Below are positions 1 through 64,000 of a stretch of 64,000 bases of DNA, in pieces. This DNA comes from Escherichia coli (GTDB taxonomy: Bacteria > Pseudomonadota > Gammaproteobacteria > Enterobacterales > Enterobacteriaceae): the NCBI GenBank assembly GCA_902500205.1, contig GCA_902500205.1_4868.1; one strand, 5' to 3'. Both the position numbers and the translations under genes were made by a program. Below the pieces are notes generated by a model that did no database searches, was not told the origin of the DNA, and worked only from the letters and a program-made list of their open reading frames with translations. How positions within the stretch are numbered: the first letter of the stretch is position 1; each line of letters opens with the position of its first letter.

Positions 1-359
1 AGAGTAAGTGGGGCTATCGTTTACGGTTTTATTAATACGGTAATAACGCTCACCTGTGGTGGTGTTAACATTCCCGTCGATTTTGCCAATTGTATCTTTA
101 AACATCATCGGTGACTCTAGTTTGCCACCGTCCCACGTTGCTACCCAGTTTGCACCCACATCCATTACTGTTACTGACCGCGGCATCATCTGTAGATTGT
201 CCAGAACCGGACGGTAGTCTACAAACTTCTCCTGTGTCCCTGTGCATGTATAAATCACCAAGTCGTGATTCTTTACCGGTGTGCTGCTAAATTGTCCGAT
301 GTTGCTTGGTGACTGGACGCAACCGGTCAACAGGCTTATAAACGCGAATACGATAAATA
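1..359 (-). CDS. Putative lipoprotein, N-terminal part only (gene continues beyond window start)
   Basis: Minus-strand ATG near 359 by my reading; N-terminus MKRLFIVFAFISLLTGC is a signal peptide with lipobox LLTGC. Not in the ORF track because it is truncated by the window edge. Confidence 0.45.
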
Positions 360-492
360 GACGTTTCATAAGGTACCTTTCAGTGTTAAAAAAATTTCTC
401 GTTTAACGGCCAACTTTACTGTCATATTAAGCCCGCTATGTGGTTTTTGGAATGTTTAGTATGCACCGTTCGCCTACTACGAGGAAACAACC
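360..492. promoter_or_regulatory. Divergent intergenic region between the lipoprotein gene (-) and the 182-aa gene (+); likely carries promoters
   Basis: 133-bp AT-rich non-coding gap between divergently oriented genes; no confident -35/-10 assignment. Confidence 0.3.
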
Positions 493-1041
493 ATGGCAGT
501 TATCTCTGCAAAAGACCAACTCGTCGCGCTGTTTAATGCTGCAAACAGCGGGCTGTCCAGTCCGTTAACTTCTGCTGACGTTACATTCGGCGCTGTTGCT
601 GACTATTCACCAGCTGATTCTGGAGACACTCGCAACTCCAAACTTACCATCACCGCCACTGCGGAATCCGCTAACTTTACTGGCGAGAAAGAGCTGCATT
701 ATACCCGTCTCAATTCATTGAACATCATCGGTGCGAAAGCAGTGACCGCTGACCAGGCAGAATGGGATACCGATGATGAAGTGCTTGCTTTTGTCAACGC
801 AGATCTAATTGCCGCCGGTAAAACGGAAGATGCGTTTGCATTGTCTGAACTCACCATTACACGCGAGGACGGCAGCAGTGGTGAGAAAATCATCACTGTT
901 AAGGTGAAAGAAGGCCACATTAAATACCAACCTGCCAGCCTTGCTGTTTATACAGTAACGCAGCCAATCGTTAAAACCGACCTGAGCACCACCAATGGTG
1001 AACTGGACGGATTCGACGGCAAAGGTCACGCTGTCATGTAA
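493..1041 (+). CDS. Hypothetical protein (182 aa), possibly virion-associated
   Basis: ATG preceded by GAGGAAACA RBS-like sequence; Thr/Ser/Ala-rich product; followed by a strong terminator. Confidence 0.6.
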   Translation: MAVISAKDQLVALFNAANSGLSSPLTSADVTFGAVADYSPADSGDTRNSKLTITATAESANFTGEKELHYTRLNSLNIIGAKAVTADQAEWDTDDEVLAFVNADLIAAGKTEDAFALSELTITREDGSSGEKIITVKVKEGHIKYQPASLAVYTVTQPIVKTDLSTTNGELDGFDGKGHAVM

Positions 1042-1080
1042 CAGAGCAATTAGTAGTTTCTAAGAAATAAATAAAAGGTA

Positions 1081-1118
1081 CCTACCTCCCTTCGGGGAGG
1101 TAGGGCCTTTATTTTCTT
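1081..1118. terminator. Bidirectional rho-independent terminator between convergent genes
   Basis: Hairpin cctacctccc-ttcg-gggaggtagg with T-rich tracts on both sides; ends the minus-strand structural operon and the plus-strand 182-aa gene. Confidence 0.75.
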
Positions 1119-1121
1119 TGC

Positions 1122-1793
1122 TTACATGCCGAGTGATTCGGACAATGTTTTTAAACCGGTGTAATCGCGCTTTTCAGCTAACTCACGGATTTGGCGTTTG
1201 TTATCTGCCATTGCTGAGTGCAACACCTGGTCGCGTGCAACAATAGCGCCCAACAACGCTTTACATTGGTCTACTGTAAACGGACTGTGCTTAGTATTCA
1301 GCGTATCGAGCCAGTATTCTGGTGCGGTATCTGCCTGAATGTATTGACCGAGGATGGTACGCGACGATTCATCGGCTTGAAAGTGACTACCTTCAAACTC
1401 GATATAACCATGACGCACATCTTCGTAGCGATGGTCAAGTTCCAACAGCATCTTCTGCACGTCTTCGTAAATGTAACGTGCGGTAGATTTCAGATTCCCG
1501 CGAATTTCGTCGAGGTCAATCTCCAGCACATTAGCAATAAACTCTTTCGTGCGTTTCAATGTGAAGTTAGCTTCAATCTCCGACATCTCATACAGCTTCA
1601 TGCGTGCCAGGGCTTCTTTATCAGACATCCCTTCGATGAGATGGTAATGGAGTAATGCACAAAATCCGGTACGACCCTGATCCTGCGCACCGATTCGTTC
1701 CATGAAATTGCCGTGACGATCAATCGGCAAATCACGCTGGAAATAACGGGCGCGGATCTCTTCGTTCGTTAAGCTTTTGTCAGTAACAGACAT
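1122..1793 (-). CDS. Hypothetical protein (223 aa), last gene of the radical SAM cluster operon
   Basis: ORF track; co-oriented with and overlapping the upstream gene; no motif recognised. Confidence 0.55.
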   Translation of the reverse strand: MSVTDKSLTNEEIRARYFQRDLPIDRHGNFMERIGAQDQGRTGFCALLHYHLIEGMSDKEALARMKLYEMSEIEANFTLKRTKEFIANVLEIDLDEIRGNLKSTARYIYEDVQKMLLELDHRYEDVRHGYIEFEGSHFQADESSRTILGQYIQADTAPEYWLDTLNTKHSPFTVDQCKALLGAIVARDQVLHSAMADNKRQIRELAEKRDYTGLKTLSESLGM

Positions 1794-2335
1794 TCGTCCT
1801 CCTCAATCAGGCCAAGTTCTAACAACAAACCGAAGTCCAGCATCTGGAAGTCCTGATCGAGGTTACCGGCCCACAACAGAGAAATGTTGTGTTGCTCTTC
1901 TTCTTCCAACTGCGGGAGCAGGTGTTCTTCGAAGATTTGACGTTCTGTGTAATAAGCGTCAACCGGGTTATTGGAGCGTAAGTTACGAATACGCATCCGC
2001 GGGAATGACAAGCCCAATGCCACTAAACTTTCAGGACTGGCTTCATCAATAGAGTGACGTAGCAGTTCGATTTTGTGGCGTGGGTATGCAAGCAGTCGCT
2101 TCTCAAAGCCAGGGTTGCGCTTTTCGATTTCCGCGACAGACTCGTGTCCTTTCTCAACGCAGTAGACCGGGATCATCACATTCAGCCCGTATTTAATCAA
2201 CAGGCTTTGGATTTCATCAGTGAAGTCTTCCCCTGCCACAATTGCGTGCACATTGTACAGCTTGCTTTTGCGCAGGAAGCGATCGACCAAGTGCAGTTTA
2301 CGCTTCGTAAAATTGTGAATCAGTATTGACTTCAT
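1769..2335 (-). CDS. Hypothetical protein (about 189 aa), cluster-associated
   Basis: ORF track 1769..2413; start moved to internal Met (MKSILIHNF) which has a GGAG RBS about 7 nt upstream by my reading; no motif recognised. Confidence 0.5.
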   Translation of the reverse strand: MKSILIHNFTKRKLHLVDRFLRKSKLYNVHAIVAGEDFTDEIQSLLIKYGLNVMIPVYCVEKGHESVAEIEKRNPGFEKRLLAYPRHKIELLRHSIDEASPESLVALGLSFPRMRIRNLRSNNPVDAYYTERQIFEEHLLPQLEEEEQHNISLLWAGNLDQDFQMLDFGLLLELGLIEEDECLLLTKA

Positions 2336-3626
2336 TCTGGGCTCCGTTTTGTAATTTTTCTGCTTCAGCACGTTGGCGTACACAACGTGAACAATAGCAC
2401 ATGGATTTATCATGCAAATCTGATGCGCGGGTCGTACCAGTTTTCTGATACCAATATTCCGCCGCCATCAGCTTCGCAGTAGTCCAACCACACTGACGAC
2501 GTTCGGCGTGATACGCTTTACGGTCTTCCAGTGTACCTTCACCGTTTTCGTACGATGCTGCTGCGCAGCTACCGCAACTGTGTTTCATCGGACACCCTAA
2601 ACAGGTTTCTGGGTAGTTGGTGTACTGCGTTTGAATCTCTTCTAACAGCTTACCACCGTCCAGGCTCACAAACTCACGACCGACCAGTTCTGCTACAGCA
2701 GAACGGGAAGTTACCGTGGACATGAAACGGTTACAACCGTAAATCTTGCGATCAAAGCCGAGACAGGTCATGTGCGTCAACGTACCGCAGTACGGTTTCA
2801 GGCGTTCTGGGTCGAGACGAACAGAGTCGTCATGTAAGAGTTTGTCACGCCAATCCGGGTCCCAAGTTGCCATAAAGTTCAGGCCATCCGGGATGATGTG
2901 TGTAATCGTGTTACGCGGGTTGGTGTGCAGACCCTTCTCAATCCAGTAGTCCATCACGTCCATCATCTGGTTCGCGATATCCAACGCCATATGGCGCGGC
3001 AGGATATCTTCGTACGTTACGTTACCAGAGATGGTACCACCGCCGGACATGTCAATTAACGATTTCATGCTGGCGGCATAGTGCGGCAATGTATCGATCG
3101 TAAACGTCGCCTTTACGCCCAGCTCAGCGATGCCAACGCTCTTCAGGTAATTGTAACCGCGTACCGCAGCTTCGTACGACCCTTCACGCGTCGTGGTAAA
3201 GATACGATATTTGTCATGGACTTCAGGTAAACCATCGATGGAGACCCCAATAGACAGTTTGTCTTTCCAGCGCTCGATAATTTCTTTGTTCAGCGGTCGG
3301 TCCAGAAGTGTACCGTTCGTGGAGATACTGAACATATACGGGCGATTGTGTTCTGCGCATAACTTCTCTGCGGTTTCAAAGGCCGCCAAAAGAAGTTTAG
3401 GCTGCATGAACGGCTCACCACCGATGATATCGATGATGACTTCAACGTTCGGGATATCTTTATCGCGCTCGAAACAAGCGTGGATAAAATCAATCACGTC
3501 TGCTACTTTGTTGTTACGCGGATATTTACGCTCGTAGCAGTATTCGCAGTCCAGGTTACATGACAAGTTAGTCACAACCTGATACGTGCGTGGTGTGTAC
3601 TGGATTTGCTGTTCGCTATTACTCAT
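2298..3626 (-). CDS. Radical SAM enzyme with SPASM-type C-terminal domain (442 aa)
   Basis: N-terminal CNLDCEYC (CxxxCxxC radical SAM cluster motif); C-terminal Cys-rich segment CLGCPMKHSCGSCAA and CYCSRC typical of SPASM auxiliary cluster domains; its start overlaps the stop of the upstream radical SAM gene. Confidence 0.85.
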   Translation of the reverse strand: MSNSEQQIQYTPRTYQVVTNLSCNLDCEYCYERKYPRNNKVADVIDFIHACFERDKDIPNVEVIIDIIGGEPFMQPKLLLAAFETAEKLCAEHNRPYMFSISTNGTLLDRPLNKEIIERWKDKLSIGVSIDGLPEVHDKYRIFTTTREGSYEAAVRGYNYLKSVGIAELGVKATFTIDTLPHYAASMKSLIDMSGGGTISGNVTYEDILPRHMALDIANQMMDVMDYWIEKGLHTNPRNTITHIIPDGLNFMATWDPDWRDKLLHDDSVRLDPERLKPYCGTLTHMTCLGFDRKIYGCNRFMSTVTSRSAVAELVGREFVSLDGGKLLEEIQTQYTNYPETCLGCPMKHSCGSCAAASYENGEGTLEDRKAYHAERRQCGWTTAKLMAAEYWYQKTGTTRASDLHDKSMCYCSRCVRQRAEAEKLQNGAQNEVNTDSQFYEA

Positions 3627-4533
3627 TGTTCGCCGCCCGTTTACGCTTAGCAGAAATTACACGGTTGATGTAGTTATACGCATCAACGCCGATAGAACGC
3701 GCCAGGCGATTACAGCCGACTTCCAATATCTCTGGCGCGTTCTGAATTTGCTCCTGCGTACCGTCGGCGTTAAGCCACAGCACTTCACTGCACGTGTTGC
3801 ACTCGGTATCGAACATTTTACTGATCGCAAGCCCACATTCAGAATCGTTCTGCATGTTAAGGCGTTCGATATTGTCGAGTATTTTCCAATACCCGTACAT
3901 GAAGTTCATGACGTGGTCTGGCGATAACGGTTTCGGCATCATCGCATCAAACAGCAACGACATACCACCTGGACGGTAATGATAGATTGCTCGGTGCAGC
4001 TCGATGAAATCTTCGTACCAGCGTTTATCGCCTAACTGGTCACGCGTCATCACACCCCAGGTGTAATAGTTGTCCAGCTCGTACAGCACTTCCAGCGCTT
4101 CGTGATTACCACCGTTTACAAAGTTCATAAACGGACGTTCCGACTTCTTGTAGCCGTCAATGGACACAAAGATAAGGTCGAACTGTTTCAGCAACGGCAG
4201 ATGTGATTTACGCATCTTTAAACCGTTGGTGTACATGTGATGACGGAGGTTCGGATGAGACTCCTTCAACTCATTCACGAAGTCTTCAATCTTGCGCTGC
4301 GCTAACAGCGGCTCACCGCCCGTCCAATGAATCTCACCGATATCCGGATTCTTCTCTAAAATCGAGAGAATCTCTTCACGTTGAAACTCACGAGAAGTAT
4401 CTTCTCTATCCATGTAATAAGCCCCTCCACAGAAGCTACAGTCTAAGTTACACTTAGAAGTTGCGACAACCGACAGAATTGACGGTTTGTCGTACAGTTC
4501 AGACGAGATCCTGGATTCTACTTGATCTGTCAT
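3619..4533 (-). CDS. Radical SAM enzyme (about 304 aa), second maturase-like protein
   Basis: CNLDCSFCGG radical SAM motif; C-terminal Cys motifs (ECG...ECNTC...GC) suggest a partial or twitch-like auxiliary domain. Track start 4569 is probably a non-ATG codon; internal ATG (MTDQVES) with GGAG RBS preferred. Confidence 0.8.
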   Translation of the reverse strand: MTDQVESRISSELYDKPSILSVVATSKCNLDCSFCGGAYYMDREDTSREFQREEILSILEKNPDIGEIHWTGGEPLLAQRKIEDFVNELKESHPNLRHHMYTNGLKMRKSHLPLLKQFDLIFVSIDGYKKSERPFMNFVNGGNHEALEVLYELDNYYTWGVMTRDQLGDKRWYEDFIELHRAIYHYRPGGMSLLFDAMMPKPLSPDHVMNFMYGYWKILDNIERLNMQNDSECGLAISKMFDTECNTCSEVLWLNADGTQEQIQNAPEILEVGCNRLARSIGVDAYNYINRVISAKRKRAANNE

Positions 4534-4555
4534 TGCAGGTTGCTCCAGTATATTT

Positions 4556-5443
4556 TTAAATATAATCAATGGCGAATAAAGGATCTTCGTCTACATTAGC
4601 GCCAGGCACCAGTAACATCGGGTCGTGATAGGCAGCTAAAATTTTGTTCAGGTCGGCATGTCTTTCGTTCAAGCGTTTCAAATCGGCCAACGTAACCGAA
4701 CGACTACGAATCTCAGAAACAGCTTCTGCTTCTTCTTTCGTTAAATCCACCTTCGTTAAGAGGAAGCTTACCAGCTTACTCAAATCCGCTTCTGTCGCCG
4801 GGTAATCCCCATATCGGGTTTGAACCAGGTGTTGCATCCACGGCTTACGAATACGTTTGGTGATTTCGAAATCGTCAGTCAGCGCATACCAGACAGAACG
4901 CTTTTTATCCCACACGAACTTATAGCTATACGCCATCATGTCCGCTAAACGGGTGATGCCGAGTTCTTTATATCCCTCGATATCGATGTACGGTTCGGTG
5001 TCGAAATACGTTTCCGTATCGGCAGGTACCAGTACAAAGTAGTAAGGGAATGAGCCCAGATAGTCCGGACTCCACCAACGGCGCGCCATCGGTTTTGCTT
5101 CGAGTTCGTCAAACGGTGTAAACATCAGTTCTAAATCGACACTGTTGTTCAAAATCCCTTCACTGAAGAAATACTTACCGTCGACTAACACGCCACGAGA
5201 GTTACCATCGCCGTTAAAGATAACGATGGCCTCTGCAACCATATCACGGATCTTAAACGTATTTTCTACGGTGTAGTTCTTCTTGTCGGTCAAGAAGCGA
5301 CCACGAACCTTTGGCCACTCACCAGGAATCTGTGCAATCAGTCTGACTTTGTCAGCGAGGTGTGCACGCACCGAATCTGGGGAAGATAGATGCAGCGGGT
5401 GGTTGAATGTGGTTTTATACGCAAGATGCAAATCGTTTTTCAT
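4556..5443 (-). CDS. Hypothetical protein (295 aa) between the precursor genes and the radical SAM genes
   Basis: ORF track; GGAG RBS upstream; no recognisable motif; position suggests an accessory or recognition role. Confidence 0.55.
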   Translation of the reverse strand: MKNDLHLAYKTTFNHPLHLSSPDSVRAHLADKVRLIAQIPGEWPKVRGRFLTDKKNYTVENTFKIRDMVAEAIVIFNGDGNSRGVLVDGKYFFSEGILNNSVDLELMFTPFDELEAKPMARRWWSPDYLGSFPYYFVLVPADTETYFDTEPYIDIEGYKELGITRLADMMAYSYKFVWDKKRSVWYALTDDFEITKRIRKPWMQHLVQTRYGDYPATEADLSKLVSFLLTKVDLTKEEAEAVSEIRSRSVTLADLKRLNERHADLNKILAAYHDPMLLVPGANVDEDPLFAIDYI

Positions 5444-5465
5444 TTAATACTCCGAACGTTTTCTG

Positions 5466-5672
5466 TTATCGATTCCCCGCTCCACGGCTACAGCTTCCGC
5501 TGCAGGACCAGCTACACCCACCATTACAGTTATAGTGAGAAAGCGGTAAGCCAGCCAGGTTATTTGTGGTCGACACGGTGCCCTGGTTAGCGATATAGTT
5601 GTTTGCCTGTGCGGTTGTAATGTAACCTTCTGCCGTAACGAGACGGTTTCGAATAGTCTTGAGACTGATCAC
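5466..5672 (-). CDS. Cys-rich precursor-like peptide A (68 aa)
   Basis: GTG start with GGAGG RBS by my reading; N-terminus MISLKTIRNRL resembles paralogs B and C; short C-terminal core SHYNCNGGCSWSCSGSCS. Confidence 0.6.
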   Translation of the reverse strand: MISLKTIRNRLVTAEGYITTAQANNYIANQGTVSTTNNLAGLPLSHYNCNGGCSWSCSGSCSRGAGNR

Positions 5673-5687
5673 ATAAGCCTCCGTCGG

Positions 5688-6092
5688 TTAGGAGTTAGGA
5701 CCTGAACAACCACCAGAGCACGCACCTGAGCAGTTTGCGGAGCAGGATTTACCACAACCCCCAGAACAGCTGCCTGTGCACGTGCCGCTACAACCACCAG
5801 AGCACGAAGAGCTACAGCCCGTGCAGCTGCTGCTACAGCCTGATACACAGTTTGCCGAACAAGTCGACCCACAACCGCCCGTAGCAGACCCAGTACATCC
5901 GCCAGAACAACTCGAGCAACTAAAAGAGCATGTGCCACCACAGTCATAGTGCGAACGGCCTTGACCTGCGAACAAGTCGGCGTTATTCGTAGCTTTATTG
6001 CGAATGTAGTTTTGCACATTCGTGGTGTTCTTTAAAGCGTTTGCATCGATCGCGTTTAATCGGTTATTCAGTTCTTTTAATCCAATTGCCAT
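5688..6092 (-). CDS. Cys-rich precursor-like peptide B (134 aa)
   Basis: Leader-like N-terminus MAIGLKELNNRL; junction motif SHYDCGGTCSFSC followed by about 20 Cys in C-x3-C repeats with S/G/T/A/N spacers. Confidence 0.7.
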   Translation of the reverse strand: MAIGLKELNNRLNAIDANALKNTTNVQNYIRNKATNNADLFAGQGRSHYDCGGTCSFSCSSCSGGCTGSATGGCGSTCSANCVSGCSSSCTGCSSSCSGGCSGTCTGSCSGGCGKSCSANCSGACSGGCSGPNS

Positions 6093-6360
6093 TTAATCCC
6101 CCTTAGCGACCTGAACAGCCACCGGAGCAGGCTCCGGAACAACTGGAAGAACATGAGCCACCGCAACCACCTGTGCAGTTACCGGTACAGCTACTACTGC
6201 AACCACCAGAACAACCAGAGCAACCAGAACAGTTACCGCCACACGTCGAAGAACAGCTACCGATACAAGAAGCAGAACAGCTTCCTGAACAGCTCGAACA
6301 GCCATGCGAGCAACCGTTAGAGCACGTCCAAGAACATGTCCCGCCGCAATCTAGCTGTGT
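5700..6360. repeat. Low-complexity codon repeat tracts (Cys/Ser/Gly codons) inside precursor genes B and C
   Basis: Reiterated short codon units create long spurious ORFs on the opposite strand and in other frames (track ORFs 5669..6019, 6093..6305, 6173..6508). Confidence 0.6.
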
Positions 6361-6495
6361 TTTCGTCCAACCCCCAAATCGGTCTGCCGCGTTATGGGCT
6401 TTAGAGGCCACTTGCGCGTCGATACGGGGGCCTGTCGCCATGTTAGCTTCGACTATCTGGACGCGGTTTCTGACGTCTTTAATAGATATCGCCAT
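6103..6495 (-). CDS. Cys-rich precursor-like peptide C (130 aa)
   Basis: Leader-like N-terminus MAISIKDVRNRV; junction motif DCGGTCSWTC followed by about 21 Cys in C-x3-C repeats. Confidence 0.7.
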   Translation of the reverse strand: MAISIKDVRNRVQIVEANMATGPRIDAQVASKAHNAADRFGGWTKTQLDCGGTCSWTCSNGCSHGCSSCSGSCSASCIGSCSSTCGGNCSGCSGCSGGCSSSCTGNCTGGCGGSCSSSCSGACSGGCSGR

Positions 6496-6516
6496 TACGC
6501 TTCCTTAAAAAGTAGA

Positions 6517-6553
6517 ACGAGCGGACTATGTCCATAAACATAGTCCGGCTCGT
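6517..6553 (-). terminator. Strong hairpin (terminator or attenuator or RNA processing site) between the fibre operon and the precursor genes
   Basis: About 14-bp stem with one bulge (acgagcggactatg / catagtccggctcgt), followed on the transcript by a U-rich stretch and then the RBS of precursor C. Confidence 0.45.
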
Positions 6554-6560
6554 AAACAAG

Positions 6561-7763
6561 TTACTTAGTACCCGCTTCAGCTTGAACATCGTCGCGCGAG
6601 GTGAGGTTGTTGTTAACGTGAACAGCAGCCTGCACAACACCGCCATACTGTTTATGGAGGTAATTCGGGTGTGGGTTATCCGCAGCCGCATGGTTCGCCA
6701 GATTCTGGTTTGCCTGCGAAATTGCGTTGGTGTTGTTTACAACCTGAGTTTTAAGACTGTTGATTTGTCCTTGCAGGTTATCAATTTGCTGTTGGAAGTC
6801 TTTGCCCTGATTCTCAAGATCCGTGACACGCTGATTTGTTTCATTCAGCGCAGACTGAAGATCGTTAACCTTCTTCTGTAATTGCAACACCAGAGAATTA
6901 AGGTTAGCTAATGCTAACGACATTTTCTGGTAATTTTGAGCAACCACGTTAAGCTGGTCGTTCCACGCGGCTAACGAAGCCACAATTGCATCGATGCGTT
7001 GCCCCAACGCTGTGTCTGCTGCTCTTAAGTCGCCGATATCTTTGATAGTGGCGTCAATGGCAGTCTGTACACTTTGAATCAGAGCACGAATCTCCGTCTC
7101 CGTCAGGCCATTAACCTGATGAATGTCGAGATTGTGTACGTTACCTTCGGCGTTGATGTGGGTATTTAAGGCGTCGAGGAAGTCGTTTTTCAGACCACCC
7201 AGAATACCTTTAATTTCTTCCAGCTGTACTGCAGAGCCGGAGTTAATCGCATCTTTAATCCCCGCGAGTACGGTAATGATATACTCAAAACCGTAGATAT
7301 CGCCAAGGTCTTTATACGTCGGTGCGGACGGGAACGTATCGGGTACGTTCCGAAGATCCTTGAAGTCCACCACGCGGTCTTCAATTTTCAACGACGCAAT
7401 CGCTTGTCGGATGCCTTCGACGTTCGCGGACTGAAAACCACCGACAACTTGCGCAGAGACTTCGATATCAGTAGGAATGGCCGTGTTAGTTACCACCACA
7501 CCCATGACCACTTCGCGGTTCTTGGTCATTTTCTGATATGCAGTATGTGCAAAAATCAGCTCGTAGTCTGTACCGCGTTTGTACGGGTAGACACCTGGTT
7601 TATTCGCAGCCGCCAAGCGGAAGGTATCCGCGTAGAAAGCTCCGTCAGGAAATGCAAAAGCCCGGTTAACTTTACCAGAACCTAACGTAATACGCCGCGT
7701 AACGGCGTTCGACGTTAATGTCCCGGTAAGGTCGAGCGGGTACTGATAAATGATTTCGGCCAT
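6561..7763 (-). CDS. Tail-fibre-like protein (about 400 aa) with coiled-coil region
   Basis: Shares the N-terminal module (..RGTDYEL..) with the three large fibre proteins; central heptad-like Q/N/L-rich segment; C-terminal NPHPNYLH motif. Start moved to internal ATG with GGAG RBS. Confidence 0.65.
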   Translation of the reverse strand: MAEIIYQYPLDLTGTLTSNAVTRRITLGSGKVNRAFAFPDGAFYADTFRLAAANKPGVYPYKRGTDYELIFAHTAYQKMTKNREVVMGVVVTNTAIPTDIEVSAQVVGGFQSANVEGIRQAIASLKIEDRVVDFKDLRNVPDTFPSAPTYKDLGDIYGFEYIITVLAGIKDAINSGSAVQLEEIKGILGGLKNDFLDALNTHINAEGNVHNLDIHQVNGLTETEIRALIQSVQTAIDATIKDIGDLRAADTALGQRIDAIVASLAAWNDQLNVVAQNYQKMSLALANLNSLVLQLQKKVNDLQSALNETNQRVTDLENQGKDFQQQIDNLQGQINSLKTQVVNNTNAISQANQNLANHAAADNPHPNYLHKQYGGVVQAAVHVNNNLTSRDDVQAEAGTK

Positions 7764-7810
7764 TGCCAAACTCCTTTGATTGGGGCTTCCTTGCCCCATA
7801 GCGCTAACTG

Positions 7811-10800
7811 TTAGGTACGGAACATAAGATTGACCTGGATAATATCAGGCTGTTGCCATCCTCTCTCGTTCACCCAATCGTGCGCAATCGTTAACGTAAG
7901 ATCATCGCCATCCCACGCCACGATCGGCGGTGGGAATAAACCCTGAGCGCCCGTGGTAACAACCGGAATTGCACCCGCCACATCCACAAACGTGTAGCTA
8001 CGGCTGTTCAAAACAACTGGTGTGCCGTAGGTCTCTCCCCCCAATGGTAAGATTTGAATCTTACTATCCGAAAGATCGGTGGTGATTGGTAGTCCCCCCG
8101 CGTCCGTGAAAAGCCAAGAGCAAATATGCTGGTTGGCCATCTCAAGCGCTGGGGAACTCAACACAGCAGAGAAAGTAAACGTACATGGCACGCCTGCGGG
8201 CAGAGAGTGCTGTTTGTGATACACGGTATGTGGTGTTGGCATTAGCACTTCTGGATTTTCTTCAATGTTAACATCCTTACCTTCCGCCTCGACGTTGTAT
8301 AAAAATCTATCTACCGTATCCCATGGGGCGATGTTGACATTAAAGGTCGTTTCTACTCCCGGTGTACCTGGGACGACGAATTTACTTTGTATCACCACTA
8401 TCATCATTCCTGAGGTCGGAGAGAAAGCAGGCGTAGGGATACCCACCCACTCCATTCCCAACGATGCCGCTTCACCGTTCTCATCGGCCGTTACCGTCGC
8501 AATTGTTGTAGGATGTTTCCAAAACGCCCCCGACTTGTTTGCCTGAGTAAACGCCGGCAAAGTTTTCAAGCCTTCGAAACGTTTGGAGACCATCGGTTTA
8601 CCGCGACGCTGTGCGTCAGATACGGTATAAAGCAACTGACTATCCAGATAGCCTTTCGTAGCATCGATAGACAAAGGACCCATCGCTTCTTTACGCAATG
8701 GTGCCAGTCTGCCCGTTGCCGCATCCCTTCCCACTTCCACATCATGCTTATTCTCAACCGCCGCATGTTCCAACAGTTGTTTCACCGCCCCCAATCGCTT
8801 AGCATGTTCGACGTTAGTCTCGACGACTCGCGACGAGCCCGTTTTAACATACCCGATATAGAGTTCCGTTTCAGTGTCTGGATGTTGAATCACGTCCATT
8901 ACGTACTTCGGTGTACCATTTTCTACCTTGGCGTGCAGGTAGAATGTCCGGTTCTGATGGTTTGTTGGAAATGCTGCGCTGAGGTCAATATACCACGTAG
9001 GCAGCTTATAAGTGCTCGAGCCGAAACGCAGGTCAACTTCCTCAGTCACATATACCAGCCAACCTTCAGCTGTTTCCACACCAGCAATGACAACCGATTC
9101 AGTCGGGCCACTAAAATTAGGAGCCGCGACAAAATCTCTCGACGACGTTGCGATACCACCACAATAGACGTAGTCGAGAGATGAGTTGTGTAGCATCACC
9201 TGATCACGATGAGCCAGATAAGCTGGGCTGACTGGAGTGTGTGACGGTGCCATACGTCCAACGCCGTGTGGAGCAGAAGAACGCGTCCAGGTACCATTAG
9301 ACAGCGTAAGACCAACAGCGTAGTTAAGCGCACCCAAGTCGCCAATCAGGCGCAAGGTTAACGTGTGTGGAAGATACAACCCGAACTGCGTACCATCTAC
9401 CGACACCAGTGTAGGTTGTCCCGGCCGGCGTGTTTTTCCTCCCGTTATCTCACCCAACGTAGCATAGTTCAAGTCATAGTCGAGGTTGTTATAGAAGTCA
9501 AACAAAGCCAATATCGCTGCGGGGAATGTTACCTGCCCGTTGCTGATTGTTGGTTTCAGTGTAAAGTAGTAGATATCCAACACGTTAACGTTGTTCACAG
9601 TACGCGTACATGCTACTTGTGCTAACGTGAGCGGTGTGGCCGTACCAATGCCGATGAACCAAACGGAGAACAATGCCTTTCCTGCGTTATTTGCGGCAAG
9701 GATAAATTCCGAAGCATAACCATTCGCAGCGCCTGCCGGTGCACCGTCGATGATCATCTGCTTCATCTTATTCCATTCGGCTTGTGACAGCGTCAACCGA
9801 TCGGCATGAATCGTGAAAGTGCCAGAAACGTTGTGGTAAGGGAATGTTTCTGGCCCTGTGCAATACCAGCCGTTTAACTCTGTACCAGGCGACGCCGGTG
9901 TAACAATGTGGCACATCTGCGACAGATTCTCGTACGTGGTAGAATCCACTACACGACGATTGTTAGTTGGTCCATACCCCGCTTTACCTGAGTAAGTGGT
10001 GTTCGGATCAAACTCAACTTCAATTGCCAAACGGGAACGTGGCTGTGACAACCAGATAAGTCTGGAATTCGCTCCCAGAGTCAGCGGATACGCCATACCC
10101 AGCTCGTAGATAGAACCACGACCTTGGTTTAACGTTACCGCACTAAACCTTCTGGCAGTGAAGTTGTAGTCGCACGACAGGTACTCGTACCAACTCACAC
10201 CGTCGTCTAACGTGGTAATCGTGACAATTGGCATTAGGTCACGATCGCCGGCATGTCCTTGCGAAACGATATATTTGTCTTGCGATGTTGCAAAGGTTTG
10301 GTTATTAGCTTGACCTTCGCCCCACTTCCGGCTCGGAATCCCAATCTCAGCACCACCGTTATAACGAACCGCGGTAAGATCAGCCACAATAGGGAATCGA
10401 TCAGCCCCTTCCAGCGTTACCGTCATTGAACTGCAATCAACAACAAAGCTTGACACCCATTGTTTAAAGCTAATCGTCTGCCCTGTGCTGGAGGCAAACC
10501 AGACTGTTGGCGTTAAACCAACACGAAATTTCAGCCCATCAACACCAATCGCGTGATTACACTCAGGACCATGTACAAAGTTGATTGCATTGTTCCACTT
10601 CGCTAACGCGTCTGCGTAGATCTGTGTAACTGGTGCTGGGAGCGCATCGGAAGGTGCACGTTTCTGTCCCTGTCGCAGATAAACGTTTTCACCCGACGTT
10701 AATATCCCGCCTGTTAACGCATCCGCCACAAACGTGTTGCTACCACCCGGATTAAGTTCGTTGAGTGCGATGCTACGCATACTCACGAAATAGTTACCGG

Positions 10801-12994
10801 AGGTAAGCACCGTACGCAACAGGTAGACACGTTCATTACAAACAATCAAATCGTCTGTAGAAGCGTTTGGAGCCCACGGTGCTGTCGTTACTGTGCCCGC
10901 ACCATTACCGTTCTTGTAATCACCCAACACCACTTTAACAACACGATGATGTTTTGCATGGTCAATCGTCCCATCGAAGATGACCAAGTAGTACGCACCG
11001 TCACTGCCTAAGCAGATCATTGCATCTGTACCGGTAATCACAATAGCAACCAGATTCACCCCAGGATACGCCGACATTCCAGCGGGTCGATAACGTACGG
11101 ACGTCTGCTGCATATTTTCCAGCGTATTGCTTGGCGACACATCGGCATAGGCGTAATAGATAGTCCAGTCACCTGGTGGATTCCCGTTAGAACCGTTACG
11201 GAGCGAGTAAACCTTACCAGACTCGTAACGCGCCAAACCTTTCTGCCAGGTTTGGTTTTTGGTATACCCTTCGTAGTTCCCCTGGACTGGTATAGGCAAG
11301 AAGTTATTGTTGCCGTACGATGATCCGCCGACAGTCCATGCGGGCAACAGCGTAGCAATCTTGTCATTCAGTGTGTCAATCTTTTGTTCAAGCAAGAAGC
11401 CCTGACGCGAAGTGACCATCTTATCCGAGGTAGTGTCGATTGCATCCCACAGTTTAGCCAAACCTGTAACAGACGTGGATGCGTACGGCACGTTATCGAG
11501 ATCTGCAATGGTGTGGGTGTGCGTTGTAAGCGCTTTGCCTGATAGCACGGTACGCAATGCGTTAGTAACTGGCTTTTCTAACGGTCCGGTATTGTTCATC
11601 TTCTCAATACCGAAATCTGCCGCGGTTAAGGTCAGATGCATCTGCCCGTTTGAATCTAATACAAACCCTTTACCGTTGACTGTATACGTGTCGTCCACAT
11701 ATCCGTCGAGTTTGTTCTTCAAGTCAGTAACAGCTTTTTGGGAAATCGCTGTGGACGCTGCAGCGGACGCCGAAAGGTTAGTAATCGCAAACAAACCCTG
11801 CACAGTTGTGGTTGCTGCAGGCAGCTCCGCATTCATGTAAAGTTTGTTTGTTTCTTTACCAGAGCCGTAAATCTTCAACGTGTCGCTGGACTTGAAGTAG
11901 GCGTTTGCTGGAAGTATCTTCACCGAGGTCAAGTACATCTTAACCATATCCGGTGTAACAAGATACACGCTATTATACACAGGTGCAAGCACACCCGCAT
12001 CATAATCGCCCCACTTGTCACCTGCTTTACCCGAGTGAACCCAAAGCGTGTTCAGACCAGCACTGAACTCCGTAGCGATGCCCGGTTCGTTGTTATCCTG
12101 GTCAGCTTTTAATACCAGCGGTTTTGTCGAGGTGATGATGAACTTCTCACCCTTCATGCTGATAACGTGACCAGACGTTGTTTGGAACGTAATCGCGTCG
12201 TTATTCAGAACACGCATACGGCCCAGTAAATCACCCAGGGTATTATCCAGAAGCATGTCAACGTGTTTCTGTTGGATGCCACTGGTAGACATTAACGTCA
12301 CTAGCTCTGCCAGGGTACGTCCGAATGCCTTAGTCGCATCTACGGCTTTGCCGAGTACCGGGAGAGCGCCAATGTCACCGCAGGTGTAACCATGTGCATT
12401 TTTAATCAGGTGGTGTTGATACATTTCGTCATCAAACACCTGCTTACCGTTCTGATAAATCAAATCGGTAACTTCGGCAAAAGCCTCATCCAGCTCGTGG
12501 GCGCGCTCTAAAATACCCAGACGGATATCTTCCAACGCCTTTACGATTTCATCGCGAAGAATCGCTTCTTCGAGGTCTTTTGGCGGGTCGATTGGCGAGA
12601 TAATCGGCGGATATTTCATCAGCTCAGACCAATCGCAGTTACGCGGGTCTTTCATATCTGTCTTAACCAGATACTTGCCGATTTCAGAAGCAGGGATGCG
12701 ATACTGTCGACCAACCGACAACAACTCGTATTCTACCTCTGTGGCGTTCAGCAGCATTATGCTGCCGTATATTGCATCGTTCTCAGCCTCGGCTAATTCC
12801 TGGAAGTAATGTCCTAGGAAATAATCGAGACCTTCTATTAACTTGCGTTTGGTTCCGGTTGTTTTATCGGTAACGGTTAACGTTAACCCGATGCGATAGA
12901 ACGGTGCTTCGACGGGAATGACCGCCGAATAACGGTTCGGGTAAGTAGCGGTACTGAGCGTACCGTTAAACTGCGCCGCATCTTCTCTCGGCAT
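7811..12994 (-). CDS. Large tail fibre protein (about 1727 aa)
   Basis: Shared N-terminal module; THTHTIADLDNV and SVTGLAKLW motifs resembling T4-type long-tail-fibre HxH and G-x-A-x-x-A-T repeats; start moved from track 13039 to internal ATG with GGAG RBS. Confidence 0.7.
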   Translation of the reverse strand: MPREDAAQFNGTLSTATYPNRYSAVIPVEAPFYRIGLTLTVTDKTTGTKRKLIEGLDYFLGHYFQELAEAENDAIYGSIMLLNATEVEYELLSVGRQYRIPASEIGKYLVKTDMKDPRNCDWSELMKYPPIISPIDPPKDLEEAILRDEIVKALEDIRLGILERAHELDEAFAEVTDLIYQNGKQVFDDEMYQHHLIKNAHGYTCGDIGALPVLGKAVDATKAFGRTLAELVTLMSTSGIQQKHVDMLLDNTLGDLLGRMRVLNNDAITFQTTSGHVISMKGEKFIITSTKPLVLKADQDNNEPGIATEFSAGLNTLWVHSGKAGDKWGDYDAGVLAPVYNSVYLVTPDMVKMYLTSVKILPANAYFKSSDTLKIYGSGKETNKLYMNAELPAATTTVQGLFAITNLSASAAASTAISQKAVTDLKNKLDGYVDDTYTVNGKGFVLDSNGQMHLTLTAADFGIEKMNNTGPLEKPVTNALRTVLSGKALTTHTHTIADLDNVPYASTSVTGLAKLWDAIDTTSDKMVTSRQGFLLEQKIDTLNDKIATLLPAWTVGGSSYGNNNFLPIPVQGNYEGYTKNQTWQKGLARYESGKVYSLRNGSNGNPPGDWTIYYAYADVSPSNTLENMQQTSVRYRPAGMSAYPGVNLVAIVITGTDAMICLGSDGAYYLVIFDGTIDHAKHHRVVKVVLGDYKNGNGAGTVTTAPWAPNASTDDLIVCNERVYLLRTVLTSGNYFVSMRSIALNELNPGGSNTFVADALTGGILTSGENVYLRQGQKRAPSDALPAPVTQIYADALAKWNNAINFVHGPECNHAIGVDGLKFRVGLTPTVWFASSTGQTISFKQWVSSFVVDCSSMTVTLEGADRFPIVADLTAVRYNGGAEIGIPSRKWGEGQANNQTFATSQDKYIVSQGHAGDRDLMPIVTITTLDDGVSWYEYLSCDYNFTARRFSAVTLNQGRGSIYELGMAYPLTLGANSRLIWLSQPRSRLAIEVEFDPNTTYSGKAGYGPTNNRRVVDSTTYENLSQMCHIVTPASPGTELNGWYCTGPETFPYHNVSGTFTIHADRLTLSQAEWNKMKQMIIDGAPAGAANGYASEFILAANNAGKALFSVWFIGIGTATPLTLAQVACTRTVNNVNVLDIYYFTLKPTISNGQVTFPAAILALFDFYNNLDYDLNYATLGEITGGKTRRPGQPTLVSVDGTQFGLYLPHTLTLRLIGDLGALNYAVGLTLSNGTWTRSSAPHGVGRMAPSHTPVSPAYLAHRDQVMLHNSSLDYVYCGGIATSSRDFVAAPNFSGPTESVVIAGVETAEGWLVYVTEEVDLRFGSSTYKLPTWYIDLSAAFPTNHQNRTFYLHAKVENGTPKYVMDVIQHPDTETELYIGYVKTGSSRVVETNVEHAKRLGAVKQLLEHAAVENKHDVEVGRDAATGRLAPLRKEAMGPLSIDATKGYLDSQLLYTVSDAQRRGKPMVSKRFEGLKTLPAFTQANKSGAFWKHPTTIATVTADENGEAASLGMEWVGIPTPAFSPTSGMMIVVIQSKFVVPGTPGVETTFNVNIAPWDTVDRFLYNVEAEGKDVNIEENPEVLMPTPHTVYHKQHSLPAGVPCTFTFSAVLSSPALEMANQHICSWLFTDAGGLPITTDLSDSKIQILPLGGETYGTPVVLNSRSYTFVDVAGAIPVVTTGAQGLFPPPIVAWDGDDLTLTIAHDWVNERGWQQPDIIQVNLMFRT

Positions 12995-13027
12995 TGCAAA
13001 CACTCCTAATCTGTAATAAAACGGAGA

Positions 13028-13088
13028 CCGCCCTCCCAATAACGGAAGGGCGGTTTACCTACGGACTACCCGCCCGTAGGCAGTCCGT
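13028..13088 (-). terminator. Inter-fibre-gene structured region, candidate partial terminator
   Basis: Two adjacent GC-rich inverted repeats (accgccctcc/ggaagggcggt and cctacgg/ccgtagg, with an alternative acggact/agtccgt pairing), then a U-rich stretch on the minus-strand transcript. Confidence 0.4.
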
Positions 13089-13089
13089 C

Positions 13090-16000
13090 CTAAGAGGCCC
13101 ACTCACCCGAGTTGTTGCCTTCGTTTCTACGTTCAGTATCCAACGTTTGTAAAATCCAATCCCATGTCCTGGTGGGGATGTGGAATGGATTACGCTTCTC
13201 AATGAGAATCGTTTCGCCACCAGTGCGAAGTTCCACCGGTGTCGTTTCAGTAATCACGAACATCGGATTACCACTACTACCTACGCCATTAATAGTGAAC
13301 TTCGCTTGCAACGGCGGCACAGAACCTTCCGGAGGCACGAACACGATGTGAATTGGCTGCATCGGTTTCGTGCGGGCAAGAGTCCTGGATATCTGAACAG
13401 CTGTTGTCGATGCACTGAAAGGTATAACATTACCCGGAATTTTCTCACTACCCACGATGATATATCCAGGGTAGTTAGAGAGCATTGTCCCATTTACCGA
13501 CACAAAACGCTCAGTTTGAGTTGGGCGATAAGCCCGCATAAAGCCGTACTTCCATTCACCACCGTTAGACGTATAGTCTGCAGGAGCCGACTCAAGTAGC
13601 GGAGCACCACGTTTCTGCAGCCCTTTATAAAACGGCGCTGGGAGTTTACCGTTCGGTGCAAGTTCCGGATAACCCTCACTTGCAGCAGACATCGTGATGT
13701 ATTCCGTAACCGGGTGATCAACGTTATCTCCAAATGACGCAAAAGGTACCGTTGTTACTGTCATCTCCTCGTGGTCGGAAGACTGTCTATCTGGCGTCCT
13801 TTCAATATACGACTCAAACAGTGAACGTAAATAATGGAAACGATTTATATCCACATCTGAGATGATCGGCTGCATCAAACCGTGGTTAATAGTCACGTTG
13901 TCTCGAGTTTCAATACCGGAAACGTGGATGGCTAGCGCCCCACCTTTAAAGTAATCGATCGCATCAAACGGAATGTCGTATTCCATTTCGTAAACCTGCA
14001 CCAGCGGATTGGCTATCAACTTAGAAACCATTGAGATGCGCAGTACCTGCGTATCAACAATGTATCGATAACGTACAAGCCAACGATCTCCAAGCGGCGC
14101 AAGCTCACTATCGGTATGAACCGAAAGAAAATCTAAACACTCGGTAGATTGGCTCGTCAGGTTTTTAATTACCCTCGGATTTTCAAGCACCTTATTTGTA
14201 ACACTGCCCTGCGTGGTCGAGATGATGCCTCCAGTTGCTTGGTTATAAGGAGACCTGATGAAGCCACAATTCAATTCTGGACGATTGCCACTCCATCTCA
14301 GTACCCTAGTCATGCTTTTATCATCTGCAGACGGGGCCATGAAGTTTAATGTGATATCGCGAACGCGAACTGTTTGTGCTTCCGACAAATCAACATCGAC
14401 CACCACAGAACCTTCAAACGTCGCCATCCCTTTTTCTTTCGGGTTGCTTGGTGTAAACCAGCAGTACGGTGATGCGCTTTCTGTGGAGACAACCGCTCCA
14501 ACAAACACTAGGCTTGAAATGGTACTATCAAATTTATAATCGAATAACCCTCGGTCTAATCGAATATAGTGGTTACCAGAAACTGGACTATTAGGGTACG
14601 CATAAAGCCACTGTTTAGGCAACGGATCGACTTTGTTTAGCGGTAACATTTTTGGGTTATCCGTCAACGACCAGTCGGCATTACTCACTCCGTGCGCCAG
14701 ACGTGTTTCGAAGTGCCGTTTAAGTTCGGACGCCATGCCAAAATCAAACGTCGTTTCAAACTCGTAAGTCGTACCTGCAACCAATCCCGTCTCGGGTACA
14801 TCAATATGTCCGATATAGCCGCGTTCCAAGTTAATACCTTCCGTGTCCACAATAGGTTCGGCGCGCGAATATAACGCATCGGTTATCATGTTCACATAGA
14901 GGTAATGCCTTAAACCATTCGGCGTCTTAACAAACTCCTGCAGGCGGGCAACTTTGGTGTTTTTATCCGAGGCCCCAACCGCAAAGTCACCGTCGTAAAT
15001 TGTGAAACGAATTGCGGCTGCTTTAGCGCTATCGTTACACTCGGCACGGAATGCTAAGCAGTGTTGCTTCCACCCCTCCTTGACAGTCGCCTCCAGATAC
15101 CCCGCTTCTGTAATACCCGCACCGATAATTTCACCGTCCAGATAAACAGAAACAGCACCACCGCCACGAACCCAAATCCGTAGTTTACCAGAGTCGCAAC
15201 GAACCCACGTTTTCGCCAAGAGGTTAACGACTGACAAATCACCCATTCCGGTTGTCGTTAAACCAATCTGCGCACCGTAGTTCGTTTCCGGGACGGCAAC
15301 CTCAAACCCACTAAAATCAATACCGTCACCGATATTAATTACCGCGTTCTGCCACGTTCTTTCCATACGGTTATCTGGAGAGAACCACTGGAACATCGGG
15401 GTGGTTTGCAGGTCTATCGAACCAGATACCGTCCCCTCTTTACGTGCACCATTTAACAGATAGAAATAATTCAAATCCGTTACGGCGAGGGTGGTACGTG
15501 TAGATCCCACAGTCCAAGTCTTACCACGCACAGCGGCAAAATCGGTCACGGAATCCTCTTTCGCGTTTGCTAGCGCAGCTGCAACTACGTCTAAACGTTT
15601 TGACAAATCGTTCAGAACGTTCGGGGTAACGCCGCGATTACCCGACAAGCCGTTTAGGTTGGTAGAATATCGAGCGATACCGGGAACTGTTTGAGAAGCC
15701 GTTGGGATCTGTAAATCGGCGAAGTTGTGATGGTGACCTTTATCACTAAGACCGGTAACTGCTTCTGCCAACGCATCAGAAAGTGGTTTATCGACGTCAG
15801 CTGTGTTATCAGCCAAGTCTAAACCTAAATCCTTTTTCGTCAGCGTTCGACTACCAGTGTTCATCGGCTGGTTATTCAGCAGCGTTGTCTTCCTGACGTA
15901 CGAAGACAGGTCGCCCTCATACGGCAAAAGCGCCGACGGGGTGACTGCTTGTCCCTTGACTACATCGCTCGGCTTATCAGTCAGCGTCACAACGCCTGGT

Positions 16001-17220
16001 TCAGAGGTCGTCGCGGGTTTGGCTGTGACCTTCCCGGTGACGGGATCGGCTTTTGACCCTTTACCCGTGAAAGTGATGCCGTTCACCCCGCTAATGTACA
16101 GTTTGTTGTCATCCGGGTCAACGGTACCACCGCCGGTACCAGGGTCTTGTTGATAGCCCATGAGAGCAGTTGTGGTCAGTAACGTCGTGCCATTAAGCGT
16201 CAGCTTATCCATCCCCAAGGCACTGCCAGTCGACTCAATACGTAATGTATTGATGCCTGCTTTCCACTCCATAAACCGGACGGTTCCAGTAGTGTCGGCA
16301 TACCCACACGCCAACACAACAGAGCCATTAGATTTAAGAGTGAATGCCTCAGCAGAGAACACAATTTCGGATTCACCAGCAGGAGAACGGAACAGGGCAC
16401 GAGTACCAGATATCGTCGCGTTAAACACCCCTTTGGATTCTTTCGATACCCATTTAGAAATGTACTTGTCGATATCCGATTGTTGCAGACCCAGTGCACG
16501 GACCTCGCTGGTTAACTGACGCAACGTCTTTCCATACGCCAGGAAAGTATCTGGCGTTTTCAGGTTGACAGGATGCGCACCGGCCTGCGCCGCGGTAGTC
16601 CCATGAGGGTTAGTCGACGCAATGTGTCCGGGGTAGTTAAATGTGGCGATTTCAGTTCCTAAGCCCAAAACCGCATCTTTCAGCTCAGTAAGCTTTTCAC
16701 GAATCTGCTCGTTGGCCGCCCCGGCATCTAACTCCACATCATGCACTGCAGAGGCAACATACTTTTTATTCAGCATGTCTGACCAAGCTACCGCTGCAGG
16801 GGTGGCTGGGTACAGGGAAGGTCGATTACCTAAAAGCAGCCAATCTGCAGCCGTTGGATTGTTGAGTGCCTTAATTAGCTCATCTAACATCTCAATCAAA
16901 CCACTGTAAAACGTACCCCCGAGCATCTGGCCTTCAAAGACCACCGCACCACGCAGTTTAGGGTTAATAAGATGCACCCCGCAAAACACCGGGGTCGTCA
17001 CCGAGTCGTCCAACGGTGTTAAAGCATACTCCAGCTCATAGTCCGTCCCGCGGGTAAGCGGTATGGACGAGCCGGCGAGCCTTACCACCAATCCTTCGAA
17101 AAACGGGCGATGATCTAGCATCACCACCCGATCGTTAGGATTGTCGGAGTCGATGATACGTTCCTCGATGAAGTGACACTCAGGATTTACACCCCGAGGA
17201 TCGTAAGGATACGTTTTCAT
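13090..17220 (-). CDS. Large tail fibre protein (1376 aa)
   Basis: Shared N-terminal module (RGTDYELEY); GHHHNFADLQIP and VPGIARYST motifs; GGAG RBS upstream. Confidence 0.7.
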   Translation of the reverse strand: MKTYPYDPRGVNPECHFIEERIIDSDNPNDRVVMLDHRPFFEGLVVRLAGSSIPLTRGTDYELEYALTPLDDSVTTPVFCGVHLINPKLRGAVVFEGQMLGGTFYSGLIEMLDELIKALNNPTAADWLLLGNRPSLYPATPAAVAWSDMLNKKYVASAVHDVELDAGAANEQIREKLTELKDAVLGLGTEIATFNYPGHIASTNPHGTTAAQAGAHPVNLKTPDTFLAYGKTLRQLTSEVRALGLQQSDIDKYISKWVSKESKGVFNATISGTRALFRSPAGESEIVFSAEAFTLKSNGSVVLACGYADTTGTVRFMEWKAGINTLRIESTGSALGMDKLTLNGTTLLTTTALMGYQQDPGTGGGTVDPDDNKLYISGVNGITFTGKGSKADPVTGKVTAKPATTSEPGVVTLTDKPSDVVKGQAVTPSALLPYEGDLSSYVRKTTLLNNQPMNTGSRTLTKKDLGLDLADNTADVDKPLSDALAEAVTGLSDKGHHHNFADLQIPTASQTVPGIARYSTNLNGLSGNRGVTPNVLNDLSKRLDVVAAALANAKEDSVTDFAAVRGKTWTVGSTRTTLAVTDLNYFYLLNGARKEGTVSGSIDLQTTPMFQWFSPDNRMERTWQNAVINIGDGIDFSGFEVAVPETNYGAQIGLTTTGMGDLSVVNLLAKTWVRCDSGKLRIWVRGGGAVSVYLDGEIIGAGITEAGYLEATVKEGWKQHCLAFRAECNDSAKAAAIRFTIYDGDFAVGASDKNTKVARLQEFVKTPNGLRHYLYVNMITDALYSRAEPIVDTEGINLERGYIGHIDVPETGLVAGTTYEFETTFDFGMASELKRHFETRLAHGVSNADWSLTDNPKMLPLNKVDPLPKQWLYAYPNSPVSGNHYIRLDRGLFDYKFDSTISSLVFVGAVVSTESASPYCWFTPSNPKEKGMATFEGSVVVDVDLSEAQTVRVRDITLNFMAPSADDKSMTRVLRWSGNRPELNCGFIRSPYNQATGGIISTTQGSVTNKVLENPRVIKNLTSQSTECLDFLSVHTDSELAPLGDRWLVRYRYIVDTQVLRISMVSKLIANPLVQVYEMEYDIPFDAIDYFKGGALAIHVSGIETRDNVTINHGLMQPIISDVDINRFHYLRSLFESYIERTPDRQSSDHEEMTVTTVPFASFGDNVDHPVTEYITMSAASEGYPELAPNGKLPAPFYKGLQKRGAPLLESAPADYTSNGGEWKYGFMRAYRPTQTERFVSVNGTMLSNYPGYIIVGSEKIPGNVIPFSASTTAVQISRTLARTKPMQPIHIVFVPPEGSVPPLQAKFTINGVGSSGNPMFVITETTPVELRTGGETILIEKRNPFHIPTRTWDWILQTLDTERRNEGNNSGEWAS

Positions 17221-17232
17221 TCAAAAATCTCC

Positions 17233-20200
17233 TTAATCACGAATAATAAGTGTTCGACCTGACGTGTTTTTCGGATTGAACGTCATCATCTTGGACGGGT
17301 GTGCCACCAGTGGAATTTTACCTGTATCCACTGGTCGGAACGAACTGTATGAATAGTTGCACATCGCGCTGTTCATCTCATTGATCGTTGAACCTGCATC
17401 CACCACGCCAGTAAAGAATCTTGCGCGGTTTAAGCCGGAATAGTTAATCGCATAGTCAAGGAACGTGGCGTAATAACGATTCTTTGTCGGCATCGTGTTC
17501 AGGTTAGCGTAAGTCAAACGCGCTTCTGTGTCGGAACTAAACAAACCACCCACGCCGTGATAAATCGGCGTACTCGGATCGGTAATCAGTTTCGTCAAGT
17601 CGATATAGTCAGGACGGAGACGGGTAGACAAATCCTCAGTCCACGACTCGCCGGTCGACTGCAAGGTGTATTTCAGCGTCTTTGTTGTCGCGGTTAGCGT
17701 CAGCTCAAAGTTAATCGTTTTGGAATCGATGTTAATCGTTCCCACGAACGAAATACCGTCCGCTGTTCGCGCGTGGCTGAAACGCACCGATGGATTAAGT
17801 GCCGTCCAGTCATGGCCGGCACCAGTAACGCCATTCAGACCAATAACAACCTGTGCAGCACGTCCGTAGTTAACCGCGATTCCCGCATACGTGCTCACGC
17901 CGCCTGGAGTGGTAATACGTCCTGCGGTGCGTGCGACGAGTACAGAAATACGGTGCATGAACGTGGCCGAGTGATGGCAACACCCAATTACCGTTTCTAG
18001 CACACTGTCCGCTGTTGCGGTTAAAGGTGTCCACGTTGCGGTAATGCCGTTATTCTGGAACATCGGGAATGTGTTGTGGACAAAACGATAATCGGTTACA
18101 GATAAACTGGTTGTTTTAAACGTCCATTTATCAGCAGCCGGATCGTAGTCCGCTTTCAACATAGGTGTATAGCTGCTAGCCTGCGCGTAACGCCAATCGG
18201 CATCTATACGTTTTGTACCCGGTGCGCCCGTGGACCACACAGGCCCGCCAGTACCGTAAGTAAATCCGAATTCAGCTTGCGTCATGCCCCGACGAATATG
18301 GGCGTTATCATCCTCGATATGCTCGCCTAATTCACGGAACTCACCTAAACGCGTCACGTTGCGGATTTCTACAAAAACCACACCGGTTTCACTGGTGATG
18401 ATGGAACCTATTTTGGTCATCGTCTCAGTTTCTGCCGTGTTTGGATTTTCGTAGATAATGTACTTGCCGTCATCGCCCGCCGCGTCAACATACACGCCAA
18501 ACTCAGCATCTTCGTGCGTCGCTGGGAATAGCTCCGCCAAGTTAAATGTGGAGAGAGGTACTTTGTACTCGCGACCAACGAAATAATCGTTCGCTTTAAT
18601 AGTAACCATCCAGTCGGTGTAAGTGATGCCGTTTTCAATGATGTCCGTGCCGGGTAAACCGTAACGAATAATGTTGATTGAAGCACCAGAGTCGACTGTC
18701 TTCGCAACCTTCTCTATCTCTGTGATGGCGTCCGCCTGTCGGATGACCTCACCGCCGTCTAATGCCAGCGTGGCATCGTCAACCGCGGTGCCGAACTGTA
18801 CTAAACCGAACTCCGTCGTTGTTGCACGCTTAATCCCGAGCGCAGCAGGAGTGTGTGTGTGACCGACGACTGCGTACTTGTCCAGCTCAGCTCGTTGGAG
18901 CGGGGAAATCGGCAATTGCACATCTGGGATGTTCTGTACGTTCGATAAGCCGAAGTTAGTTTTATCGATGTAAATAGAACTCGTCAGTGGCATGTCGTTG
19001 ATGTACGATTTAACAGCAACCAACTTGCCCGTAAACTGCTGATCCAATTTCTTGATGAGTGCCGGCGTTGCGGCCAAGTCCTCACGATCACCGAATTCAG
19101 TAGCCAACAAACGGACAGCCATCAGGCCAAGGTCGTCGGACTCCGGTGGAACAAAAGTACAAATGAACGGAACAGACTGAATACCGTTGCCGTTAATGGT
19201 TACAGTAGCTGTGGATGTTCCGTAAAACAGTCCATCACCACCTGACTCGTTACCCGGCAGGTACGGCCCGACCGTAGTAGGGTCCAATAGTTTCTTACCG
19301 TTGAACTCCAATCCACGGGAATCCGGATAAAGGATGAGTTGGTTAGCCCCACCTTGCCATGTAATCGGATTGTTCCCGGCGTTAACGGTTTGCGAATCGC
19401 GTCCAATAAAACGGATAACCTTCGGGTCAACCGTGAATTGTGCACCCACTCCTTCAGACTCATCGGTACCCACTGCTGACGTTATCGAAGTCAGGCCAGG
19501 CTTCATACCGAAAGTGCCGTTGATAGACTGTGCAGCCGCCGGTAAACGTAAAAGCTTATTCGCCAGCGTTGACAGTTTCGGCAACAGATTGTTAACGTAA
19601 TCTGTCAGCTGCGGTTGCGTTTTTCCGTATACCAGTGTCGCGTCCGAAGCAATACCGTTATTCTCCAAAGCACGGATTGCGCCCCACGAATCGCGATGTG
19701 GGTTATCCTTGCGCGGCACGTGCGTATGTGCCGGTGCATCACGGTACAGCTTATCGACAATCTGGTGATATTTTACCAGCAGCTGGTACACGTCGTTGTT
19801 AACGTCAGGTGCCGGTGCGCCTGGTAATGAACGAATCTGGACGTAATCGTTCTCACCTGCCCACCAGTTTAGGTTGACGCCCGATTTAAACTTCAACCAT
19901 TTTGCGACATCAGTTTTCTGATACCCTGGTGCAAATTCGCTCGGTGGGTTGTCAACGTTAAAGCTGTAGTTAACGGTTTGCTTGCTTGTTTTAACGGTAA
20001 TGTCGTAAACGCCGTTACCTTCGCGTCTGACCACGCTAAGCTCAATATCACCCGCCAACTCGGTATCGGTCAGGCCAGTCGTCAACGTATAGCTGTAATT
20101 AGACGAACCAGAACCAATCGCCGTCGTTAAGGTAAGATAAATCGCGCGTTGCTTCAACTGAAGACGCAGGATACTTGTCCCACCGTTTGCGTAACAGAGC

Positions 20201-20946
20201 ATCCAATCGATCAACTCGCCTGGGTTTAACGTTGTTTCCGGTGGAATGCTCGGTAAACGGTGTTTTACCGCTAACGAATACGCATTGAACGTCGTGTTCT
20301 GGTAAGATAACGAATAACGACGACGAGACGCGTTATACGTGTAGCCGCCAGTACCGTCGTACGTCGCATACTGCTCGGATGTGATAAGCGTGACACCGGC
20401 GCGATATTGAAGGTCTAACGTGTTACGAGCAATCGGGTCAACGCGACTGATCGCTTCACCGAGCTTAGCGCCAACCGCAACAATGGCTTCCATCAACTCG
20501 GATTCGCCACGCCAGTTTTCCCAGTCGAACTTAATATCGACCGGTGGGAAATATAAATCCCCAATGACGTTATCCCATTGGCAGTCCACGGGATAGCGAT
20601 CTTTATTCGCTTCTCGTTCTGCGGCGATCATTTCTGCAGTGGCTTCACCGATGCCAATTGCGTGGTAATCGAGTGTAAAGCCACTCTGATATTTCGGGTT
20701 GGTAATCCACACACCACCATGACAAACATGGCCAGTGCGTGCCATGCCCGTAACGTACGCATGGGTGATGACGTAATCATCACCTAATGTTAATTTCTTG
20801 CCGCCACTCTTGACCACCAGGGATGTGGTATAAAAGGGGGCGTGTGCGGGGAACAACATCCGGTACTTAGTACCGATCGGCGTTACCGCTTCACCGGTCT
20901 GCATATTCCCCGGTTCTTGATAGTGCGGGTCAGGGACGACAGCCAT
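17233..20946 (-). CDS. Large tail fibre or baseplate-proximal fibre protein (1237 aa)
   Basis: Shared N-terminal module (LGDDYVITH); AHTHVPRKDNPHRDSWGAIRAL and GHTHTPAALGIKRATTTEFGLVQFGT motifs; GGAG RBS upstream; first gene of the minus-strand operon. Confidence 0.7.
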   Translation of the reverse strand: MAVVPDPHYQEPGNMQTGEAVTPIGTKYRMLFPAHAPFYTTSLVVKSGGKKLTLGDDYVITHAYVTGMARTGHVCHGGVWITNPKYQSGFTLDYHAIGIGEATAEMIAAEREANKDRYPVDCQWDNVIGDLYFPPVDIKFDWENWRGESELMEAIVAVGAKLGEAISRVDPIARNTLDLQYRAGVTLITSEQYATYDGTGGYTYNASRRRYSLSYQNTTFNAYSLAVKHRLPSIPPETTLNPGELIDWMLCYANGGTSILRLQLKQRAIYLTLTTAIGSGSSNYSYTLTTGLTDTELAGDIELSVVRREGNGVYDITVKTSKQTVNYSFNVDNPPSEFAPGYQKTDVAKWLKFKSGVNLNWWAGENDYVQIRSLPGAPAPDVNNDVYQLLVKYHQIVDKLYRDAPAHTHVPRKDNPHRDSWGAIRALENNGIASDATLVYGKTQPQLTDYVNNLLPKLSTLANKLLRLPAAAQSINGTFGMKPGLTSITSAVGTDESEGVGAQFTVDPKVIRFIGRDSQTVNAGNNPITWQGGANQLILYPDSRGLEFNGKKLLDPTTVGPYLPGNESGGDGLFYGTSTATVTINGNGIQSVPFICTFVPPESDDLGLMAVRLLATEFGDREDLAATPALIKKLDQQFTGKLVAVKSYINDMPLTSSIYIDKTNFGLSNVQNIPDVQLPISPLQRAELDKYAVVGHTHTPAALGIKRATTTEFGLVQFGTAVDDATLALDGGEVIRQADAITEIEKVAKTVDSGASINIIRYGLPGTDIIENGITYTDWMVTIKANDYFVGREYKVPLSTFNLAELFPATHEDAEFGVYVDAAGDDGKYIIYENPNTAETETMTKIGSIITSETGVVFVEIRNVTRLGEFRELGEHIEDDNAHIRRGMTQAEFGFTYGTGGPVWSTGAPGTKRIDADWRYAQASSYTPMLKADYDPAADKWTFKTTSLSVTDYRFVHNTFPMFQNNGITATWTPLTATADSVLETVIGCCHHSATFMHRISVLVARTAGRITTPGGVSTYAGIAVNYGRAAQVVIGLNGVTGAGHDWTALNPSVRFSHARTADGISFVGTINIDSKTINFELTLTATTKTLKYTLQSTGESWTEDLSTRLRPDYIDLTKLITDPSTPIYHGVGGLFSSDTEARLTYANLNTMPTKNRYYATFLDYAINYSGLNRARFFTGVVDAGSTINEMNSAMCNYSYSSFRPVDTGKIPLVAHPSKMMTFNPKNTSGRTLIIRD

Positions 20947-21013
20947 TTTACACTCCTTTTCTCTGAGGGCGTCGAGTTCATACTATGACCCGAATCCTTA
21001 GAGGAAACAGCCA

Positions 21014-22276
21014 GTGACTACTGCTTATCAAGTGCGGGCCGACAGCGCTTTTGGCTTCTCTCGAGACACCCGAACTTGGGGAACCATCGATGTCACGCAG
21101 CCCTTAAATACCCTTTGTGCTAACTACCACTTTTTCGAAGTAGGACTAGAAGCACTAGGTGCTGAATATACCTTCTATAGCCAGTATCACCTGGCTGATT
21201 TACAAAACCGTACGGACACGTTGCAAGATTGGTTAAACACCAAGTCAGGAATCGCGATTCCAACGCTTGGGAAGGGCCTACCGAAGCTCGAATTCGTTGA
21301 GGCACATTACCAGTCTATTAATGCAGATGTGCCCGTAGAAACGCACCTGTGCCCTCCTGGGTACCATTACACTCAGGACTTCAATCCCGATGATGCACAC
21401 GACGTTGTTGTAGTCTGCGACGATGAGTGGAAAGAGAAATACCGTACTGGGGTGCTGTACAACATCAACGGCCAGTGGGTACCTCACCAATCTGACCCAG
21501 TGGGCGTTCGCTTAACCGGCGCTGGTAATATCGTGCGGCGTGCCAATACACCTGACATCGGCTGTCTGGTGATGGCAAACATCGGTAAAGTAAAGACCTA
21601 CCCCATATCCGGTTTAACGATGAACAAACTCGATACTACGCGAGATTACTATTCTTCGTTAATGTTGACCTTACCCGATTCCATTACAGGGAAAACCGTT
21701 GGGTTCGTCATCGGAGGTATTCTGCATTGGTTGCCGCCGCAGGGCTATTTCAGCGACCGTGCGATTATGCTGAGTCTGCCAAACCTTAGCGTGGCGAAGA
21801 TTGTATTGGAAACCCGTCGCTATTACGATTGGGACGCCATCGGTGTAGGTGATTTAAGTACGCCTACGTCCGTTCAACGTATTCGTAACTCAGAAACGTT
21901 AAAAGCGTTGCTGACGCACGAATCCTCGTTTATCTTTACGATAGACAACCCGTATCTCGAAAAAGAGATTCACGGAATAAGCCACAACGCTATCTGGGGC
22001 CGGTTCTATTTAAAAGACCCAACTGACCCAGATGGGAAGAAAACGCTAGGTCCTATCTTTAACCGTATTGGTAAATGTGTAGGGTACTGGCCGACCTGGG
22101 AAGAAGGGGAGTGGGTCTTTAATACCACATTCTTCGACCGGGAAAACTTTTTGTTGGGGAACGCGCGTTGGTATAACCAGAATTTGGTAAACGACGCGCA
22201 GGCAATCGTCGGGCCTTTCGGGGCTTGGGGTAAGCCATTTGTTGAAATGCATCGCTACAAAGCACGAAAAAAATAA
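21014..22276 (+). CDS. Hypothetical protein (420 aa)
   Basis: GTG start preceded by GAGGAAACAG RBS-like sequence (same context as the gene at 493); followed by a terminator. Confidence 0.6.
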   Translation: MTTAYQVRADSAFGFSRDTRTWGTIDVTQPLNTLCANYHFFEVGLEALGAEYTFYSQYHLADLQNRTDTLQDWLNTKSGIAIPTLGKGLPKLEFVEAHYQSINADVPVETHLCPPGYHYTQDFNPDDAHDVVVVCDDEWKEKYRTGVLYNINGQWVPHQSDPVGVRLTGAGNIVRRANTPDIGCLVMANIGKVKTYPISGLTMNKLDTTRDYYSSLMLTLPDSITGKTVGFVIGGILHWLPPQGYFSDRAIMLSLPNLSVAKIVLETRRYYDWDAIGVGDLSTPTSVQRIRNSETLKALLTHESSFIFTIDNPYLEKEIHGISHNAIWGRFYLKDPTDPDGKKTLGPIFNRIGKCVGYWPTWEEGEWVFNTTFFDRENFLLGNARWYNQNLVNDAQAIVGPFGAWGKPFVEMHRYKARKK

Positions 22277-22283
22277 AAGGTAA

Positions 22284-22325
22284 ACCCTACTCCCAACGGG
22301 AGTAGGGTACCTATATCTTTTTTTG
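22284..22325 (+). terminator. Rho-independent terminator
   Basis: Hairpin ccctactccc-aacg-ggagtaggg followed by a T-run. Confidence 0.7.
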
Positions 22326-22337
22326 CCTGCAGGCCGA

Positions 22338-22547
22338 TTACGCGTTTACGTAATAGATGGCGTTGCCGAACATTTTGTTGTTGCCGCCACAAGCGGTAAC
22401 TTTAAATGCTACGCCGCCTTCAGCTTCGGCTTTCTTAGCCAGCGCTTCGGTAACTTCGGTAACGGTGCTCAGTCCAGAAACCTGAACGGTGCCTGCTTCT
22501 ACCAGACCAGAAACGTCGCTGCCTGCGGTGATTTCACGAATGCTCAT
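22338..22547 (-). CDS. Small hypothetical protein (69 aa)
   Basis: ORF with GGAG RBS upstream by my reading; Ala/Gly/Val-rich; function unknown. Confidence 0.45.
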   Translation of the reverse strand: MSIREITAGSDVSGLVEAGTVQVSGLSTVTEVTEALAKKAEAEGGVAFKVTACGGNNKMFGNAIYYVNA

Positions 22548-22641
22548 TTACTTATCTCCATTAACAAATGATAGCAGAAGAACCCTATGTTCAACTACTT
22601 GTACTTCGAGGCATATTAACTGCCCCGACTCGTAAATTAGT

Positions 22642-22728
22642 TGACAATAAACCGGCTTTTGTGCGAAAAAAGTGGCTAACTGTGCACAAGCGATTCGGGT
22701 TATCGTTACAGTTAGGGGTTTATTGTCA
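22642..22728. repeat. 12-bp perfect inverted repeat pair (TGACAATAAACC ... GGTTTATTGTCA) in an intergenic region
   Basis: Copies at about 22642..22653 and 22717..22728, separated by about 63 bp, in the gap between two minus-strand genes. Confidence 0.4.
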
Positions 22729-22754
22729 CATTATACCCCACACACGTAAATAAC

Positions 22755-23687
22755 TTAGTGCGGTGTACTGGTGTCGTTGCCCGGACCATGGCCAGTATGT
22801 ACGTGAAGAGTAAAGGTGATGCCGCCGATAACCGATTCGGTAACTGTGAATGTGCCCTTACCTTCACCCTTGCCGTTATAGAGGAAATCTTTACCTACTT
22901 CCAGGTTACCGGTAAATAGATTCGTTGGACAATCGGTCTTCCAGTCTTCAGTCGTCCATGCCATGTTTTTCGACGCTGTAGAGTTGCGAGTTTCGCACTT
23001 CTCGTTAATCGTCTTTGTCTCGAGATTAATAGAACGTTTAGCATAAATGAAAGCGTCCTCTTTATTGATATTAATCTTCGACCGGCAGGCGTTTTCAAAC
23101 CCTAAATCATCCTCTGGAGAGTTGAGGTAGAACTTACGCCCTTCGTCATCCACCAACTGGCAAAACCCGTCACGGGTATTCAGCTGGAGCAGATACGCGT
23201 TTTTCTCACCGTTAGTCATACTGGTACGTAAAGTAACGTGACCATCCATCGGGGAGATATTCAGTACGTAGGCGTTAGAGAGGTCATCGGCCATCTGGTT
23301 TACTGGGTCAGCAGACCAGGCGTATACCCCATCTTCCAGTCGCTTAACGTTACTATTGTTTAAATCTTCCCAGAAGTACATATCGGTTTCACCGATACGC
23401 CAGATTCTTACGTAGTCTTCTTTTTTCACATCCGGAGGGTTAACCCGGTTGCTGTTGGACTTCATCCATTTTGCAGTGATGGCATTACCTTGCTTTACAG
23501 TAAGGTTGTCAGTACCACTTAAACTGTTGTGTTGCTTCTCTACAGGTGTCTCTGTTGCATCGACAGCTGTTGGATTAATAAAGTTAACTTCGATAGGGAT
23601 GACTTTAACTCGAGTGGCACCACGAGGTTTATCTTCCGCGACGATACCTATCGAGAAGATGTGCAACCCTGACTTAGATTTATTCAT
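22755..23687 (-). CDS. Hypothetical protein (310 aa)
   Basis: ORF track; ends with HVHTGHGPG; no confident family assignment. Confidence 0.55.
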   Translation of the reverse strand: MNKSKSGLHIFSIGIVAEDKPRGATRVKVIPIEVNFINPTAVDATETPVEKQHNSLSGTDNLTVKQGNAITAKWMKSNSNRVNPPDVKKEDYVRIWRIGETDMYFWEDLNNSNVKRLEDGVYAWSADPVNQMADDLSNAYVLNISPMDGHVTLRTSMTNGEKNAYLLQLNTRDGFCQLVDDEGRKFYLNSPEDDLGFENACRSKININKEDAFIYAKRSINLETKTINEKCETRNSTASKNMAWTTEDWKTDCPTNLFTGNLEVGKDFLYNGKGEGKGTFTVTESVIGGITFTLHVHTGHGPGNDTSTPH

Positions 23688-23867
23688 ACCACCCTCCTCT
23701 CATACTACACTTTTTTACGTTTCGATCTCATCGTTTGACAATCGAGGAAAGTACGGGGGTAAGGGGGTTTATGTATTGGATGCGAACATAAACGGAGGTA
23801 TCCGTAGGATACCGACATCCTTTTTGTAGTTGACCTTGACTTCTAACCTAACGAGGAGTGCAGTACC

Positions 23868-24185
23868 ATGTCTTTATTTCAAACCATTAAAAGTGCATTA
23901 GAGCGTAATGATGCAGACAGTGCCTTTACTGCGTTACAGAAAGCCAGTAACGGGAAGCTAGACAGCGTCTTTGCTAACAATCAAAGAATGCGCTTTTACA
24001 AAGTCGGGGAAGTAGACCAGTTCTACGACGAACTGTTTACGGGAGTAGTGCAAAGCGCGGTATACGCCATACCGACTGAACAATTAAGTCAGTTTGAAAA
24101 AGGGATGCGTTACCAGCGGTTAAGTAACGACTACTCATTACTGAATCTGGCTATCGATGACTGCATCGTACTGGTTGTATACTAA
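23868..24185 (+). CDS. Hypothetical protein (105 aa)
   Basis: ORF track; AGGAG-like RBS upstream. Confidence 0.5.
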   Translation: MSLFQTIKSALERNDADSAFTALQKASNGKLDSVFANNQRMRFYKVGEVDQFYDELFTGVVQSAVYAIPTEQLSQFEKGMRYQRLSNDYSLLNLAIDDCIVLVVY

Positions 24186-24192
24186 GTTTTTA

Positions 24193-24211
24193 CAGATAGA
24201 TGTCATCTTAG
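24193..24211 (+). promoter_or_regulatory. Recurrent motif copy 1 (cAGATAGATGTCATCTtag)
   Basis: Matches the consensus seen at six intergenic sites upstream of plus-strand genes. Confidence 0.35.
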
Positions 24212-24305
24212 TGAGCATTGTGTATAAACCCACAGTCGCTTAAACACCAACTGTTCTTTAGTAACAGTTTTTGGTCACTTTAGTGTACTTTAAAGGAAAT
24301 ACCAA

Positions 24306-25544
24306 ATGTATAACGAATACGAATTAGTTTACCAGACACCGAAAGAAGCATTCTTTAATGCAGTAATTACTAACTCAATTGTACTGTTGGGAATGCAGTT
24401 CAATATTCGGAGTATGGCTTACAGCGACGTAACGTGGCAGGATTGTGCGTGCCTGCCACAAAAGCTCTCAACCGTTGTCGAAAAGCGGCTGCTTGACAAA
24501 GGGGAAGTAAAGTGCCGTTTAGGCCACCACGTCTCTGACTTAGCGCCGTGGGTTGAATTAACCATGACATTCGAAGGGGATACGCGGGTAGCTTACCTAT
24601 CGGGTAATCAAAACATCGGACGCGCCATTGCTGAGGGTAACACAATGTGGGTGCACTACATTCTTACTCTGCTGATCGATAAACCGGTGTTCGAGTTAAC
24701 ACCAGACATGCCTACACTAAGCGATAGCAACTGGTGGACTGGCGGAGAGCTGAATACAGGGTTTAATGAGAAATTACAAAACTTTAATTCAGAGCGGCTT
24801 GATGTTGATGCGGAAGTGTTGGTGCAGCAGTTCCCCGAATTCACTGCGTACCAAATTACTACCGTATGGAATAGAGCGGTAAGCAAGCGCAGATTCTACA
24901 CGAAAAACGCACCGCGTGAAGCAGCCAAACCTGTGGAAATTGACGAAGAGACCAAGGAAGCACTGCGTGATCTAGTCACCATAGCCAATGATAGCAATAT
25001 GATGTTCTGGACATCTGATGAAAACGCTAACCATTATTTCGGTGAGATGTTAGACGCCGATGTTTGGTCAGTAATGCCGATAACAGAGCCAGGAAACCTT
25101 AAAGATTACTATAAGGTCGAAAAGGATGAGGTGGTTAATGAGAAAGTCCTCACTCTTCTTGCTGTTTTCCGCGAAGTTATCCAGTCAGAAATACTGTTAA
25201 GCATCTATAAACGCAAGACCCCGGCCAGTGAAAATGACACGGCGTGGGTATTTGACTGCCGACCGACAAATACAATATCGCCTGCGTTCTGGATACAGGT
25301 GACAGGAAAGCTGCAGCGTGTGAACAGTTATGTTGTTTCTCGCCTGCCAGATTCTGAAATGCGCTCCGTTGCCGAACCTGCTTATTTGATGTCGGCGAAG
25401 GCGGTACGGGATGCGTGGGGTACCAACGAACTGAAACAATGGCATTACGACGCTATCATCAAATGGGGTGTTAACAATGGCTGGAAAGAAGTGACTAAGT
25501 ACGGCCGTCAACTGTTGTTTGTCGCTGATTTGCGTTTACTGTAA
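24306..25544 (+). CDS. Hypothetical protein (412 aa)
   Basis: ORF track; no motif recognised. Confidence 0.6.
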   Translation: MYNEYELVYQTPKEAFFNAVITNSIVLLGMQFNIRSMAYSDVTWQDCACLPQKLSTVVEKRLLDKGEVKCRLGHHVSDLAPWVELTMTFEGDTRVAYLSGNQNIGRAIAEGNTMWVHYILTLLIDKPVFELTPDMPTLSDSNWWTGGELNTGFNEKLQNFNSERLDVDAEVLVQQFPEFTAYQITTVWNRAVSKRRFYTKNAPREAAKPVEIDEETKEALRDLVTIANDSNMMFWTSDENANHYFGEMLDADVWSVMPITEPGNLKDYYKVEKDEVVNEKVLTLLAVFREVIQSEILLSIYKRKTPASENDTAWVFDCRPTNTISPAFWIQVTGKLQRVNSYVVSRLPDSEMRSVAEPAYLMSAKAVRDAWGTNELKQWHYDAIIKWGVNNGWKEVTKYGRQLLFVADLRLL

Positions 25545-25554
25545 TCTCGTCATC

Positions 25555-25586
25555 GGGGGTCTTGTACCCCCTTCTTATTTTTTAAC
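25555..25586 (+). terminator. Probable rho-independent terminator
   Basis: Hairpin gggggt-cttgt-accccc followed by ttcttatttttt. Confidence 0.5.
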
Positions 25587-25604
25587 CGTAAAGAGTATTT
25601 AACC

Positions 25605-26186
25605 ATGCCACAACCAATTATTGAACAACATGAAATGAACTACGAAGAACTGACCCGCCGCTATCGCGTGAAAGCCCCACGGGTAGTAGAAGGTTGCGAG
25701 AAATACAAAGAAGCAGACTTCGTGGTATTCCAACGCGAAGGTGTTCCGATGTTGGTGTTCGTAAAACACGTCACCACCGATAACGACGACCGTCTAGTGA
25801 TGCTGTATAACGTGATGGCTACCGTACTAGATACTGATATTGGGTTGTTACGTCGTTATAAATCATCCTACGAACAAAAAGCGAAGGTGGTTGCTTTTGA
25901 CTTACCACGCACGGTACTAGTAGATGGTTCCCGTCCGGCTATTCTTCGTTTTACGAAAAGCGAAGACGACAGTAACCCAGCGCATACTGTTCAGCCACTA
26001 ACGCTGTCGCAAGATACGTTACAGCAGAACGGCGGGATGGATTGGCTAAACGTCATGTTACCGGGCCTAGCTGAAGGTCAGGAACTGCATCTGGTTTGCT
26101 ACACCCCATCCGTTGAGCACACCTATGCGCGTTACCTTACCGAAGAACACGGTTTCCGTAACCACCGTGGTATTTACATTGCGTAA
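25605..26186 (+). CDS. Hypothetical protein (193 aa)
   Basis: ORF track. Confidence 0.55.
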   Translation: MPQPIIEQHEMNYEELTRRYRVKAPRVVEGCEKYKEADFVVFQREGVPMLVFVKHVTTDNDDRLVMLYNVMATVLDTDIGLLRRYKSSYEQKAKVVAFDLPRTVLVDGSRPAILRFTKSEDDSNPAHTVQPLTLSQDTLQQNGGMDWLNVMLPGLAEGQELHLVCYTPSVEHTYARYLTEEHGFRNHRGIYIA

Positions 26187-26195
26187 GGTGAGTGT

Positions 26196-26759
26196 ATGTC
26201 CCGTTTACTAGAAATTCGAAACGATATCTGGCAAGAGCACATCCGCAACGATCCGGAGTGGGAAGGAGTTGAAAGTGATTTACCGGATAACCCCGACCAG
26301 CTGTTGGTGTTCCTTTATAGCGATAAAGCCAAACAGATCAAGGGGATATTTGAACGCAAAACGACAAGCTTGTCGACCTTACTGAGCTGCATTTGCTGTG
26401 GCGTCAGTGAGCTTGATCCCAATCTATTCACCAACTATCTTGCGCGTAAAGTCCGTACACCGCTACTGGAGGTTACACTCCCGCCAGATATTCGTATCAG
26501 TAAAACCGTACCGACCGTTTTGCGTTTACAGGATGTGTCTGGTAGTAGCGACGACGGGGAAACAACGATTACCCTTTCCTCGTCAGAGGGTGAACTCGCA
26601 ACCGAATCGTTTCTTAGCGAAGTCGAGGCCGGATTAAAGCAGGACGTAATCGTCTATAATCTCGGCGGTGTGCCCATTGAACCCATTTTACACTTCTTTG
26701 AAAGCCAAACCTGCCATCTTGTAGAAAGCTTAACATACCACTTTAAAGGAGCTTTATGA
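26196..26759 (+). CDS. Hypothetical protein (187 aa)
   Basis: ORF track. Confidence 0.55.
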   Translation: MSRLLEIRNDIWQEHIRNDPEWEGVESDLPDNPDQLLVFLYSDKAKQIKGIFERKTTSLSTLLSCICCGVSELDPNLFTNYLARKVRTPLLEVTLPPDIRISKTVPTVLRLQDVSGSSDDGETTITLSSSEGELATESFLSEVEAGLKQDVIVYNLGGVPIEPILHFFESQTCHLVESLTYHFKGAL

Positions 26760-27286
26760 TGAAACTCGAAGGCTACGTTGTTACTGATAAACCTTTTGCT
26801 GAAGCCAACCTGTCGCGTTCACAGGTTGTTTATAAAGACATCGATGTGCCTGCCGAAATCGTTAAAGCGAATCCCAGCTGGCTAATCAACCACGTTTCTT
26901 TGGAAATCACCAATCCGTTTATCAACGATCCAACCGACCCATTTGTCGACATGGGTAATTTCCGCGATATTCTTTCCCCGCATCAATACCAGACAGTGGC
27001 ACAGAAGAAAGGGAACTTGCTCACCGAAACGAATGAGTGGGAGCGTATCCAAGAGCGTCATCCTGAAAAGGGTTTAATGGAAATTTATCACCAACACCCT
27101 AAAGAGTTTGACAAATTACCCCTGTGGGCATCGGTGGCGTATAACTGCAGTGGGATATATGACCATCTGTTGCTGAGCGGATACGATGGCGCAATACACG
27201 CAGCCGAAGGCCCGCACACGCCGGTGACTGCTTATCACACATTTCACCCAGCGCGCATCACTTTCATCGAAACGTTGAGTGTGTAG
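26756..27286 (+). CDS. Hypothetical protein (176 aa)
   Basis: ORF track; start overlaps the upstream stop. Confidence 0.55.
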   Translation: MMKLEGYVVTDKPFAEANLSRSQVVYKDIDVPAEIVKANPSWLINHVSLEITNPFINDPTDPFVDMGNFRDILSPHQYQTVAQKKGNLLTETNEWERIQERHPEKGLMEIYHQHPKEFDKLPLWASVAYNCSGIYDHLLLSGYDGAIHAAEGPHTPVTAYHTFHPARITFIETLSV

Positions 27287-27291
27287 TTTAT

Positions 27292-27332
27292 CTCCAGTAA
27301 CCACGAGGGTTACTGGAGTCCTCTTATTTTTT
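27292..27332 (+). terminator. Rho-independent terminator
   Basis: Hairpin ctccagtaacc-acgagg-gttactggag followed by a T-run. Confidence 0.65.
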
Positions 27333-27365
27333 ACACTTAACTCAAATTAATTTGAGGTGTGGTAT

Positions 27366-27953
27366 ATGACAGAACGTATTTTACGACTGCAAGAGAACAG
27401 GTTAGAAGACCTGCACGTAATGCGTAGTCGTGGCTTGTTTCCGGTGGGGCTTGATGTGAGTGGATTATTAACTGCCGCAGAGCACGGGGACAAGGTCATT
27501 ACAATGCATTCACGTGGGAACGAAGTGGTCTCTGCGATTTTCATCGATAAGGTTATTCCGGACTCGGAAAGTGGTAAGGTGGCGGGACACATCATTTACG
27601 AATACTTTCGCAGCATTCTATACGAGGAAAAGATAAATGTCAAAACTTTTATGGAGTACGCTAAGCGAAATAACTACATCGATGCGCGACTGATGGTCAC
27701 GGAAGGCACCCCAACTATAAACGGTAAAGTCCACCATCGTTTACTTGGAGCACAGTTGCCGAGACTAGGCGAGATACCAACGACGATAGAGCTGCACCAA
27801 AAAACAGATTGGCGACACAAAATCGAAGTGCTTCACAAGCTTTACGATTTATCGATCGTTCAAATCAAACTGGTGGACTTTACGCCTGCAAATATGCAAA
27901 TCGCTAAGCGCGCGTTGGGTTTTCGTATTCTTAACACAACCTTCACATTGTAA
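27366..27953 (+). CDS. Hypothetical protein (about 195 aa)
   Basis: ORF track 27357..27953; the first codon lies inside the GAGGTG RBS, so ATG at 27366 (MTERIL) is preferred. Confidence 0.55.
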   Translation: MTERILRLQENRLEDLHVMRSRGLFPVGLDVSGLLTAAEHGDKVITMHSRGNEVVSAIFIDKVIPDSESGKVAGHIIYEYFRSILYEEKINVKTFMEYAKRNNYIDARLMVTEGTPTINGKVHHRLLGAQLPRLGEIPTTIELHQKTDWRHKIEVLHKLYDLSIVQIKLVDFTPANMQIAKRALGFRILNTTFTL

Positions 27954-27958
27954 AATAT

Positions 27959-27979
27959 CTCAGATATATATTACCTAGG
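27959..27979 (+). promoter_or_regulatory. Recurrent motif copy 2 (ctCAGATATATATTACCTAGG)
   Basis: Degenerate match to the recurrent motif; contains the palindrome ATATCTCAGATAT. Confidence 0.3.
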
Positions 27980-28003
27980 TGAGAGTTAAGAGATTAACTC
28001 AAT

Positions 28004-28032
28004 GGCTACCTTCGGGTAGCCTATTCTTTTTT
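28004..28032 (+). terminator. Rho-independent terminator
   Basis: Hairpin ggctacc-ttcg-ggtagcc followed by a T-run. Confidence 0.65.
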
Positions 28033-28057
28033 AAACCAATCGACTATAGAGTAAAAC

Positions 28058-28459
28058 ATGACTATCAAGAAGTTCTTACAAACAGTAGTAGTTCTGGCCG
28101 CATGTGGCATCGCAGCAACTTATGCTTTCGATAAGCCAGACGTGACTGAATACGTATCTGCGGATTCCGATTACGGTATTGCACCGAATGAAAAACCGGA
28201 ACTGATGCGTGAGGTCGAACAGTTACAAATCTACAAACTGACGGATGGTAAGAACTGCACAGGGCTGGTTATCGCTGATAAGAAACTGAAAATGTATCAG
28301 CGATTAACCGACATATCGTGCGATCAACCAAAAGTCACTTCGGTCAGCGTATCGCCGTTGGAATTACCAGATCTGGTTGCTGTGAGTTTTTATCACAACG
28401 ATGTGCTCGTTGGTCGCATCACCCTCATTCGTGGAGATATCAAAAATGAAATGCAATAA
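28058..28459 (+). CDS. Small secreted protein or lipoprotein (133 aa)
   Basis: N-terminal signal peptide with possible lipobox (VLAAC); two further Cys. Confidence 0.55.
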   Translation: MTIKKFLQTVVVLAACGIAATYAFDKPDVTEYVSADSDYGIAPNEKPELMREVEQLQIYKLTDGKNCTGLVIADKKLKMYQRLTDISCDQPKVTSVSVSPLELPDLVAVSFYHNDVLVGRITLIRGDIKNEMQ

Positions 28460-28937
28460 CGTTAATCACCACTTGGCCAAAGTGGTGCTTTTTACTGTGC
28501 TGTTGATGGCACTTGTTGTTGGGCTACGGATTTCTAAGGCGCACGCTGACGAATTCAGCGGGTTCCAGGGCAGTATTAACGGCAGCATTCCAGCATATAC
28601 CCGCACCATCAATCTTAATGATAAGCCGTTCTGGTGCAATGCGCGTAAGCTGCTTAAGAAACAGTGTCGTGTAGTTGACATATCCTTCAACGGACGTGTC
28701 GCTATCGTACACCGTCCGGGCGATAAAGATTGCCCAGGTGGTTGGTGGGGTGCAGTCGACCGTCACAACGGTGACGCGTTATGGCTTATCCCTAATCGTG
28801 ATGAACTATCAGTGGAGAAAATTTGCAGCAAAGATTTCAGGGCCGGTTTTGTACAGCGACCTGATACCAAAACTCTGGCCTCCATCGCTATGTACTACGG
28901 TATGGAAACCATCAAAACAATCGACTATTCAGAATAA
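28446..28937 (+). CDS. Small secreted Cys-containing protein, paralog 1 (about 163 aa)
   Basis: Start moved to MKCNNVN; signal peptide; motif FWCNARKLLKKQC...DCPGGWWG resembles the next two genes. Confidence 0.5.
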   Translation: MKCNNVNHHLAKVVLFTVLLMALVVGLRISKAHADEFSGFQGSINGSIPAYTRTINLNDKPFWCNARKLLKKQCRVVDISFNGRVAIVHRPGDKDCPGGWWGAVDRHNGDALWLIPNRDELSVEKICSKDFRAGFVQRPDTKTLASIAMYYGMETIKTIDYSE

Positions 28938-28959
28938 CTCAAAAAATTGAGGTGCTATT

Positions 28960-29370
28960 ATGAAACATTTTTTATTACCAGTTTTACTTGCTACTCTGGC
29001 CATTAGCTTCTTCGCTCGTGCTGGAAGTATCGAGTTACCAAAAGTTGTTAACGATCACGAATACGGCGGAGAGTTCTGGTGCCAGAACTCTGACGTACAA
29101 GGCGGTAGCTGCCAGATCGTTGCGATGTCCGATAACAACCGTTACCTGTTAGTGAAAACGATGGGCGGTGTCGCATGTGGCGACCCTGAATACGGGGTTA
29201 TTAACATGGCAACCGGGCAAGCCGAATCCATGAACTATAATGATAACCAAGCCTGCAGTGGTGAAGCCGTTGCTGAGTTTACACGCGACCCAGGCGACAA
29301 TGCCCTGACGGTTATCATGTACGACCCTACGATTAAGAAAAACGTAGGCATCAATAAACTCGACTTTTAA
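28960..29370 (+). CDS. Small secreted Cys-containing protein, paralog 2 (136 aa)
   Basis: Signal peptide MKHFLLPVLLATLAISFFARA; motif FWCQNSDVQGGSC...ACGDPEYG. Confidence 0.55.
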   Translation: MKHFLLPVLLATLAISFFARAGSIELPKVVNDHEYGGEFWCQNSDVQGGSCQIVAMSDNNRYLLVKTMGGVACGDPEYGVINMATGQAESMNYNDNQACSGEAVAEFTRDPGDNALTVIMYDPTIKKNVGINKLDF

Positions 29371-29383
29371 GTAAGGAAACAAC

Positions 29384-29767
29384 ATGCGTGGATTTATGGG
29401 TATTATCGCGGCGGTGTTCTTGACCGCTTCCGCTTCAGCTACAACCAGCGTAGAAGATTTACTGCCGGGCACACCGTATCAGTACAACCCGCCTTCATTC
29501 GAAGTCTGTACTGGCGACGATGGCAGATGTGAAGAAGTCAGCCGTCACGACGAGTATATCCTGGTCCACGCAAAGGGCGAGGAAACTTGTCCGGCTGGTT
29601 ACTACTTCTTGTTGAACTCAAAGGCACAAGAGATTGTGCCGGTAGAGACAATAACGTGCGACCCGACGCTTCGCGCGTCGCTCGCTTACAATACGAAAAC
29701 CAAACAGCGCCTCCTGGTTATTGAACAACAAGGCGAAGTGCGTGGTTCAATAGCGCTCGACCAGTAA
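29384..29767 (+). CDS. Small secreted Cys-containing protein, paralog 3 (127 aa)
   Basis: Signal peptide; motif EVCTGDDGRCEEV...TCPAGYYF. Confidence 0.55.
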   Translation: MRGFMGIIAAVFLTASASATTSVEDLLPGTPYQYNPPSFEVCTGDDGRCEEVSRHDEYILVHAKGEETCPAGYYFLLNSKAQEIVPVETITCDPTLRASLAYNTKTKQRLLVIEQQGEVRGSIALDQ

Positions 29768-29779
29768 CCGAAAAGTTTT

Positions 29780-29801
29780 CAGACAGATGTTATAACGTGA
29801 G
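29780..29801 (+). promoter_or_regulatory. Recurrent motif copy 3 (CAGACAGATGTTATAACgtgag), overlapping a downstream hairpin
   Basis: Motif match; immediately followed by an 8-bp-stem hairpin gtgagatg-acgaccc-catctcac. Confidence 0.35.
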
Positions 29802-29896
29802 ATGACGACCCATCTCACTTTGGCCCTGCGGTGATTTCCCCAACACTTAGCCGCAGGGTCCTTTTTAATCGACTATTACCCGTAAGGATTAAGCAA

Positions 29897-30397
29897 ATGA
29901 ACATGAACATTCTCGACGATACCCGTTCTTCTTTCTTTACTCAGATGAACGTTAACCCTGAACGTACCCGTGCTATTCTTTCTACTGGTTGGAAGTTGAA
30001 GTTGTTAGGCGAGTTAACCCTCAATCGCACCGACTGGCCAGCAGAAGCAACCGTACTGATTAACAGCATTCACAGCGAGTGGCTAGATGCTGCGTTGAAT
30101 GCCCCACAACTACGTCCGTACTATCGGATGCTTCACGCGGGATATGAAGTATACCGCAAAGGTTGGTACGATGCAGCCACATATTGCAACATCCCTGGAG
30201 GTCGTGAAGACAACACCGTCGACCACGTATTAGTGAATAACTTCTGGGGCGACCAAATTGAGGTCTTACAACTCTCTACCGGTGACCGTATTCCGGCCTG
30301 TGAGTTATTCGAAACTAACGCACAAATGTACGAACCGTATGCAATGATTCGTGGCCATAAGGTCCCAATCATTTCCCTTATGCATATGGGGCTGTAA
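29897..30397 (+). CDS. Hypothetical protein (about 166 aa)
   Basis: ORF track 29831..30397; start moved to ATG with AAGGA RBS (MNMNILDD). Confidence 0.55.
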   Translation: MNMNILDDTRSSFFTQMNVNPERTRAILSTGWKLKLLGELTLNRTDWPAEATVLINSIHSEWLDAALNAPQLRPYYRMLHAGYEVYRKGWYDAATYCNIPGGREDNTVDHVLVNNFWGDQIEVLQLSTGDRIPACELFETNAQMYEPYAMIRGHKVPIISLMHMGL

Positions 30398-30405
30398 ATA
30401 CGAGA

Positions 30406-30434
30406 GGTAGCCTACGGGCTACCTTCTTTTTTTG
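30406..30434 (+). terminator. Rho-independent terminator
   Basis: Hairpin ggtagcc-tacg-ggctacc followed by a T-run. Confidence 0.65.
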
Positions 30435-30451
30435 TTGAAGAAGGATTAAAC

Positions 30452-31078
30452 ATGAACGAGATTACCCTGATTCGTTTCATCGACGACATGGTGACGTGTC
30501 AGAAAGCGAATCGTCGGGATACCAAACTGCGTATCAATCTGATGGAAGAAGAGGTAGAAGGGTTTCTGGAATACCCGCGATTGGTGAAGTGGTTTAAAGA
30601 AGCACTGCCGCGTAGCTGGGAACAGCTAGAAGCGTGGTTTGCTCTACCTATTGCAGAACGTAACCCTAACAATACGATCTTTACCGGAACCACTGCATTA
30701 GATTTGGCTGGTTCGGTGGAGCAACCTAAACGTTTGGTTTTCTTCTACGTCAATGGCGATTCAATAATGGCTGATACAGTTAACTGGATTTCTGATGAGT
30801 TGACTGTAAACACCACTTTGGTCGGTAGCGCTGCTGATGCCTGGGTTGTTGGTCAGCACCAATCGCAACCGTACGAAGAAATCAAAACCGGTTATTTAAT
30901 CCCGATATATCTCGACGGCGTGGCACCCGGTCGTAGTGCCGAACTGTTCAAATTCCTGCTTACTGAAACGTTAAAGGTTGTCGATTCTGATGCCGGGCGG
31001 GCGTGGTATGAATTAACCAAAGAGCGCACCGATAGTTTTTGGGAATCACTCGGACACCGTAAGTTTATTCCGCAATAA
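30452..31078 (+). CDS. Hypothetical protein (208 aa)
   Basis: ORF track; no metallophosphoesterase (Mre11/SbcD) motifs seen. Confidence 0.55.
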   Translation: MNEITLIRFIDDMVTCQKANRRDTKLRINLMEEEVEGFLEYPRLVKWFKEALPRSWEQLEAWFALPIAERNPNNTIFTGTTALDLAGSVEQPKRLVFFYVNGDSIMADTVNWISDELTVNTTLVGSAADAWVVGQHQSQPYEEIKTGYLIPIYLDGVAPGRSAELFKFLLTETLKVVDSDAGRAWYELTKERTDSFWESLGHRKFIPQ

Positions 31079-31089
31079 CTCTCCTCTCT

Positions 31090-31121
31090 GGAACCCTTCG
31101 GGGTTCCATTTCTTCTTTTTT
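31090..31121 (+). terminator. Rho-independent terminator
   Basis: Hairpin ggaaccc-ttcg-gggttcc followed by a T-run. Confidence 0.7.
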
Positions 31122-31174
31122 ACGCATGACCTTTTGGATATGAACGACTAATACTTTCTCATTAGAAGGCAAAC

Positions 31175-33685
31175 ATGCTCAAGGTCGAACGTATCATTTT
31201 GAAAGGATTTACCGGCATGGGGTTACATGAAATCGAAACGTTTGATTTCACCCTTAAGTCAACCGTTACCATCATCCTCGGTGGCAACGGCTGCGGTAAA
31301 ACAAGCCTCCTATCTGTTTTTCTCCCCTTAGCTCCAGCAAAATCAGAATTCCGTGAAGGTGGTTCCTACACTAACTACGCGTTAGTTGGGGACGACCGTC
31401 TTAAGTTTGAAGTCCTGCGTCGTGGCTCTTCTCTGTCTTGTAGTATCTTCAACATCACTAAAGGTGTCTCCGTCGTAGACTCGGTAAACGCCAAAGTTTA
31501 CAACTCCATGGTGGAACAGTTAACCGGGATCACCAAAGAAATCAAAGAGTTAATTAACGGTGAAACCTTATTAACAGACGCCACCACTGAAGTTCGTCGT
31601 AAATGGTTTACGTTAATGTCAGAATCTGATCTGACGTACGTTGTTGGTTGTTATCGTCGTCTGCGTAAACTCGCTTCCAGTTTAAGTGGGGCCATTGAGC
31701 ACACCGGCCGTAAAATCGGTGAGGCAAAAATGCGCGTGGTGGACGATGAAGAAGATCGTGCACGTTTGGAAGTTCGTTTGAAAGAACTGGACGTTGAGCT
31801 TCAGGAACTAAACCGCACCATTGAAGCGAGACCCGGTTTAGATAACGCCGTTTCGGTTGATAGTATCCGGAAACGCATTGCTTCGTTGCAACCGGCCGTA
31901 AAACTCATTATAGAGCGTTATGGTGTTCTGCCTTCTGACGAACTGATTAACGAGTTTCAAAGTCGTGTAGTTGCCTGGCGTGAGCAAGCTGCCTCTGCTG
32001 AAACTGAATGCAACATGTACAATAAAGAGTTGTCACAGCTACTGGATGAGGAGTCGCGTCAAGCGTATCTGATGCGCAACCATACCGGTCTAAAACAAAC
32101 AATCGACAGCTTAAAACAGGAACTGGCAACGTTCCAACAGAACTGGATGTTCCCGGCTCTGTTTGAAGGCACCCGCATCGATGTGGATAGCATTCAGAAC
32201 GCGTTAAACGATGCCTGTAACTGGAATTTACCGTTGTCCATGCATCTGGACCAGTTAAAGACAACAGAGCGCCTGGGAGCGTTAGAGAAGCGTTTACAGG
32301 GTATGGATTTAACCTCTGCGGGTCTATCTGAAAAGCTGCAACGTTGTGAGAATGTGCTACACGGTTTATACCACGACCGTCAACACTTCTTAGAAACTGC
32401 AGAAGTTGATTGTCCACAGTGTAACCACCGTTTCCGTCCTGGGATTCGTAAGTCGTTACCTGAAATTGAAAAGGCCATCAACGATAATGAAGGTTGGAAG
32501 AAGCAGCTGAAAGACGAAATGGATAGTCTTTTGCGTGACCGCAAAGAGATTGAAGAGGACGTCCGTAGCTTACGTACGATTCGCGAAATCGTCATGTCGT
32601 ATTCCAATCATCCCGTTGTCGGTTTGTTTTTCCGTAAACTGCAGGAGCTGGATATCTTCACCACGGCGCGGGATCGTTACGGTGCCATTGCACGTGCCTT
32701 TACTGAAGAGTTAGATTCGGCCATGATGTATCTGCGTCAATCGGCGAAGCTTGCAACAGCGGAACGGGAATGGCAAGAGGCTGTTGCCGCAGTAGGTAAC
32801 GTTGATGGTGCGCTGAGCCAGAAAATTGAACATATCCGTTCACAACTGGATGGGGCTAACCGTCGACTGATAGAATACCGCAGACAAGCCAATGTGCTGG
32901 AACGCGAAACCACCCAACTGCAACAAACCAAAGAAGCAATCGAACGTTTCCAAAAGGGCTACGAACATCTGGTATCGGAAATGAACATCTCCGTTAACAA
33001 CGTCGTGGTTCGCGAGTTGTTAAACCGACGCGAAGCGAAGCTCGATGCGTACACTTCCGCTCGTGAACGGTTTCGTCAAATGGAAGGGGCTATTGCACGT
33101 TTAGCGGAACTGGAAAAAGAGCAAGCTGAGTTGCTCAAAGAACACCATCATGCCAGATTGATTATCAATGCCGTCTCCCCCGAAAAAGGATTATTGCGTC
33201 GTTACTTTTATGCTGCGATTACACGCATCATGGATTTAATGAATCGGTATATCGAAATGGTGTGGGCATATCCGATGCAGGTTATTCCGTGCGATTTAAC
33301 CGACGGGGATTTGGATTACACATTCCCGGTACGATTAAAAGACCATGAAGAACTGGTACCTGACGTGAAGAAAGGTTCGAAGGCACAGCGTATCATTTTC
33401 AACATGATGTTTCGTTTAACGGCGTATAAAGCACTTGGTTTACAAAATTATCCTTTGTTATTGGATGAACCCTCTGAAGGCATGGATGAGGAACACAAAA
33501 ATCGACTGGTCAACTTCATTAAATCGTTGGCGTTGTCGGGAGAGTTTTCTCAATTGCTGGTCGTTTCGCATGAAGCGGAAGTTCATTCTAAACTTAACGA
33601 AGCCACCTACTGTGTCGTGGAGCCAGAAGGTGTAACGCTTCCACCGGTTTATAACGAAGGGGTAATAATCAAATATGCATCATAA
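31175..33685 (+). CDS. SbcC/Rad50-like SMC-type ATPase (836 aa)
   Basis: N-terminal Walker A GGNGCGKTS; long central coiled-coil with a CPQC zinc-hook-like motif; C-terminal signature-like SKAQR, Walker B LLLDEP and H-loop VVSHEA. Confidence 0.8.
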   Translation: MLKVERIILKGFTGMGLHEIETFDFTLKSTVTIILGGNGCGKTSLLSVFLPLAPAKSEFREGGSYTNYALVGDDRLKFEVLRRGSSLSCSIFNITKGVSVVDSVNAKVYNSMVEQLTGITKEIKELINGETLLTDATTEVRRKWFTLMSESDLTYVVGCYRRLRKLASSLSGAIEHTGRKIGEAKMRVVDDEEDRARLEVRLKELDVELQELNRTIEARPGLDNAVSVDSIRKRIASLQPAVKLIIERYGVLPSDELINEFQSRVVAWREQAASAETECNMYNKELSQLLDEESRQAYLMRNHTGLKQTIDSLKQELATFQQNWMFPALFEGTRIDVDSIQNALNDACNWNLPLSMHLDQLKTTERLGALEKRLQGMDLTSAGLSEKLQRCENVLHGLYHDRQHFLETAEVDCPQCNHRFRPGIRKSLPEIEKAINDNEGWKKQLKDEMDSLLRDRKEIEEDVRSLRTIREIVMSYSNHPVVGLFFRKLQELDIFTTARDRYGAIARAFTEELDSAMMYLRQSAKLATAEREWQEAVAAVGNVDGALSQKIEHIRSQLDGANRRLIEYRRQANVLERETTQLQQTKEAIERFQKGYEHLVSEMNISVNNVVVRELLNRREAKLDAYTSARERFRQMEGAIARLAELEKEQAELLKEHHHARLIINAVSPEKGLLRRYFYAAITRIMDLMNRYIEMVWAYPMQVIPCDLTDGDLDYTFPVRLKDHEELVPDVKKGSKAQRIIFNMMFRLTAYKALGLQNYPLLLDEPSEGMDEEHKNRLVNFIKSLALSGEFSQLLVVSHEAEVHSKLNEATYCVVEPEGVTLPPVYNEGVIIKYAS

Positions 33686-33866
33686 AGGTTGGCGCTTATG
33701 GGCTTGGTGGGGTTTTCAGTTCCTTCAGTTTGTTGTGATGGTACTGTACCTCTCCTTTTGTGCAACCGTAGTGGTTATCGCTGCGGTCGTTTATTTAGCT
33801 GCTGCTCTTAAAGAACGTCTGTTCGACACGCGTTGTGAGTGGCGAGATATAGGAGAACGGACATGA
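33675..33866 (+). CDS. Small membrane protein (63 aa)
   Basis: Hydrophobic helix FQFLQFVVMVLYLSFCATVVVIAAVVYLAAAL; overlaps the end of the ATPase gene. Confidence 0.4.
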   Translation: MHHKGWRLWAWWGFQFLQFVVMVLYLSFCATVVVIAAVVYLAAALKERLFDTRCEWRDIGERT

Positions 33867-33953
33867 TTGAAGGTATCGTATTAACCGGTATTGCACTGTG
33901 GTTGATTCGTGGTGCCTGGGGTTGGATTATCCGCACGAAAGGATGGGCATTCC

Positions 33954-34157
33954 ATGGCAAGACGTAAACCTGGTCGTTTAAAGTTTTGGGCAGTTGTGGT
34001 AATGCACACTGTGGTGCTACTCGGTATTTTCATGTCTCGCGCTACGCCTGCCTTTTGGGGCTTAGTTGTTTTGGTGTTCTTAGAAGGGGTTTACTTCGGT
34101 AATCTGTGGAGCAAGCCCCCGCGTTTAAGGGACCCGGCTTATGACAGTCGTGAATAG
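33954..34157 (+). CDS. Small membrane protein (about 67 aa)
   Basis: ORF track 33909..34157; internal start MARRKPG preferred; two hydrophobic segments. Confidence 0.4.
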   Translation: MARRKPGRLKFWAVVVMHTVVLLGIFMSRATPAFWGLVVLVFLEGVYFGNLWSKPPRLRDPAYDSRE

Positions 34158-34272
34158 TGTCAACGCAGCCATGATTGCAACAGGTGCGTATGATGGTGCC
34201 ACCTGGACAGACCTTGGCATTACGATTATCATCTGTGCAATCGGAGCATTTCTGGCATCATGGTTATTTTAG
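34141..34272 (+). CDS. Possible very small hydrophobic protein (43 aa)
   Basis: My own reading of an ORF below the track length cutoff (MTVVNSVNAAMIATGAYDGATWTDLGITIIICAIGAFLASWLF). Confidence 0.25.
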   Translation: MTVVNSVNAAMIATGAYDGATWTDLGITIIICAIGAFLASWLF

Positions 34273-34810
34273 TGAAGTGGGTTGGGTGTATCATCTGTAG
34301 TCTGGTACTAGGAGCAGGCGCATACGCCCTAGGCGCAATCCTTGCATTGACGCAAGGTTGGTTTTAACAGGAGGGTAGTTACGAAGTGGGAGAAGTATCA
34401 TGTAACAGTGAAACAGTCTCTGATCCCGTGGTCGTGGGTTCAGGGGCGGCCGTGCCAACCCGGCGTATCGTTCTTTCGAGCGCGGGGATGGCTATAGGGT
34501 CTTCAAAGAACCTTCTAGCAGACATCGCGGAAGTCTGCGGGCCGGATGATTTTGCAGTTTCACGTACAGTCGGGGAAGACTGGCGTGGTAATCAGAAGCG
34601 CCATGAGCGAATGTGGCGACGGAAGGTTACCTCAGCATCGCAGCGTTTTCAACGACGTTGTTGATCAAAGACACGGTTCCGATAGAGAACTGGTCTTTAC
34701 CTGCAGCGGTATACACCGCTTAAGTTTACCGGTAAACTTAAGAAAACACAAACGCAATTCTTCGTTACTCGCTTTCATCGCAGGTGAAAGCTCACTTAGG
34801 AATTCAGCTC

Positions 34811-35299
34811 ATGGCCGAAATTGTCATTCTTTCCTCATCTTCAGATTTAACGGAAGCACAAAATAAACAGCTGTTGGGGCTGCATTATAAATTTCTGAAC
34901 CACCAACGTACCATACTCCATATCGAAAAAGGTGAGATTCCGAACCTCACTCTGGAGAAACTGTTGGCGGGGAACCGTGCTTGTGTTGCTCTGGAAGGGG
35001 GTACCCCTGTTGGTTACTGTTTGTATCGCGTAATCGCTGGGGTTCTGAAGATTCGTACGATGTTCGTGTCTGAAATGGCACGCCGTCGCAAAACGATGAC
35101 GCAGATTTTTGATGCGCTTGATGTGAATGAACGGTTCACCAGTGCGCATGGGGGAATATACGCTTGCCAGGAAGCTGGTATTGCGTTCTTTACCGCTCGC
35201 GGTTTTGACAAGACCGTCTCTACCGACGGACAATGGCTTGAATTTACGAAGCAGGTTCTTGCGGAAGCAGATGAACCTTTAAGGACTGCGGTAGCATAG
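34811..35299 (+). CDS. Hypothetical protein (about 162 aa)
   Basis: ORF track 34784..35299; internal start MAEIVIL preferred; no confident motif. Confidence 0.5.
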   Translation: MAEIVILSSSSDLTEAQNKQLLGLHYKFLNHQRTILHIEKGEIPNLTLEKLLAGNRACVALEGGTPVGYCLYRVIAGVLKIRTMFVSEMARRRKTMTQIFDALDVNERFTSAHGGIYACQEAGIAFFTARGFDKTVSTDGQWLEFTKQVLAEADEPLRTAVA

Positions 35300-35324
35300 T
35301 CCTGTTTTAGCACTCCTTACGATT

Positions 35325-35579
35325 ATGCCTCACTATGAGTGGGGTATTTTTACGCGAGGAGTGCTATTTATGTTTCACCGTCCTGGGTTTTCAGCTTTAA
35401 ACACCGATGTCTGTTGGGCTGAGTACGAACGGGTGAAGGAGTTCTTACCCGTAAATCCTAAACACATCAACGTGGGTACTATCGGGCGTGTTGTGTTTGA
35501 TGATACTCCGCTGAGTACGTGTATTAAAGCTGCGCTTGGTACGCTGCCGGCGTCTATAGTTATTGAGGAATTAAAATGA
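35325..35579 (+). CDS. Hypothetical protein (84 aa or shorter)
   Basis: ORF track; start uncertain. Confidence 0.45.
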   Translation: MPHYEWGIFTRGVLFMFHRPGFSALNTDVCWAEYERVKEFLPVNPKHINVGTIGRVVFDDTPLSTCIKAALGTLPASIVIEELK

Positions 35580-36094
35580 CGGACATTCGTGTTGACATAT
35601 ATGGGGAAATTCATACCACGGCCGATCGTAATCGTGTTGAATGGGCGATCATCGATAATCATCGGAAAAAACCATACGATTTTTTACTGTGTGAAGAACT
35701 GGGGCCGTATGAACATCACACTGCAAAAGCGCAAGATAAGGCATTAAAGGAGAAGATGTACTCTATTGGGCCCATGGGGCTGGAGTTGGCTAAGAAACTC
35801 GGCATCCCTGCTATTGGGATCGATGACTGGAGCGACGCAACCTACGCTAAAGATATCAAGGATAAAAAGGGAATGGCTGTAAACTTTAGCCGTTCTTTTT
35901 ATATTCGTGAAACTAAAATGGTTGCAAAAATTAAAAAGTATATGGCAAAAGGGCGTTGTGCTGTTATGCTTGGCGACTCACACTTGCGCACCACGAAAAC
36001 TAAAGAGCTTGGTGATGCGTCCCTTATCTGGGAAACGTTTAAGGATAATCCTGAAGTGAAGTTTCACAGGAGCCCTAAACGCGAGATTGATTAA
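35576..36094 (+). CDS. Hypothetical protein (172 aa)
   Basis: ORF track; start overlaps the upstream stop. Confidence 0.55.
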   Translation: MTDIRVDIYGEIHTTADRNRVEWAIIDNHRKKPYDFLLCEELGPYEHHTAKAQDKALKEKMYSIGPMGLELAKKLGIPAIGIDDWSDATYAKDIKDKKGMAVNFSRSFYIRETKMVAKIKKYMAKGRCAVMLGDSHLRTTKTKELGDASLIWETFKDNPEVKFHRSPKREID

Positions 36095-36112
36095 ATCTAA
36101 AGGAGCATTAAA

Positions 36113-36535
36113 ATGGTTACCGCTATTCGCGAAACAAAATCACTATACGATCATTTATCAGAAGAAGAAACAGCCTTATTCTACGACCTGTTACCTGAAA
36201 CCAAAGCAAATGTTCAGTGGTGGTTACGTTTAGCGCTACGTGATAAAGTTGGGGAAACGCCGGTTAGTATTCTCGCCCACACGTTGGACATGACACCCAT
36301 GATTGAAATCGCGATTACCCGCCCTAAATTCTGGCGGCCTGGTATGGTGCGTGAGGCGTATCTACTCCAACGTTTAGGCGTTGACCCGGAGAAGTGTTGG
36401 CGTAAGATGGATGACCATCGCTACCGTGAAGAAATTACGAATAGCCTCAACACTATGTTGGCAATGAAACGGCTCGGTATCGAACACGAAGGTTTCGAGT
36501 CAGCGGTACATGCCTGGGCGAAAAGGAATAGCTAA
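36113..36535 (+). CDS. Hypothetical protein (140 aa)
   Basis: ORF track; AAGGAGCA RBS. Confidence 0.55.
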   Translation: MVTAIRETKSLYDHLSEEETALFYDLLPETKANVQWWLRLALRDKVGETPVSILAHTLDMTPMIEIAITRPKFWRPGMVREAYLLQRLGVDPEKCWRKMDDHRYREEITNSLNTMLAMKRLGIEHEGFESAVHAWAKRNS

Positions 36536-36784
36536 ATGCAAAAAACAATCATCGGAATAATGGTTGGTTCTTTCTGTGGCTTCCCTACCCCACAAACAGA
36601 ACCCCAATATTTGGGCGCAGGCAAACCTGATCCGGAAGTCCGTAAGTTGCGCGAAGAAGCAAAAGCCAGAGTTCTTACTGAGCTGGAATCGCTGCTTCAG
36701 TCTCCGGTTATTTCACAATGGGGTATGGCAATAGATGTCACTAGAACTGATCGACGAGGCTATTATCTCCCACGACCTGTTTAA
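36536..36784 (+). CDS. Hypothetical protein (82 aa)
   Basis: ORF track. Confidence 0.5.
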   Translation: MQKTIIGIMVGSFCGFPTPQTEPQYLGAGKPDPEVRKLREEAKARVLTELESLLQSPVISQWGMAIDVTRTDRRGYYLPRPV

Positions 36785-37235
36785 CGCGCCTGAGCGCTTC
36801 AAGGTCGTTACAGTTAACTGTGTTGGTGCGATGGGAAGGGGCATTGCCTTGGCGTGCCGAGAACGCTTCCCATCGCTTTATAACGACTATCGCCAGAAAT
36901 GTCGTAAAGAGCAAATCGTTATCGGTGAGGTCTATTGTTATCCTGAGGAAGGGGTAATACTCCTTCCTACTAAAACCCATTTTCGCTATAAATCGCAGAT
37001 TTACTATGTCACGTCCGGCATTGATGCGCTGGCGCGACTAGGGGAAGACTTAGAAGGAGGGATTGCGATACCGCCCCTAGGGATGGCTAACGGTTGGTTA
37101 CGTTACCATGAGCGATTGGAAATCTTTATACACTTACAGAAACGACTACAGCACACGGAGCAGACTTATCGATTCTATTTACCAGACACCCTGCTGAGGG
37201 AAGCAGAGAAAATCATCCCAAAAAGTTTCAAATAG
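36735..37235 (+). CDS. Macro-domain-like (ADP-ribose-binding or -processing) protein, tentative
   Basis: VVTVNCVGAMGRGIALA resembles the macro-domain N-terminal motif (V-N-A-A-N ... G-G-G-V ... A-I), and IAIPPLGMANG resembles the macro F-P-A-I-S-T-G motif; by-eye comparison only. Confidence 0.45.
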   Translation: MSLELIDEAIISHDLFNAPERFKVVTVNCVGAMGRGIALACRERFPSLYNDYRQKCRKEQIVIGEVYCYPEEGVILLPTKTHFRYKSQIYYVTSGIDALARLGEDLEGGIAIPPLGMANGWLRYHERLEIFIHLQKRLQHTEQTYRFYLPDTLLREAEKIIPKSFK

Positions 37236-37250
37236 ATATTATTATCAGGG
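37229..37250 (+). promoter_or_regulatory. Recurrent motif copy 4 (caAATAGATATTATTATCAGGG)
   Basis: Motif match upstream of the lytic transglycosylase gene. Confidence 0.4.
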
Positions 37251-37333
37251 CACATTACAAAGGAGCACAATGCCGTCCGCGCCGTCTTCCCGGATTGGGA
37301 ACGGAAAAGTATAAATCCGTTTGGAGAACATCC

Positions 37334-38056
37334 ATGTTTCGCACCATTTTATTTCTTCTGGTAGCAGTGACCACATTCAACAGCAACGCTTCTTACCAGT
37401 CCACCAGTAACAAACATCAAAAAGAATTTGTCCTTATCCAGGACCAGTTCAATGAGATTAAACCTCTCATCGTCTCTGCATCTCAAAAGCAAGGTGTACA
37501 TGCCGGGATGCTTGCGACCACCATTTACCGTGAATCCCGTTTTAATAAAAACGTGGGTAAGAATAAATCGAGCAGTGCTAGTAGTGTTGTCCAAATGACG
37601 ACAGGCACTAAACGCTCCATGATACGTCTGTATGGGAAACAACTTAACATCCCAAAGAACGCAGACCTTAATAAACCGAAATATGCTGTACAGCTTGCTG
37701 CTGTTTACATGAAACACATCGAGGATCATCTGACAAAACAACTCAAACGCAAGCCGAGCACAGCCGAAATCGCATTAGGCTACCGCTTCGGTGAGAGCGC
37801 TGCTGTTGCGATGATTAAAAAGAAATCATCGGTCGGGAAACGCTGGATGGACAGCTACCGAAAAGACGCAGCATTCTACGGTGCGAAAATGACGCCACCG
37901 AAAGCTGAAACACGTCAGCTTGCTTTTGCGAAGGAAGACCGCGACCAACACGTCGCTGAGCTTCAGAAAATCTGGGATACGCTGTACAGCAAAGTATCAC
38001 CTGCGGCCGGTACATTACTGGCAAATAACACTATCATGAAAGGAGCATTGCTTTGA
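37334..38056 (+). CDS. SLT-domain lytic transglycosylase with N-terminal signal peptide (about 240 aa)
   Basis: Signal-like N-terminus MFRTILFLLVAVTTFNSNA; catalytic-region motif TTIYRESRFN...SSVVQMTTGT matches the family-1 lytic transglycosylase E-S ... Q pattern; start moved from track 37295. Confidence 0.6.
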   Translation: MFRTILFLLVAVTTFNSNASYQSTSNKHQKEFVLIQDQFNEIKPLIVSASQKQGVHAGMLATTIYRESRFNKNVGKNKSSSASSVVQMTTGTKRSMIRLYGKQLNIPKNADLNKPKYAVQLAAVYMKHIEDHLTKQLKRKPSTAEIALGYRFGESAAVAMIKKKSSVGKRWMDSYRKDAAFYGAKMTPPKAETRQLAFAKEDRDQHVAELQKIWDTLYSKVSPAAGTLLANNTIMKGALL

Positions 38057-38646
38057 CTCTCGTAACACGCCCCTGGTATCCAGGTCTTAAAACAGCCGCA
38101 CAAATCACCGCCAAAGATGTCTACGAATTAATTCGCGCGGGTGCGGAGCACGTTCAAACCAACCCGAACTATGTAGAGCGTCCTATCGGTGAAGTCGATG
38201 GGGAAGCTGTCGAAGCACCGGTCTACGTTGAGTACGGCGAATGGTTCGCAGAGAACCACGGTTTCTACGATGCGTTAAACGCGGCGTTTGGTGATGACGA
38301 AGACGAAGGTATCGAATTCGACTGGAACGTTAATCTGGCGCTGATGTGGATTTGTGGTTTACGTCCAGCAATTAACGAAACCGAAGCAGGTTTCGTGCTG
38401 ACCTGGCGACAGTCGGCAGGTTACGATAAAGGGCTCGACTTCAAACAGGCGTATATGGATGTGTCAATTGCACTGCAGAAACTGTTCTTCGGCGATCGTG
38501 CGTTTTGCCAACTCAGCTGGCTGACCATCCTGGAAAAACTGGCAACGTGTCACAAACTGTGGCGAGCAGAAGATGCCCCAGAACATCTGTTCGTGCTCGA
38601 ATATGCAGTGGTACCGAACCAGCCGTTCTTTGAGGCCGAAGCGTAA
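38053..38646 (+). CDS. Hypothetical acidic protein (197 aa)
   Basis: ORF track; start overlaps the upstream stop. Confidence 0.55.
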   Translation: MTLVTRPWYPGLKTAAQITAKDVYELIRAGAEHVQTNPNYVERPIGEVDGEAVEAPVYVEYGEWFAENHGFYDALNAAFGDDEDEGIEFDWNVNLALMWICGLRPAINETEAGFVLTWRQSAGYDKGLDFKQAYMDVSIALQKLFFGDRAFCQLSWLTILEKLATCHKLWRAEDAPEHLFVLEYAVVPNQPFFEAEA

Positions 38647-38651
38647 TTAAC

Positions 38652-38685
38652 GGTCAGACCTTCGGGTCTGACCACCTTTTATTTA
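38652..38685 (+). terminator. Rho-independent terminator
   Basis: Hairpin ggtcagacc-ttcg-ggtctgacc followed by a T-run. Confidence 0.7.
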
Positions 38686-38697
38686 ATTCTTGGATGT

Positions 38698-38964
38698 GTG
38701 TTCGTGAAACGTTTAATAAATTTTCTCTACTGGATGGAGAAACGCTATAGCCACAACATTCCGATGATGTACGGTTTGCTATTCTCCACGGTAATGTTGG
38801 TAATCGGTGCGATTGTCGCACATCTGATGGAACTCACGTCCCCATGGGCGCAACTCTTTCTTACCATCTGGATGTTGTTCTCAGGCTACCACGTGCGTGG
38901 TTTCATGACCCGATTCTTTCGCTGGCGTAGTACCTGGCACGTCTTTAATTCCGACCGTAACTAG
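38698..38964 (+). CDS. Small membrane protein (88 aa)
   Basis: Two hydrophobic helices (LLFSTVMLVIGAIVAHL, LFLTIWMLFSGY). Confidence 0.5.
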   Translation: MFVKRLINFLYWMEKRYSHNIPMMYGLLFSTVMLVIGAIVAHLMELTSPWAQLFLTIWMLFSGYHVRGFMTRFFRWRSTWHVFNSDRN

Positions 38965-39024
38965 TTTTTTACAGCAGTAACTAATCATCTGAAAATACCG
39001 TTTACTTTTATAAGGACTATTAAC

Positions 39025-40158
39025 ATGCAATTTCCAATTTCCGTAATCGAAGATATGGCTCGTGTAGTACGTAACCGTGCCTATGTGCTTAGCTACGAAG
39101 GTGTTCGTGCTTATTCAGAAGCTCTGATTGCACAACACGTCACTGGCACCGGTGTTATCAACCCGGATCTTTACAATGCGCTGGTCGATAACAATGTGGA
39201 GGCTTACCTGCCGCTGCCGCACCTGCGTAATAAGTTGTGCCTTTCTTCTCAAACTCTTCAGTTTGATAACCTGCCGCCACTGAAATATTCGCCGGATGAC
39301 CGTTGGGGAAGTATGCTGGGCGTAGCTTTCCAAAATTGCCACGCGCCTTATAACTGGTCTATTCTCGTTGAAGGTGTTGATGGTGTCTGGTATGCCATTG
39401 CACATTCTGACGAATTCTTCTTCGAGCCAGGTGAACTGATTAAACCCGTAAGTGCTCCACATGGTCGTGTTAAGGTTGGGCATTGTTACATTGAATTGAC
39501 TCATGTTCAGTGGACTATCGAAGACTGGCGTGCTGCCTCCGTTATCTTCGGTGACGGTAAACCACACTCAGTCACTTTCGAGCGTTGCGAAGCAGTGCAT
39601 GTTGAAGAGCCTGACAATGACGAAGTGGGAGATCGTTACGCGCCGCTGGAAGAGTGTCGTAACATCGCGAACATCGACTGGGTGAAAGTCTTTACGGCCA
39701 ACCCTGGTTTCCGTGGTCAGACTATCAACCCCGGCGAAGTAACCTGGGAAGGTTTCGTACAACTCGCAGATAAACTCGGTTATGACGTGTGGGATTACAC
39801 CTACAAACGTCCATACCCGAATGCGTCAGAAGATGAAGACCACGATGAAATCATTCTGGAAAACTTGGCTGATATCGAAAATGTGTTTATTGACGACGAA
39901 ATCTTTGTTACCCTCGGTATCGAACGTCCAAAATCAACAGCTTATCCGGTGTCGGTTGCCAGTGTGATTCAGGAACTGGGCAAAATGCAGGAGCAGACTG
40001 TCGAAGTGAAAATCGACGAAGAGCAAATGCAGATTGTTGCGCAGGTACAGAAAACGCTGAACCTGGATAAACTGTACGCAGAAATCCGCAAGCTGCCGAA
40101 AAAGAAACGTACTGTTGCCACAATCAAAGCAATGGTCCGTGATATCATCGGTAAATAA
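39025..40158 (+). CDS. Hypothetical protein (377 aa)
   Basis: ORF track. Confidence 0.6.
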   Translation: MQFPISVIEDMARVVRNRAYVLSYEGVRAYSEALIAQHVTGTGVINPDLYNALVDNNVEAYLPLPHLRNKLCLSSQTLQFDNLPPLKYSPDDRWGSMLGVAFQNCHAPYNWSILVEGVDGVWYAIAHSDEFFFEPGELIKPVSAPHGRVKVGHCYIELTHVQWTIEDWRAASVIFGDGKPHSVTFERCEAVHVEEPDNDEVGDRYAPLEECRNIANIDWVKVFTANPGFRGQTINPGEVTWEGFVQLADKLGYDVWDYTYKRPYPNASEDEDHDEIILENLADIENVFIDDEIFVTLGIERPKSTAYPVSVASVIQELGKMQEQTVEVKIDEEQMQIVAQVQKTLNLDKLYAEIRKLPKKKRTVATIKAMVRDIIGK

Positions 40159-40175
40159 TGCGATAAAAATAAAAG

Positions 40176-40214
40176 CCTACCTACTCCCAAGGGAGTAGGT
40201 AGTTCTTTTTTTTC
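40176..40214. terminator. Bidirectional rho-independent terminator
   Basis: Hairpin cctacctactccc-aa-gggagtaggtagg with T-runs on both sides; placed between convergent genes. Confidence 0.7.
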
Positions 40215-40215
40215 T

Positions 40216-40839
40216 TTAATTTGTTAACCCGTTATCTTTCAGGATTTTCAACATCGCATCATTCAACGCCTGCAGTTCTTGATTCTGCTTAGTGAGTGTT
40301 GCAACTTGTTCTGTCAGAGGAACCTGCTCACGGATTTTGGCTTTACGCACCGCTTCCATTTGCAAGTGTTCTTCTTCCGTCACCGTCCCTTCGTAATCCA
40401 TCGATGTGATGTCCACACGTGCATCGATTCCTAAACCGCGTTCTAAGATGCTTTTCAGGTCGTTCGTTAGCAGTGTGACATCGACGTATTCGGGTATTAA
40501 TGCCAGGTCAATAACCACCACATTGCGTCTATAATTTAACCCGTTCAGTCCAGGATACGTCTCAATGTACGTATCAGGCAACTCGTAGACTTGACCGTCC
40601 CTCGACTTTAATGTTACAATCGAGGCTTCGACATTAGCGTCGCTGATATAGTCGTCACGAGTTAGGCCGACAGGTTTATAATACTTGTTATAAACGTCAA
40701 TATTATTACGTTGGAGTTTCGGAAAGTTCTGTACCGCGTCAACACGGTAAATCACTTTATCTGGCAACGTATAAGGTGCCTTAACCTTGAACAACCCCTC
40801 AAGGTTAACCTGAGGCGTGTTAGGCAACAGTTGTGCCAT
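40216..40839 (-). CDS. Hypothetical protein (207 aa)
   Basis: ORF track; C-terminal coiled-coil-like segment. Confidence 0.6.
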   Translation of the reverse strand: MAQLLPNTPQVNLEGLFKVKAPYTLPDKVIYRVDAVQNFPKLQRNNIDVYNKYYKPVGLTRDDYISDANVEASIVTLKSRDGQVYELPDTYIETYPGLNGLNYRRNVVVIDLALIPEYVDVTLLTNDLKSILERGLGIDARVDITSMDYEGTVTEEEHLQMEAVRKAKIREQVPLTEQVATLTKQNQELQALNDAMLKILKDNGLTN

Positions 40840-40849
40840 TTAACCCTCC

Positions 40850-42229
40850 TTAGGATTTTGGCTCTACCGCAGGAACATCCCAAATGGCCTTACGGGCCAA
40901 GACACGATATTCCACGTTATCGAATTCGAAGACGTAGAAGTAAACGTTAGGATCAACGTCGTCTACGAGCTTCACGATATCCAACGGGGTGGAGTGCGGA
41001 TGGTACTCTTCGGCTGCAATTAACGCCTGGAAGAACAGATCCAACCACTCGGTGGTTTTCTTCGACATTCTCGCAATATCCGCATTATTAGTGCCGATTA
41101 ATGCGTAGTCAGGAATTGTGTCATGCAGGGTCGTTTTGCGTGAATCGTTTTCAGGGCCAGCGATAACCACGGCGTTCAACGATTTATAGATGGACGGTAA
41201 ATCCGTTACATCGGTAGTTGGAATCGAGATCGCTCCACTATTTTTTTCCGTAATGGTTTGAACAGTCCACTCCCCAAATCGGGAGATTGCTTTGACCCAG
41301 AAATCATATGGGAGAATCGGCGAGTATAATGCCGCAACATCTTCCTCATTTGGAATCCCACGAATTGACCAACCGGGAACAATTGTGAACTTGGTGGTCG
41401 TAAAGATTTCTGGGAACACTTTGACACCCAACGCCACAGTAAAACTGGAGTTTGCCAAAATGTAATCACGTAACGCTTGTTTAATCCTGCTCGGGTTACG
41501 ACCCGCGCGTCCGTAGATGATAGCCGACATCGGTATCGGTAAGGTGGAGTCAAAGTCTTCCTGGTCGTGCCAAGTATAGATGTTAGTAATCAGGCTAGTG
41601 TACGGATAACCGTCAGCTAATTCGTTAATCTTATTATGGTGATCCGGAAGGTTGAACCCTTCCATTGCCTTTTCGACTACAGATTTCACAGCCAAGAAAG
41701 TATCAACCGGTAATATCGGCATTTGGACTTCAATTTCAAATCCAGTATAGTCCTGATTGAAATCTTCATCAGCAAACCAGAGAATAATCTGGTTATTTAC
41801 ATCAGACGGGTCTTCGACTTTATCTGCTGTGGTTTCAAGTTTCCAACTGACCCAACGTGGGAACCAGTTACTGTTAGTCTGAATCATCGCGCCAGACTGA
41901 ACACCGCTGATGACACTATTAAATTGCCCCAACAGCAAACGCTGGAATTCAACTTCGTCGTTTCTTAAGTTGCCCAGGATAGACTGTTGGTAGATCCATT
42001 GGGAAACAGTAAGAACGTGGTCGCTAAAGACGGCCGGGGTCTTAATAGGCAACTCGTCACGTTTAGAAGTAAAAGCAACCAGTTCCACCTGCAGATTTTC
42101 TTTAGTAAAATACTGCTTGCTTTTAGCGAACGAATATGACAGCTCAGACAACTCACCTACCGGAGCGGTGTTGCCAGGGCCATTATCAATCAGAGCCGCT
42201 ATTTGAATAAAGCCTTGTAAATCATACAT
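40850..42229 (-). CDS. Hypothetical protein (459 aa)
   Basis: ORF track; upstream of and co-oriented with the 207-aa gene. Confidence 0.6.
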   Translation of the reverse strand: MYDLQGFIQIAALIDNGPGNTAPVGELSELSYSFAKSKQYFTKENLQVELVAFTSKRDELPIKTPAVFSDHVLTVSQWIYQQSILGNLRNDEVEFQRLLLGQFNSVISGVQSGAMIQTNSNWFPRWVSWKLETTADKVEDPSDVNNQIILWFADEDFNQDYTGFEIEVQMPILPVDTFLAVKSVVEKAMEGFNLPDHHNKINELADGYPYTSLITNIYTWHDQEDFDSTLPIPMSAIIYGRAGRNPSRIKQALRDYILANSSFTVALGVKVFPEIFTTTKFTIVPGWSIRGIPNEEDVAALYSPILPYDFWVKAISRFGEWTVQTITEKNSGAISIPTTDVTDLPSIYKSLNAVVIAGPENDSRKTTLHDTIPDYALIGTNNADIARMSKKTTEWLDLFFQALIAAEEYHPHSTPLDIVKLVDDVDPNVYFYVFEFDNVEYRVLARKAIWDVPAVEPKS

Positions 42230-42253
42230 AATTAAAAACTCTCCGAGGTGAGC

Positions 42254-42763
42254 ATGATAGCATCAGTTTTCAAACTGCTTCCATTCTTACAGATGCTGTG
42301 GGAAGCATTTAAACCGGGCGAGGGGGAGAAAGTAACACGAGCCGGGAAGATAGTGACACTAGTGATAGTGGCACTGGTCGCGTTCTCTGCATTTGTCTCA
42401 TATGCCTATATTGTTCAATACCACACACTGGTTAGCGTCCAATCGCGTACTCAGTATCTGGAGATATCCTATAAGGAGCTAAAAGAGAAGTCCGATCATG
42501 GCGAAGTGGAGAACAATAAGCTGTACGATCGTCTCTTCACATGCCTGGGTTCTCGATCGCCATATGATGGTACCAAATCTCCAACAGGGACAGGCACTGG
42601 GGCCGCGGTTCCGCCTGAAGAACTCAAGCCGGTAACACCACAGGCACCGTTAAATCCGTCTAGCCCGCCTGCCAAGAAACACCAGGCAGCTTCTCGCCCA
42701 GTGGGGTCGCAGGCGGCAAACGATTTCCGACAGGAGATTATCAAGACGCTTAATAATCCATGA
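42254..42763 (+). CDS. Membrane-anchored protein, i-spanin-like (about 169 aa), tentative
   Basis: Single N-terminal transmembrane helix (IVTLVIVALVAFSAFVSYAYIV), then a charged helical segment and a Pro-rich tail; immediately upstream of a lipoprotein gene. Confidence 0.4.
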   Translation: MIASVFKLLPFLQMLWEAFKPGEGEKVTRAGKIVTLVIVALVAFSAFVSYAYIVQYHTLVSVQSRTQYLEISYKELKEKSDHGEVENNKLYDRLFTCLGSRSPYDGTKSPTGTGTGAAVPPEELKPVTPQAPLNPSSPPAKKHQAASRPVGSQAANDFRQEIIKTLNNP

Positions 42764-42772
42764 GGAGCATAC

Positions 42773-43252
42773 ATGAAGTTATTTTTGGTGGCGATACTGG
42801 TGCTATTGTTGACAGGATGCCCTGGGGTCATCCGTCACGTAGACCCAGATTACTCCTCAACCGGAGATTGGCCTTTTCGTCCTTTAGAACACCCACCAGT
42901 ATATAACGGTGGGAACAGTCCTGAGGCGAAAAAGCTGGCAGGGAAAATGTTTGTTGCGGATGTGAACGCTTATGCTTATTACGTTTATCTGTACGCTAAG
43001 TCAGTAAACAACTATGCAGAAGCTAAAGGGTGGCACACCCCGATGACCGCACCGCTTTGTGAAGAGTTTATTCGCCCCACTCTTCATGGTATACCCTCCG
43101 GGATATATCTCGACCCTGGTTCTCGTAGCCCTCAAGACATTAGTCGTGATTTGTCACGACAGATTAAGTCTCTCATTCGCAGCTATCGCGAAGACAGAGA
43201 GTCTTTTAATCGTGCCTACGAACGGCACAAAAGTAGTTGCCTTGTGCAATGA
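42773..43252 (+). CDS. Lipoprotein (159 aa), possible o-spanin-like partner
   Basis: Signal peptide with lipobox LLTGC; Pro-containing mature part with several Cys; larger than typical o-spanins. Confidence 0.5.
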   Translation: MKLFLVAILVLLLTGCPGVIRHVDPDYSSTGDWPFRPLEHPPVYNGGNSPEAKKLAGKMFVADVNAYAYYVYLYAKSVNNYAEAKGWHTPMTAPLCEEFIRPTLHGIPSGIYLDPGSRSPQDISRDLSRQIKSLIRSYREDRESFNRAYERHKSSCLVQ

Positions 43253-43257
43253 AAACT

Positions 43258-43296
43258 CCCTCTTACCTTCGGGTAAGAGGGGATTTCCTTTTTTAC
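43258..43296 (+). terminator. Rho-independent terminator
   Basis: Hairpin ccctcttacc-ttcg-ggtaagaggg followed by a T-run. Confidence 0.7.
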
Positions 43297-43340
43297 GTTA
43301 GTAGTTAATAGTGTGATATATAATCTCGTGGAGAGTTGAA

Positions 43341-44060
43341 ATGACCTATCCTAAAATTCTGCCTGTTTTAACACCAACCGTGGTTGTTGGGACGGACTTA
43401 GAGACCCTGGCTTTACGTCCAGATGCCTACATCTTAACGTTGGCAAACGTGGCATTCGATGTTCCGACAATGAAAATGATCGGTTCATGTTACCACAAAA
43501 TCGACCCCAATGATGCAAAAGCAAAAGAAATCTTCTACATCGATCCACAAACGGTCGGTTATTGGGAAGGTAAAGGCGACCCCGAATATGCACCGAGCGA
43601 GAAAGCACGTATTGAAGCGTTTTCTGGGACCACTCCACTGCCAGAAGCACTGTGGGCGGCCAAAAAATGGTTGGATGATCTGGGCAACGTGAAAATGGTT
43701 ATCACCATGCGCGGTCCCGATTTCGATGCTCCAATTCTGATGAACGCATTTGCACAGTGCGATATCCCGCCGGGCAAGTACCGCAAGTTTTCTATACTGG
43801 ACTCTGACCGGACTGCAGAACGTATTGCATATGCGTTTGGCCTGGAACCGAACTGGCACGCAGAAGCGCACCATTGGACCCGTGGCAAAGAAGCGTACGA
43901 GCATAACGCTAACTTTGATGCTGCGAAGGAAGCGTATTCTACGGCACGCATCTATCATTTGGCCCTGGTCGCGCGTACGTACGGCTTCGAACGCATGTTA
44001 GAAGCCCACCGCGAAATGTGCACAGGTGAATACATTCCACCGCAGTTGCGAGGAGAATAA
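43341..44060 (+). CDS. DEDDh-type 3'-5' exonuclease-like protein (239 aa), tentative
   Basis: N-terminal VVVGTDLETLAL (D-x-E Exo I-like) and C-terminal HNANFDA (H-x-A-x-x-D Exo III-like) motifs. Confidence 0.5.
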   Translation: MTYPKILPVLTPTVVVGTDLETLALRPDAYILTLANVAFDVPTMKMIGSCYHKIDPNDAKAKEIFYIDPQTVGYWEGKGDPEYAPSEKARIEAFSGTTPLPEALWAAKKWLDDLGNVKMVITMRGPDFDAPILMNAFAQCDIPPGKYRKFSILDSDRTAERIAYAFGLEPNWHAEAHHWTRGKEAYEHNANFDAAKEAYSTARIYHLALVARTYGFERMLEAHREMCTGEYIPPQLRGE

Positions 44061-45574
44061 TGAAAGACGTCGACGTAGCGGTTATTTATACCGATGGTAG
44101 TCATACTGAGTCCCCGAAAGGTTCGGGGGCTGGTATTCATGGTTATTTATTCAACAACGGAGATTTGGAAGACAGTCAGGCTTATAGCCATCCGGGTGTT
44201 TCAGAACGGATTACCACTGTTGGATACAAAAAAGTGCCGCAGGATGTGAAGTGTCCGGAGTTGCCGGACACCGTTCAATTTGTCGACGCCGTTATTCCCG
44301 TTCCGAAAGAGTTCTACTCAGATGTGGGCGAGTTAATCGCCTTCATCACGTTGTTTGAGAACGCGCCCTTCCGCGCGAAGAACTACATCATCTACGTGGA
44401 TGCCAGTTACGTTGTAAACACTTTTAACGAGTGGATAGACGGCTGGCATAAACGTGGTTGGGTTCGTGCTGACGGTACTCCGCTGGCGAACAAAGAACTT
44501 ATTGTTCGTATCTGGGAAATCAAACAGCAGATGAAAAAAGAAGGACGGGGTGTTAAGGTTATCAAAATCAAAGGACACTCCGGCCACTACGGTAACGACC
44601 GGGCGGACGAATTGGCTAGAAAAGGTTCAGCTATCACAGCGACCAACGACGGCGTTCCATATCAGCCGTACTGGTCGAAAGATGAGTTGCCTGCATCCGC
44701 GGAACCCGAGCCCATCGCCGCTGGGATGAACCTTGCGGCATATCCGCCGATTTGTACGGTTAAATATTGCTATCCATTGGTGAACGAGGACCATCCTACT
44801 GTAAAAGTGAAAGATGAAACTTTCTATTACATGTTTGGTGGTAACCATGCAAAGAACAAGGACGACTTGGTGTTTATTGGGAAAATGATTCCTGATGCAC
44901 ACTTTTCCGTAATGTTCACTAAACAACCGTGGGATAACATCTACACGATTGTAAACACCCACGCCGCCCTGGCATGGAAAGATACACCGAAGATGCGGCA
45001 GTATGATCCAATCGGTGTTGTTAACAATGAGTTCGTTAAACGTAAGAAGTTCGTTGATGTGGCAGGTGATGGATTACCGGCAGACAAGATGCATTTCAGT
45101 GGGGAGGATTCTAATGTCTGGTTCTTTGAAGACCTGGCCATCTCCAGAATGCTTCGCCCGCCCTTATTGTCGTACCGTGCGCTGGATATTCGTGACGAAC
45201 TCGCTACAACGTTGCGAGATGTTCTGCATCAGGAAAAGGGTTATGTCTTAAACGATATTACCGACTTGCTATTCGACGACAAAGGTAAACCTGTCAAGGA
45301 ATACTACCGTAGCGTCGATAAGTCAATAACGTTAAAGATTGACTTTCCGATGGGTAAACGACCTGTCTCGGTTATTTTGACTCGCGGTATCGATATTCCA
45401 TCGCGTACGGAAATCAACCGTATTAAAGAACCGGAAGGCCGTTATTACATCGCGGTGTGTCGTCCTGAAAAATACTACATCCGTTACTTCTTAATCTATA
45501 TCGGTAAAGAGTATCATGGGTTGTGGTGTGCGTATTACGCAAACCGTCGCATACTGCGAGAAGAAGAGGTGTAA
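44060..45574 (+). CDS. RNase HI-domain protein with about 350-aa C-terminal extension (504 aa)
   Basis: N-terminal VAVIYTDGS and downstream KIKGHSGHYGNDRADELARKG match RNase H catalytic motifs; stop/start overlap (TAATG) with the upstream exonuclease gene. Confidence 0.8.
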   Translation: MKDVDVAVIYTDGSHTESPKGSGAGIHGYLFNNGDLEDSQAYSHPGVSERITTVGYKKVPQDVKCPELPDTVQFVDAVIPVPKEFYSDVGELIAFITLFENAPFRAKNYIIYVDASYVVNTFNEWIDGWHKRGWVRADGTPLANKELIVRIWEIKQQMKKEGRGVKVIKIKGHSGHYGNDRADELARKGSAITATNDGVPYQPYWSKDELPASAEPEPIAAGMNLAAYPPICTVKYCYPLVNEDHPTVKVKDETFYYMFGGNHAKNKDDLVFIGKMIPDAHFSVMFTKQPWDNIYTIVNTHAALAWKDTPKMRQYDPIGVVNNEFVKRKKFVDVAGDGLPADKMHFSGEDSNVWFFEDLAISRMLRPPLLSYRALDIRDELATTLRDVLHQEKGYVLNDITDLLFDDKGKPVKEYYRSVDKSITLKIDFPMGKRPVSVILTRGIDIPSRTEINRIKEPEGRYYIAVCRPEKYYIRYFLIYIGKEYHGLWCAYYANRRILREEEV

Positions 45575-45575
45575 C

Positions 45576-46316
45576 ATGTTGCGAGTCGTGAGTGAATCGC
45601 TCACGCTCCACACACAAAGTCTGATTAACTGTGTGGAGCAATACGGATGGATGTCGTGGATGGCAACGAACCGTGAGTTTGGTGCTGCGCCCATGGAAGA
45701 TTACGACCTGTTGTACAAGTGGGGATTTGAGGCGGCTTGTGATGTTGTGGCGGAACTGGTTACTGAAACAATTGCGCGTTACAATGCAAGATGTGACGAA
45801 CCGATGCCCAAACAAGTCCCACCGCAAATACCTCCGCTACCGACAATCGATCGTGAGCATTGTCGTATCTGGACAATGGAAGAGTTGTACGACGAACACG
45901 TTAGAATGCTGAAACCGAACGAGCTAATAACCGGTGCGTTGAACTGGTTCTTACATCGTTTCTGGACAGAGTTGGTCGATGTGGCGGGTGACGAAGATAA
46001 CTGTTCTCAGGTTATTTGGTACGATCGAGCGATGTTTCATCGCAGTCTTAAAGATCGTAGTCTGTGCAACTTGTATATTGTTAACCCGTGTGAAGACATT
46101 GTAAGGGTAGCAGAAGGTAACTCTTATTCCGACTTGGTGATACCTGTGGTAGAGAAACCGATGGGTATTTTCCTGCAGGGAGACGCTTGGGTTTTAACGG
46201 ATGATATCTCGGGCTACCTGCTGGACCCGGATGACATTCACTCGGACGAACCTGATACCATCGAGTATTTTCACTTTACAGAACAGGCAGCACGCTTCTT
46301 GCATCTCTTAAAGTAA
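45576..46316 (+). CDS. Hypothetical protein (about 246 aa)
   Basis: ORF track 45516..46316; start moved to first ATG after the upstream stop (MLRVVSES). Confidence 0.55.
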   Translation: MLRVVSESLTLHTQSLINCVEQYGWMSWMATNREFGAAPMEDYDLLYKWGFEAACDVVAELVTETIARYNARCDEPMPKQVPPQIPPLPTIDREHCRIWTMEELYDEHVRMLKPNELITGALNWFLHRFWTELVDVAGDEDNCSQVIWYDRAMFHRSLKDRSLCNLYIVNPCEDIVRVAEGNSYSDLVIPVVEKPMGIFLQGDAWVLTDDISGYLLDPDDIHSDEPDTIEYFHFTEQAARFLHLLK

Positions 46317-46317
46317 T

Positions 46318-46340
46318 CTGAGATAGATATTATCTACAGG
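46318..46340 (+). promoter_or_regulatory. Recurrent motif copy 5 (ctGAGATAGATATTATCTACAGG)
   Basis: Best-conserved copy; about 30 bp upstream of the ATG at 46370. Confidence 0.45.
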
Positions 46341-46369
46341 GACGTAACCTTAAGGAGAATTTATTCACG

Positions 46370-47104
46370 ATGCTTAAAGTCGAAGTGCCAGTGCTTTTAA
46401 ACCTCACGCCCCAGTTCTTTGAAGCGTTGTTCGAAAAGCATTGGCCCGCGTTCGCGAAGAACGAACTAAAGGATAACCCACAGTGGTATCCACTGCGCGA
46501 TGAATTCAAGTACACAGCCATCAACGTCTGTATAGAAGTCTTCACTGCGTGGTTACAAGAGATGTACGACTGCATCAACACCGAACGGTTGTTCACGCTA
46601 GAACATGTAGAGATTAATGTTGTTGACGTCTACGAAGGTTACACCTACGAAGAGGGCATTACTGCCACGGGGTTAAGCCAACAAGACGTTGAAGAACAAA
46701 TCTTTGCGTGGATCGAGTGGTTTACGGAAAAGTTGATGCTGGCTGATTTTGTCACGCAGGTGGAAGATGTATTCATCCCAATGTACGAGCGGTTAGCTGA
46801 GATACGTCGTAACCATCGACTGCTCGGTTACTGGTATGACACTTATACCACCTCCTCAACACTGTGGTCTTCCGCTACTGCCGCATTTGGCATAACTGAT
46901 GGCGATTACGATGTCGTTCATTCCGGCCCTTGGCAGTATGGTTTCGGCACCCTGTGGCACGAGCTGACCGATGCCATGTGTCTGGACTTTTATCTGTGTG
47001 AAGGTAAGTTTTACACGGATAACTGCGTGAGCCAAATTCCGAATGGTGCGATGGTGGTGATGTGTCGCATCCGTAAAGAAGTCTCTGAGAAACTAAACTA
47101 CTGA
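46370..47104 (+). CDS. Hypothetical protein (244 aa)
   Basis: ORF track; AAGGAG RBS. Confidence 0.6.
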   Translation: MLKVEVPVLLNLTPQFFEALFEKHWPAFAKNELKDNPQWYPLRDEFKYTAINVCIEVFTAWLQEMYDCINTERLFTLEHVEINVVDVYEGYTYEEGITATGLSQQDVEEQIFAWIEWFTEKLMLADFVTQVEDVFIPMYERLAEIRRNHRLLGYWYDTYTTSSTLWSSATAAFGITDGDYDVVHSGPWQYGFGTLWHELTDAMCLDFYLCEGKFYTDNCVSQIPNGAMVVMCRIRKEVSEKLNY

Positions 47105-47117
47105 AGGAGTATTTAAA

Positions 47118-47489
47118 ATGACGCAAGACGAATTTGAAACGATGGTAAAACAATACTTTAAAGAAGGGACTATTCTGTACATAGTCGCACCCGAGAGCGA
47201 AAACTGGTTGACGTTATCGTCGCGGGTAACCACCCTACGCGGCCCAGTTACTCAAGAAATAAGACAGATGGCTCGTATAGTTCGAGATACCGCCATCCAG
47301 GGCGGTAAAGTCGTCAGCTTCTCCCACCTCTCTCCGATCGGCCACTCTAACTTAGAAACCGAAGTTGATGTGGTTGCAACCGTCGGTTTCGATTTAGACG
47401 GCTCCCCAGGCACTAGCCTTGTTGCCATTAAGAAATGGCGTGGATACGATGCGATTCCATCGCCGGGGGTTTGGCCAGCTACCAGCTAA
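47118..47489 (+). CDS. Hypothetical protein (123 aa)
   Basis: ORF track. Confidence 0.55.
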   Translation: MTQDEFETMVKQYFKEGTILYIVAPESENWLTLSSRVTTLRGPVTQEIRQMARIVRDTAIQGGKVVSFSHLSPIGHSNLETEVDVVATVGFDLDGSPGTSLVAIKKWRGYDAIPSPGVWPATS

Positions 47490-47499
47490 TGGGGGCGGT

Positions 47500-47907
47500 A
47501 TGTTAAAGGTGTATAGCGAGTCATTGATGGACTTGCAAGAGTATCTAAAGCATGTGGAAATTAACGGCAACCGTGGAATGATATACTCCATGGTTGTCGA
47601 GATTTTAATTAAAATCGTGCTTGTTTCATTCCACGTGGCAGAAAATGGCACTGCTGTACCAGGCGATGTTTATAAAGGTGTTATTAAACATCTTAGCGAC
47701 CGCTACAGTTGTTTACGTGAACCGGATATCTTTAATGAGGTGCAGCGTGTTGTGTTGCTTATCCTCGACAACCGTGAAGATTTGGCGTACAAGCTTGCGC
47801 ATGAATTGGCAGACACGTCACAGCACGGTGGACAACTGAAATATAACGTTGTGGATCTCGTAGCGTGCAGATACTGGTATACGCAGCCCGAGTTAAGTAA
47901 CTTTTAA
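47500..47907 (+). CDS. Hypothetical protein (about 135 aa)
   Basis: ORF track 47419..47907; start moved past the upstream stop (MLKVYSES). Confidence 0.5.
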   Translation: MLKVYSESLMDLQEYLKHVEINGNRGMIYSMVVEILIKIVLVSFHVAENGTAVPGDVYKGVIKHLSDRYSCLREPDIFNEVQRVVLLILDNREDLAYKLAHELADTSQHGGQLKYNVVDLVACRYWYTQPELSNF

Positions 47908-47917
47908 GGAGCATTAG

Positions 47918-48457
47918 ATGCAAATCGTAATTGACTTCGCTCTGTCGGAGTCGAGACGTCAGCTAGATGAAATTCTGTTAGGATTAAAACGTGACGTGGA
48001 ATTTGAACTTCACGACGCGCTGGCCGTCCACGAAAATCGTTTGTCTGACGAAATAGGTTCGGGCGTAGATGTGGCTATCTGTGACACTGGGGATATGGTA
48101 AATCAGCTTATTGAACGTATGTTCACGCGGCTGCGTAACATTCTGAACTATCCCCATCGTTTTGAACTGGTAGAAGGGACGGACCAAATCACTGACTTAT
48201 TGAGTGAAGCCTTTGATAAGGTTGGTGAATCTCTGGCGGGGTTACATCAAGAGAACCTGGGCGAGACATACGTTGCTGTGGTCATTAACGGGCAATCATC
48301 GAACGTCACGGACACGGTAACATGGTCTGATATCGTTGACCAGCCAATCATTGACAAAATCACCAAGTTGTATCGTGATGCGGAAATGAAGGTGCTGGCT
48401 ATCTGTCGTCGTGAACTACTGTATCTCGGCGAGAAATATGGGAAACCTGCTGAATGA
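47918..48457 (+). CDS. Hypothetical protein (179 aa)
   Basis: ORF track; AAGGAGCA RBS. Confidence 0.55.
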   Translation: MQIVIDFALSESRRQLDEILLGLKRDVEFELHDALAVHENRLSDEIGSGVDVAICDTGDMVNQLIERMFTRLRNILNYPHRFELVEGTDQITDLLSEAFDKVGESLAGLHQENLGETYVAVVINGQSSNVTDTVTWSDIVDQPIIDKITKLYRDAEMKVLAICRRELLYLGEKYGKPAE

Positions 48458-48996
48458 AAATATTCATTGATTTACTCGATGACGAATTTCGCGAAATATT
48501 TCCAGCGGCGTTGTTCGAGTTTAAACGCAAGTGTGAAGACTATCTAATACCGAAGAATATCGATCGTCAGCACCTCGCTGGGCTTATCTCTGCAGCGTAT
48601 GTCAATATCGCGGTAAATGAAGTTCATCAACTCGCGCAACGTATTGCGTGTTTCGAATACAACGACGAAGACATTGAAGACGGCTTCCTGCAGTCTAAGA
48701 TGGGTCGCTTCTCACTCGAACTCAAGACCGATGAGGTTATTGATAAGGTCGGTAAAGCGTTTGATGAAATGAAAGACATCGAAATGATGATTAAAATGTC
48801 TGGACCGGAAGCTGGGCCGTTGAAAGAAGCGTGGGAAAATCTCAACCGCGAAGAGTATAAAAAGATGTATATGGAGGAGTTCACCACTATGCTACGTCAT
48901 CTCGAAGCGCAGGTCTGGGAGCATATCGTTTCACGTCTGAAAGAAATACTGATTGTGGTCGAACCAATGCAGCCCATCACTATTGGCAATTTCTAG
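48454..48996 (+). CDS. Hypothetical protein (180 aa)
   Basis: ORF track; start overlaps the upstream stop. Confidence 0.55.
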   Translation: MKIFIDLLDDEFREIFPAALFEFKRKCEDYLIPKNIDRQHLAGLISAAYVNIAVNEVHQLAQRIACFEYNDEDIEDGFLQSKMGRFSLELKTDEVIDKVGKAFDEMKDIEMMIKMSGPEAGPLKEAWENLNREEYKKMYMEEFTTMLRHLEAQVWEHIVSRLKEILIVVEPMQPITIGNF

Positions 48997-49001
48997 TTAA
49001 A

Positions 49002-49035
49002 CGGACACTCTTCGGGGTGTCCGTAGTTTTATTTT
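49002..49035 (+). terminator. Rho-independent terminator
   Basis: Hairpin cggacac-tcttcgg-ggtgtccg followed by a T-run. Confidence 0.65.
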
Positions 49036-49064
49036 AATCGACCATTAATCTAAAGGAGTATTAA

Positions 49065-49988
49065 ATGGACAGCTTTCTTTTTGATTTGGCAGAATCGGTA
49101 AATGTAGATGTAATCGGTATGCGCGAATCCCCGAGTAATTTCTTAAACGGTCTTACTAAAATCGACGAACGTGTGAAATCCAGAAGTGGAGATCCCGCCA
49201 TCATCGAGCAATACGCAATAGCCCATTGTGGCGAGATAGGCCAGCACTTTATACCGATTGAGGCGTTCCTAAAGAACTGCTTCGCCGAAGAATGCACCGC
49301 AGACTTCCTGTCTCTTGCCTACGGCTGGCGATACGGGGGTATCCAAATGGAATTTGATCTTAATATTTTTGAACAAGTTCTACTTGGCGACGTTCTCACT
49401 GAGATACCACGCAGCTGGATAGACAAGATTCCCGGTTGGGCCGTCTCCTTTTCAGTGTGCTATCGCGCTAAAGATATCGGTATCCAAGAAAAGACTTACG
49501 TTTTCGGTCGGCGAATGTTTAAAGGGAAAGATTGTTTAACAATGATGATTTTTGGAAAACGTATCGAGGGGGAAACCTTTGAAATCGTGGACGTGGGTGA
49601 CGGCTTTGTATCCTTGCGTGTGGCGGAAACTGGTACGCCGGCCAATGAGAAAACGTTACGCATTGTCGGCGCTACCATGTTTACATTCTCACTGATCCCG
49701 CACAACCCTACACCCGTCAAACTGAGACAATTAACTGGAAAGAAACGTATCGCCAATTACCACATTGAACCAAAATCTAAACCGACTGTCCTCTCCACCG
49801 TAAAAGCACAAAGCGAGTATCTTGAAGAATTTGATACTGATACGGAGAAAAGAACACAAGGTAGCAGATGTGCGCATATGCGTCGTGCACACTGGTGTAC
49901 TTACTGGCTCGGTCCACGTGACGGGAATCGGACAAAGATTTTGAAATGGATACCGCCGACATTTGTCAACGGTTCTAAATGCAAATAA
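49065..49988 (+). CDS. Hypothetical protein (307 aa)
   Basis: ORF track; AAGGAG RBS. Confidence 0.6.
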   Translation: MDSFLFDLAESVNVDVIGMRESPSNFLNGLTKIDERVKSRSGDPAIIEQYAIAHCGEIGQHFIPIEAFLKNCFAEECTADFLSLAYGWRYGGIQMEFDLNIFEQVLLGDVLTEIPRSWIDKIPGWAVSFSVCYRAKDIGIQEKTYVFGRRMFKGKDCLTMMIFGKRIEGETFEIVDVGDGFVSLRVAETGTPANEKTLRIVGATMFTFSLIPHNPTPVKLRQLTGKKRIANYHIEPKSKPTVLSTVKAQSEYLEEFDTDTEKRTQGSRCAHMRRAHWCTYWLGPRDGNRTKILKWIPPTFVNGSKCK

Positions 49989-49997
49989 AATAAAGCC

Positions 49998-50038
49998 TAC
50001 CCACTCCCCTTACGGGAGTGGGTAATGCTTATTTTTTT
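49998..50038. terminator. Bidirectional rho-independent terminator
   Basis: Hairpin tacccactccc-cttacg-ggagtgggta with a long T-run; lies between convergent genes. Confidence 0.7.
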
Positions 50039-50794
50039 TTATTTTTTGTTTGCTTTCAGGGTCTTGAGGCGATCACCGGTTACGTTCAGGCATTCTGTCA
50101 GTTCATTAATCTGTTTCATAAACAGTCCGAACAGCTCAACCCAGTCAGCACCCATGTCAGCCATTTTCACTAACTCTGCCGCCACATTAGGATGGACTTG
50201 TGAATTAGAGATAATGTCTACAGAGACATTGATGCTTTCAACTGTACGGTCAATACCTTTCTGGAGTTTCTTAGTCACTTCCAGGTTCAACGCTTTGGCA
50301 CGATTAAATGCAACATCGATCTCGCCCGCGCTGTGGTAGGTCTTTTCAATCGGACGCTGGTCAATGACGTTGTTGGTATACGACTTCGCCAGTTTCTCAA
50401 CCAGATCTTTTGGATTGATATTTTTCAGCGGGTAGTTCAGGTCTTTGAACTTAAACCCAATCGGCAGAGTTAACATGCCCAGGTCATGGGTCATCGCGCC
50501 GAAACGTTTATCGATGGGTGTTAAAACCCCTTCCTGAATCTTCTGGAGCACAGCCCATACAGATTCCAACCGTTCTATGTGGTCCATCACATACGTGTTG
50601 AAGCCCGGAGGTACGGGTACAAGCATTCCGGTAAAGTTTAAAAACTTCTCTTGCTGCATCCACTTGGACACATCAGACATGTCGTCATAGGTGGTCAGCG
50701 TGAGTTCCTGTTGAGAGCCGCTAAAGGCTTTAGGCAGAATCGTGGATGCTTTGGCAACAAAGCCCGACAACGCTGCAAGTGGATTAACATTCAT
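50039..50794 (-). CDS. Hypothetical protein (251 aa)
   Basis: ORF track; single minus-strand gene between two plus-strand blocks. Confidence 0.6.
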   Translation of the reverse strand: MNVNPLAALSGFVAKASTILPKAFSGSQQELTLTTYDDMSDVSKWMQQEKFLNFTGMLVPVPPGFNTYVMDHIERLESVWAVLQKIQEGVLTPIDKRFGAMTHDLGMLTLPIGFKFKDLNYPLKNINPKDLVEKLAKSYTNNVIDQRPIEKTYHSAGEIDVAFNRAKALNLEVTKKLQKGIDRTVESINVSVDIISNSQVHPNVAAELVKMADMGADWVELFGLFMKQINELTECLNVTGDRLKTLKANKK

Positions 50795-50892
50795 TCTATC
50801 AACCTCGAATATATAAGGGATTGGGCTACATAGTAAGTCTTTTACGTATCACCCAAACCTTATGTACGAGAACTGCAAAAAGGTAACACCTG

Positions 50893-51192
50893 ATGAGAAT
50901 CAAATTACTGACTCGCGCTTTAACCTCTCGTATCGAACCTGAGATTTACACCACCCCGACGAAGAAGAATACCGATGGTAGTCCGATCGTGGTTGGTAAA
51001 ATCCTGAACGTGACCACTCGTGCTGATGGTCAGCGCGTTCTGGAAATCGAAATCGACGAACGTAACCGTAACCGCTTCAGGGGCATTTCTAATATCAACC
51101 CTAAAGATGACAGTCAAGTCACCGAGTGGGCAGAAATGCATTTCGAAGTTTGGCATAAACGTCGTCTGTTACTCCCACTGAAAAAACGCTAA
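50893..51192 (+). CDS. Hypothetical protein (99 aa)
   Basis: ORF track. Confidence 0.5.
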   Translation: MRIKLLTRALTSRIEPEIYTTPTKKNTDGSPIVVGKILNVTTRADGQRVLEIEIDERNRNRFRGISNINPKDDSQVTEWAEMHFEVWHKRRLLLPLKKR

Positions 51193-51207
51193 TTGACGGA
51201 GCGCTAA

Positions 51208-52701
51208 ATGGCAGGTCCAGCTAAACAAGTCATGGGTGAAGTGATTCGCCCTCGTTTTAACGTATATACCATCATGGACCACGCTCTCGGTAACTACGAG
51301 CGCGGGGAAGATGGTTTGTACTACCTCAACGGTGGTTTTGCCCACATCATGGGCTTCGCAGGTCGTGGGAACACTTTTAAGTCTACCTTATTAGACTTCT
51401 GCATTTTCATGATTCTGCAACGTTATAATGCGGCCTGGGGATCGAAATACGATACCGAAGTTACGGCAGCATTAAGTCGTCTGGAAACAGGGTACATTTC
51501 CGCAGCGAAAGCAAACGGATTAGAAGTATCACCAACAGGCGGCGTGCTGGACCTGATCCACGAAGGTCGTTACAACATGGTTGGCTCGGATATCATGGCA
51601 GGTGAAGAATATTACTCTGCCTATATTCGTGATGAAGTCGAAAAACGTTTCAAAGAGTATATGGCTGGTAAGGCACGCGAAACACCATTCCCTGACCCAA
51701 TCCGTCGCTCTGCGAAAAAGATTCTCGACCCGTGGTTGTACTCGATTGACTCCCTGTCCGAATGGCACACCTCTTCTCTGGAAGAGAAACATGCCAAATC
51801 AGAAGTCGGTGATTCTGAACAGAACATCCTGAACGCCCATGATGCCCTGCAGAAATCGAATATGATGAGCCGTTGGCCGTCTGCGTTTGCGCGTGGTGGT
51901 TTCTATATGGGCTTCGTTGCTCAGTTGGCCGACGATGCGGGTAAAGCAATGGCGGCAGGTGGCCGTGGTGGACCGAAGGCGAACGGTAAACTGTTGGACG
52001 ATGCAGGCGATGATCTGAAGTTTGCTGGTATCCCGCGTCGTCAGTTGTCGTTCTTAACTAACTCCCTGCTGGTTGCAACCAAGTCTGGTGAGTTGAAGCA
52101 GGATCAGACTTACAACGCGAAGACCGGTGTAAACGAAGAGAAATACCCGACTGCGCGTTCGAAAGCAATGAATGCTTCGGTGAACGACCTGAAAGAAATC
52201 GTGTTCACACAGTACCGTGCGAAGGGTGGTCACACAGGCGTTAAGTTCAAAATGGTCTTCTCACAGGAGATGGGTCTGCTTTATCACCTCTCTCTGTGGC
52301 ATTACCTGAGCGACACACTGAAAGATGAATGGGGCTACAAACGTAGTGGTGCTAACTATACCCTCGATTTGCTACCTGGTACATCTTTCATGCGTACCAC
52401 GATTCGCGACATGTGTGACAGCAACCCGCGTTTGCGCCGTGCGTTGGAAATCACCGCCGCATTAGCGTACATGCAGAATAACTACCACCGACTGGAAATG
52501 AAATACCATCTCTCACCGGCGGAGCTTTATAAAGTTATCGACGAAAAGTGGGACTGGAATGAAATTCTGGACAATACAGTGGAATACTGGATGTTCAAGG
52601 ATCAGGAAGTCAAAGGTGGTAAGCGTTGCTTAACAGCAATGTCATTACTGGCGATGGCCGTGGATGGTCTGGAACCTAAGTTCTTGACTAAGAAGAAATA
52701 A
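51208..52701 (+). CDS. Hypothetical protein (497 aa)
   Basis: ORF track; contains GFAGRGNTFKST, which may be a degenerate P-loop; not assigned. Confidence 0.6.
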   Translation: MAGPAKQVMGEVIRPRFNVYTIMDHALGNYERGEDGLYYLNGGFAHIMGFAGRGNTFKSTLLDFCIFMILQRYNAAWGSKYDTEVTAALSRLETGYISAAKANGLEVSPTGGVLDLIHEGRYNMVGSDIMAGEEYYSAYIRDEVEKRFKEYMAGKARETPFPDPIRRSAKKILDPWLYSIDSLSEWHTSSLEEKHAKSEVGDSEQNILNAHDALQKSNMMSRWPSAFARGGFYMGFVAQLADDAGKAMAAGGRGGPKANGKLLDDAGDDLKFAGIPRRQLSFLTNSLLVATKSGELKQDQTYNAKTGVNEEKYPTARSKAMNASVNDLKEIVFTQYRAKGGHTGVKFKMVFSQEMGLLYHLSLWHYLSDTLKDEWGYKRSGANYTLDLLPGTSFMRTTIRDMCDSNPRLRRALEITAALAYMQNNYHRLEMKYHLSPAELYKVIDEKWDWNEILDNTVEYWMFKDQEVKGGKRCLTAMSLLAMAVDGLEPKFLTKKK

Positions 52702-52746
52702 GCATTGGCGGGGCAACCCGCCTGTTTTTCCCCCTGAGGATTAGCG

Positions 52747-53022
52747 ATGCGTTATCAGAAAGATATTGTAGAGCGTCTGTGTCTGGGTCTCGCTGGTATT
52801 AGCCAGGAACTTAGCACCGCGTTCCATAACGAGTTCTCAGCACCGCGACATGCACTGTCTGAATTTAGTCATCAGGTAAATGCCCATTACGGCAACCTGA
52901 TTAATGATAAACCGAAGGTTGATGCGGTCGGTGTGCCTGAACACAATGAAGATATCCCGTACTGGATTGAAGACCTGGAACGTGTGGTTCTTCCAGTGCT
53001 CCGTGAGAGGATGAAAAAATGA
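52747..53022 (+). CDS. Hypothetical protein (91 aa)
   Basis: ORF track. Confidence 0.5.
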   Translation: MRYQKDIVERLCLGLAGISQELSTAFHNEFSAPRHALSEFSHQVNAHYGNLINDKPKVDAVGVPEHNEDIPYWIEDLERVVLPVLRERMKK

Positions 53023-53687
53023 GATTAGACCCGGCACGGCGAAAAAAAGCAGAAGCTTATGCTTTACAGTTACTGAACTTAGTTGACCCGACCGGGATTA
53101 ACGCGGAAGCTGCCAAGCGCGCTTTCTCACGAATGTCTGACGAGGAGTTCAATCGTCTGCGCGAAGGGTTGCCTGTTTACAACCCAACTGGCGGCAAGGT
53201 CAAAATTGACCACATGCGCAATATTAAAATTTGCGAAGCGATGGGACTGAACTTGTGTCAGCGCCTGTGGCTCACGGAACCGAAAACCGGTATCCTACAA
53301 CGTACCCGTTACCCCCATTTAGTCTTCCGCCTGCCTGCACGTCGCCAGACGCAGATGCAAGAGAAGAAAATGGCGGTGGCGAAGAACGATAAAGTCCGCG
53401 ATAAACTCTCAGGTCAGGTAGTAGGACCTTCCAAAGCTTCGGGTGTTTCGTTTCCAGAAGCCTACATCATGTACTCGGATGGACACGACTCAACGCTCCA
53501 GGAGTTCCTGTGGGCGCGTGGTGGTAACGATACGTTACAACGTGCGTTCTATCAATCGCTACGGCAAACCGGTAAAGGTCGCATCAACCTGGAAGGGGCT
53601 GAGCGTACCAGTTCAAAAGCGCCGCGTACATGGTCTTCGTACTTTAAAGCAATGCACATCGGTAACAACTTAGGACGCCCGGAATGA
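53019..53687 (+). CDS. Hypothetical protein (222 aa)
   Basis: ORF track; overlapping stop/start. Confidence 0.55.
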   Translation: MRLDPARRKKAEAYALQLLNLVDPTGINAEAAKRAFSRMSDEEFNRLREGLPVYNPTGGKVKIDHMRNIKICEAMGLNLCQRLWLTEPKTGILQRTRYPHLVFRLPARRQTQMQEKKMAVAKNDKVRDKLSGQVVGPSKASGVSFPEAYIMYSDGHDSTLQEFLWARGGNDTLQRAFYQSLRQTGKGRINLEGAERTSSKAPRTWSSYFKAMHIGNNLGRPE

Positions 53688-54412
53688 GATTAGGACGCCG
53701 TTTCTTAGTCGATATCGACACAATCTTCGATACACGAATTGGTTGGGCGAAAGTGCTGCAGCCTGATGTATTAGAGAAGCTTGATTTAGAAGTGTATCGG
53801 ATGCGGTTCACAGATGCGTGGGCCGAAGTGGTAGGAATTCAGGACTGGAATAAAAAGTTCGCGGAGCGTGATAAACGCGCGTTGCAGAACGCGCAGCCAA
53901 CAGAAATGTTGCTTACGCTAAAGAACGAAGTACAGGCAATGTTAATGACGATACAGATGCACGCTCCTATCGAGCGGCCAGTCTTAACGTTTAACCTGTG
54001 GCCATACGCTGATCTCGATGATGAAGAACGTCATGCGTTTTTGGAAGAGCTGCGTTACTACTATAACGAAGTGCAAGTAGACGTCGTTGTTATTCCTCAC
54101 AGCGATCTTACACCAGGACGACTTGCTTCGGCGTGGGACGGTTGGATAATGTACGACTGGTACCCGTGGATAGAACAACACGCGGGCCATTTCCAGAAAC
54201 CGATTCCGGATTTTACGATTACCCGACCGAGTATGCTGACCAGCGAATTAACGGAAGAAGCAATCGCGCAAATAAAAAGAGATAAGGTGAACCCCTTTAA
54301 GGAGTCCACCCGTTTTCTTGCCCAATACGTCGGTACTGACGTAAAGGACACTGCGCTGTTTAGTCTTCGTCGTCATCAGCAGGACGACGACTCGCAAACG
54401 CAGACGCCATGA
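53684..54412 (+). CDS. Hypothetical protein (242 aa)
   Basis: ORF track; overlapping stop/start. Confidence 0.55.
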   Translation: MRLGRRFLVDIDTIFDTRIGWAKVLQPDVLEKLDLEVYRMRFTDAWAEVVGIQDWNKKFAERDKRALQNAQPTEMLLTLKNEVQAMLMTIQMHAPIERPVLTFNLWPYADLDDEERHAFLEELRYYYNEVQVDVVVIPHSDLTPGRLASAWDGWIMYDWYPWIEQHAGHFQKPIPDFTITRPSMLTSELTEEAIAQIKRDKVNPFKESTRFLAQYVGTDVKDTALFSLRRHQQDDDSQTQTP

Positions 54413-54830
54413 TCTGGTCAACGTCAATCTTTTCGCCTACTGGTGCCAACTCACCTTCTTTCGGAGGCCGTACTGCGGCAATCTGTGGGACGGTGGGTTG
54501 GTATCCGTTATTTAAATCTTCTTCATCATCGTGACGTTTGATACCAACGCCAGCACGGGTCATTAAGAAGCCGTTTAAACTGTTGGCCAAATCTTGAGTC
54601 GCCTCAGCGCCTTTCTCAGCAGCTTTAATTTTCCGCTTCGTCATGACCTGTTTGTCGATGCCGTTGATTAGGCGCTCGATTCGGTCGACGGCTTTTAAGT
54701 CTTTGTGTACTTCACCGTCGTTAACCATATCTGTGACGAGCTTAACGCGTAGCTGTTGTGTTTGGCGGAGAAGCGAATCTTCGTTGTCCACATCTCCGTC
54801 GAACGCTTGGTATTTCACTTCTTCGCTCAT
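54360..54830 (-). CDS. Hypothetical acidic protein (156 aa), convergent with the upstream plus-strand gene
   Basis: ORF with GAGG-type RBS by my reading; highly acidic termini; its 3' end overlaps the 3' end of the gene at 53684..54412. Confidence 0.4.
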   Translation of the reverse strand: MSEEVKYQAFDGDVDNEDSLLRQTQQLRVKLVTDMVNDGEVHKDLKAVDRIERLINGIDKQVMTKRKIKAAEKGAEATQDLANSLNGFLMTRAGVGIKRHDDEEDLNNGYQPTVPQIAAVRPPKEGELAPVGEKIDVDQIMASAFASRRPADDDED

Positions 54831-54854
54831 GGGATAACCTCATCTCAAAAAGAA

Positions 54855-54879
54855 CTCAGACAGATATTATCTATCCGAG
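54855..54879 (+). promoter_or_regulatory. Recurrent motif copy 6 (ctCAGACAGATATTATCTATCCGAG)
   Basis: Motif match about 28 bp upstream of the ATG at 54907; sits in a divergent intergenic region. Confidence 0.45.
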
Positions 54880-54906
54880 ACAACATCTCATAATAGGATA
54901 ACACCT

Positions 54907-55437
54907 ATGCTTTTTAAATGGCTTTCAACACTCCTGCGTCGTAAGGCTGTAGAAGCTCGCAGACGCTCTTTGGAGGCTGAGTTTCATAAGAATACCCATA
55001 ACACCCTGCACAGAGTGATGGTGGGCTTAGAACTCATTACAGAGCCTCTGGAATATAATGGGAAAGAATACCTTCCTTTTTCATTGCGTGGACAACTCGA
55101 ATTACGTATTCGAGATTTTGACACGTTGGTGGAGCGATTGGAATTCTTCATTTCTGAGTATAACCGTGTATCCAGTAGCAACATTCCCAATCAACGTTGG
55201 TTAGAGTTGCCTGAGGCAATCGATAGAAAAGGAGAGAGTTCAGAACCACGATGGCTTGATCATTATTTCGGTGCATCCGATCCTGAAGTCGCGCGTGATA
55301 AACTGCGCACAGTCTTCGCTATGTTAGAACTGTATCAGCGTGCATTTGATAAACAAACACCCGAACAGGATACGCTGTTTAATCAAACCGCACATATCTT
55401 CCGCGAGTTAGAAGTGATAGTGGAACACTATCTCTAA
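54907..55437 (+). CDS. Hypothetical protein (176 aa)
   Basis: ORF track. Confidence 0.55.
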   Translation: MLFKWLSTLLRRKAVEARRRSLEAEFHKNTHNTLHRVMVGLELITEPLEYNGKEYLPFSLRGQLELRIRDFDTLVERLEFFISEYNRVSSSNIPNQRWLELPEAIDRKGESSEPRWLDHYFGASDPEVARDKLRTVFAMLELYQRAFDKQTPEQDTLFNQTAHIFRELEVIVEHYL

Positions 55438-55470
55438 CTTTTAATCTATTCCCTTGTAACAAGGTGATGT

Positions 55471-56349
55471 ATGGATGATGAGAAAAAGCCGCCGCTGAAT
55501 AGCACACGCGAGCAAATTTGGCACGGTACGCCACCAGCGTCGGATACCAGCTACCCGTTAAGGAATGCTTATTGGAATCTGGTTAAGTTGATGGGTATTA
55601 GCGACGGGATATGGAAAGACCTTATCCGTCAACATGTCAACGACCCGGAGTATCTGAAACAGTTTCGTGACAGCAAACTGACCACGATGACCGACCGCGT
55701 TAACCGGCTGAACACCTCACTTACGGGTGGTTCGGTACGTAACCTGACAGTCGATTTTACGTGGAAACGTTTCATCGAGGGATTAGTTATCCTGGAGATG
55801 CAAACGCTAACAGTCACCATGCTGACTAAGCGGGGAAGCTTTGACACGAAGTGTTTTGTATTCGACAGTACGTTTGTGCGTGAGGACTTCATTAAGAACT
55901 TACGTAATGAGAACAGGAAGAAACGTAAAGAGCGTTTCGAGCATCCTGCATCTCACGACGTTAACGAGTATATCGCGAACATCGATCACACCATCGAACA
56001 TGTGATGAAGCATATTCTCCTGCGTTTAATCTACAAAATTATTCGTGGGTATAAAATCGATGGTGATAAACTGGAACGGTGGACGACGAACTACGTCAAC
56101 AACCCTAAGTTGTGCCCAGGCACATCATCCAAACGTGGGGACAGACGAAACAACATGAAACAGGCGATGCGTCACACCGAGGCAATCACCTGGCGTTGGT
56201 TTCTAATAATCTTACAAGCGCTGGACGTACGTGAGTTCGAAATCACTTTCAAAGTTCGCCATCGCAGTGGTAGAGAATATGAGGTCAGCGACAACGTTCC
56301 GTTAGCGACGTATAGATTCTGGAGTTCCAATGAAACTGAACAACCTTGA
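55471..56349 (+). CDS. Hypothetical protein (292 aa)
   Basis: ORF track. Confidence 0.55.
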   Translation: MDDEKKPPLNSTREQIWHGTPPASDTSYPLRNAYWNLVKLMGISDGIWKDLIRQHVNDPEYLKQFRDSKLTTMTDRVNRLNTSLTGGSVRNLTVDFTWKRFIEGLVILEMQTLTVTMLTKRGSFDTKCFVFDSTFVREDFIKNLRNENRKKRKERFEHPASHDVNEYIANIDHTIEHVMKHILLRLIYKIIRGYKIDGDKLERWTTNYVNNPKLCPGTSSKRGDRRNNMKQAMRHTEAITWRWFLIILQALDVREFEITFKVRHRSGREYEVSDNVPLATYRFWSSNETEQP

Positions 56350-57604
56350 TGGGATTACCAACCAGATAAGCAGCACAACGGGCGCAATAGAGAACAAAGT
56401 TAACGATGTTCAAAACCGTGTCCAGTCAACGATTGGTAATGCCGAGCGCGGTATTGAAAGTGCTCAAAATTTGTACAATAACGCAACTGCTAAAGCCGGA
56501 GAGACGTTCGACAAGATCTCCAACATTGGCAACACGATAAGTGAGAAATTTGGTAACGTGTTCGGGGGTGGCGACCAAGTCACGGTAGGCGGTAAAAAGG
56601 CAGCAGGTTCAGCGGCTTCCGGAGTATCGCCGCCACAACGTGTGCCTACTTTTGCTTCCAACACGAAAGAAGCGCTGCCAGTTATCGATCCACAGAAGCG
56701 TGATGTGTCCGAACCCTTTCAGAAGGTAAACCAGGAAGGGAAAACTGCACTGAGCTATCTCTCACCGGGCGGCGCAGGTAGTCTGTTAAGTAAGGGATGG
56801 GATACACTGACTGATCTTCGCGATAGCGCTTTAAGCGCGGTCGGGACAGATTATGCGTCAGTGAAAGCTCGCCTGGAATCCACGATGAACATCGCGGGAC
56901 AGCTTGCCAAACTGCCTGGTGAGGTACAGCGTGAAATCGGTAACTACGTCGATATGGCCAATAGCGCCAAGTGGCAAGTCACCGCACTGATTGACGATGT
57001 TACGCACACGTTTGATAGCTTTAAGGACCTGGACGACTTCTTGTCTATCGACGGGATCATTGATAGCTTTACGGGCGGGAGTGGAAATTTCTCCTCGCTG
57101 GATATCAACACCTCGTCTGCGTTGATATACGGTATGTCCACGAAGCTCAATCAATACGGTCTGCCGAATCGCATCGATCCGATGATTCAGGCTATCACCG
57201 ATCCTGTTGCACAACAAGCGTTGTACGGCGAACTGATGATACAGGCTGCGGCTGCGGGTAATCTCAATTCTGTTGAGTATTACTTGCCTAAACTACAGCC
57301 AGGTCAAGGTGCTGAGATTGCAGATACTGTTATTCAGAATCTTCTGATGAACCTTAACGTTGAGCCGGGTGTGGGTTACGGCACCTACGGCCAACGACTG
57401 TTGACGTTGTTTAAAACGCTTAATCCAAACTGGGATATCTCTAAAACGAATCCTGGAATGGTTGAGCTTAAGCTTTACACGTACGCCAACAGTAATGCGA
57501 TTCAAGCACTCCTGACCACCGAGAAACGTCCGTACGTTATCGCCGGTGGTAGTGTCCAATATCAGTCTGCCAGTACGCTGGTGCAGAGCTATTTCGCCTT
57601 GTAA
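56330..57604 (+). CDS. Hypothetical protein (424 aa)
   Basis: ORF track; Gly/Ser/Ala-rich N-terminal half. Confidence 0.55.
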   Translation: MKLNNLDGITNQISSTTGAIENKVNDVQNRVQSTIGNAERGIESAQNLYNNATAKAGETFDKISNIGNTISEKFGNVFGGGDQVTVGGKKAAGSAASGVSPPQRVPTFASNTKEALPVIDPQKRDVSEPFQKVNQEGKTALSYLSPGGAGSLLSKGWDTLTDLRDSALSAVGTDYASVKARLESTMNIAGQLAKLPGEVQREIGNYVDMANSAKWQVTALIDDVTHTFDSFKDLDDFLSIDGIIDSFTGGSGNFSSLDINTSSALIYGMSTKLNQYGLPNRIDPMIQAITDPVAQQALYGELMIQAAAAGNLNSVEYYLPKLQPGQGAEIADTVIQNLLMNLNVEPGVGYGTYGQRLLTLFKTLNPNWDISKTNPGMVELKLYTYANSNAIQALLTTEKRPYVIAGGSVQYQSASTLVQSYFAL

Positions 57605-57613
57605 GGTACCTCT

Positions 57614-58465
57614 ATGTCGAAAGATGAAGGTAAGTTTTTGCGTAGTGCGTTGGAACGTCTACGTGTCGATGGTGCATCGGTGGATGCTTTGGCAGCTGCT
57701 TTTGGGTTTACGTTGCCCGCCTCGGTAGAAGCCACATATCCTGTTTTACGTCCCATCCTCCCACCAGAAGAAAAGGAAGCCTTTGTACGCTATTTACTGC
57801 GTATGGGTTACCAGAGTACCTTGGTGGACATCACGCCGTCTACAGACGGTCTGAATCACTTCAACATCTATTCGCAGGGGCGAACTGAGATAGGTCGGAT
57901 GGCGAGTAACTTCTATGCTCGCCCTGGTGAGTATTTTGTTACCCCCCACGGACCTTTCCGGACGCTCGAAGGTTATTATCATTACCTGCGTATTCTGGAT
58001 TACTTAATGCGTGAAATTGATAACCGCACTTTGGTGATGGAATTTGATATCATGCGACAGGCAGTGAACACCTGGCCTGATATTGAGAAGTTGCGTGCAC
58101 TAGATGGCACCGACTGTATCCGGCTAGGTCGTAATCTGAAAGCGGAAATCTACGGAGGAACCAGTTATAAGCCCGGTTCATTTACCCCGGTTACAGAAAG
58201 CCGCTTTATCCATGCGCTGGTAAATAAACTCTTTATACTGTCGGTCGACGGGACATCGTTAGGTAATGTATTTGCAGAGATTCTGCGAGCACGTATCCCG
58301 CTTAAGCATTATTACATGATGCAAGGGCGTAAGATATTCCCAGCACACTGGGACTGGCTACCAAATCTGATTGTGATGATAGCTGAACATATCGATCCTG
58401 AGGACAGTACGTTTGATCGAACCGAACTTTTGAAGAAACTAGGAATCGATGATGGGACTATTTGA
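57614..58465 (+). CDS. Hypothetical protein (283 aa)
   Basis: ORF track. Confidence 0.55.
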   Translation: MSKDEGKFLRSALERLRVDGASVDALAAAFGFTLPASVEATYPVLRPILPPEEKEAFVRYLLRMGYQSTLVDITPSTDGLNHFNIYSQGRTEIGRMASNFYARPGEYFVTPHGPFRTLEGYYHYLRILDYLMREIDNRTLVMEFDIMRQAVNTWPDIEKLRALDGTDCIRLGRNLKAEIYGGTSYKPGSFTPVTESRFIHALVNKLFILSVDGTSLGNVFAEILRARIPLKHYYMMQGRKIFPAHWDWLPNLIVMIAEHIDPEDSTFDRTELLKKLGIDDGTI

Positions 58466-59111
58466 TATTCTCAAAAACTTAGACGAGCAGCAGGAAAAAG
58501 AAGTCATTACTGTTGCGCGTGAGTCCATCTCTACGGAGAAGGAACGTGAGTATTGCATGTGGGTTAAACCCACTGAAGAAGGTTGGCAATGGCTGTTTGG
58601 TCAGACAGGTGAAACGTTCCTGGATGTCATCATGCCGGTCGTTAACGGCAAACGTCGTGTGCGGTTGTCCACCGATAAAACCGCAGTCTTAACGTTAAAA
58701 CGACAAGCATCTGATGGTCGTATCGAAGAGAACTCGGATATCGGGTTTGCCTCGGGTCTGACCTTCTACGAAGATGGCAATCTTGCACATCTCGTGCGTC
58801 GTATCAAACTCGAACCAGGTGAACTGGCAGAGCAAGGTGCGAAGCATTGGGATATCGACTTGTTCTTTAAACTGGCAGGTCACCCAGTTATCGAATCGCA
58901 GGCAGGTTTCGAAGACCTTGTCAACGAACTGCGTGACTCCACGACATTCGGTGAATGGGTAAAAGTCGAACTGGAAGTTGAGCGATTTGAGCTGACGTCT
59001 ATCAAGGACGTATTGCCGTTTGCAGTAGAAGACGCTATTCCAGGCAACCCGTCGGATGCGGAGTCCCAGTTAGTTATTTCGAACTACTGGGATAATGAAA
59101 CCCGCATCTGA
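58449..59111 (+). CDS. Hypothetical protein (220 aa)
   Basis: ORF track; overlaps the upstream gene end. Confidence 0.55.
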   Translation: MMGLFDILKNLDEQQEKEVITVARESISTEKEREYCMWVKPTEEGWQWLFGQTGETFLDVIMPVVNGKRRVRLSTDKTAVLTLKRQASDGRIEENSDIGFASGLTFYEDGNLAHLVRRIKLEPGELAEQGAKHWDIDLFFKLAGHPVIESQAGFEDLVNELRDSTTFGEWVKVELEVERFELTSIKDVLPFAVEDAIPGNPSDAESQLVISNYWDNETRI

Positions 59112-59115
59112 GTTG

Positions 59116-59153
59116 TACCCTCTCCTTCGGGGGAGGGTATCTTCATTTTTTAT
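59116..59153 (+). terminator. Rho-independent terminator
   Basis: Hairpin taccctctcc-ttcg-ggggagggta followed by a T-run. Confidence 0.7.
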
Positions 59154-59169
59154 CTTAAGGAGTATGTAA

Positions 59170-59532
59170 ATGCAAATCGGTTTTTTCTTTAATCGTCACG
59201 GAATCGTGTTTGTTTGTGGGGTTGCGGATAGCGACGGGAGACGTGTACGCACGTTAGAACTCGACGAAACATCTATGGTCGAGTGGAAAGAGAAACTTGC
59301 TCCCTTCGCAGAAGGTAAGTTTCAACTATTGCAACTCTACACGCAAGCTGCGTCGCCACGCGTGGCTTTCTCCCGACTTGGAGACGGCGAAGACACCACA
59401 CATCTGGTTATCTTCAGTGGGCAGCCTGGTCGTGTATTGTGCGAATTATTGATGGGATTCAACCCGCCTAGCAAGCCCAGGATGAATACGTACAATGTGC
59501 ACGACAGTAGTCAAATTCTTATTCTTCGATAA
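59170..59532 (+). CDS. Hypothetical protein (120 aa)
   Basis: ORF track; AAGGAG RBS. Confidence 0.5.
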   Translation: MQIGFFFNRHGIVFVCGVADSDGRRVRTLELDETSMVEWKEKLAPFAEGKFQLLQLYTQAASPRVAFSRLGDGEDTTHLVIFSGQPGRVLCELLMGFNPPSKPRMNTYNVHDSSQILILR

Positions 59533-59580
59533 TTTACGGCCACGGCTGTACGTATGTAAAAGACCTCAAGGAGAACTATA

Positions 59581-60000
59581 ATGAACAATATCGCGTTTGA
59601 AAAAGGCGTTGGCTTACTTCTGAACAACACCATCGTCGCTGGCACTAATAACGCTAACTGGGAAGCGTTAGCACAGCGTCTCAAAGACAAGCCTGTGAAG
59701 ATTGTGGTGACGAGCGAGTTACCGTTAAACGGCACAATGGCAAACTGTGGTCCAATGTTTGCGGCGTTTAACATCGACTATGATTGCGGCTCCGCTTTCT
59801 TACAAAACGCCGCGTTACGTAGCCGTCTGTACAGCTGGCGTTTGCTGGGTCCGGTAAGTAAAGCCGCAGGTCAAATGGTTAACCAGGGCACACCGATGTC
59901 GGGTGTAGAAGACCAGACTATCGCCGTTGTCGTTTCTCGCGCAACCGGCCAGCTTAACTTTGCAATCTGCTACGCGTATCAGGAGGAAGAGTATGCTTAG
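59581..60000 (+). CDS. Hypothetical protein (139 aa)
   Basis: ORF track; AAGGAG RBS. Confidence 0.55.
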   Translation: MNNIAFEKGVGLLLNNTIVAGTNNANWEALAQRLKDKPVKIVVTSELPLNGTMANCGPMFAAFNIDYDCGSAFLQNAALRSRLYSWRLLGPVSKAAGQMVNQGTPMSGVEDQTIAVVVSRATGQLNFAICYAYQEEEYA

Positions 60001-60853
60001 TATTATTCAGCAGACTCAGGCGGTTGATGATTGGTACCGGCAAGCGAAGATTTACCAATACGGGACACGCGAGCAGCAGCTAGCCAAGTTCTATCGCACA
60101 TTAGGCGACGTCGCTGAAGGTGTGCAGAAGATGGACAACTTGAAAGTGGCGGCGGCCATGGGTCGCTCTCTTTGGGCGTTCGTTGGTCTGTTGCACTTCG
60201 GCAAGCACACGAACGTGGGAGATTTCGTTATTCCACTGGATGCAGCTATAAAAGACCGCACCACGGGAAACACCAAAGAGTTCCGTCTTCATAACCTTTT
60301 TGTTGTTGCCACCGAAGTGGTTGGACTCATATTGCAAGATGAGCACGAGCCCCACAGCTACGTTACCGAGCTGCATAGTTTGGCGCGACAATACCGAATG
60401 TTGGCGCGTATCTGCGGCCTGGAATTCGGCCGTGTAATATACAACGGACATCGTGTGCTAATCAACACGAAAGGTGAAATGAACGGCATCGGGTTGTTTG
60501 TTCCCGCGTCTGATGATTTTACTGGCGATAAATTGCCTGGTTCTAGACAGATGTCTGGCCCAGCCATCTGTCTGATGTTCCAGACTGTCCTGGACAGTTG
60601 TGTCGCTACGCACCTTGCGCCCTATTGCCACCGGCCGTTTAAACGCGACGAGTTGCCGACAATCAATGCTGCACTCGCAACTACGTTAAACGAACTGCTG
60701 GACAAATATGTTCGTGACTCAGTGCGCTGGAATCGTATCCTGTTCGAACGTGTACCTGAAATAACCGCAGCCTACACAGATGGCGGTGTGAATGTGGTGA
60801 TGAATGATGATCTACTTTACTTATTTGAAAGCTTAAAGAGGGATAGTATCTAA
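59993..60853 (+). CDS. Hypothetical protein (about 286 aa)
   Basis: ORF track 59927..60853; start moved to ATG with AGGAGG RBS (MLSIIQQ). Confidence 0.55.
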
Positions 60854-61890
60854 TGAAGCAATACCTTGAAACGATGCAGAATATTCTGGATGAAGGGCAT
60901 GTTAAAGGCGACCGTACTGGAACAGGGACGCTCTCCGTCTTTGGTCGCCAAATGCGTTTTGATTTGCGCAAAGGTTTCCCGCTAGTCACGACTAAGAAAC
61001 TCCACCTGCGTTCTATTATCCATGAACTGCTGTGGTTCCTTAGTGGGGATACCAACACCAAATATCTGGAAGATAACGGCGTTACCATTTGGCGGGAGTG
61101 GCAAGATGAAAATGGGAACCTTGGCCCCCTGTATGGGGAACAGTGGAGACGTTGGAAAGATGTGAAACTGGTGCCTAAGAAAAATGCAGCTTTACTCGAG
61201 AAACTGCAAGATGCTGGATACGTGGATTATGGCGACGCGGACGACGGTTCACAAATGTTCGATGCGCGTGTACTTCTGAAACTACACGACCAAATCTCTA
61301 AGGTGATTGACCAACTGCGTAACGATCCTGACAGTCGCCGTATTATTGTTAGCGCATGGAACGTGGGTGAGTTGGATCAAATGGCGTTAGCTCCGTGTCA
61401 TGCGTTCTTTCAGTTCTACACTCGTGAGCTGTCTATCGACGAGCGTCTTGATTGGTTTGAAAAGAACCTTCCAGATCAATTTAACGATTCCCGCTTTAGT
61501 AATGAAGCTGTTGCTGACGACGCAGTGTTCCACGTTGAGATGGACGCACTTGAAATACCTCGCCGCATTCTTTCATGTCAGCTGTATGCACGTTCCCAAG
61601 ACTTCTTCCTGGGAACACCGTTCAACATCGCGTCTTACGCATTACTCGTACACATGGTAGCTCAGCAAGTTAACATGGTTCCAGGCGATTTCGTTTGGAG
61701 TGGTGGTGACGTACATCTGTACTCCAACCATCTGGAACAGGCTAAATTGCAGCTGACGCGCGAACCTTTACCTTTACCGAAACTGGTCATCAAGCGTAAA
61801 CCGGATTCTATCTTCGATTATAAGTTCGAAGATTTCGAAATCGTCGGGTATCAGTCCCATGAAAAAATATCTGCGCCTGTCGCTATCTAA
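60853..61890 (+). CDS. thyA: Thymidylate synthase (ThyA-type), 345 aa, with two insertions
   Basis: Classic ThyA motifs: [18 protein letters not shown] (catalytic Cys), [25 protein letters not shown], and a C-terminus nearly identical to enterobacterial ThyA ([24 protein letters not shown]...APVAI); stop/start overlap with the upstream gene. Confidence 0.95.
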
Positions 61891-61902
61891 TTAGGAGCGT
61901 TT

Positions 61903-62439
61903 ATGGTTGACAACGTCGTTCCATTCAAACCTAAAGTGGTGGTTGCTACGGACGAACCGCCGTTTATTCCTATCAATGGACAGAAGATCATCGAGTTTCC
62001 AGACGAGCATCGTGGGCAATTGCACGTTCCACAACCGGACGGGACGATGAAAGCTATCGGTTTCCCGATAGCTGAACAAGAATGGTGGACGCTTCTGGCT
62101 ATCCAGATGATGTCGCGTGGTCTGGGTGTGTCTACGGAACCTGTCGTTCGCATTAATACCGACCCGTATATCCACGAACAAGGCAGTTGGATGGAACGAC
62201 GTCGGACAATGGAGATGCAGATTAGCAAAGAAACGCTTTTGCAAATCGCAGAATCCACACCTTTCATCCTGACCTCATCTTTTAACGGGGATATGGATGA
62301 AGACCTCTACATGCACCTTTCAGGCTTAGCAGCTGAACACCGCATTGCAGAAGAAGAGCCTATCTATACCGAAGCGATGATTATCCATCCGACTGGCTTA
62401 GAAGGTGATACCTTTAAACTGATTTGGGTGGAGCTATGA
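61903..62439 (+). CDS. Hypothetical protein (178 aa)
   Basis: ORF track. Confidence 0.55.
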   Translation: MVDNVVPFKPKVVVATDEPPFIPINGQKIIEFPDEHRGQLHVPQPDGTMKAIGFPIAEQEWWTLLAIQMMSRGLGVSTEPVVRINTDPYIHEQGSWMERRRTMEMQISKETLLQIAESTPFILTSSFNGDMDEDLYMHLSGLAAEHRIAEEEPIYTEAMIIHPTGLEGDTFKLIWVEL

Positions 62440-62687
62440 CTGACCGACTCAGTAAAACAATTCGACTACCACAACAGCGTAATGTTCGCAAAGGCGATGT
62501 TTTCACGGCGGAAGAATGGGTTGCATTAAAGGCCCTGTTCCCGGACGAAACCGATTCACATGTCGTCCAAATGGCATTGAAAGAGTTTGCAAAGAACGCT
62601 CCTGAAATGCTGCTGCGTAAGAAAGAAGAAGAACTGAATATGCTCCGTAACAGCGTAGACGTTCTCTTTAAAACAATGGAGAAATAA
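62436..62687 (+). CDS. Hypothetical protein (about 83 aa)
   Basis: ORF track 62424..62687; start moved to ATG overlapping the upstream stop (MTDRLSK). Confidence 0.5.
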   Translation: MTDRLSKTIRLPQQRNVRKGDVFTAEEWVALKALFPDETDSHVVQMALKEFAKNAPEMLLRKKEEELNMLRNSVDVLFKTMEK

Positions 62688-62688
62688 G

Positions 62689-63456
62689 ATGATGAAACTC
62701 TTTGCGTTCTCCGATGAATTCTACACAGTGGAATTTGACGACTACGAATACGGGTTATTAGGGGCCGTCGACATGGAGGACGCTAAACGGCAGCTTCCCA
62801 CTAGCGAAATAGAAATCATTGAGATTGGGGAAACTAATCTTAGTGGTATTTTGATGCTGGGGCGGCGACCACGACCTGCGGAACCTGAGCAGGAAAGAGA
62901 GCAAGCGCAAGCGATTTGTCTGGTTTATGAGCCGATAGACCCTGCAGCGATAGCGAAGGTGGTCGATACACTACGGCCGCAGATTGGCGTCGCGATTGAA
63001 AATTATCGCTGGGCTCGTTTCTCAGGCGACACGCCGATATTTTCGAATAAGCACTGGTTGTTATGTATCAACGACGACACGATAATGGTACCGTTAACAG
63101 GGGAGAAGAATTTTGAAGATAACTTCGTCCCTGGCGAAGAGTCTGTTATCTTCGAGTATAGCCATGTCATCGGAAAGCCGAGCTTCTACCAAGTTCTGAT
63201 TGATGTCTTGACTCACGTCGGTCGAACCATCGAATACCACTACTGGGCACGCCAGGCGCGTTCTAAATGGTTCTCGTTGACGTACGTCGAAGGTTGGGAA
63301 CGTGTTGTTGAAAAGATTGACGGGCGCTATGAGCAGATTTGGTTCCTGAATCCGGCATTCCGTGAAGAATTACCCGCATGGGTAAAAGAAGAGGCGAGCA
63401 AGCTGACGGTTGGCTTTACTAAGCAGGGCGCGCCGTATATGGTTAACTACAAATAA
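62689..63456 (+). CDS. Hypothetical protein (255 aa)
   Basis: ORF track. Confidence 0.55.
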   Translation: MMKLFAFSDEFYTVEFDDYEYGLLGAVDMEDAKRQLPTSEIEIIEIGETNLSGILMLGRRPRPAEPEQEREQAQAICLVYEPIDPAAIAKVVDTLRPQIGVAIENYRWARFSGDTPIFSNKHWLLCINDDTIMVPLTGEKNFEDNFVPGEESVIFEYSHVIGKPSFYQVLIDVLTHVGRTIEYHYWARQARSKWFSLTYVEGWERVVEKIDGRYEQIWFLNPAFREELPAWVKEEASKLTVGFTKQGAPYMVNYK

Positions 63457-63467
63457 GGTGAAAACAG

Positions 63468-63947
63468 ATGTCTATAACTCGGATCGATTATCGTGCCGTG
63501 GTAAAAGAACTGTCCAAAGGTCTTATCGAACTGGACTCCGATGAAGCCCGCAGCTGTGGCTTCCTGCCACACATTGCACTGAGTGAGTTCCGTACCATCC
63601 GTTACGGTGCCGGTCGTCAGAAGGGCGTTACAACACACGCCGTTGATATGTCAGCAAAGTTCCACGGCAGCGTTCTGTATCTGGTCCACAACGAAGCGTT
63701 ACGAAACGAAGTAGTGGAGAAGTTCCATGAAAAGGCTGCCGGGATCGGATGGCTGACCGTGCACTGTAACTACTTGCCCGAGGGTTGGAAACGCGCGACG
63801 GGTGCTGGTATATCCGGCTACGAGAAATTCGGCTTGGTTATTGTCGATGAAGCGGGTTTCTTCTTCAACAAGTTCAGTTACGATAAAATCTATCGCAGTC
63901 TGGTCGACGTAGTAACGCCAGACGTTGTGATACACCTGATTAATTAA
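63468..63947 (+). CDS. Small P-loop NTPase-like protein (159 aa), tentative
   Basis: Walker-B-like GLVIVDEAGFF and a possible degenerate Walker A (YGAGRQKGVTT). Confidence 0.45.
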   Translation: MSITRIDYRAVVKELSKGLIELDSDEARSCGFLPHIALSEFRTIRYGAGRQKGVTTHAVDMSAKFHGSVLYLVHNEALRNEVVEKFHEKAAGIGWLTVHCNYLPEGWKRATGAGISGYEKFGLVIVDEAGFFFNKFSYDKIYRSLVDVVTPDVVIHLIN

Positions 63948-63959
63948 GTAGAGGAAAAT

Positions 63960-64000
63960 ATGGCTGGAGAACTCGGTCGTGGGCAAGCCACAACGTTCAT
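63960..64000 (+). CDS. Start of a further plus-strand gene, truncated by the window end
   Basis: ATG with GAGGAAAAT RBS; reading frame open to the window end (MAGELGRGQATTF). Confidence 0.35.
   Translation, partial: MAGELGRGQATTF

Follow-up and report, generated by a model that had tools for sequence, protein, structure and literature searches.

The thyA gene of the window (the whole stretch of 64,000 nucleotides analysed here) encodes a protein of 345 residues, against 264 in Escherichia coli ThyA, and this raises the question of where the 81 additional residues lie, how the gene came by them and what they may do. An earlier note on this DNA had estimated the excess at about 80 residues and placed it in two in-frame insertions, one after the QWRRW region and one between FQFYT and CQLY. 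The protein aligns to E. coli ThyA as three separate blocks, which bears out both statements and defines insert 1 as residues 103-145 and insert 2 as residues 192-239. The features of the locus, all on the plus strand, are as follows.

60836..60842, plus strand: Shine-Dalgarno-like AAGAGGG, 10 nt 5' of the ATG (direct sequence reading)
60853..61890, plus strand: thyA coding sequence, 345 codons and a TAA stop (open reading frame, Pfam PF00303, annotation in related phages)
60853..61158, plus strand: core block N, residues 1-102, equivalent to E. coli 1-102, with R21, E58, W80 and Y94
61159..61287, plus strand: insert 1, residues 103-145 (phmmer blocks, alignments, AlphaFold)
61288..61425, plus strand: core block M, residues 146-191, equivalent to E. 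coli 110-155, with R162/R163 (R126/R127 in E. coli) and Cys182
61426..61569, plus strand: insert 2, residues 192-239 (phmmer blocks, alignments, AlphaFold)
61570..61887, plus strand: core block C, residues 240-345, equivalent to E. coli 159-264
61593..61594, plus strand: position homologous to the group I intron site of phiKZ-like and RisingSun thyA, after the CQLY-x-R codon; no intron here

The gene is a single intact, continuous reading frame whose ATG shares 1 nt with the stop of the preceding frame, and 38 related phage records annotate its homologue as thymidylate synthase (TS). E. coli ThyA begins with the same MKQYLE, so the start codon has been called correctly; neither a wrong start nor a frameshift accounts for the length, which comes from internal in-frame insertions. 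The GC content of the inserts (46.5-47.3%) is the same as that of the rest of the gene. As to the source of the DNA, the window is 97.8% identical in DNA sequence to Salmonella phage JN03 of the genus Seoulvirus, an identity by which the source phage is a Seoulvirus, i.e. an SPN3US-like giant (jumbo) phage of the Chimalliviridae. The enterobacterial host proposed in the earlier note is correct for this reason.

The assignment to ThyA was confirmed by a match to PF00303 with E = 4e-112 (374 bits; cut-off 24.3), in two stretches that separate at profile position 155, the break being insert 2, and by a phmmer search of the PDB, which returned E. coli ThyA in three blocks (E = 5e-123). The core is 76.6% identical to E. 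coli ThyA over 252 aligned positions, and 14 of the 14 catalytic and ligand-binding residues checked by pairwise alignment (R21, E58, W80, Y94, R126, R127, C146, H147, R166, S167, D169, N177, H207 and Y209, E. coli numbering) are the same as in E. coli, as they also are in 66 relatives. The catalytic Cys182 (E. coli C146) is encoded at 61396-61398, while core block C holds R247, S248, D250, N258, H288, Y290 and the C-terminal APVAI. The C-terminus had been described as nearly identical to the host-type enzyme; a match exists, but the wording was overstated, the last 36 residues agreeing at 27 positions (75%), no higher than the core. An AlphaFold2 model built from 89 sequences reached a mean pLDDT of 94.6 and a pTM of 0.92 (13 close sequences had given a poor core, with pLDDT 56), and Foldseek aligned it to 1TYS with E = 2e-44 and a TM-score of 0.96 normalised to the target. 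The protein is apparently, judging by its sequence, an ordinary, working thymidylate synthase with a catalytic core that would be essentially that of E. coli ThyA; it would convert dUMP and methylene-tetrahydrofolate to dTMP and so supply the replication of the Seoulvirus jumbo phage. Knock-down of phiKZ gp235, the TS of that phage, showed no more than a weak plaque effect (PMC12571901), and thus the TS enzyme itself is accessory.

Placed on E. coli ThyA by the alignment, insert 1 falls at the loop 103-109 and insert 2 at the turn 156-158. Insert 1 takes the place of the 7-residue loop (net +36) and is predicted to fold as strand (101-108), helix (112-120), strand (124-130) and strand (137-145); its anchors comprise D-x-K/R-x-V-P and G122, which is invariant and has an aromatic residue after it. 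Insert 2 takes the place of the 3-residue turn (net +45) and is predicted to form four helices (195-205, 207-212, 217-221 and 223-232), with the anchors T-R-E-L-S/T-x-D/E-E-R at its start and V/I-P-x-R-x-L-S-C at its end around a hypervariable centre; E197/R198, P236 and R238 within these anchors are conserved among the closer relatives. The pLDDT is 81-97 over both inserts, mostly above 90, with regular secondary structure. Both inserts are accordingly modelled, that is predicted, as folded surface modules on an E. coli-like core: about 43 residues in a surface loop after the QWRxW helix, and about 48 residues on the beta-hairpin that runs from FQFY to LSCQLY, at its tip. Going by the TS fold, the strands of this hairpin would belong to the monomer-monomer (dimer) interface. 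Insert 2 is followed by the strand LSCQLYQR, which is identical in sequence to an octapeptide used to target the monomer-monomer interface of human TS (PMC8041318). The net charge of the inserts, from a noisy extraction, is mildly acidic.

TS, a drug target, ranks among the enzymes that are best studied and most strongly conserved. No solved TS structure has a large folded module, as confidently predicted here, at the hairpin tip of the dimer interface (query-normalised TM at best 0.73 for every PDB TS), and our search of the searchable papers found no description or explanation of either insert. In the viral structure library, the window model is matched best by the TS of Pseudomonas phage 201phi2-1, whose predicted structure covers it with a TMq of 0.92, a comparison of predictions on both sides, whereas TS structures lacking inserts reach 0.73. 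The best 80 hits in bacterial genomes all measure 263-277 residues and have no inserts. Furthermore, a phmmer search with insert 2 (residues 184-245) against 1.84 billion representative proteins gave 8 hits and no homologous domain outside ThyA: six were ThyA, including two scrambled database artefacts and one truncated ThyA exon product, and the other two, low-complexity repeat proteins at E ~1e-3, were regarded as spurious.

Among phages, both sites are occupied in Seoulvirus, Machinavirus, Erskinevirus, Derbicusvirus, Goslarvirus, Phikzvirus and Serwervirus. The ThyA of 201phi2-1 (gp350), the phiKZ gp235 type and those of Goslar, Asesino and CR5 carry both inserts at the same sites with the anchor motifs, and the Pseudomonas phages PA02 (phiKZ-like), 201phi2-1 and Viktualia share the two insertion sites and common anchors. 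As the same sites and motifs recur in Pseudomonas-phage and Goslar ThyA, this form of the gene is old within large phages. We grouped such enzymes operationally as two-insert "long" ThyA, with at least 25 residues after QWRxW including the G-aromatic motif and at least 35 residues between FQFYT(R/H)E and (V/I)PxRxLSC; the window protein falls into this group by alignment of 12 chimallivirus ThyAs, by its site lengths and by superposition on 201phi2-1. The two sites are filled to different extents. All 33 records found by tblastn with insert 1 belong to Seoulvirus or Machinavirus, and K64-1, Goslar and the phiKZ-like phages have a site-1 insert of similar form and motifs, K64-1 (Alcyoneusvirus) without a site-2 insert. 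Insert 1 is missing in PCH45 and Aeromonas phage PS1 and short in RisingSun; some relatives at least can therefore do without it. Site 2 is also filled in PCH45, PS1, Rhizobium phages and many phage-like metagenomic contigs, and across relatives its length runs from +4 to +62 residues in a near-continuous range. The idea of a signature found only in chimalliviruses was weakened by the site-2 inserts of Rhizobium phages RHph_N46, N28_1 and RHEph12 and of the many metagenomic contigs. The two-insert form nevertheless marks a group of phage ThyA genes, site-2 inserts not being confined to chimalliviruses, and would be a useful marker even if neutral. The 300 matches of a tblastn search with a virion protein of the window fit the chimallivirus host range, Rhizobium not being resolved in the summary of that search.

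Variation within the gene is concentrated in the inserts, which show 13-50% identity between genera against 72-79% for the core, and just 15-28% identity to 201phi2-1. Within the genus Seoulvirus, insert 2 is under purifying selection, with a pN/pS of 0.047 across nine genes (44 synonymous against 8 non-synonymous summed differences); insert 1, on few differences, has a pN/pS of 0.59 and no signal of purifying selection. Comparison of relatives showed that the inserts are exchanged between phage lineages as cassettes with conserved anchors and fast-evolving centres. Phage Lh1B is 97.6% identical to the window in the core and 100% in insert 1, and carries a different, CR5-like insert 2 of 35% identity, the swap being limited to nt 61446-61572. 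P0029 and P0031 have insert 1 in common and differ in insert 2, and P0028 combines the window-type insert 1 with another insert 2. Synonymous divergence is low in central thyA (pS 0.04-0.08 against ~0.3 in the flanks); this is due to patchy mosaicism of the whole region, and a hidden element is not needed to explain it.

Both the activity and the ancestry of the gene could be read differently. T4 dCMP hydroxymethylase (gp42) has Asp at the position of Asn177, which gives it specificity for cytosine. In the window protein this position holds Asn (N258), the remaining catalytic residues match E. coli, as does the C-terminal APVAI, and the core is 76.6% identical to a bona fide TS; moreover, no base-modification genes adjoin thyA, the immediate neighbours having no Pfam match and a MazG gene lying ~3 kb downstream of thyA in SPN3US. 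That the enzyme is instead a dUMP or dCMP hydroxymethylase making a modified base is hence hardly credible, even though hydroxymethylases occur among the phage members of the TS superfamily (PMC7824862). The earlier note had also read the similarity to ThyA as a relatively recent shared ancestry with the host gene, and for this we found no support. A recent capture from an enterobacterial host, with inserts arising later in the lineage, would fit the 76.6% core identity and the placement of the phage clade as sister to Enterobacterales and Aeromonas ThyA, at a bootstrap of 45. At the DNA level, however, a blastn search of 5,426 E. coli genomes found E. coli thyA at only ~70% identity and in three pieces, on which ground recent capture was rejected. 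The phylogeny of phage and host ThyA proposed in that note, run as a neighbour-joining (NJ) tree of the core, put the ThyA clade of Seoulvirus, Machinavirus, Erskinevirus and Derbicusvirus, with weak support, outside the whole clade of Enterobacterales and Aeromonas, and thus outside all sampled Enterobacterales. The same inserts recur in chimalliviruses of Pseudomonas, Erwinia, Cronobacter and E. coli, so they are old, and they are absent from the 80 best bacterial hits. Nothing points to a recent capture, which is already contradicted and to which we assign next to no probability. The high protein similarity to E. coli ThyA reflects strong constraint on the ThyA core, which may derive from a gammaproteobacterial-type sequence, and the case warns that high core identity to a host enzyme does not equal recent transfer. 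As deep nodes of the NJ tree have bootstraps below 35%, a single origin of the insert-bearing ThyAs is neither supported nor rejected.

With regard to the inserts themselves, we favour, at a probability of about 0.6, a functional dTMP synthase whose peripheral modules serve in structure or docking, as the sequence and the model suggest. ThyA is an obligate homodimer. Two independently folding modules would be grafted onto its core, outside the chemistry and probably as peripheral structural elements at the dimer edge, where they might either reinforce the obligate dimer or offer docking surfaces for phage nucleotide-metabolism partners in the cytoplasm. In published work, GFP-tagged phage thymidylate synthase and kinase were located outside the phage nucleus, in the cytoplasm (PMC9067925; PMC12908238), and a role in nuclear import is disfavoured for this reason. 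The most substantial alternative, although in our view a rather unlikely one, is that ThyA has two permissive surface sites and that the inserts there are expansions with no function, which drift and recombine and are limited by folding alone. The hypervariable centres, the near-continuous site-2 lengths, the variable presence at site 1, the independent reassortment of insert types and the lack of a homologous domain outside ThyA (apart from the two repeat proteins) would all be expected of such expansions; the low pN/pS of insert 2, the confident predicted folds, the retention of the fold out to 201phi2-1, the conserved charged and proline anchor residues and the maintenance of modules of ~40-50 residues in at least seven chimallivirus genera argue against it. 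The modules are kept across many jumbo-phage genera despite sequence turnover and cassette swapping. A more specific version of docking, which we consider doubtful, is that insert 1 of one subunit lies beside insert 2 of the other and that together they form an extra phage-specific surface recruiting nucleotide-metabolism enzymes into a cytoplasmic dNTP complex. Candidate recruits would be thymidylate kinase, a MazG-like pyrophosphatase and ribonucleotide reductase, and the hypervariable cassette centres would be partner-specific or conflict-exposed contacts; this would account for the fast turnover and lateral exchange of these centres.

A mobile origin was considered as well, since the thyA genes of related phages are a hotspot of mobile elements. 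The statement that the insertions are protein insertions rather than introns proved correct: the frame is continuous, and an Rfam search of 60700-62000 at E <= 1 gave no group I intron (RF00028), its sole chance match (E = 0.72) being unrelated, whereas the intron of PA02, as positive control, scores 69 bits on RF00028. An intein contains a Hint domain, a nucleophile at the N-terminal junction and a C-terminal His-Asn, and measures at least ~130 residues. The inserts, at 43 and 48 residues, are too short for an intein or endonuclease and have no splice-junction residues, and Pfam found PF00303 alone in the window protein, with no Hint/intein domain, in a search that did find the intein of PS1 ThyA. 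On these results an intron or an intein was rejected. That the inserts are decayed remnants of homing-endonuclease domains or mini-inteins, or that homing-endonuclease attack and co-conversion beside the intron site keep insert 2 variable, is a subtler proposal. It draws on the Hint and LAGLIDADG intein at the catalytic Cys of PS1, on the PA02 intron, on the I-TevI-like GIY-YIG endonuclease genes of PA02 and RisingSun, in which thyA is split directly after the CQLYQR codon, and on metagenomic ThyA P0195 with its in-frame HNH/NUMOD-like module of ~180 residues at site 1. Furthermore, the Lh1B swap extends to nt 61572, stopping 21 nt upstream of the position that corresponds to the intron site, approximately where an I-TevI-type enzyme would cut. 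The predicted folds, on the other hand, are simple alpha/beta and helical modules, and homologous recombination at the conserved anchors accounts equally well for the Lh1B swap; co-conversion would also require a later, precise loss of the intron, which Lh1B does not contain. We regard this proposal as improbable.

If dimer stabilisation or docking is true, the modules would provide a handle on the cytoplasmic nucleotide supply of nucleus-forming phages and a natural example of how far an essential interface tolerates decoration. The independent assortment of the inserts and the site-2 length range fit weak functional constraint as well as docking.

Among known enzymes, E. coli ThyA (PDB 1TYS, 2TSC) has the same fold, catalytic residues and N- and C-termini without either insert. 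Alignment with T4 Td, which the earlier note had also called for, revealed that both inserts are absent from this enzyme too; T4 Td (286 aa, PDB 1TIS) is a phage ThyA with insertions of its own, +8 at the small-domain site and +12 near the C-terminus, and nothing at site 1 or site 2. It is a classic target of intron and homing-endonuclease invasion. TS of the Lactobacillus casei and Enterococcus type carries a 50-residue small-domain insert, at another site than the inserts described here. Human TS has 8 extra residues at site 1, within the loop that carries insert 1 in the window protein, and 7 at the small-domain site; these insertions are much shorter than those of the window. The human and the L. 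casei-type insertions alike set a precedent for lineage-specific surface insertions in TS. Within the jumbo phages, the phiKZ-like phages, 201phi2-1, Viktualia and RisingSun have a third large insert between IWxEW and LGxVYG, and the thyA genes of PA02 and RisingSun, unlike that of the window, are split by an intron.

The thyA gene of the window encodes a protein whose top match among all PDB sequences is E. coli ThyA (E ~5e-123), and this match consists of exactly three aligned blocks, here called the core, separated by two inserts at sites 1 and 2.

Features of thyA (all + strand; core blocks from the PDB sequence alignment)
60853..61890, +: thyA ORF, intact, 345 aa; Pfam PF00303 (thymidylate synthase), E = 4e-112
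10 nt 5' of the thyA ATG, +: AAGAGGG, read in the sequence
Residues 1-102, +: core block N, E. coli 1-102
Residues 103-145, nt 61159-61287, +: insert 1, takes the place of E. coli 103-109; net +36
Residues 146-191, +: core block M, E. coli 110-155
Residues 192-239, nt 61426-61569, +: insert 2, takes the place of E. coli 156-158; net +45
Residues 240-345, +: core block C, E. coli 159-264

Together the two net gains make up the entire 81-residue excess over E. coli ThyA, which confirms the two in-frame internal insertions, lengthening the protein by about 80 residues, that the earlier note had described. Start and frame are correct because the N-terminal MKQYLE and the C-terminal APVAI both coincide with E. 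coli ThyA, and a mis-called start or a frameshift as the source of the extra length is thereby ruled out. The ATG shares one base with the stop codon of the upstream ORF. The insertions are protein and not introns, as had been proposed, since the ORF is continuous and Rfam found no intron in 60700-62000; their GC content equals that of the remainder of thyA. The C-terminus had been called nearly identical to host ThyA, but the last 36 residues are 75% identical to the E. coli protein, which is the level of the core average (76.6% over 252 aligned core positions). Window residues 245-250 (61585-61602) read YARSQD, with Ala and Gln replacing Q165 and C168 of E. coli (YQRSCD); the SPN3US counterpart is YQRSAD, and ARSQD is common to Goslar. 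Any effect of these replacements would concern the dUMP-phosphate site.

The DNA of the thyA region is 97.8% identical to Salmonella phage JN03 and 92% to SPN3US, which bears out an enterobacterial host, and its close matches are all 240-kb genomes of Seoulvirus, placed by the current NCBI taxonomy in the Chimalliviridae (nucleus-forming jumbo phages). The gene itself is already known and is annotated as ‘thymidylate synthase’ in Seoulvirus records; its neighbours are hypothetical proteins, with a gene for a MazG-like pyrophosphohydrolase about 3 kb downstream. Directly upstream, 59927-60853 (+ strand) encodes 308 aa without a Pfam match and is a very divergent allele, with DNA identity of ~50% to SPN3US and SPLA3 and 100% to JN03 and Lh1B; the corresponding SPLA3 ORF is annotated ‘restriction endonuclease’, and Pfam finds no domain in it. 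In the SPN3US RefSeq record NC_027402.1 (locus L001:6000-7037) ThyA is annotated from an internal Met (L001:6021); its E. coli-like N-terminus begins at a GTG 7 codons upstream, and GTG is the start codon in several Seoulvirus thyA genes versus ATG in the window. In SPFM phage records (LR535901, LR535903-LR535908, LR535911-LR535913 and LR535917, i.e. SPFM1, 5-10, 12, 14, 15 and 20) and the proteins P0193 and P0194, thyA is broken into ~20-aa blocks whose order is inverted, the pattern to be expected had the 60-nt lines of the record been reversed but not complemented; an error of deposition or assembly seems likely, and such records yield ‘13-piece’ BLAST matches and scrambled database proteins.

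By blastn, thyA was present in all 5,426 complete E. coli genomes, with ~70% identity in three pieces. Over the 252 core positions the window protein is 72-79% identical to ThyA of the other enteric chimallivirus genera (Asesino, phiEaH2, SPAsTU, CR5, Goslar), whose cores are in turn 69-82% identical to E. coli; phiKZ-type cores reach 54-60% with all others compared. A scan of bacteria and archaea (one genome per species, 185,579 species) revealed no inserts in the best 80 loci, 25 of which were translated and encode 263-277 aa, with match lengths of the remainder in the same range. A neighbour-joining tree was computed from 264 columns of the core, with these 25 bacterial proteins included. 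Seoulvirus, Machinavirus, Erskinevirus and Derbicusvirus formed one clade (bootstrap 63); its sister group, at bootstrap 45, was Enterobacterales plus Aeromonas (bootstrap 66), and it did not fall inside that group. Goslar-like and phiKZ-like ThyA fell outside, the deep nodes being unresolved (bootstrap <35). Judged from this topology, the core is of an enterobacterial type, but the split would not be younger than the sampled Enterobacterales. A recent capture from the host is very unlikely, given the low DNA identity and the non-nested position; of the interpretation first offered, the enterobacterial host stands and the relatively recent shared ancestry is not supported.

Searching with insert 2 by tblastn matched ThyA in 84 phage records, and all listed matches but one, a weak match in a Rhizobium phage, were jumbo phages of Salmonella, Erwinia, Pseudomonas, Escherichia, Cronobacter and Proteus; insert 1 alone was recognisable only within Seoulvirus and Machinavirus. 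Alignments placed an insert at site 1 in Asesino, phiEaH2, SPAsTU, CR5, Goslar, PA02 (phiKZ-like), 201phi2-1 and Viktualia. The anchors in common are, for insert 1, D-x-K/R-x-V-P and a glycine with an aromatic residue after it; insert 2 opens with T-R/H-E-L/M-S/T-x-D/E-E-R and closes with V/I-P-x-R-x-L-S-C. G122, E197, P236 and R238 are invariant in the 13 closest relatives. In the phiKZ-like phages, 201phi2-1, Viktualia and RisingSun there is a third insert, larger than these two, between IWxEW and LGxVYG. Site-2 inserts, whose length ranges from +4 to +62 residues, also occur in Rhizobium phages RHph_N46, N28_1 and RHEph12 and in numerous metagenomic ThyAs encoded on phage-like contigs. In PCH45 and PS1, both chimalliviruses, site 2 is occupied but not site 1. 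In K64-1, a jumbo phage outside the chimalliviruses, site 1 holds an insert similar to that of Goslar and site 2 is empty. T4 Td (sequence confirmed against PDB 1TIS) and human TS (confirmed against PDB 1HW3) likewise have nothing at site 2, the latter with +8 residues in the site-1 loop. On these comparisons the two inserts are an old feature common to large-phage ThyA and are not strictly chimallivirus-specific. On one phage-like contig (L026; GCA_040384045.1, JAWVHH010000314.1) ThyA is 363 aa long, with a site-2 insert of +62 residues; its gene has thymidylate kinase on one side and genes of 7-deazaguanine synthesis (PTPS, radical SAM, GTP cyclohydrolase I) on the other, and is near an intein-containing RecA/UvsX gene. 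A two-insert ThyA of 339/344 aa (P0042 and ~100 similar proteins), with the non-consensus stretches SCFYMMRSND and SGVDVH in P0042, is very common in public assemblies, on contigs of 220-226 kb that bear the label Shigella, Salmonella or E. coli; a jumbo phage related to Goslar may thus frequently be assembled along with enteric isolates.

An AlphaFold2 model of the window ThyA, built from an 89-sequence alignment, had a mean pLDDT of 94.6 and pTM of 0.92, with 81-97 over both inserts (ten-residue block means). Insert 1 is predicted to form a strand (101-108), a helix (112-120) and two strands (124-130, 137-145), and insert 2 four helices (195-205, 207-212, 217-221, 223-232). In Foldseek against PDB, E. 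coli TS gave a TM of 0.96 target-normalised and 0.73 query-normalised, and since no PDB TS exceeded the latter value, no solved TS covers the inserts. The best predicted viral structure match was TS of 201phi2-1 (TM 0.92, query-normalised), so both modules are predicted to be conserved in structure despite insert identity of only 15-28%. In the known TS fold the site-2 hairpin runs from the catalytic Cys to R166, so its tip would lie at the greatest distance from the active site of its own subunit. The tip would adjoin R126/R127, which extend into the active site of the partner. Site 2 corresponds to the turn of this hairpin, and the hairpin's second strand, LSCQLYQR, is the sequence of a peptide used against the monomer-monomer interface of human TS (PMC8041318).

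We conclude that the window ThyA is probably a working dTMP synthase, because 14 of 14 catalytic and ligand-binding residues checked match E. coli ThyA, as they do in all 66 relatives examined. The best reading of the inserts is that they are peripheral structural modules, which might reinforce the dimer or offer surfaces for docking. The chief alternative is that permissive sites tolerate them as essentially neutral expansions. In a comparison of nine Seoulvirus genes, insert 2 had 44 summed synonymous versus 8 non-synonymous differences (pN/pS 0.047), which indicates purifying selection within Seoulvirus; insert 1 had a pN/pS of 0.59, with differences too few to judge. Between genera the insert centres are 13-50% identical and far more diverged than the core. 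By GFP tagging, the thymidylate synthase of phages was located outside the phage nucleus, in the cytoplasm (PMC9067925; PMC12908238), and knock-down of the phiKZ enzyme had a weak effect only, the knock-down table placing it in the non-core genome (PMC12571901); the chimallivirus core genome includes thymidylate kinase. The literature searched made no mention of the inserts, and the two-insert architecture, its breadth among large phages, the predicted fold and the cassette-like evolution appear to be undescribed.

The distribution of insert types is incongruent with the remainder of thyA. The core of Lh1B is 97.6% identical to that of the window and its insert 1 100%, whereas its insert 2 is 35% identical and of the CR5 type (73% DNA identity to CR5), the replaced patch being limited to nt 61446-61572. 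The proteins P0029 and P0031 have insert 1 in common and insert 2 different, and in P0028/pSal-SNUABM-04 an insert 1 of the window type is paired with another, longer insert 2. Between the window and eight other Seoulvirus thyA genes, synonymous divergence was ~0.3 in the two outer core blocks versus 0.04-0.08 in the centre (insert 1, middle core, insert 2); the former can be ascribed to the region around thyA, which is mosaic in general. From these patterns, recombination with more distant alleles seems to affect the conserved flanks of the core, the insert-bearing centre being nearly clonal save for whole-cassette swaps.

Endonuclease-driven co-conversion is a possible contributor to this exchange, given the mobile elements in thyA of relatives; the data are accounted for just as well by ordinary recombination at the conserved anchors. 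In Pseudomonas phage PA02 a group I intron (RF00028, 69 bits) interrupts thyA (L007:1659-2717) immediately behind the CQLYQR codon. In Erwinia phage RisingSun, thyA (L006:1399-2463) is split at the same codon, with no intron match in the Rfam search that detected the PA02 intron, and both gaps encode an I-TevI-like GIY-YIG/NUMOD3 endonuclease. The homologous window position lies after nt 61593, 21-24 nt past the 3' edge of insert 2. Aeromonas phage PS1 (NC_070998.1, L021:46-2304) has a 752-aa ThyA with an intein (Hint plus LAGLIDADG homing endonuclease) exactly at the catalytic cysteine, the site-2 insert also being present. Finally, a metagenomic ThyA of 487 aa (P0195) carries, besides a site-2 insert, an in-frame module of ~180 residues at site 1 with similarity to an HNH/NUMOD homing endonuclease (PF22083, E = 2e-4, a match that does not reach the family cut-off).
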